DNA from: Eledone cirrhosa
Taxonomy: Eukaryota
Length of the DNA: 64,000 nt
NCBI GenBank assembly: GCA_964016885.1
Contig: OZ024753.1
Location: 29,388,001 to 29,452,000, forward strand
Reading direction: 5' to 3'
Shown in pieces: positions 1 through 64,000 of this stretch. The notes under the pieces were generated by a model. That model saw nothing but the letters and a program-made list of their open reading frames with translations. It made no database searches and was not told the origin of the DNA. Position numbers and translations under genes: made by a program. The stretch's first letter is position 1. The number at the start of each line of letters is the position of its first letter.

Positions 1-437
1 TTCATAATTATTATTTTCGATATTCGTACGAAATCAATAAAATAAAAAGCTATACACAGAAACAACTGACAAAAAAAAATCTTCTTTTTATTCAAACAGT
101 TTCTCTCTTGCATTTTATCACGTCTGCACATTAATAAAAAATAATACAGTTCTGTAAAAGCTATGCTAAGAAAATACTTCTTATATTATCAAGGGAAGAA
201 CTTTCATTACATAAGCTTTGTAACAGAATGACCGCTATGTATGGCGTGAGTAGTACTGTAGTCTTAGAAGGAGAGTGGTCTTAGTGAAGTAGTGTTCTAT
301 TTACATTACACTTCTGCTGTTAATGCTTTTTGTCAGAATGCGAACGTTACAGAATCTTATTAAACTACATTAAACATACGAGTCATCGCAGTCGAAATAA
401 CAAATAACCAAGTACCAGTAGCTGTATTATTAATAAA

Positions 438-665
438 GGCAGTGGATTGGCAGTATTGGTAGAGTGTCGGACACCTTGCTCAGCGGCATTGAGTTACGGC
501 CCTTTACGTTCAGAATACAAATCCCGCCGAGGTTAGCTTTGCTTTTCATCCTTATGGGGTCGGTAAATAAAGCACCAGTAATACACTGGGGTCGATTTAA
601 TCGACTTCTGCCACACTTTAAGTTGTTGACCTTGTACCTATAGTAGAAACTATAATATTATTATT
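438..665 (+). mobile_element. Nin-domain tRNA-headed SINE
   Basis: Head GGCAGTGGATTGGCAG..., B-box-like caaatcccgccgagg, Nin-type core ctttgcttttcatccttatggggtcggtaaataaagcaccag and an AAT-rich tail. More than 15 related copies occur in the window. Confidence 0.8.
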
Positions 666-1360
666 AATGCGGGAGATGGTAGAGTCACAGCATTATTACT
701 GCTGATGGTGATGTTGTTGGTTGTGGGGGTGTTGTTGTTGGTGAGGGTGGGGTGGGGGTTGATGGTGCTGGGGGTGTTGTTAGTGATGGTGGTGGTGTCT
801 GCATTTTCTGCTGGTGTTTTTGTGATGTGTACTTATACCTCTGTATAAGCGAGCTTACAAAAGGCAAAGAGAACAAAAAAAAATATTGAGCAAGTATTTT
901 ACATAAGCATAAAATAGTCTATTAGAATAACCAGTAGAGGGGAAGTTGTTATATAGAGAAAAAATAACCGGGCGTATTCTGAATTATATTTTAAATTATA
1001 TGTAAACATGAGAATTAAATGTACTGCTTAAATTCATCAAAATATTTTACTCGCCTCGAATTGTACGAGGGTGGGACAAATATGTTCATTTTCTGCGTGT
1101 AGTGGCGGATGTAAAGACAAAGAAAATAGTTATATTGTACCGGTGTAAGTCCGCGGTGAGGTAAACGATGGAGTTTGTTCCTAGAAGCGACCTGTCAAGT
1201 ATTTGTCTTCGCCTAGCAACGTTCGCGTGGTAAAATAAGTACATGTTTATATATAAACAGCACCACCTACCATGATATATAAAAGACTAAAAAACACCGT
1301 TTTAAGAACTGGTGGTCACCATGTACACTAAGAAGTTGATACACATATATATAGAGAGAA

Positions 1361-1459
1361 ATGGTGTCCCGAAAAATGTATGCACGCTTCAACATCATTC
1401 TAATAAATATTGTTTGTACAGGTAATCAAAGTGTGTATACATTTTTGGGAGACACCCTG
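1361..1459. mobile_element. ~100-bp Tc1/mariner-type MITE
   Basis: Terminal inverted repeats (c)agggtgtc..aaaaatgtat / atacatttttgggagacaccctg, TA at the right end. Same family at 17475, 18072, 48435 and 61229. Confidence 0.6.
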
Positions 1460-1468
1460 TACACACAT

Positions 1469-1563
<95 letters not shown>

Positions 1564-1613
1564 CAAATGAATGTGTGAATGAAAGAGTTACAAACTTATG
1601 GTTTAAATTTCAT

Positions 1614-1794
1614 ATAAATCGAAGGGAAACATTTTTCAGCGGGGGTTTGTGCCCTCGGGGAACCCCCTTTGATTAAAATGAAATATACTTATAACCTGGG
1701 CAATGTAGTTTCAGAATATATATGGTTATGGGGGTCTATCTCCAAAACCATAGGAGGAGTTCGTGAACAAACAAACAAACAGATAGGAACTACA

Positions 1795-1802
<8 letters not shown>
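1614..1802. mobile_element. possible Helentron/HINE-like non-autonomous element remnant
   Basis: Internal palindrome (gggggtt...aaccccct) and a subterminal (CAAA)n run ending in actttatata, reminiscent of DINE-1/HINE ends. Single copy here. Confidence 0.25.
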
Positions 1803-1843
<41 letters not shown>

Positions 1844-1850
<7 letters not shown>

Positions 1851-1971
1851 AGAAGGTGTGGTAAGATACCAGGTGGCCCGACGGCTGAGCTCCGGTCGTT
1901 TCGACAGCTAGATCAGAACTCTAACTGTCGAAACGGCCGGAGCTCATCCGTCGGGGTCCTGGCTCTTTTCT

Positions 1972-1972
<1 letters not shown>
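1844..1972. mobile_element. fold-back PLE terminus (family A) with HHR 3' half
   Basis: Hairpin ccgacggctgagctccggtcgtttcgacagctaga..tctaactgtcgaaacggccggagctcatccgtcgggg between microsatellites. Homologous to 46670, 57378, 57915 and 60383. Confidence 0.65.
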
Positions 1973-2007
<35 letters not shown>

Positions 2008-2017
2008 TGTGTGTGTG

Positions 2018-2054
<37 letters not shown>

Positions 2055-2058
<4 letters not shown>

Positions 2059-2240
2059 GATTGGCAGTATCGGTAGAGGGTCGGACGCCATGCTTTCCAG
2101 CATAGTTACGTCCCTTTACGATCTGAGTTCAAATCTCGCCGAGGTTGACTTTGCCTTTCATCCTTACGGGGTCGATAAAATAAAGTACCAGTAATGAACT
2201 GGGTAATTGCTGGCCTTGTGCCTAAAGTAGAAACAGTTAT
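2055..2240 (+). mobile_element. Nin-domain SINE
   Basis: gtggattggcagtatcggtagag...gagttcaaatctcgccgaggttgactttgcctttcatccttacggggtcgataaaataaagtaccag. Confidence 0.85.
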
Positions 2241-3339
2241 TTCTTTATCTAGCCATCTACTTAGTTATTTTTGTTCTTTACTAGACATTCGAAAATGCTG
2301 AAATCGATAATACTTTGAATAACACGTAATTTTACGCACGCTGCATCCGGATTTATCATTAAAATGTTCTTATTTACCCATACTCCATGTTGAAACACTC
2401 ACATGTATTCACACAGACACACTCTTAGACCCATATAGACGAACGTATTTGTACACACACACACACACACTCTGTTAGATCCATCTAGACGAACGTAACA
2501 TATATACACAAGTACATATAAGTACTCACACATAAAGAAAATCTTTGTCTGAAGAAATCTTTGAAACGTTAAAAACTGCTTGTTTTTTTTTTATTATAGT
2601 ATTTGACATATCTGACTATTGAAATCGCTATTGAAATGTATGATGCCACGAAATACGAACAGATTTATTTGCCGTTAGTTTAGTTAGTAACCATGCTTGC
2701 AAAGTTTTTATTCATATTATTTTTATTATTATCGTTGACAAATGTTAGTGATTTAATCGAAGTGGAAACTCAACACATCAACAAGTATTAATACTTCCTA
2801 CATAAATAAATCCAAAGCAATGCCATTGCTTTTAGTATTGAGTATTCTATCTTTCTGGGTTTATAAAGACAATGTCAGCTTGTGAACTTGCTGTCATTGT
2901 ATATTACTATTCCGATCCTCACAAGTCGTTCTCCACAGAAACTCTCCAATGGAAATGTCAACGAATTAATCTACTTATGTCAAAATTTCCAGATTACGAT
3001 ACTTCATCGTTAGAAGTTGAAGATACTAAATTTATGACTGCATATATTACGTTTGCTTTCACTTATTATATACGATATGGGTTGTTATATCTATAACCTA
3101 TAGTTTACTTTGTATTCGGTTCGTATAGCATAGATACATCATGAAGTTTCGCAGCCCCATACCTATATATTGTATACCTTATAAAGATAATATATTCCCC
3201 GCCTCTAATACTCGATGACTACATTTGGAGTTCACTGGAGCAAGCACAGGCCAGCAATATACTTACTCAGTCTGCTAGAAATAGCAGTCTTTGGAGAAGG
3301 AAAGACTGCAAATACATTATGCCTGTATGATCGTGTCTA

Positions 3340-3540
3340 AGTCTAAAGTCTATCTTAAGCCAGAAGGCTAGTTAGGCCGATACTTATCCCAGTTTCATGG
3401 CATGAAGCGACTGAGAGTACAAGACTCCCCCTGGACAAGACGCCACTCCACATCCAGCTATTGCTGTGAAATGAAATGTTTTGCTCAAGAACACAACACG
3501 ACATTATGATCATAAGTCCAACACCCTTACCACTAGGCTA
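3340..3540 (-). mobile_element. decayed CORE-type SINE
   Basis: ttttgctcaagaacacaaca (reverse complement of CORE-like tgtgttcttgagcaa) and a tRNA-like head (rc of cccttaccactaggcta). Confidence 0.5.
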
Positions 3541-4250
3541 GAGTATATTTATCATAGATCCATAATATCAGGGCTGGTCTGGTGCTGTACAACAACGTCA
3601 ACAACAACCGTAATAACTGGTTAATACATACAGAGCCAGAATGACTATTTAATTCATACAGACATCATGTAGTAATTTGATCGATATGTATTATATGAAG
3701 TTCTGAAATAAGTTTCATATCATTCCATAATACAACATCAATATAAAATAAGTACCAAATATATAATGGCCTATAGCAGTTCGGCTTGCCCTCGACGTAG
3801 TGACACAAAGGATATTCAACTAGAGAGCCTGTCTATCAAATCACCTTCGATATTGATATTTAGAATGATATGTTGCAGCAAAAATGTTTTATAGCTTTTG
3901 AAAGAAATGACTATGTATTATGAGCCTCCCGAGAGAACATAAATGACTTTAATTGAAACTTTAATCATCAGCATTTAACCATTATTGATTGAAAGATTTT
4001 ATTTCATTAGATTCGTCGATGGTTGATTATAGAGAACGCTATAAAGATAGAGTAAAATGTGAAAGAAAATTTGCTGGGGAAGCAACCAAGAATAAAAGTG
4101 ATAAGGAGATATAGAGTAAGGCTCTGTACTTGTGAAGTTAGCTTCGCTTCACTATCACGTAGTTCCAGAGTTGATCCTGTTGTGTAAGTGTTTTACATCA
4201 TAGCTACGAGTTACTCTACCGATAATGCCACTCCACCACCCTATAAAAAA

Positions 4251-4591
4251 AAGTAAAGACCTCCTTCTGTCATGAATGACCATGGGATTTGCATCTAGAA
4301 AGTTTCCCTCCGAGGCTCAAGTCCAGACAAGGTTGTTTGTGGAAGACCACTTGTCGCCCATGCATATCAGTCTCCCCTCTCCACGCCACTGATGTTATCC
4401 AAGGGAAAGGTAATGGCTGATACAGCTTGGCACCAGTGTCATCGCGACTCAGTTCTACAGCTGAGTGAACTGGCGCAACGGGATATAAAGTTTCTTGCTC
4501 AAGGATATAACGCATCAACCGGTCCGAAAATCGAACTCAAACCTACCGATTGCAAGCCCAATACTCTAACCACTAAGTCATACACCTTCAC
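4251..4591 (-). mobile_element. CORE-SINE with tRNA head (octopod OR-type)
   Basis: The reverse complement reads gtgaaggtgtatgacttagtggttagagt..gagttcgatt (A/B boxes), then ccttgagcaagaaacttt and ccagttcactcagctgtag (CORE domain). Confidence 0.75.
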
Positions 4592-5419
4592 ATTAGTTTA
4601 TATAATAATGAGTCCATTTAATCAAGGATCAAATTTTCCGAAATTTTCGATCTAGTGTTAAATTTAGAAATTAATATTTGAGATGATTTGTGAAAAGAAT
4701 CCTAATTGTGAAGCTTCGTAACTGCCGCTTTTATTTTACACTTGGAGCAATGTACTTAATTAACTAACTATATATAATTTGAGAATCCCTTCATGCTGCC
4801 AATCACTAATGGAAGACGTAAAAACAAATCTACTTTCAGCAGGATTCCACCGAGGAACTGACTAAAGCTAAATAACCTAACAAAGAAAAATTATATTGAA
4901 ATAAAACAAAGAAAAGTAAAACAAAATAATAAATTCATTTACAAATGAACCAAGAATTAATGTAACGAAATTTATTTAGTTCAAGAGCAACTTGATCAAG
5001 CGCACATATTGCCAGTGTACATCATGTAATTCTGTATATAAAAGGACTAGATTGCACTCTAGCATGACCTTCAGCTTTTATGACTGTAACGTGTGATTCG
5101 AGGAAGATTCGGTAAATATTTCTAGTACGTGAAACAATCACGTAGAGGTTTTCTTGTCGCTAAATTGATTAAATTTTTGTTTTTCAAAATGACAGGCCTG
5201 ATAGAGATGATTTGTGAACAATGGTGGTTCGTTGACGACCAACTTATCTTTTTATGCGTATATAATACCACAATATCGAATATGTACTTCATTTATTAAA
5301 ATAGTAGGATGCGATTTCAAGGGAAATGGGGTTGCTATTTCTAGCAAATCTCATAGTAGGTCTCTCGTTTGATAGGACGAATATCGAAAGTTGGTTTTTT
5401 AATCATGTGGTTAGAATGT

Positions 5420-5650
5420 CTCAGGAAAGAATTGCGGGATAGACTTTACGGGCAAAGCCAATCGACAAGAGACCCAGGAGTAGACCTTGAGCAAGATGGT
5501 TGGATAACATCCATGAGCTTGGCTGGTCACGCTTGGGGATCCAACCGGCTCATTTGGAGACGGTTGCTTCTGACAGGACCTGCTGGCAGGCGTGTTTGAG
5601 GACTCTGCCCCCACGTCCCTCTCGGGAATAATTGAGCGAAGAAGAAGAAG
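5420..5650 (+). mobile_element. RTE-clade LINE 3' end
   Basis: Translates KRPRSRP*ARWLDNIHELGWSRLGIQPAHLETVASDRTCWQACLRTLPPRPSRE*, the RTE/Expander C-terminal motif GKRPRGRP..RW, followed by a (GAA)n tail. Confidence 0.75.
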
Positions 5651-6207
5651 TTGATCTTTGATTGAACAGGGGTATATTCAACCACGTTTGAACTGTTACG
5701 ATATCATCTTTATACAATGTCTAAGATTTTGGTGATTCAATGAAGATTTGGTTGTTATTTCTAGCAGGGAGAGCATTCTCGGTGTTATATTTCTAGAACT
5801 GAGTATGAAAGTGTGGTTTAAGTAAGATAAATAAAGAAGAAATACAAGAGACAATAAACAAATCACAATAAGAGAGGAGAAACGAAAATTCTGAACGAAA
5901 GAAAGAAACAAATGACATTGTTTCCAATATAATAGATGAAATATTTCTATATAATTCCTGCTAGACATTTAAATAGCTATCATACTATGAAATGATGATG
6001 ATGATGATTATCAAGATGCTGATTATCAACACTCCACCATCAACATCACCATTACCATTAAAAACAACAATAATAGCAACAACCATCACAACAACAACAA
6101 AAACAATCTCACTCTCTACCACCAACACCACCAACATCATTACATTCAACAACAACAACAATATCTACCACCAACAATATCACTAACATCATCATCATCA
6201 TTACTTT

Positions 6208-7535
6208 TAACAATAACAGCAAAACCAATCTCTACCACCAACACTACCACCATCATCACCATCATTACATTCAACAATAACAGCAAAACCAATCTCTACC
6301 ACCAACACTACCACCATCATCACCATCATTACATTCAACAATAACAGCAAAACCAATCTCTACCACCAACACTACCACCATCATCACCATCATTACATTC
6401 AACAATAACAGCAAAACCAATCTCTACCACCAACACTACCACCATCATCACCATCATTACATTCAACAATAACAGCAAAACCAATCTCTACCACCAACAC
6501 TACCACCATCATCACCATCATTACATTCAACAATAACAGCAAAACCAATCTCTACCACCAACACTACCACCATCATCACCATCATTACATTCAACAATAA
6601 CAGCAAAACCAATCTCAACCACCAACACTATCACTAACATCACCATCATTACATTCAACAATAACAGCAAAACCAATCTCTACCACCAACACTACCACCA
6701 TCATCACCATCATTACATTCAACAATAACAGCAAAACCAATCTCTACCACCAACACTACCACCATCATCACCATCATTACATTCAACAATAACAGCAAAA
6801 CCAATCTCTACCACCAACACTACCACCATCATCACCATCATTACATTCAACAATAACAGCAAAACCAATCTCTACCACCAACACTACCACCATCATCACC
6901 ATCATTACATTCAACAATAACAGCAAAACCAATCTCTACCACCAACACTACCACCATCATCACCATCATTACATTCAACAATAACAGCAAAACCAATCTC
7001 AACCACCAACACTACCACCATCATCACCATCATTACATTCAACAATAACAGCAAAACCAATCTCTACCACCAACACTACCACCATCATCACCATCATTAC
7101 ATTCAACAATAACAGCAAAACCAATCTCTACCACCAACACTACCACCATCATCACCATCATTACATTCAACAATAACAGCAAAACCAATCTCTACCACCA
7201 ACACTACCACCATCATCACCATCATTACATTCAACAATAACAGCAAAACCAATCTCAACCACCAACACTATCACTAACATCACCATCATTACATTCAACA
7301 ATAACAGCAAAACCAATCTCTACCACCAACACTACCACCATCATCACCATCATTACATTCAACAATAACAGCAAAACCAATCTCTACCACCAACACTACC
7401 ACCATCATCACCATCATTACATTCAACAATAACAGCAAAACCAATCTCTACCACCAACACTACCACCATCATCACCATCATTACATTCAACAATAACAGC
7501 AAAACCAATCTCTACCACCAACACTATCACTAACA
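6208..7535. repeat. 64-bp minisatellite, ~21 copies
   Basis: Unit caataacagcaaaaccaatctctaccaccaacactaccaccatcatcaccatcattacattcaa; period 64 checked at 6211, 6275 and 6531. Confidence 0.95.
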
Positions 7536-7971
7536 TCATCGTCATCACTACTTTCAACATTATCTTCATTTTAATCCCTCCTCTCATCACCATAACCATC
7601 ATCATCATAATCATCACCATCATCACTACTATTATCAGTATTGTATTTGTTGTCATTGGCTGATAAGTTCATTAAACGATAGAAACGAAATATTCGCTTT
7701 CTGAAGGCGAATCAAAAAGAAGACAATCTAGATAAATCTAATTAAAACAAGAGAATAATTAAGAAATATGTCTATAGAAATTTACTGTTTGTGTATACTA
7801 TGGAATATTTTAGTTAACATATTAATACTGCAATAGTTTCCCTGATGTTGTTATTACCGATATCATAGGGATAATGATGGCGGTGATTATGGTGGTCACT
7901 AACAGTTTACTAATAATCATTAGAATGACACTGCGTGACCAACTTGAACAAACAAACGTCTGAATTAAATA

Positions 7972-8603
7972 ATTGTTTCTACTTTTGGCAGCAGGCCAGC
8001 AATTACCCAGTACATTACTGGTACTTTATTTTATCGACCCCGTAAGGATGAAAGGCAAAGTTAACCTCGGCAGGATTTGAACTCAGACCGTAAAGGGACG
8101 TAACTATGCTGGAAAGCATGGCGTCCGACTCTCTACCGATAAATAATGGTTTCAGATTTAAGCACAAGGCCAACAATTTTGGGGGAGGGGAAAGTCGATT
8201 AAATCGACTTTAGTGTATTACTGGTACTTTCTTTTGTCGACCCCATAAGGATGAAAGGCAAAGCTAACATCAGCAGGATTTGAACTTGGATCGTAAAGGG
8301 CTATAACTCTATGCCATAAAGCATGTTGGCTGATGCCCTACCGATACTGCCAATCCCCTGTCCTCAATAATAATAATAATAATGATGATTTTTAGTATAG
8401 GCACAAGGCCAGCAATTTTGGTGAGAGGGGAAAAGTCGATTTCGACCTCAGTGCATTACAGGTGCTTTATTTTATCGACCCCGTAAGGATGAAAGGCAAA
8501 GCTAACCCCGGAAGCATTTGAACTCGGATCGTATAGGGCCGTAACTCTATGCCATAAAGCATGTTATGCGATTCTCCACCAATACTGCCAATCCACCGCC
8601 CTT
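7972..8603 (-). mobile_element. three head-to-tail Nin-domain SINEs
   Basis: Three successive copies of ggcacaaggccagcaa..actggtactttattttatcgaccccgtaaggatgaaaggcaaag..gatttgaactc (about 7972-8140, 8145-8365, 8390-8603), joined by AAT runs. Confidence 0.85.
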
Positions 8604-8966
8604 ACTAAACCATTTAATATTGAGAGCAGTTTGAGAAAGGTAGAAATAGCAGACTATTTCTAACAAGCCGAACCACCATGTAGATGCTTCCTCATTGGTT
8701 CCTCCTATAGTTTATGATGCTTATTTCACCCGTGGCAGAATTCTGCAGCAATATAAGTTATTAAGAAATGGCGCCAATAAAAATTCATTGAATGTATTGA
8801 GGTATTTCGAGATATATATTGGTGCCACTTATTTAATATGTAATTATACTGCTACAGGCTACAATATACGATCACGTGATATAAGAATCATCTTTATTTG
8901 AGACTAGACATAGTAGCTTGCCCTCTGAAAAATAGCAGCTAAATTTTCATAAAAAATTCTGATAAT

Positions 8967-9170
8967 CTTCTTTTCTCCTTCTTCACCCACTTATTTCTGG
9001 GAGGGTCGCGGAGGCAGAGTCCAGTCCTCAAACACTGGGTCCTGTCAGCATCCGTCTCCAACTGATCCAGCTGGATCCGAAAAACGTGACCAGGCAAGCT
9101 CATGGATCTTATCCAACCATCTTGCTCGGGGTCTACCCCTGGGTCTCCTACATGTTGGTTTTAATCTGTT
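8967..9170 (-). mobile_element. RTE-clade LINE 3' end
   Basis: Reverse-complement homolog of 5420-5650 (caagctcatggatcttatccaaccatcttgctcggggtctacccctgggtctc) with a (TTC)n tail. Confidence 0.7.
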
Positions 9171-9524
9171 GAAGTTTATTTATTGTTTTACTTTTCCCGA
9201 CTTCACAGAGCTCGGTAAGTTTCTTTCAGCTCTTTCATCTGTATGGTTTGTGCACCATCAAAGTAGCTTTTACTTGGTAATAATTCATAACTAAATACTG
9301 CAAATGTAATCAGTGCTGGACCTATTTTCTTTCGCTCCACAGCCACAAAAACGATTTTAGCTTTGATACGAGGACAAAAACTTTCGAAGCGCGGTGTAAT
9401 TAGTATAATTGACCGCAGTTCTTGAGAGGTACTCGTTCCAACGAGGGATTCTCTGTATGTGATAGCTCAACCTGCTAGAAACAGCAACCAGTTCGCCCTT
9501 AAAACTCCCGTTATACTTAATTAA

Positions 9525-9722
9525 TGGCAGCAATTTTGGAGGAGGGGAAAGTCGATTAAATCGACCCCAGTGCGTGACTGGTACTTTATTTTATCGACCC
9601 CATACGGATGAAAGGCAAAGTTAACCTCGGCGGGAATTGAACTCAGATCATAAAGGGCCGTAACACTATGCTGCAAAGCATGGTGTCTGACCCTCTACCG
9701 ATACTGCCAACCCACCACCCTC
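9525..9722 (-). mobile_element. Nin-domain SINE
   Basis: gtcgattaaatcgaccccagtg..actggtactttattttatcgacccc..gatgaaaggcaaagttaacctcggcggg. Confidence 0.85.
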
Positions 9723-10065
9723 ATGATATCCTTAATTAATAAACTGAATTTAAATACTTATTAATGTCACCCGAAAAAAGTTATCAATGTTACCTTAATC
9801 AATACAAGTAATAAAATAAAAGGAGAGTTCAAGAGAGCGGGAGAAATAGAAATAACGCAAGCATGTGGACGATCGAAAATGACGTGTTTACTTCCTAATC
9901 AACTGTCTATCTCTACTTTCCCCCACTCACACTCTAATTGGACGTTCAGGCATTCTACATCTCCTTTTAAAATCACTCCCTGTTTCATGAGTTTAGGATA
10001 TTGAATTCTTTTGACGATGACACAGATATGTATGACGAAAGAACTTTGAGAAAATATATTTATAC

Positions 10066-10520
10066 TTATATTTTTAACTGTTGGTCAACCAATGATAAAC
10101 TTTGATTGCCAGCTAAATTATTTATAGAAATTTTAAAATATACTGAAGCGAAAACTAAACCAAGCAGTGAGTGTGTTTTACTATATTTTTCTAACAATAT
10201 TAGAACATGACCCTCCCCAAATATAACAATATCCATTTCAACACACGATTTCATATCAAAACCATTACAAAACAAATACATCACCGATATTAAATTCGGA
10301 AAACGTTTATTCATGGATATTTCTGCAATAGATCGCGATGTCTATACCAAATTTTGTGAAGATTATTTGAGAAATGAAGACATTGTTTGAAGAAAAACCG
10401 ACAAGTTTTGTTTTTATTATAGAGATAATGAAAACAGCCATTAAGTTCGGTAGAATGGCAATATTATATTGAATGTTATAAAACTGAGGAGTTATCAATT
10501 CAATAAAACTGCAGAATAAT
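10066..10520 (-). pseudogene. highly decayed hAT (Charlie/GTF2IRD2-like) transposase C-terminus
   Basis: Minus-strand peptides NKRFPNL..F, EKYSKTHSLLGLVFASVY and SLVDQQL resemble the hAT dimerisation motifs RF.DF, FGSTY.CE and RLTDEHL. By-eye similarity only. Confidence 0.35.
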
Positions 10521-10979
10521 GATTGAATTAAATATATTAATTACTTCGATTTTAACAATTACTAAACACAAATTGAAAATTAATAATTACAGAATCTTTG
10601 ATAAAATAAGAGAACGCCTAGTGATCTTTAGTAGAGCAATACAGATACTCAATAAAGACATTAAACCTCTGAATAATTGTATCATACGGATACTACTTCT
10701 ATGACATAATTACACGACAGAATCAAATCTAATCTAATAGATGACCCCCATCTTGTTACGTCATACTTTGTGAATATATAACTAGCGCTAATCTTAATCT
10801 AATATAAATAAACATATATGTGTTTGTGCAGAGACATTGTTTTACGCTCGTTTCAGAGGGTCGATGTATCGACTAACATGGAAGTGGTTAAGCTACTACC
10901 TATAAATACATTGCATTAATATTTACCGATTCAGGAATATCGATAGCTACTTCAAAATAATTCATAATTACATGTATAC

Positions 10980-11018
<39 letters not shown>

Positions 11019-11269
11019 AAGAGGAATTACATTATAAAAAGGAAGAGAATATAACATTTTGTTAGAGGATATGAAGGAAGGATATGAAATATCATTGAAG
11101 GTTTAAGAGGAAGGTATCCCAGCATGAAATACAGAGTAAATTATAATTAAAGTGAGAATATATATATATACATACACACAATCACAAACATACACACACA
11201 TACACACACATACACACACATATGCACACACATACACCCTTTCTCTCCATGCATCTATCTATCCCTATC

Positions 11270-12733
11270 TTCTCCCTAATATCTATCTTCACCCTGATAT
11301 CTTCTCCCTAATATCTATCTTCTCCCTAATATATATCTTCTCCGATATCTCCCTCCTTAATATCTATCTTATCCCTAATATCTCCCTAATATCTATCTTC
11401 TCCCTAATATCTATCTTCTCCCTAATATCTTCCTAATATCTATCTTCTCCCTGATATCTCCCTAATATCTATCTTCTCCCTGATATCTCCCTAATATCTA
11501 TCTTCTCCCTGATATCTCCCTAATACCTATCTTATCCCTAATATCTCCCTAATATCTATCTTCTCCCTGATATCTCCCTAATATCTATCTTCTCCCTAAT
11601 ATCTCCCTAATATCTATCTTCTCCCTGATATCTCCCTAATATCTATCTTCTCCCTGATATCTCCCTAATATCTATCTTCTCCCTGATATCTCCCTAATAT
11701 CTATCTTCTCCTTGATATCTCCCTAATATCTATCTTCTCCCTGATATCTCCCTAATACCTATCTTCTCCCTGATATCTCCCTAATACCTATCTTATCCCT
11801 AATATCTCCCTAATATCTATCTTCTCCCTGATATCTCCCTAATATCTATCTTCTCTCTAATATCTCCCTAATACCTATCTTATCCCTAATATCTCCCTAA
11901 TATCTATCTTCTCCCTGATATCTCCCTAATATCTATCTTCTCCCTGATATCTCCCTAATATCTATCTTATCCCTAATATCTCCCTAATATCTATCTTCTC
12001 CCTGATATCTCCCTAATATCTATCTTCTCCCTGATATCTCCCTAATATCTATCTTCTCCCTGATATCTCCCTAATACCTATCTTATCCCTAATATCTCCC
12101 TAATATCTATCTTCTCCCTGATATCTCCCTAATATCTATCTTCTCCCTGATATCTCCCTAATACCTATCTTATCCCTAATATCTTCCTAATATCTATCTT
12201 CTCCCTGATATCTCCCTAATATCTATCTTCTCCCTGATATCTCCCTAATATCTATCTTCTCCCTGATATCTCCCTAATACCTATCTTATCCCTAATATCT
12301 CCCTAATATCTATCTTCTCCCTGATATCTCCCTAATATCTATCTTCTCCCTGATATCTCCCTAATATCTATCTTCTCCTTGATATCTCCCTAATATCTAT
12401 CTTCTCCCTGATATCTCCCTAATACCTATCTTATCCCTAATATCTCCCTAATATCTATCTTCTCCCTGATATCTCCCTAATATCTATCTTCTCCCTAATA
12501 TCTCCCTAATACCTATCTTATCCCTAATATCTCCCTAATATCTATCTTCTCCCTGATATCTCCCTAATATCTATCTTCTCCCTGATATCTCCCTAATATC
12601 TATCTTCTCCCTGATATCTCCCTAATATATATCTTCTCCCTGATATCTCCCTAATATCTATCTTCTCCCTGATATCTCCCTAATATCTATCTTCTCCCTG
12701 ATATCTCCCTAATATCTATCTTCTCCCTGATAT
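11270..12733. repeat. 29-bp minisatellite (18+11-bp subunits), ~45-50 copies
   Basis: Unit cctaatatctatcttctccctgatatctc; period 29 checked at 11461 and 11490. Confidence 0.95.
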
Positions 12734-12824
12734 CAAACGACACTTTGTCCTTTCAAGACAACCTAAGTTTCAAATGTTTATGTTTTACTCACAAGAAAAG
12801 GATCGCAATTAGAAATGGAAGGGG

Positions 12825-13091
12825 AGTGTATACTTGGCCCTAGGGCCTCTTCCCTGCTCACCACCGTCGGTACAGGATTGGCTGCTCGTAGGTGTGAGCC
12901 TCGAGAGCAAGAATGGCTCTTCCAGTACTTCTCCCTCACCATACACCGGGAAACGCCTTCTCTATTCTGTCCGCCGGGGGCGGCCAACGCATCGGCCCCC
13001 ATTTGCTCACAACAGTGAGATGGGGAGAGCGAGAGAGACGGAAGCAGTGACAGTAGGAGTTCGGCACCTCTGTGTTCGGACCTGGTGTATG

Positions 13092-13095
<4 letters not shown>
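12825..13095 (+). mobile_element. CRE-clade (REL endonuclease) non-LTR retrotransposon 3' fragment
   Basis: LGPRASSLLTTVGTGLAARRCEPREQEWLFQYFSLTIHR, then frameshifted GNAFSILSA, matches the CRE C-terminal pattern GP.A..L...G..L.....PR...FL.QR.S.A.QRGNA. Ends in (TGTA)n. Confidence 0.65.
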
Positions 13096-13154
<59 letters not shown>

Positions 13155-13275
13155 AAGAGGTATTTAATTTGTTGGAAGTCCAACAAATATAAATGTTTAT
13201 AACTGATTTAGAGCACTCAACAATTTACTGGAGTAAATATTCAATGATATTAAATAAATGGAAATTCACTGGATA
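13155..13275 (-). mobile_element. PLE-type pLTR tail fragment (family shared with 50750-50860)
   Basis: The reverse complement tttccatttatttaatat..ttgttgagtgctctaaatcagttataaa aligns by eye with 50753-50820. Confidence 0.55.
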
Positions 13276-13284
13276 GTGAATGAC

Positions 13285-41600: not shown

Positions 41601-43058
41601 CATTCTATCCAACATTCTATCCAACAGTCTATCCAACATTCTATCCAACACTCTATCCAACATTCTATCCAACATTCTATCCAACATTCTATCCAACATT
41701 CTATCCAACATTCTATCCAACAGTCTATCCAACATTCTATCCAACATTCTATCCAACATTCTATCCAACATTCTATCCAACATTCTATCCAACATTCTAT
41801 CCAACATTCTATCCAACATTCTATCCAACATTCTATCCAACATTCTATCCAACATTCTATCCAACATTCTATCCAACAGTCTATCCAACATTCTATCCAA
41901 CATTCTATCCAACATTCTATCCAACATTCTATCCAACATTCTATCCAACATTCTATCCAACATTCTATCCAACATTCTATCCAACATTCTATCCAACATT
42001 CTATCCAACAGTCTATCCAACATTCTATCCAACAGTCTATCCAACATTCTATCCAACATTCTATCCAACATTCTATCCAACATTCTATCCAACATTCTAT
42101 CCAACATTCTATCCAACATTCTATCCAACACTCTATCCAACATTCTATCCAACACTCTATCCAACATTCTATCCAACACTCTATCCAACATTCTATCCAA
42201 CATTCTATCCAACATTCTATCCAACACTCTATCCAACATTCTATCCAACACTCTATCCAACATTCTATCCAACATTCTATCCAACATTCTATCCAACATT
42301 CTATCCAACATTCTATCCAACATTCTATCCAACATTCTATCCAACATTCTATCCAACATTCTATCCAACACTCTATCCAACATTCTATCCAACACTCTAT
42401 CCAACATTCTATCCAACATTCTATCCAACACTCTATCCAACATTCTATCCAACACTCTATCCAACATTCTATCCAACATTCTATCCAACATTCTATCCAA
42501 CATTCTATCCAACATTCTATCCAACATTCTATCCAACATTCTATCCAACATTCTATCCAACATTCTATCCAACACTCTATCCAACATTCTATCCAACATT
42601 CTATCCAACACTCTATCCAACATTCTATCCAACACTCTATCCAACATTCTATCCAACATTCTATCCAACATTCTATCCAACATTCTATCCAACATTCTAT
42701 CCAACATTCTATCCAACATTCTATCCAACATTCTATCCAACATTCTATCCAACATTCTATCCAACACTCTATCCAACATTCTATCCAACACTCTATCCAA
42801 CATTCTATCCAACATTCTATCCAACACTCTATCCAACATTCTATCCAACATTCTATCCAACATTCTATCCAACATTCTATCCAACACTCTATCCAACATT
42901 CTATCCAACAGTCTATCCAACATTCTATCCAACATTCTATCCAACATTCTATCCAACACTCTATCCAACATTCTATCCAACATTCTATCAAACATTCTAT
43001 CCAACATTCTATCAAACATTCTATCCAACATTCTATCCAACATTCTATCCAACATTCT
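29656..43058. repeat. 12-bp satellite (CTATCCAACATT)n, ~1100 sequenced monomers
   Basis: Continuous array with recurrent variants CTATCCAACACT, CTATCCAACAGT and CTATCTGACATT. Confidence 0.99.
29664..29863. other. assembly gap (200 N)
   Basis: Run of N; the true length is unknown. Confidence 1.
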
Positions 43059-43074
43059 CTGACAATTCGCCGCC

Positions 43075-45660
43075 TTCTCTTCCAAAGACGTGCGTACCCT
43101 TAAAAGGGAGCTGATAGATAGAGTAGAAGAGGCAATTAGAAGCGGCGACGTGGCCAGAGTGCTAGTGTCGAGAACGGCTTTGAGCCAGTTTTTCGACGCG
43201 AAGCACGAAGGCTGCGTTGTCCGAAGTAAAATACGTGCTCTAGGGAACGAGGGGACCAAAGCTGTTAGCTGGGCCCGCGTGACAGAAGCCAAGAGTGGAA
43301 CTAAATCCACCATCCGGTCTTTGCGAGACCAGGATGGAGGGGCGATCCTTGAACCTAATGTGAGGCCTTTCAAAAGCACTTTGCCCGATTGTTAGGAAGG
43401 GGCGGGGAGCCGGTTGGGGATGTGGACTTCGGTCCATACCTCGACGGCCTGCCGCGTCTCTCGGACAGGGAGGCGAAGTCCTGCGAGGAGCCGATTTCAG
43501 CCGCTGAGATAGAGGACGTGCTGAGCCAATGCGGCAAACGCAAATCCCCGGGTCTCGATGGTCTTCCATACGAACTATATCTAGCTATGCCGGACTTGTT
43601 CCCCGATCTCCTCGAGGCGGTCTACTGCAACTGGCAACAGAACGGGAGAATTCCCTGTGCTGTGACCAAGGGCGTAGTCACGCTAGTGAGGAAGGACGAG
43701 AACAAGGGGGACGAAATAAGTAACTTCAGGCCCATAACTCTGCTAAATACAGAGTTACAGATTTGGGCCAAGGTGCTAGCAAAGAGGTTGGCGCTTGTCG
43801 TGGGCAACCTGGTGGGATATGCGCAGACATGTGCTATCCCGTCCAGATCCATCCATTACAACCTCCATCTCATGCGATACATCATAGAGAGGGTTGGGAA
43901 CGAACCCGGCTTTGGTGGGGCTCTGATCAACTTGGATCAATCTAAGGCGTTCGATAGGGTCGACCATGGTTACCTGGATGCGGTGCTAGCGGCGGCAGGC
44001 TTCGGACCCGTTTTCAGGGGCTGGATCACTGCTATGCACAGCAGCCGCATCTGCTCTAGAGTCAAGGTAAACGGCTACCTCTTGGAGCCGTTCGAAATCG
44101 CGCGGTCCATCAGACAAGGGTGCCCTCTCTCCTCCCTTCTGTATGTATTAACTCTCGAGCTACTGCTGTGGAAGTTGGAGTTGTTGCAGAGCATCCCTTT
44201 GGAACCGGGATTGCGGAAAGCGGTGTCGGCCTACGCCGATGACGTGACAGTAATGGTGTCGACGGCCTCCGAAATCGGGGCGATCGGCACCTTACTGGAG
44301 GAGTACGAAAGGTTCACAGGGGCTAAGCTGAACCGGGACAAGTCGATCGGTTTGCAACTCGGCACGTGGAGGGGCAAACCGATGCCCTCCGATGGCGTCG
44401 TCGGTGAAGTTGTTCGGGGTCTGGTTCGGGGTCTGGTTCGGACCAAACCTCCAGGTGGGGAAGAACTGGGCGGAGGTTACGAACAGGGTGTTTGCACTGA
44501 TCCAGAAGTGGGCCAGTTGCAAACTATCCCTGAAAGGTCGGGCGGAGGTGGCGAACACCTATAGAGCGTCCGTCATCTACTACCGCCTGACCGTCGTGCC
44601 TTTCCCAAGGGAAACCCTCGCCAAGATGGAGCGCGCGCTCTTCCAATTCCTTTGGAATAGGCGGGCTCCTATGGTGAGGAGTTCCATCTGCTGTCAACAC
44701 CCTTCGAAAGGAGGGCTGGGGATGCCGTGGCTAATGATGCGTAAACACGCATTAAGGCTACGGCACCTCCACGTATTCCTCACCGGTCAACCGGTGTGGG
44801 CCTCGTTTGTGAGACGAACCTTTCCCAGACTCGTCTCACTCACCGAGCTGCAATCCTGGGTCAAGCAAAGACCGAGAAAACTGGGCGCCTGGCACACTGA
44901 GTGTGCCCAGGCGCTCACCCTCCTCTGGCAGGCGGATCCGGTTATCAGTGGAGACTCCACCGCAACATTCTATAGAGGGCTGGTACGCAGCAGGTGCGAC
45001 GACACCCTCGGAGAAGCCCTAGACATGGAGGAAGACGAGCTGGCCAGCCTGTTCGGTAGGACATTCAGCCCGGGACCTATGGACAACTTCCAGAAGTCCC
45101 TGGCCTGGCAGTGCTACCGAGGGGCTCTACCCGTTCGAGAAAAGCTCTACAGACACGGGCGCCCGGGTAGGGACCCCGCCAAAAAGATCTGTCCCAGATG
45201 CGTGTGCGACGAGGAAACCGTTGCACACGCATTGGTACACTGCTCGGGCGTAGCCGATCTGTGGAGCTATGTCGAACAACTGCTGTCAAGGGTGGGACCG
45301 ATCCGGTTGACCACCGAGTCTATTGTAACGATCAAGCCGCCCCCCCCCCCTTCCTTCAAAAATGAAGTAGAGGCGGTGTTTCTGTGCGTAATAGCCATGG
45401 TGAAAGAGGTTGTATGGTGGACGCGTCTGAAAGGACTGAGGTCAGGCACCTTTCTCTCTGGCCAACAACTGGTCCGTTTCTTCCGATATCATTTCGGAAG
45501 AAGGATCAGGATGGAGAGAGAAGTGCTCCACCCCAGTCATTTTTATGAAAGGTAGGTGAAAGTGGCGAGAATGACCCGTGTGAATGGGCCTTCACTCTAC
45601 ATAAGCCTGTCGGTGGAAAAGAGGAAGGAACGAGGGAGCACCCTCTCTTTGTGCTCCTGA
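43075..45660 (+). pseudogene. Tx1-type ORF2 (linker, RT, CCHC zinc knuckle), frameshifted; APE endonuclease missing
   Basis: GCVVRSKIRALGNEGT, SPGLDGLPYELY, FRPITLLNTE, LDQSKAFDRVDH, IRQGCPLS, AYADD, PSKGGLG, CPRCVCDEETVAHALVHC. Frameshifts near 43370 and 44400 (with a 12-bp gttcggggtctg duplication). TAG at 45553-45555 is probably a mutated TGG. Confidence 0.92.
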
Positions 45661-45860
45661 GGAGAAGGGGTTGCACACTTTTTTCGGGGGTGTGTGTGAC
45701 CCCCCAAACGCCCCCTCCCTATTGAGGACGTATTGTTAAGTTTATTGTTAATTTTATATTTGTTATATATTTTCTTTACTCGCCTTTTCATGTAAACTCC
45801 CCCCCATTGTACTTGTCCCACTTTTTGAGGCCCTGGTGGCAAATAAAAAGAAACATATCT
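43075..45860 (+). mobile_element. 5'-truncated Tx1/L1-clade LINE
   Basis: ORF2 remnant plus a 3' UTR ending ggcaaataaaagaaac(ATCT)n. Confidence 0.9.
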
Positions 45861-45894
45861 ATCTATCTATTTATTTGTTTCAATAGCTTTACAC

Positions 45895-45985
45895 GACTGT
45901 ATGTAAAATCCCCGGTATATGTTGTGTCTTTGTTTTGTCCCCTTTTCTTGTGCGCCCTTGTGGCAAATAAAGAAATCTATCTATT
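45895..45985 (+). mobile_element. second, diverged Tx1-type 3' terminus
   Basis: tgtaaaatcccc..ttgtcccc..gcccttgtggcaaataaagaa(ATCT)n parallels 45790-45860. Confidence 0.6.
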
Positions 45986-46412
45986 TATCTCTCTATCTCT
46001 CTATCTCTCTATCTATCTCTCTGTCTGTAACTCTGTCTCCTTCTATCCCTCTCTCTCCCTCACTCTCTTTCTCTCTTTATCCTCTATATCACTCATCTCT
46101 CCCACTCTCTCTCTTTCTCTCTTTATGCTCTGTCTCTCCCTCTCTCCCCTCTCTCTCTTCTCTCTCTCTCTTTCTCTCTTTATCCTCTACATCTCTCCCC
46201 ATCTCTCTCTTTCCCTCTTTATCCTCTATCTCTCCCTCTTTCTCTCTTTATCCTCTATCTCTCCCTCCTCTCTCTCTCTTTCTCTCTTTATCCTCTATCT
46301 CTCACCCTCTCTCTCTCTATCTCTCACTCTCCTCTTTAAGATTTATTTACGTTATGTTTAGTGGGGGGGTGTTTCTTCTTCTTCTTCTTCTTCTTCTTCT
46401 TCTTCTTCTTCT

Positions 46413-46446
<34 letters not shown>

Positions 46447-46610
46447 CACACATGTGTGTATATATATATATATATACACATACATATATATATACATATA
46501 TACACATATATATATATACATATATACACATATATATATATACATATATATACGTATATACACATACATATATATATACGTATATATATATATATATATA
46601 TACATATATT

Positions 46611-46669
<59 letters not shown>

Positions 46670-46671
<2 letters not shown>

Positions 46672-46843
46672 CGAAGGAAATGTGGTAAGGAACCAGGTGG
46701 ACCATAACGCACCAAAGTACTCAATACTTGAGGTAGTAGAGTGGGTAATAGGAACCAGTAAGACCCCGACAGCTGAGCTCAAGCCGTTTCGACGGCTAAG
46801 CCGTCGAAACGGCTTGAGCTCAGCTGTCGGGGTCTTACTGGTT

Positions 46844-46847
<4 letters not shown>
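46670..46847. mobile_element. fold-back PLE terminus (family A)
   Basis: Minus-strand tail plus a perfect hairpin taggaaccagtaagaccccgacagctgagctcaagccgtttcgacggct-a-agccgtcgaaacggcttgagctcagctgtcggggtcttactggttccta within (TA)n. Confidence 0.75.
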
Positions 46848-47991
<1,144 letters not shown>

Positions 47992-48022
47992 GTATATATA
48001 TGTATGTGTATATATATGTTTA

Positions 48023-48096
<74 letters not shown>

Positions 48097-48246
48097 CATA
48101 TATATATATATACACATACATATATATATACATATATATATATATATAACCGTCTAATCATTTTCAACAACACACCCATTTACCGTTTCAGTTTTCTACT
48201 TTTTTTCCTTAGCTTCTTTCTTTCTTTCTCTTTTATTCATATACAG

Positions 48247-48279
<33 letters not shown>

Positions 48280-48434
48280 TCTCTTTATCTTCTTCTCTCC
48301 CCCTCTCTTCTACACCTTTCGCTTTCATCTTTCTACCTTTCTATAACCTTTTGTTCCTTTTCTTTTCTAATATATCGAAATATCATTTGACACACACACA
48401 TACACTCAATATATATATATGTGTGTGTGTGTGT

Positions 48435-48515
48435 ACAAAATGTCCCCAAAAATGTATACACATATACACACTTCAGCAGCATTCTAATCAAAGGGTGTAT
48501 ACATTTTTTGGACAT

Positions 48516-48520
<5 letters not shown>
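48435..48520. mobile_element. Tc1/mariner-type MITE (decayed)
   Basis: tgtccccaaaaatgtatacac...gtgtatacattttttggaca. Confidence 0.55.
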
Positions 48521-48581
<61 letters not shown>

Positions 48582-48631
48582 AATATATATATATACATAT
48601 ACATATATATACATATATATATATATGTATG

Positions 48632-48664
<33 letters not shown>

Positions 48665-49685
48665 CTTTAAAGCGATGAAATACCATCGCTTTAAAGACCA
48701 TATACCTCCGGTTGGTGCGAGAACGGCTAAAAGAAGTCGTTGGGACACGTAAATAAAGGGGACACGAGAGTGTAAACAAACAAAGATGGTGAAGCAACGA
48801 AAAGTGAGGAAGAACGAGTTAAGTCCCAAATTTCTATGAATATAAGTTCGGTGAAATCGTGAACGAGAGAGAATAAAGACCATCAAACCTGGTTGGAATG
48901 TGAGCAAGGAAGGAATTCCGTACAGGTCTAACGGGAGGAAGAAGGAATCTAGTCTGTGAATTCGGTGAACATAAGTTCTGTGAAATCGTAGACGAGAGAG
49001 AGAAAAAAAACGAACCTGCCTGACCAAGAGTGCGAAAGAAAAGAATTACGCACAGGTCAAACGGGAAGAAGGAGGAGGAGGAGAGGAAGTAACAGAGAGT
49101 GAGTGAGTGAAGGGTGAGGAAGATGCTAACAGAGAGAGTGACTGTTACAGAGAAAGAGGAAGCAGTAAGAACGAAATAGACGTGTCACAGCGGGGGAAAA
49201 AATATGTGTAAATATGAGAATAAACGTGCTGCGTGGTTGCTAATGGGTTACATATGAATAAAGTTAGTCCTTCATCAGTGATCTTCCAACCATCATTGGT
49301 ATTTCATCGCTTTAAAGACCATATACCTCCGGTTGGTGCGAGCAACGGCTAAAAACAGTCGTTGGGACACGTAAATAAAGGGGACACGAGAGTGTAAACA
49401 AACAAAGATGGTGAAGCAACGAAAAATGAGGAAGAAAGAGTCAAGTCCCAAAATTCCATGAATATAAGTTCGTTGAAATCGTGAACGAGAGAGAATAAAG
49501 ACCATCAAACCTGGTTGGAATGTGAGCAAGGAAGGAATTCCGTACAGGTCTAACGGGAGAAGAAGTAATCTAGTCTGTGAATTCGGGGAACATAAGTTCT
49601 GTGAAATCGTAGACGAGAGAGAGAAAAAAAGCGAACCAGCCTGACCAAGAGTGCGAAAGAAAAGAATTACGCACAGGTCAAACGA
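48665..49685 (-). mobile_element. partial-tandem element (~380-bp direct repeats), probably a PLE 3' UTR/pLTR
   Basis: 48684-49063 is repeated at 49306-49683. Terminal mini-hairpin ctttaaagcgatg-aaatac-catcgctttaaag, and a minus-strand CTGATGA at ~49272-49278. Confidence 0.55.
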
Positions 49686-50458
49686 GAGAAAAATTCAAAA
49701 ATAACCAGACATAGGCGAGGCGTAAAAACCCTATGTTTTAATGTAGAGGTATTAGTATGTATAAAAACCAGCCACTATATTGTAAATATCAGTATTCCTG
49801 AATGAGACATGTATCCATAATGTGTGAAAATTAATGATCTTATGTTTAGTTTTTTAAAAAATTCATATCTTTGTGGTTTATTTTTATTTTTATTATTGTA
49901 GTATTTTCTAATATTTTTATTTTTAATATTTTTAATATGTAATATTTTTAATATGTAATATTCTTTCGTAATATTTTTTAGTTTTCTATTTTATTATTAC
50001 TTATTATTATTATTGTTATTTTTTAGTTTTGTTTCTGATATATATTTTTATTAGTATATTGAAATCTGCTCTCTATTTCTGCTTGATAGATAATCTTGTA
50101 GAGTAAAGACAGGAATAGTAGTAATATTGACTCTATATATATTTATGTGTATATATATACACATATATGTATACTTAAATTTTTATACCACAATGAGAAT
50201 GTTTTCCGTGAACTTAGGGTTTGCAGAGTTGATCATGTAAATTCACATAGATGTTTGTAGTTATCACATAAACATATGAATTTAAAAAAAAAACTAAACA
50301 TAAGATCATTAATTTTCACACATTATGGATACATGTCTCATTCAGGAATACTGATATTTACAATATAGTGGCTGGTTTTTATACATACTAATACCTCTAC
50401 ATTAAAACATAGGGTTTTTACGCCTCGCCTATGTCTGGTTATTTTTGAATTTTTCTCT
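49686..50458. mobile_element. element with ~180-bp terminal inverted repeats (MITE-like or inverted pLTR)
   Basis: 49686-49868 is the near-exact reverse complement of 50274-50458, with an AT-rich spacer between. Confidence 0.75.
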
Positions 50459-50639
50459 ATATATAACAGCTGGTTTCTCTCCATATATCTCCCTTACATT
50501 AATACTAGAGCTAAATAAATAAATAAATAAATAAATGTATCATTGATACGTTTACTCAACGGACGTCCCACTACAATTTTTTCACTGCCAATTCAACTTT
50601 TTCAAATACAAGTCGATGTTGTTACGGTATGTCGAATCT

Positions 50640-51021
<382 letters not shown>

Positions 51022-51384
51022 TAAACGGAATAGAAAATGCTGACAAATTGTTCACAGTTGAAAAATGGTTTAATTAGGAATAAAAGAGTATTAGTGATTG
51101 TATGGGTTAGTATTCAGTTGTGGTTTTAAGTTTTTAAGTTTTTACCGGTTGCGCATTTCTAAATGCTTTTCAAAAATAATTTTGAGATAGAGTGTCCGTG
51201 CTGTTTGCTCTGATCTTATTAGTTTTGGGAATTCTACCTGTTTTTATGTTAAAAAAGTGGCTCCAGCGTTATTTTTGTGTTGCAAAAATGCTTGTGGTCA
51301 AAACAATTTTGATTGGTCGGTAGAGGTCATGTGAATGTAAAAAGTTGATTTTGCGCCAAGACTGTTTTTATGTTAAAAAGCCTT

Positions 51385-51952
51385 TGACACCATCCTCCAG
51401 AACATCCTTGTATTGAAAAAGGACCATAGAATGAACCAAATTCTACGAACACACAATATCATAAAGAGCAAAAGACAATCCAAGTCAATGAAAAACATCT
51501 TAACACGTGCCAAAGTACTGCCAACCACAACAACGAAACCCACAGTAAAAAAATGCGATAGACCCAACTGTGGCATTTGCATCAACCTAATAGAGGGTTC
51601 GGAATTCTATTTCAAAGATGGACAACGTTTTATAGTAAAACACAATTTCACATGTGCATCGGAAAATCTAATATATGTATTAACTTGTTCAGGTTGTCGA
51701 GAACAATACATAGGCCAGACCAAAAACAGCCTCCGCCAACGCATGACTGTCCATAGATCCCAAATTAAAATACGGGAATACAGGAAAATACCACTGAGTG
51801 AACACATTGATACCTGTGCCGCCCAAAATCATCCCAACTTCAGAATCTTTCCCCTCTACAAATTTAAAGATAATGCCACCCACACCCAGCGCATCAGCAA
51901 GGAATCTTACTTCATTAACAAATACGGACCCCGTCTAAACACTTCTCCCTAA
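51385..51952 (+). pseudogene. PLE GIY-YIG endonuclease domain (5'-truncated, frame open)
   Basis: KCDRPNCGIC Cys linker, FTCASENLIYVLTCSGCREQYIGQTKNSLRQRMTVHRSQI, ESYFINKYGPRLN. Confidence 0.9.
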
Positions 51953-52271
51953 GACGAACCCACAACATACACACGTCAACATACATACCTACATCAGCAC
52001 ACATCTCTACCCACATATAAACACAATGACACACGTAAACACACATGCTCTATGGTGCAATACAAAAAAATATATGTGCATATATATGTATGTATATATG
52101 TATATGTATATATATATATGTAGTGAATATATGTATGTGTGTATATATATATAGTGAATATCATTTCACAGCTTTTATTGTTAAGATTTTTGATGTTCTA
52201 TTAAGAGAACCGATTTTACTGAAAAAATCGAATAATGTACACCATTTTACCAGGGGGGAAAAAATACTGGT

Positions 52272-52326
<55 letters not shown>

Positions 52327-52456
52327 CACAAACACATACACACGCGTACATCAACATACAAAGAGACTTATACACACACACACACACACACACACACGCA
52401 CTTCTCCGTATAAGATAAAAGCTGAAAAATATCTTTTGACCTTCGAATGACTCTGC

Positions 52457-52499
<43 letters not shown>

Positions 52500-52564
52500 A
52501 TCTTAATAGCCATTTGACACACATCGCTGCTGGCCATTGTCGCAGCATCGAACACCTTACTACT

Positions 52565-52640
<76 letters not shown>

Positions 52641-52954
52641 TTGTTGTGAAAGAGTCATTTCTCAATCTTGGCGCAAAACCAATTTTTTATCCACATGACC
52701 TCTACCGACCAATCAAAATTGTTTTGACCAAGAATTTTTGCTGGAGCCACTTTTTTAACATAAAAACAGTCTTGGCGCAAAATCAACTTTTTATATTCAC
52801 ATGACCTCTACCGACCAATCAAAATTGTTTTGACCACAAGCATTTTTGCAACACAAAAATAACGCTGGAGCCACTTTTTTAACATAAAAACAGGTAGAAT
52901 TCCCAAAACTAATCAGATCAGAGCAAACAGCACGGACACTCTATCTCAAAATTA

Positions 52955-52991
52955 TTTTTGAAAAGCATTTAGAAATGCGCAACCGGTAAAA
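52955..52991 (+). ncRNA. minimal HHR motif, U3/A8 variant with GAAA changed to GCAA
   Basis: ttt TTGAAAA gcattt-ag-aaatgc GCAAC cg GTA aaa. Mirrored at ~51141-51177. Confidence 0.55.
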
Positions 52992-53739
52992 ACTTAAAAA
53001 CTTAAAACCACAACTGAATACTAACCCATACAATCACTAATACTCTTTTATTCCTAATTAAACCATTTTTCAACTGTGAACAATTTGTCAGCATTTTCTA
53101 TTCCGTTTACCAATATATAATAACTTGTGTGTTACACCTCTATTCTTTTAACTATATATATATATATATATATGTGTGTGTCTGTGTATGTGGGATTGCG
53201 GGGGAGGGTCATATTTGTGTAATATTGCCAGAATTAATAACAGAACACACTCACTGTTTGGTTGGTTTTCGCTTTTCGCTTCTGTGTCCTTTATATCGGT
53301 TAATTTAATTTATTCGGTCCTCAATGTTGCCATTGACTGACCAACGGTCAAAAATACAGATACAATATAGACACAAACACATATATATAGTCTATCAAAG
53401 TTCTTTCGTTGCACATCTGCAACATCGTCAGTGGTGCTATTGTTTCCTCCCGTTGCATTGTATTTTCTACGCCATCTTTATTTAGTCTGTTTATATATTT
53501 ATTTATTTGTTTTTGGTTTTTTTTCAACACACGATTTCATATCAAAAACCTCGCAAAACTAATTTATCGCCGTTATTTATATATATATGTATATATATAT
53601 ATATTCTTTTGCCCTTTCTTCACATTCATTATATCCAACCCAACCATCTCACCCAATCCGTATTTTCGTCACTCTTTATAAGTCTCTCATGTTTTCTTTA
53701 CTCCACTTCATTTGACATCGCATTTCATATACATACCCT

Positions 53740-53832
<93 letters not shown>

Positions 53833-54390
53833 GCTCCACCTTTTCTCTATGTGTCATCAAACACGTCATGCTTTCTCTCCTCACCGCTCCTCTCTCTCTC
53901 TCTCTCTCCTCTCACTCTCTCTCTCTCTTTCTCTCTCTTCTAAAACTATCTACTCTCCTCTCCTCTCCCTGTCATCTAGTGTCATTTGTCAATTTCCCTT
54001 CACACCCTCATTCTCATCCCTAATAGCTTTTACTTTCACTTTCGCTTTTACTTTTGTTTCATGGATATCTCATTCAGCAGTTAGACTTTTTACACCTCTT
54101 TATTTACATCTTTTTTCGCTCTTCTTTTCTCTCTCTTATCGTTCCTCTCTTTTCATCTTTTCAAATCTTCGTTTTTCGTTAGCTTCTTCCTCGCCAACTT
54201 TCTCAACCCCCCACCCCCCCACCCCTCCCCTCCGGTATTTCTATTTCACGCTTTTTTTTCTTCTTTTCACTCTTACTTTCTTTTCTCTTTTTTCCTTATT
54301 CGTATAGACGAAACTCCCTCATATTATAACACTCTCCTCCTTCCGCTTTGTTTCACGTTTTCTCTCTCTTTCTCCCTATCTCTCCCTCGT

Positions 54391-54479
<89 letters not shown>

Positions 54480-54876
54480 GCTATCCATCTCTCATACTCC
54501 GTTTCTCTGCCTGTTTTGCATGCTCTCCCTCTTCTTTTCTCTTTCTCTCTCTCATATACTTTGCTCTTCTCACCCTCTCTGTTCCTCTCACTCACTCTCT
54601 CTCACCCTCTCTCTCTCTTCTCTCTCTCACACATACACGCTCCCTCTCACATATATTATCATCCTCTCACTTGCCACCCGCTTTCACACACACACACACT
54701 CACAAACATACACGTTCTCCCTATATATTTTCGTAACACTCCGTTGCTCAAATATTTGATTACCAACAGAGGTACGCACACACGCATGCACGCACAAATA
54801 CAGGCACACAAACACATCTAACCACGAAACTGTTCTACACGTGTATTTCATTCTTCTCCCCCTCTCTCCTTCCCCT

Positions 54877-54969
<93 letters not shown>

Positions 54970-55053
54970 TCTGTTTTTGTAACAATCTACAGATTATTCG
55001 GTACAATATTCTACTTTCTTTCATCTATCACTCTCTCCTTCGATCTAGCAAAC

Positions 55054-55126
<73 letters not shown>

Positions 55127-55281
55127 ATTATTATTATTATTATTATTATTAATATATATTTTATATATTTCTTACGTATCAATTGTTCTCATCTCTCTAT
55201 CTTACTCTTCATTCATCCTCTCACTTTCCTTCAGCCTCATAATTTCCTCTTAATTTTCATCTCTTTCCATCCTTTACTATC

Positions 55282-55314
<33 letters not shown>

Positions 55315-55322
55315 GTCTCTCA

Positions 55323-55375
<53 letters not shown>

Positions 55376-55462
55376 TCCTCTCTCTCGCTCTCTCTTACTC
55401 TCTCGGTTATTCTCTCTTACAATCCCTTACTCTCCCTTAATCTCCGCCCTTAATCTCTCTCT

Positions 55463-55525
<63 letters not shown>

Positions 55526-55680
55526 TCTTTCTCTTACTCTTTCTTACTCTCTCGGTTACTCTCATTTGTTTTGTTTTATTTGTCTGTATACATTTTCTCT
55601 TTCAGACATTTTCATTTTATCTTTCCACCTCTTTCTTTCTCTCCTGTCTTCGTTTTTCTCTCATTGTGACTGTCTCTACA

Positions 55681-55757
<77 letters not shown>

Positions 55758-55819
55758 CAGTTACTGCCTCACACTGCCACTGTATATCCTCCCATATATT
55801 TAGTTCTGCTTTTTTATTG

Positions 55820-55885
<66 letters not shown>

Positions 55886-56013
55886 AATATTCTTGTTTTC
55901 TAGCCACTCCCCCCTCTTCTCTCTCTTACTGTCTCTTTCTCATTCACTCTGTTTCCAGTCTATATCATTCTTGCAACTATCCTCCTCCTTCCCCCCTCAC
56001 CCCATCTCTCTCT

Positions 56014-56069
<56 letters not shown>

Positions 56070-56283
56070 TTCTTTCTCTCTATCTCTGTTGTCAGTCTAT
56101 ATCACTGTTGCAACTCTCCCTCTCTCTCTCTCTCTCTCATTCTCTCACTTTCTCTATCTCTGTTGTCAGTCTATATCACTGTTGCAACTCTCCTCCTCTC
56201 CCTCTTGCGCTCTCTCTCTCTCTCCCTCTCTCTCTCTCTCCCTCTCTTCCTTTTATCTGTCGATCTCCAAATATTTCGATTGC

Positions 56284-56550
56284 TCAGTTTATAGTAGTTA
56301 TATTGGTGGAAGTGTGGGACTTAGCACACATGCTAGAGTCAGAACTCAATGTGATATACAGACGTTAAACAATCCGTCTGCTTCGCCGGATATCTACATA
56401 ACATTCTACTTGCTATTGAATAAAGATATAGAAGAATAGACGAAAAAAATAGAGAAAAAACGTGACAAATATATAACAGTACATCTTTCTTTTTGACAAT
56501 ACAACAAAACAGACAAAACAACTCCAACAGCTGCAAAATTCCAGGTGAGT
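56284..56550 (+). promoter_or_regulatory. candidate transcription start and first (non-coding) exon
   Basis: Inr-like TCAGTT at 56284-56289 right after ~2.5 kb of (CT)n/GAGA-type sequence, and a consensus donor CAG|GTGAGT at 56544/56545. Confidence 0.3.
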
Positions 56551-56685
56551 TACTCTTCTTAATTCTTGATTTCTCTTTCATTTCTCTTTCATTTCTCTTT
56601 CATTTCTCTTTCATAATCTCACTTTTATTTATATAAAAAATATTAAAAAAATCATTCGTATCATATATATATATATATATATATA

Positions 56686-56810
56686 TTAAAATAACAAATA
56701 ATCTGTTATTTTAATAAATATTTGCCCTACGGTTCTTATATATCTGATATATATTTATCCTTATCGAGCCCTCTTTGGATTTTAGTCTTCAAATTTATTA
56801 TTATTACTAT
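56686..56810 (+). mobile_element. PLE-type terminus (family D) with a small snap-back
   Basis: ttaaaataaca..tgttattttaa hairpin, then a tail that is the reverse complement of 60068-60220. Confidence 0.55.
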
Positions 56811-57143
56811 ATATATATATATATAAATCATCATCATTTTCGCTTGAATGAACTCTTTCTCACGCATATCACACATGCTTTATTATCACGCACGCTGTAT
56901 GGTAATCGCTCTATTTATTGAAATTCTTATAGAATCTCAATATGATACCGTTCTTAGAGAATGATTTCCCACAAATAGCAACAATTCTTGCACACTAGTT
57001 TCGGTAAACAGACACACAAACACAAACACAAAAGCACGTCAACTTCTACTGAACGCGCACATGCACGTGAAGAAAATGTAGAACTGTTTTATGCGCTTCA
57101 TTGAAAGGTAAATAGTTGGGCGTCACAAACTCTCTCTCTCTCT

Positions 57144-57274
<131 letters not shown>

Positions 57275-57301
57275 GGTGTGTGTGTGTGTGAATGTGTGTA
57301 T

Positions 57302-57337
<36 letters not shown>

Positions 57338-57377
57338 CTTATTATTATTACTATATATATATATATTATATATATAT

Positions 57378-57538
57378 AACGAAGGAAATGTGGTAAGGAA
57401 CCAAGTGGACCATAACGCACCAAAGTACTCAATACTTAGGGTAGTAGAGTGGGTAATAGGAACGAGTAGGACTCCGACGGCTGAGCTCAAGCCGTTTCGA
57501 CGGAATGGCTTGAGCTCAGCCGTCGGGGTCCTACTCAT

Positions 57539-57596
<58 letters not shown>

Positions 57597-57840
57597 CCGT
57601 TGTGGGTCCTGAATCTTTTCATATTACCCACTCTACTACCCCTAAGTATCGAGTACCCTGGTAGGTTATGGTCCACCTGGTATTTTACCACACCCTATCT
57701 GATACATTGATATATACATATATACATTTATATATACATATATACATACATTTATATATTTATATATATACATATATACATACATTTATATATTTATATA
57801 TATATATATATATATACATATATGTATATATATACATACA

Positions 57841-57908
<68 letters not shown>

Positions 57909-58079
57909 CATATATCAGAATAGAAGCGGTAAAAACCAGTTAGACCATTATTCATCAGAGCACTCGATATTTGGGGTAGTAGAGTGGGTAATGTGAAAAA
58001 TTCCGACGGCTGAGCTCAAGCTGTTCGGATCTAGCTGTTGTAACGGCAAGACCTCAGCCGTCGGGGTCCCGAATATTCC

Positions 58080-58080
<1 letters not shown>
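57378..58080. mobile_element. three family-A PLE termini in (TA)n
   Basis: Fold-back copies at 57378-57541 and 57915-58080, and a simple plus-strand copy at 57593-57710. Confidence 0.7.
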
Positions 58081-58113
<33 letters not shown>

Positions 58114-58512
58114 TTCATCGTGTTTTACAATTTAACACTTCACAAAAGCTACATACGATCCATGCATGCGTTCACACAGACATACAAACATAATTTTATG
58201 CGTGTTTACGTTTTGTTTTGTGTATGTTTGTATACGTAAATGTATGACTATACTGTCAGCATCAAATAAATGAGTAATATACGTCAGTCTTTCTATATAT
58301 ACATGTTTGTACGATGGTGTATGATGTTTAAACCACAAATACGCACATACAAATATATTCGTCTGTCAAACGTAGATGAATTAATTCCCAGGTTTAAACT
58401 AACAAATGACGTGCATTCTGAGCATGTGAACACATAAATATGCATACATACATATGATACAAATGTGTGTATACATAGATACATGCATATATATATATAC
58501 ATAGATACATGC

Positions 58513-58604
<92 letters not shown>

Positions 58605-58607
<3 letters not shown>

Positions 58608-59400
58608 GAAAAATTGAACAGGGGACAGAACAGAGAGGCAGTACGATAAATGTTTATTAAATTCACGCTCAGGAGAGTGGGGGGTAGGTGGGGGGACGAC
58701 GTTTCGGGCATAAGCCCTTCTTCAGGTGAGAGTTCAAAGGTGTGTAGGGAGTGGTGGAGAGACATATAGCGAAAGGAAACGGTGCGAATGAAAAATTAAC
58801 AAATAAAGACAAAAATATAATAAATAATAAATAAAAATAAAGCATGATCAAAATACAAGGAATGAGAAAATTTAAAAATAAAGGCATGATAAAAAAAAAC
58901 TGAAATTAAAAGGGGGGTAAACAGGGGGTGGAAGGGTTTGGGGTGAGTAGAGATGGTGGCGGGTGGAGTGGGGAGAGAGAGACGGGGTGTCCGAGCGGGG
59001 AGGGCTGAAGGTGGTGTGTGTGGTTAGGTGTGCGTGTGTGTGTGTGTGTATGTGAAAGTGAGGGTTGGGGGAAGAACGGGGTTGCATGTTCAGGAAGGTG
59101 TGTGTGGGGGGGGGGGGTCGGAGGGTCTGTGCGTGTGTGGATAGGGGGGTGGGGGGAGAGGAATCAGGGGGCTGAGGGTGTAAATATGTGGTGGGAAGCA
59201 CGTGTGTGTGGTTTAAGCGTGTTGTGGGTGTGGGTGGCGTGTGGATAAAAAAAAATTGTTTTGGTGTGTGTGTGTGGGTGGGTGAGTTATAAAGGTGATG
59301 GTGTAAGAGGATGGTTGAAAGTGGTAAGTTACACGGATGTATGGAGATTTTGGTTGGAAGTCAAAACGCGTGTGGGTAATCCAAGAAGCGGTGGTCGGAT
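58605..59400 (-). mobile_element. solo 3' UTR/pLTR of the Neptune-type PLE
   Basis: The reverse complement aligns with ~15510-16255; flanked by (TA)n. Confidence 0.85.
58696..58728 (-). ncRNA. minimal type I hammerhead ribozyme
   Basis: Reverse complement: cac CTGAAGA a gggc-ttat-gccc GAAAC GTC gt, with the loopless palindromic stem III typical of PLE HHRs. Confidence 0.75.
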
Positions 59401-59483
59401 ATATATATATATATATATATGCATACATATATATGTATGTATATATGTATATATATATATATATATATATTTATACACATTTC

Positions 59484-59588
<105 letters not shown>

Positions 59589-59689
59589 CATATATATGTA
59601 TGCATGTATGTGATGTGTATATATATATGCGTGTGTGTTTGTAATTATGTATGCATATATATATGTGTGTTTGAGAGAAAGAGAGAGAA

Positions 59690-59880
59690 TCCCGTGTCCA
59701 ATCGGGGATAACCACAGTTACTAAGGTACTCATGACATTAGTAGAGTGCAAACACAAAGAAGTTTAATATAGTAATATTTTCTACGGGACTAGAACTGTT
59801 TCATTCAAAAAAAATCATCTAGATCGATTGACATATAAATAAATATTTCAAACGTTTTTCTTAGACATGACATTTATATT
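59690..59880 (-). mobile_element. PLE terminus (family B)
   Basis: Reverse complement agatgatttttttgaatGAAACagttctaGTC..tatattaaactt..ctactaatgtcatgagtac, homologous to 16690-16765 and 17600-17725. Confidence 0.55.
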
Positions 59881-59889
59881 TTGTTATTG

Positions 59890-59967
<78 letters not shown>

Positions 59968-60030
59968 AATGTAGAAAAGTGACACACTAGTTGATATATA
60001 TATAAACAATGTTCAGAATAACATCAAAAC

Positions 60031-60067
<37 letters not shown>

Positions 60068-60072
<5 letters not shown>

Positions 60073-60330
60073 ATAATAATAAATTTGAAGACTAAAATCC
60101 AAAGAGGGCTCGATAAGGATAAATATATATCAAATATATAAGAACCGTATATATATAACATAATATATAAGAACCGTATATATATATCAAATATATAAGA
60201 ACCGTAGAGCAAATATTTATTTTTTGAAATATCCACTTCTGCGTTTACAGATTGACTTTGTTAGTTTCAGAAGATCCCGTTAAGGGTGAAAGCAGCGATT
60301 CTTTGCTTAAACTTTAATCTGTTATTTTAA

Positions 60331-60333
<3 letters not shown>
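60068..60333. mobile_element. inverted family-D PLE terminus with degenerate HHR
   Basis: Minus-strand tail, then plus-strand cAGAAGA t ccc-gttaa-ggg tGAAA..aatctgttattttaat. Confidence 0.5.
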
Positions 60334-60382
<49 letters not shown>

Positions 60383-60385
<3 letters not shown>

Positions 60386-60580
60386 CAAAGGAATTCTGGT
60401 AAGGAACCAGATGGACCATAACGCACCACAGTACTCAATACTTAGGGTAGTAGAGTGGGAAATAAGAAAAAGTATGACCCCGACGGCAGAGTTCAAGCCG
60501 TATCGACGGCTATTTCTGGACTCCAGAAATAGCCGTCGAAACGGCTTGAGCTCTGCTGTCGGGGTCATACTTTTTCCTAT
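60383..60580. mobile_element. fold-back PLE terminus (family A)
   Basis: Hairpin with apex gacggctatttctgga-c-tccagaaatagccgtc, followed by gaaacggcttgagctctgctgtcgggg. Confidence 0.75.
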
Positions 60581-61228
60581 ATATATACATATATATATAC
60601 ATATACATATGCATATACATATGCATATACACATACATATATACACATAATCGTACGCTGGTTTTGTCATTCATACTTAACAAATCTGGGTAATCGCCTC
60701 TGCGGGTTTTAGCCGAACACATCGGCTTTAGTACTGATATTGGTTAGGACCTTAATTTAAGGAACTATAATTTCTCAAATGGTTTAGTTTAATTTTTGAC
60801 ACAACACCGGTTCTTTTTAAGCAGCGGTGTTGTGTATGTAAAACATGAATATAAACACTCACACGTACACGTATGTATGCCTGCACACATTTACACATAT
60901 GCATACAGACAGACACACACATACATACATACATACATACATACATACATACATACATACATACATACATACATACATACATACATACGTACATACGTAC
61001 ATACATACGTACATACATACGTACATACATACATACATACATACATACATACATACATACATACATACAGACAGACATACAGACAGACACACATACATAC
61101 ATACATACATACATACATACATACATACATACATACAAACATACATACATACATACATACATACATACATACATACATACATACATACATACATACATAC
61201 ATACATACATGCATTTACACATATATAT

Positions 61229-61327
61229 AGGGTGTCCAAAAAAATGTATACACATTTTGATTACCTGTACAGGCAATATATATTAGAAGGCTGTTGAAAT
61301 GTGTATACATCTATTTAGGACACCCTG
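61229..61327. mobile_element. Tc1/mariner-type MITE
   Basis: agggtgtccaaaaaaatgtatacac...gtgtatacatctatttaggacaccctg|ta. The interior matches 1361-1459 in reverse. Confidence 0.65.
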
Positions 61328-61834
61328 TATATATATATATATATATATACAAACATATATTGCATATAATATATGTGTGTGCATGTGTGTGTGTATGTGT
61401 GCGTGTATGTGTATGTGTGTGTATGTGTATGTGTGTGTATGTGTGTGCATATACATATATGTATATGTGCCCCCAAGTATCAATTCCTAATTTATTTAAC
61501 CCACACCCACACATATGATAATAACTAACCACTGATCATTTGTCCTGTGTGATGGGAAGAAGAAGAAGAAGAAGAAGAAGAAGAAGAAGAAGAAGAAGAA
61601 GAAGAAGAAGAAGAAGAAGAAGAAGAAGAAGAAGAAGAAGAAGAAGAACGCTTTGTATCGATGTAATCAATAGGCTGATTATGTGTTCAAGCTTTCTTCA
61701 GTATATTAGCTAGCTACAAAGACCACCCAACATTCGGAACCTCACCAACAAATTTTCTTATTGAAGCTGTAATTTTCTACAGAACACTCCCGTCGAGGAC
61801 CAGGACATTATTGTTGTACTGTGAAAACGGTGCC

Positions 61835-62348
61835 TCAAAACGAGGAGAAATGAGGCAAAATGGGGAGGTTTCACATAATGAAAGCAATACCAATTTTCAT
61901 AAAAACGGAGAGGCGAGGAGAAATTAGCCAAAACGGGTAGATCTCCCCGTCGGACAGGGTGAGTTGAAAGGTCTGATATTGTATGGGTATATCTCCATCG
62001 TTATGTTTCACTTTGATTGAATTCCCTCTCCACCAACACTTGCTATCCCTCCGTCTTCCTCTTTCCCATTTATCCCATATATATATATCAAATCCAGTTA
62101 ACATATTTACGAGCAAGGGTTCTACTCAAAATGACTTAAAGTCTTTCATCCTTGTAGCGTAAAATTACAGACCAGCCAACCCCTAAAAAACCAAACGGGG
62201 AGTACCATGAAAACGGGAAGAAATGAGGCAAAATGGGGAGATTTTACATAATGAAAGCTAGACCAATTTTCACAAGAGAAGACATCTCTCACCCAGCCCA
62301 AAGTGGCTGAGAGATCTTCCTGTCGGACGGGGAGAGTTGACATGTCTG
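61835..62348. mobile_element. two diverged copies of a probable hAT terminus
   Basis: gaaatgaggcaaaatgggga..cgtcggac.ggg.gagttga...gtctg occurs twice. The reverse-complement end cagacatgtcaactctccc resembles hAT TIRs. Confidence 0.45.
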
Positions 62349-62612
62349 TCTCCTATGATATTTAAAATGAACACATTATATTAGGGGCTTTCTTGGAACA
62401 CATTATATTAGGGGGTTCTACTCGTGGGAAAATGACTGTATATTTGAAGATGGAACGCCTTTGATCTCAAACTATACACATCTATCCGTCTGTTTAATTG
62501 ACTGCTTGTTAGCATGCACCTACTTCTGCAGGCATATATTTATCTTTCATTTTTAGCGTTATCTACACGAAACGAATTTTTCTTTCATTTTTCTAGAAAA
62601 CACCTCTTTCTC

Positions 62613-62701
<89 letters not shown>

Positions 62702-62882
62702 CTTTCACTCTCCAATATCTGTAATACGTATCTAATCGATTCGATATGGCAAAAAACGGTTCGAATTCTTTCACAAATGTAAATGTGTTTTTTGTTTTTT
62801 GTATTTATACATGCATTCTGCATACATACATACATACATACATACATACATACATACATACATACATACATACATACATACA

Positions 62883-62913
<31 letters not shown>

Positions 62914-63659
62914 GTACACCCACACACACACACTTATATATATATATATATAAAAGTGCGTATCCGTATATGTTTGTAAGAATGTGTAAATTCCAACCTA
63001 CGCAGACTACCTTCATTCTATTTACAAGTAACACCAAAGCTAAATTTCCCGCTCAGGCAAGATGTCAAATCATCCCATTTTGTGCAAACACTCTGTTCTA
63101 TCTGTTTAAGACGGTAACGTTTGTGTGTCTTCTGCACTGAGCCAAACATAATAATGCATTTCAACTTGAAGTATGTACGAAGTAAACTGTTATTCCTTAA
63201 ATCGTGTAATGCTTCTTGCTTCACTAAATGGAGGCAGAAAAATTGACTACTGGCCATTTTGTTCATTCTAATCTTATCTTTCTGAGTAAGCTTAGCATGA
63301 TTTGTACAGTTAATAAAAGTTTTAATCCTTTAGCATTTAAACCGACCGTATCCTGCAAGAGTTCGCTCACCCCTGTCTGTTCAATCTGGCCATAACCGGC
63401 CACCCATACTGATGTTAAGGTAATGTTCTCAAAATAAATAACATCAAAATCTCGTAGATTCGATATTATGTGAGATAAATTACGTAAGATAAAGCCTTTA
63501 CCATAAAAATACAATAGTATATATAGAGAGTAATGTAAATGCTAAAGGATTTTCATTTTAACATTTACAAATATAGGCTCAGACTAACAAACGTATCCAG
63601 TTCTCCTCGCAGATTTTATCAAATATTTGTATTTAGTATGGAGTTAAAGAGAAGAGTCA

Positions 63660-63890
63660 TTATGTATGTATGGTATGATCCCGTAACTTTTGGGGGCATT
63701 CTAAAACCTGGCGGAGCCCACTCCTCTCCAGGTCTGAATACAGCAGATTCCCTTCAGAGAAGAATAGAGAGTGAGAGAATGGAAGTGAGAATGAGATATA
63801 GAGGAAGAACTGAACCCAGTACTAGACTGGTATTTCTTTATCGGCCTCGAAAGGCTGAAAGACAAAGTTGACCTCACACGGGATTTAGAC
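63660..63890 (-). mobile_element. long-variant Nin SINE fragment
   Basis: tcccgtaact..ctctccaggtctgaatacagcagatt..agtactagactggta..atcggcctcgaaagg. Confidence 0.7.
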
Positions 63891-63902
63891 TGAAGGAGAC
63901 AA

Positions 63903-64000
<98 letters not shown>

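Follow-up and report, generated by a model that had tools for sequence, protein, structure and literature searches.

The repeat analysed here has its closest described relatives among the Hydra-clade Penelope-like elements (PLEs), which, as described by Craig et al. (2021, PMC8557442), combine a single RT/GIY-YIG ORF and characteristic motifs with a pLTR hammerhead and a (TA)n target, all of which recur in our element. Those elements are, however, generally under 3 kb with a tail of 30–40 nt, whereas we find a 3.5-kb unit with an 80-nt tail, a U3-A8 or C3-A8 core, a very long stem II and copies that are mostly hairpins of 60–200 bp. PLEs are also described as leaving inverted, 5′-truncated copies with head-to-head arms and a tail at one end (PMC8557442, Fig. 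2; PMC3846280). The present copies share this layout but are reduced to the tip of the pLTR with a fixed inner limit, and our data favour two primings, unlike the self-priming put forward in PMC3846280. The origin of the tandem and inverted structures of PLEs is named as an open question in PMC8557442.

Poseidon PAc, which belongs to another clade and was studied in vitro (Frangieh et al. 2024, PMC11167929), acts on an AT-rich target, of which it cuts and extends both strands. It is modelled as a dimer, its two internal start sites delimit a tail, and it needs ORF-proximal RNA but not ribozyme cleavage. Our element appears to share the two tail-bounding starts, the use of both strands and the AT-rich target; here, however, both starts share TAT with the target, and the main text of PMC11167929 does not link its two starts to head-to-head insertions. 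L1 twin priming (cited in PMC4859970) likewise joins two target-primed cDNAs with small indels, giving an inversion. Non-LTR retrozymes (bioRxiv 10.64898/2026.07.22.740005) resemble our copies in being short repeats that derive from PLEs, are non-coding and contain type I hammerhead sequence, but are described as tandem units with complete ribozymes, whereas the copies here are inverted, hold half a ribozyme and are apparently made anew from autonomous RNA. A search of openly accessible article texts found no account of PLE micro-hairpins with a fixed limit.

The window analysed is a 64,000-nt stretch of Eledone cirrhosa contig OZ024753.1 (positions 29,388,001 to 29,452,000). The repeat occurs at all seven places listed by the first-pass annotation (starting at 1845, 17428, 46671, 57379, 57594, 57916 and 60385), and its motif is, as had been proposed, the 3′ half of a type I hammerhead. 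Five copies (1845, 46671, 57379, 57916 and 60385) are indeed hairpins, albeit asymmetric ones because an 80-nt tail sits on one arm only; of the other two, 17428 is degenerate and 57594 is a lone arm without GAAAC. As reported earlier, the turns differ among copies (they lie approximately 3–17 nt upstream of GAAAC), and no copy in the window has a CTGANGA core plus stem II.

The copy at 46671–46848 (178 bp) consists of two head-to-head pLTR arms of a Hydra-clade PLE and is 99–100 % identical to a 3,531-bp unit found at another locus (L231). Counting along the sense strand with the G of GAAAC as zero, its long arm (46668–46799, minus strand; G at 46790) runs from −9 to about +122 and comprises the 3′ strand of stem II, GAAA, stem III, GUC, the 3′ strand of stem I and the 80-nt tail. 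The short arm (46799–46848, plus strand; G at 46806) runs from −7 to +42 and carries the same hammerhead half without the tail; the two arms overlap by 1 nt at the junction (46799). In the short arm, the hammerhead half occupies 46806–46833 (plus strand), with GAAA, a 6-bp stem III, GUC (C at 46828) and a GGGGT stem I strand, and the 5′ core is missing. The tail (+43 to +122; 46668–46747, minus strand) would lie between two RT start sites, a concept taken from PMC11167929. Both outer ends of the copy are TAT, common to the target; BLAST places the outer end of the long arm at +125 because the parent unit continues TATCTA. The sequence shows (TA)n tracts on the left (46431–46670) and the right (46846–46911).

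Among the remaining places, 1845–1972 is an older-subfamily hairpin with an internal deletion in its long arm, and 57916–58081 is another, with the short arm reaching about −17 and the long arm about −2. Hairpins are also present at 57379–57543 (long arm to −5) and 60385–60580 (arms to −18 and −16). The degenerate copy at 17428–17471 (plus strand) is a short arm with a TA-like flank on its right side only, and the lone long arm at 57594–57705 (plus strand), of an older subfamily, starts near +15 and has (TA)n on both sides.

The window holds several other repeats. An almost perfect hairpin (16911–17100, about 180 bp) lies in (TA)n and belongs to a different abundant family that also flanks L019, L078, L162 and L314, and complete hammerhead-like cores with a short stem II occur in other repeat families at 16134–16160 (plus strand), 58725–58700 (minus strand) and 17669–17692 (plus strand). 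Positions 13564–13893, inside a 364-aa frame (13258–14352), gave a weak tblastn match to a PLE RT core (E value 1e-4). Tandem arrays comprise a 13-kb array of a 12-bp unit adjoining a 200-N gap (29864–43058) and 22 copies of a 64-bp unit (6148–7559).

A 34-nt piece of the long arm returned 21,064 exact matches in the 3.0-Gb genome (a count that takes in long copies and misses diverged ones), compared with none for the reversed pattern, so the repeat is not a chance match; we put the family at about twenty thousand copies. The trail to its parent ran from one copy to a GIY-YIG C-terminus and on to tandem arrays of the 3,531-bp unit, whose units are up to 100 % identical to each other. The unit arrayed in L231 encodes a 717-aa RT/GIY-YIG ORF, bearing out the earlier prediction of a linked PLE ORF, and the repeat is the pLTR of a young Hydra-clade PLE. 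The ORF carries YRDD and VIY...AYIG and thus the RT plus C-terminal GIY-YIG of EN+ PLEs; it has 2,214 full-length relatives, and part of its protein-atlas neighbours are annotated with GIY-YIG and RVT_1, while scans of Pfam, NCBIfam and PDB returned no match for the protein. The structural features of PLEs are likewise present, with tandem units in L231 and, in 18/19 head-to-head loci, one tailed and one untailed arm.

The Hydra clade is defined by an RWK-like motif, DKT in place of DKG, a CxCX5C linker, the lack of a CCHH pair, and CxxC and CxH around conserved E and N (PMC8557442). Correspondingly, we found LRWRT (RWR), SDKTG (DKT) and CNCPDRSIC (the CxCX5C linker), a single C between VIY and YIG, so that the GIY-YIG core lacks the CCHH cysteine pair, and, close to the C-terminus, CxxC and CxH (CNLCSEE and NKKDELVTACKH). 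Moreover, 93 of 100 tails adjoin (TA)n. On these sequence motifs, the parent is placed in the Hydra clade of C-terminal EN+ PLEs. Placement in Neptune or Nematis was rejected, as these have a CX2-5CxxC linker and CCHH, whereas our protein has CxCX5C and no cysteine pair in the GIY-YIG core. Two unusual arrangements of the element were also noted: at least 50 tandem copies of a 55-bp piece of the ORF at the 5′ end of an array (L263:171–2979), and a tail-to-tail palindrome (L178:186–583), the opposite of the usual arrangement.

The parent pLTR contains a type I hammerhead with a U3-A8 core, as reported in Cercyon PLEs, and a long stem II, and is predicted to adopt the core and three stems that define this ribozyme type. 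The minimum free energy fold of the L231 region gives a three-way junction (z 0.44, so that its stability alone is unremarkable), whereas in the predicted fold of L082 a competing hairpin over GAAA wins. In an alignment of pLTR hammerheads, 89 % of cells are paired, with double changes at 3-8 and at three stem II pairs, the latter all from one divergent copy. Rfam returned no hammerhead family match in the window or in L231, L087 and L311.

The complete core is absent from 7/7 window copies and from 88/100 sampled long arms, in agreement with the claim that the micro-copies lack the 5′ part of the hammerhead, and the predicted upstream part (CCCC, core and stem II) was found in longer copies. 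A search for CTGANGA within 30 nt of GAAAC gave 20 matches, all junction accidents or joins to other repeats; it missed native copies because their stem II is too long and most cores read TTGANAA. With a longer gap, 97 matches were obtained, 10 of which we judged native by eye (ACCCC, core and long stem II), and a relaxed core pattern matched 5,077 times in the genome. The first 100 of these all have A8, with U3 in approximately 77 and C3 in approximately 23, suggesting that a subfamily with a probably dead ribozyme has spread well. C3-A8 mismatch cores occur, for example, in L202, L214 and L225 among the first 100 listed.

Insertions range from 60 bp to more than 3.5 kb per arm and consist of two head-to-head arms in (TA)n. 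For the long end of this range, we examined 19 loci with two cores on opposite strands. Eighteen of these combine an arm ending at +42 with one ending at +121–125 (the remaining locus has +42 and +92), while the inner ends are independent and often very unequal (e.g. −154/−2598 and −2691/−461). As the same two outer ends recur at all sizes, the micro-hairpins are the short end of one architecture. An unbiased sample was taken as the first 100 tail matches on contig C1 (first 27 Mb), chosen by the tail alone; these are near-exact matches from young subfamilies, and L120/L121 and two L177 rows represent one insertion each. Here, 68 of 76 short arms have their outer end at +41/42. Of the 176 arms measured, 107 stop within −23 to −12 and 55 fall short of that interval, two stop between −50 and −24 and 12 run past −50. 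This pattern defines a sharp inner limit, which falls at −22 on the A of TTCAT within hammerhead loop II.

Within the 75 hairpins of this sample, the arm that extends further is the long one in 27 and the short one in 28, and in 20 neither leads by more than 1 nt. Their junctions are highly varied (69 distinct), with overlaps of 1–6 nt in 30, blunt joins in 16 and inserts in 29; some of these inserts are scoring artefacts of point mutations, and the true ones include copies of nearby sequence and A/T runs. The apices thus vary from copy to copy, which speaks against a single ancestral MITE, as had been foreseen. Some of the variation at the centre may be due to later deletion between direct repeats (e.g. 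L140, L172 and L274). An apparently inherited ACTT/AATT mismatch between arms arose from selecting on the query junction and was absent from the unbiased sample. Three scored subfamily markers match between the two arms in 42/47 scorable copies (shuffles: mean 12.9, maximum 23), with five pairs discordant; this concordance fits a single RNA or RNAs of the same age, and also self-copying.

Several observations bear on what sets the −22 limit. Micro arms have micro partners in 75/78 cases and long arms have long partners (past −50) in 8/8 resolved cases, so that partners past −50 are found for long arms but for only 3/78 micro arms (Fisher P=2e-8, computed for 7/7). None of ten arms that cross a second pLTR stops at its −22, which excludes a fold blocking every pass. 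In L177, three arms and units all have their 5′ ends at −21. Together, these findings point to a template end, and the limit is a property of the template. L177 itself (148–874) joins a short arm to 257-bp units (−21 to +235) in tandem, whose junctions are identical, and is unique in the genome; the idea that a short RNA spanning −21 to +235 is common was discarded, as its two matches fall at one locus.

A second PLE-like family (family B; L303–L332, 2,439 matches) has two outer ends in (TA)n, as in the first (family A), and its own limit. Of 30 family B arms, some of which are two arms of one insertion, 15 stop within −119 to −125, clustering on the A of a TTCAT motif; this motif sits in a predicted stem, 122 nt upstream of the core. 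Family B micro-copies keep a whole, intact minimal hammerhead. Family B and several family A subfamilies have an upstream CCAAT motif, and we take the TTCAT at the limit to resemble an initiator element. By eye, approximately eight arms among 50 loci have a non-native G before A(−22), compared with six that have the native C; a targeted search returned approximately 70 native-type and 30 cap-type matches, and the opposite arm accounts for many of these, so that a cap-derived G is at most suggested. Untemplated G has been reported as a sign of cap copying in L1 and SVA, and PLE promoters lie in the pLTR, where transcription starts in Penelope and Chlamys-3 (PMC8557442, PMC2377424). We regard −22 as a likely transcription start site in the pLTR. 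Arms of families A and B are joined directly head-to-head in L038, L042 and L077, found through a biased search that gives no frequency. Elsewhere (L031, L034, L037 and L043), the partner of a family A arm is a hairpin of different sequence, in some cases from another hammerhead-bearing repeat.

We consider it probable that the micro-hairpins are the shortest insertions of a Hydra-clade PLE, formed by dual priming and end joining on an RNA with a fixed 5′ end, probably the pLTR start site. The element protein would cut both strands of the (TA)n tract, and two RTs would prime from both target ends, one at +122 and one at +42 in the pLTR RNA, each cDNA running out at the RNA 5′ end at −22. Because an mRNA beginning at −22 has the RT start sites just behind its 5′ end, these cDNAs would be only about 145 and 65 nt long, reminiscent of retroviral strong-stop DNA; they would then be trimmed by 0–20 nt or more and joined head-to-head by microhomology end joining. 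Since 0/10 full-length copies end at −22 of the upstream pLTR, a second class of template must be assumed, and long insertions would derive from multimeric or circular RNAs without an end at −22. The start would fall in loop II, so that micro-copies carry only the 3′ half of the ribozyme, which on the best model is halved as a bystander. In L1 twin priming the second priming site is variable, whereas both sites are fixed here. More broadly, PLEs may use symmetric two-RT integration, in which mRNA would yield mostly strong-stop micro-hairpins and long copies would need multimeric or circular RNA, although we rate this wider claim a little below even.

Dual priming and end joining could also operate if the −22 limit arose through cleavage of the RNA or through a block by bound protein on the RNA copy being primed. 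Such a limit would accommodate the 0/10 whole-unit arms that stop at −22 of the upstream pLTR and the position of the family A limit, where the apical stem II loop ends on its 3′ side, and the A/T runs and L177 jumps show only a template end; we nevertheless regard it as unlikely, given that the TTCAT context is common to two unrelated families (in a loop in one and a stem in the other), that CCAAT lies upstream in family B and several family A subfamilies and that some arms have a non-native G before A(−22). Self-priming, proposed earlier for PLE palindromes (PMC3846280), would have the cDNA from the tail site reach the RNA end, fold back on chance microhomology and copy to +42, with deletions varying the centre. 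It predicts that the long arm always extends furthest, whereas the short arm does so in 28/75 hairpins and in kilobase pairs, and it sits poorly with +42 ends that occur without a partner hairpin or close long arrays (L270), as well as with the A/B joins and the five discordant pairs. The 42/47 agreement of arm markers and the short overlaps at many junctions are what it would lead one to expect, but overall this route appears improbable.

It is more doubtful still that a few hairpin masters amplify non-autonomously, in a MITE- or SINE-like manner, with the centre eroding later. The 69 distinct junctions in 75 copies speak against it, as do identical junctions in different subfamilies (L102, L106 and L142), templated inserts and A/T runs that indicate joining at insertion, and arm subfamily markers that follow the autonomous copies; these outweigh an AAATTT centre in 13/50 near-full hairpins listed and the recurrence of the 46671 junction in approximately nine of the best 30 loci, which were selected for it. 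A MITE proper was rejected on the unequal ends (+42 vs +122), the variable centres and a partner that is an RT element and not a DNA transposase. A non-LTR retrozyme was likewise set aside, since the copies are inverted with half a ribozyme and the sole short tandem, L177, lacks a core and is unique.

Least probable of all, to the point of being barely tenable, is the model of the first-pass annotation, in which the nascent cDNA is repeatedly primed by snap-back at hammerhead stem II. Turns do fall along the 3′ stem II strand, as far as the apical loop, and a few centres (L080 and L147) contain loop-like letters. Priming of this kind would, however, keep the native loop II between the arms, yet the exact product pattern of the lower helix (a single pattern covering the main young subfamilies) has no match in the genome, and both arms come close to the limit at 1,795 loci, of which the first 50 listed include a single one with native sequence past −24. 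The 5′ strand of stem II is hardly copied (2/176 arms end at −50 to −24), and the untailed arm extends further as often as the tailed one (28 vs 27 of 75), which fold-back of a tailed cDNA cannot produce. The strong asymmetry of long pairs and the joins of family A arms to family B arms also count against it. Family B, finally, has an equally sharp boundary 122 nt from its own ribozyme. Stem II priming as a general route is therefore largely refuted, and the earlier interpretation as a whole is partly supported.

The micro-hairpins are real, and as a by-product of an element of known type they are very abundant. For annotation, this carries a warning, as hairpins embedded in TA tracts resemble MITEs or miRNA precursors and yet are retroelement stubs. 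About twenty thousand natural insertions of a young family amount to a large-sample test, and they favour two primings and end joining over self-priming. Dual priming on an RNA with a fixed 5′ end also makes predictions at the nucleotide level, namely RT starts at +42 and +122 and an RNA 5′ end at −22. If the wider claim of symmetric two-RT integration is true, the inverted ends of PLEs would be explained without self-priming, and the genome would record the start site and both RT starts of each PLE family in thousands of independent events.
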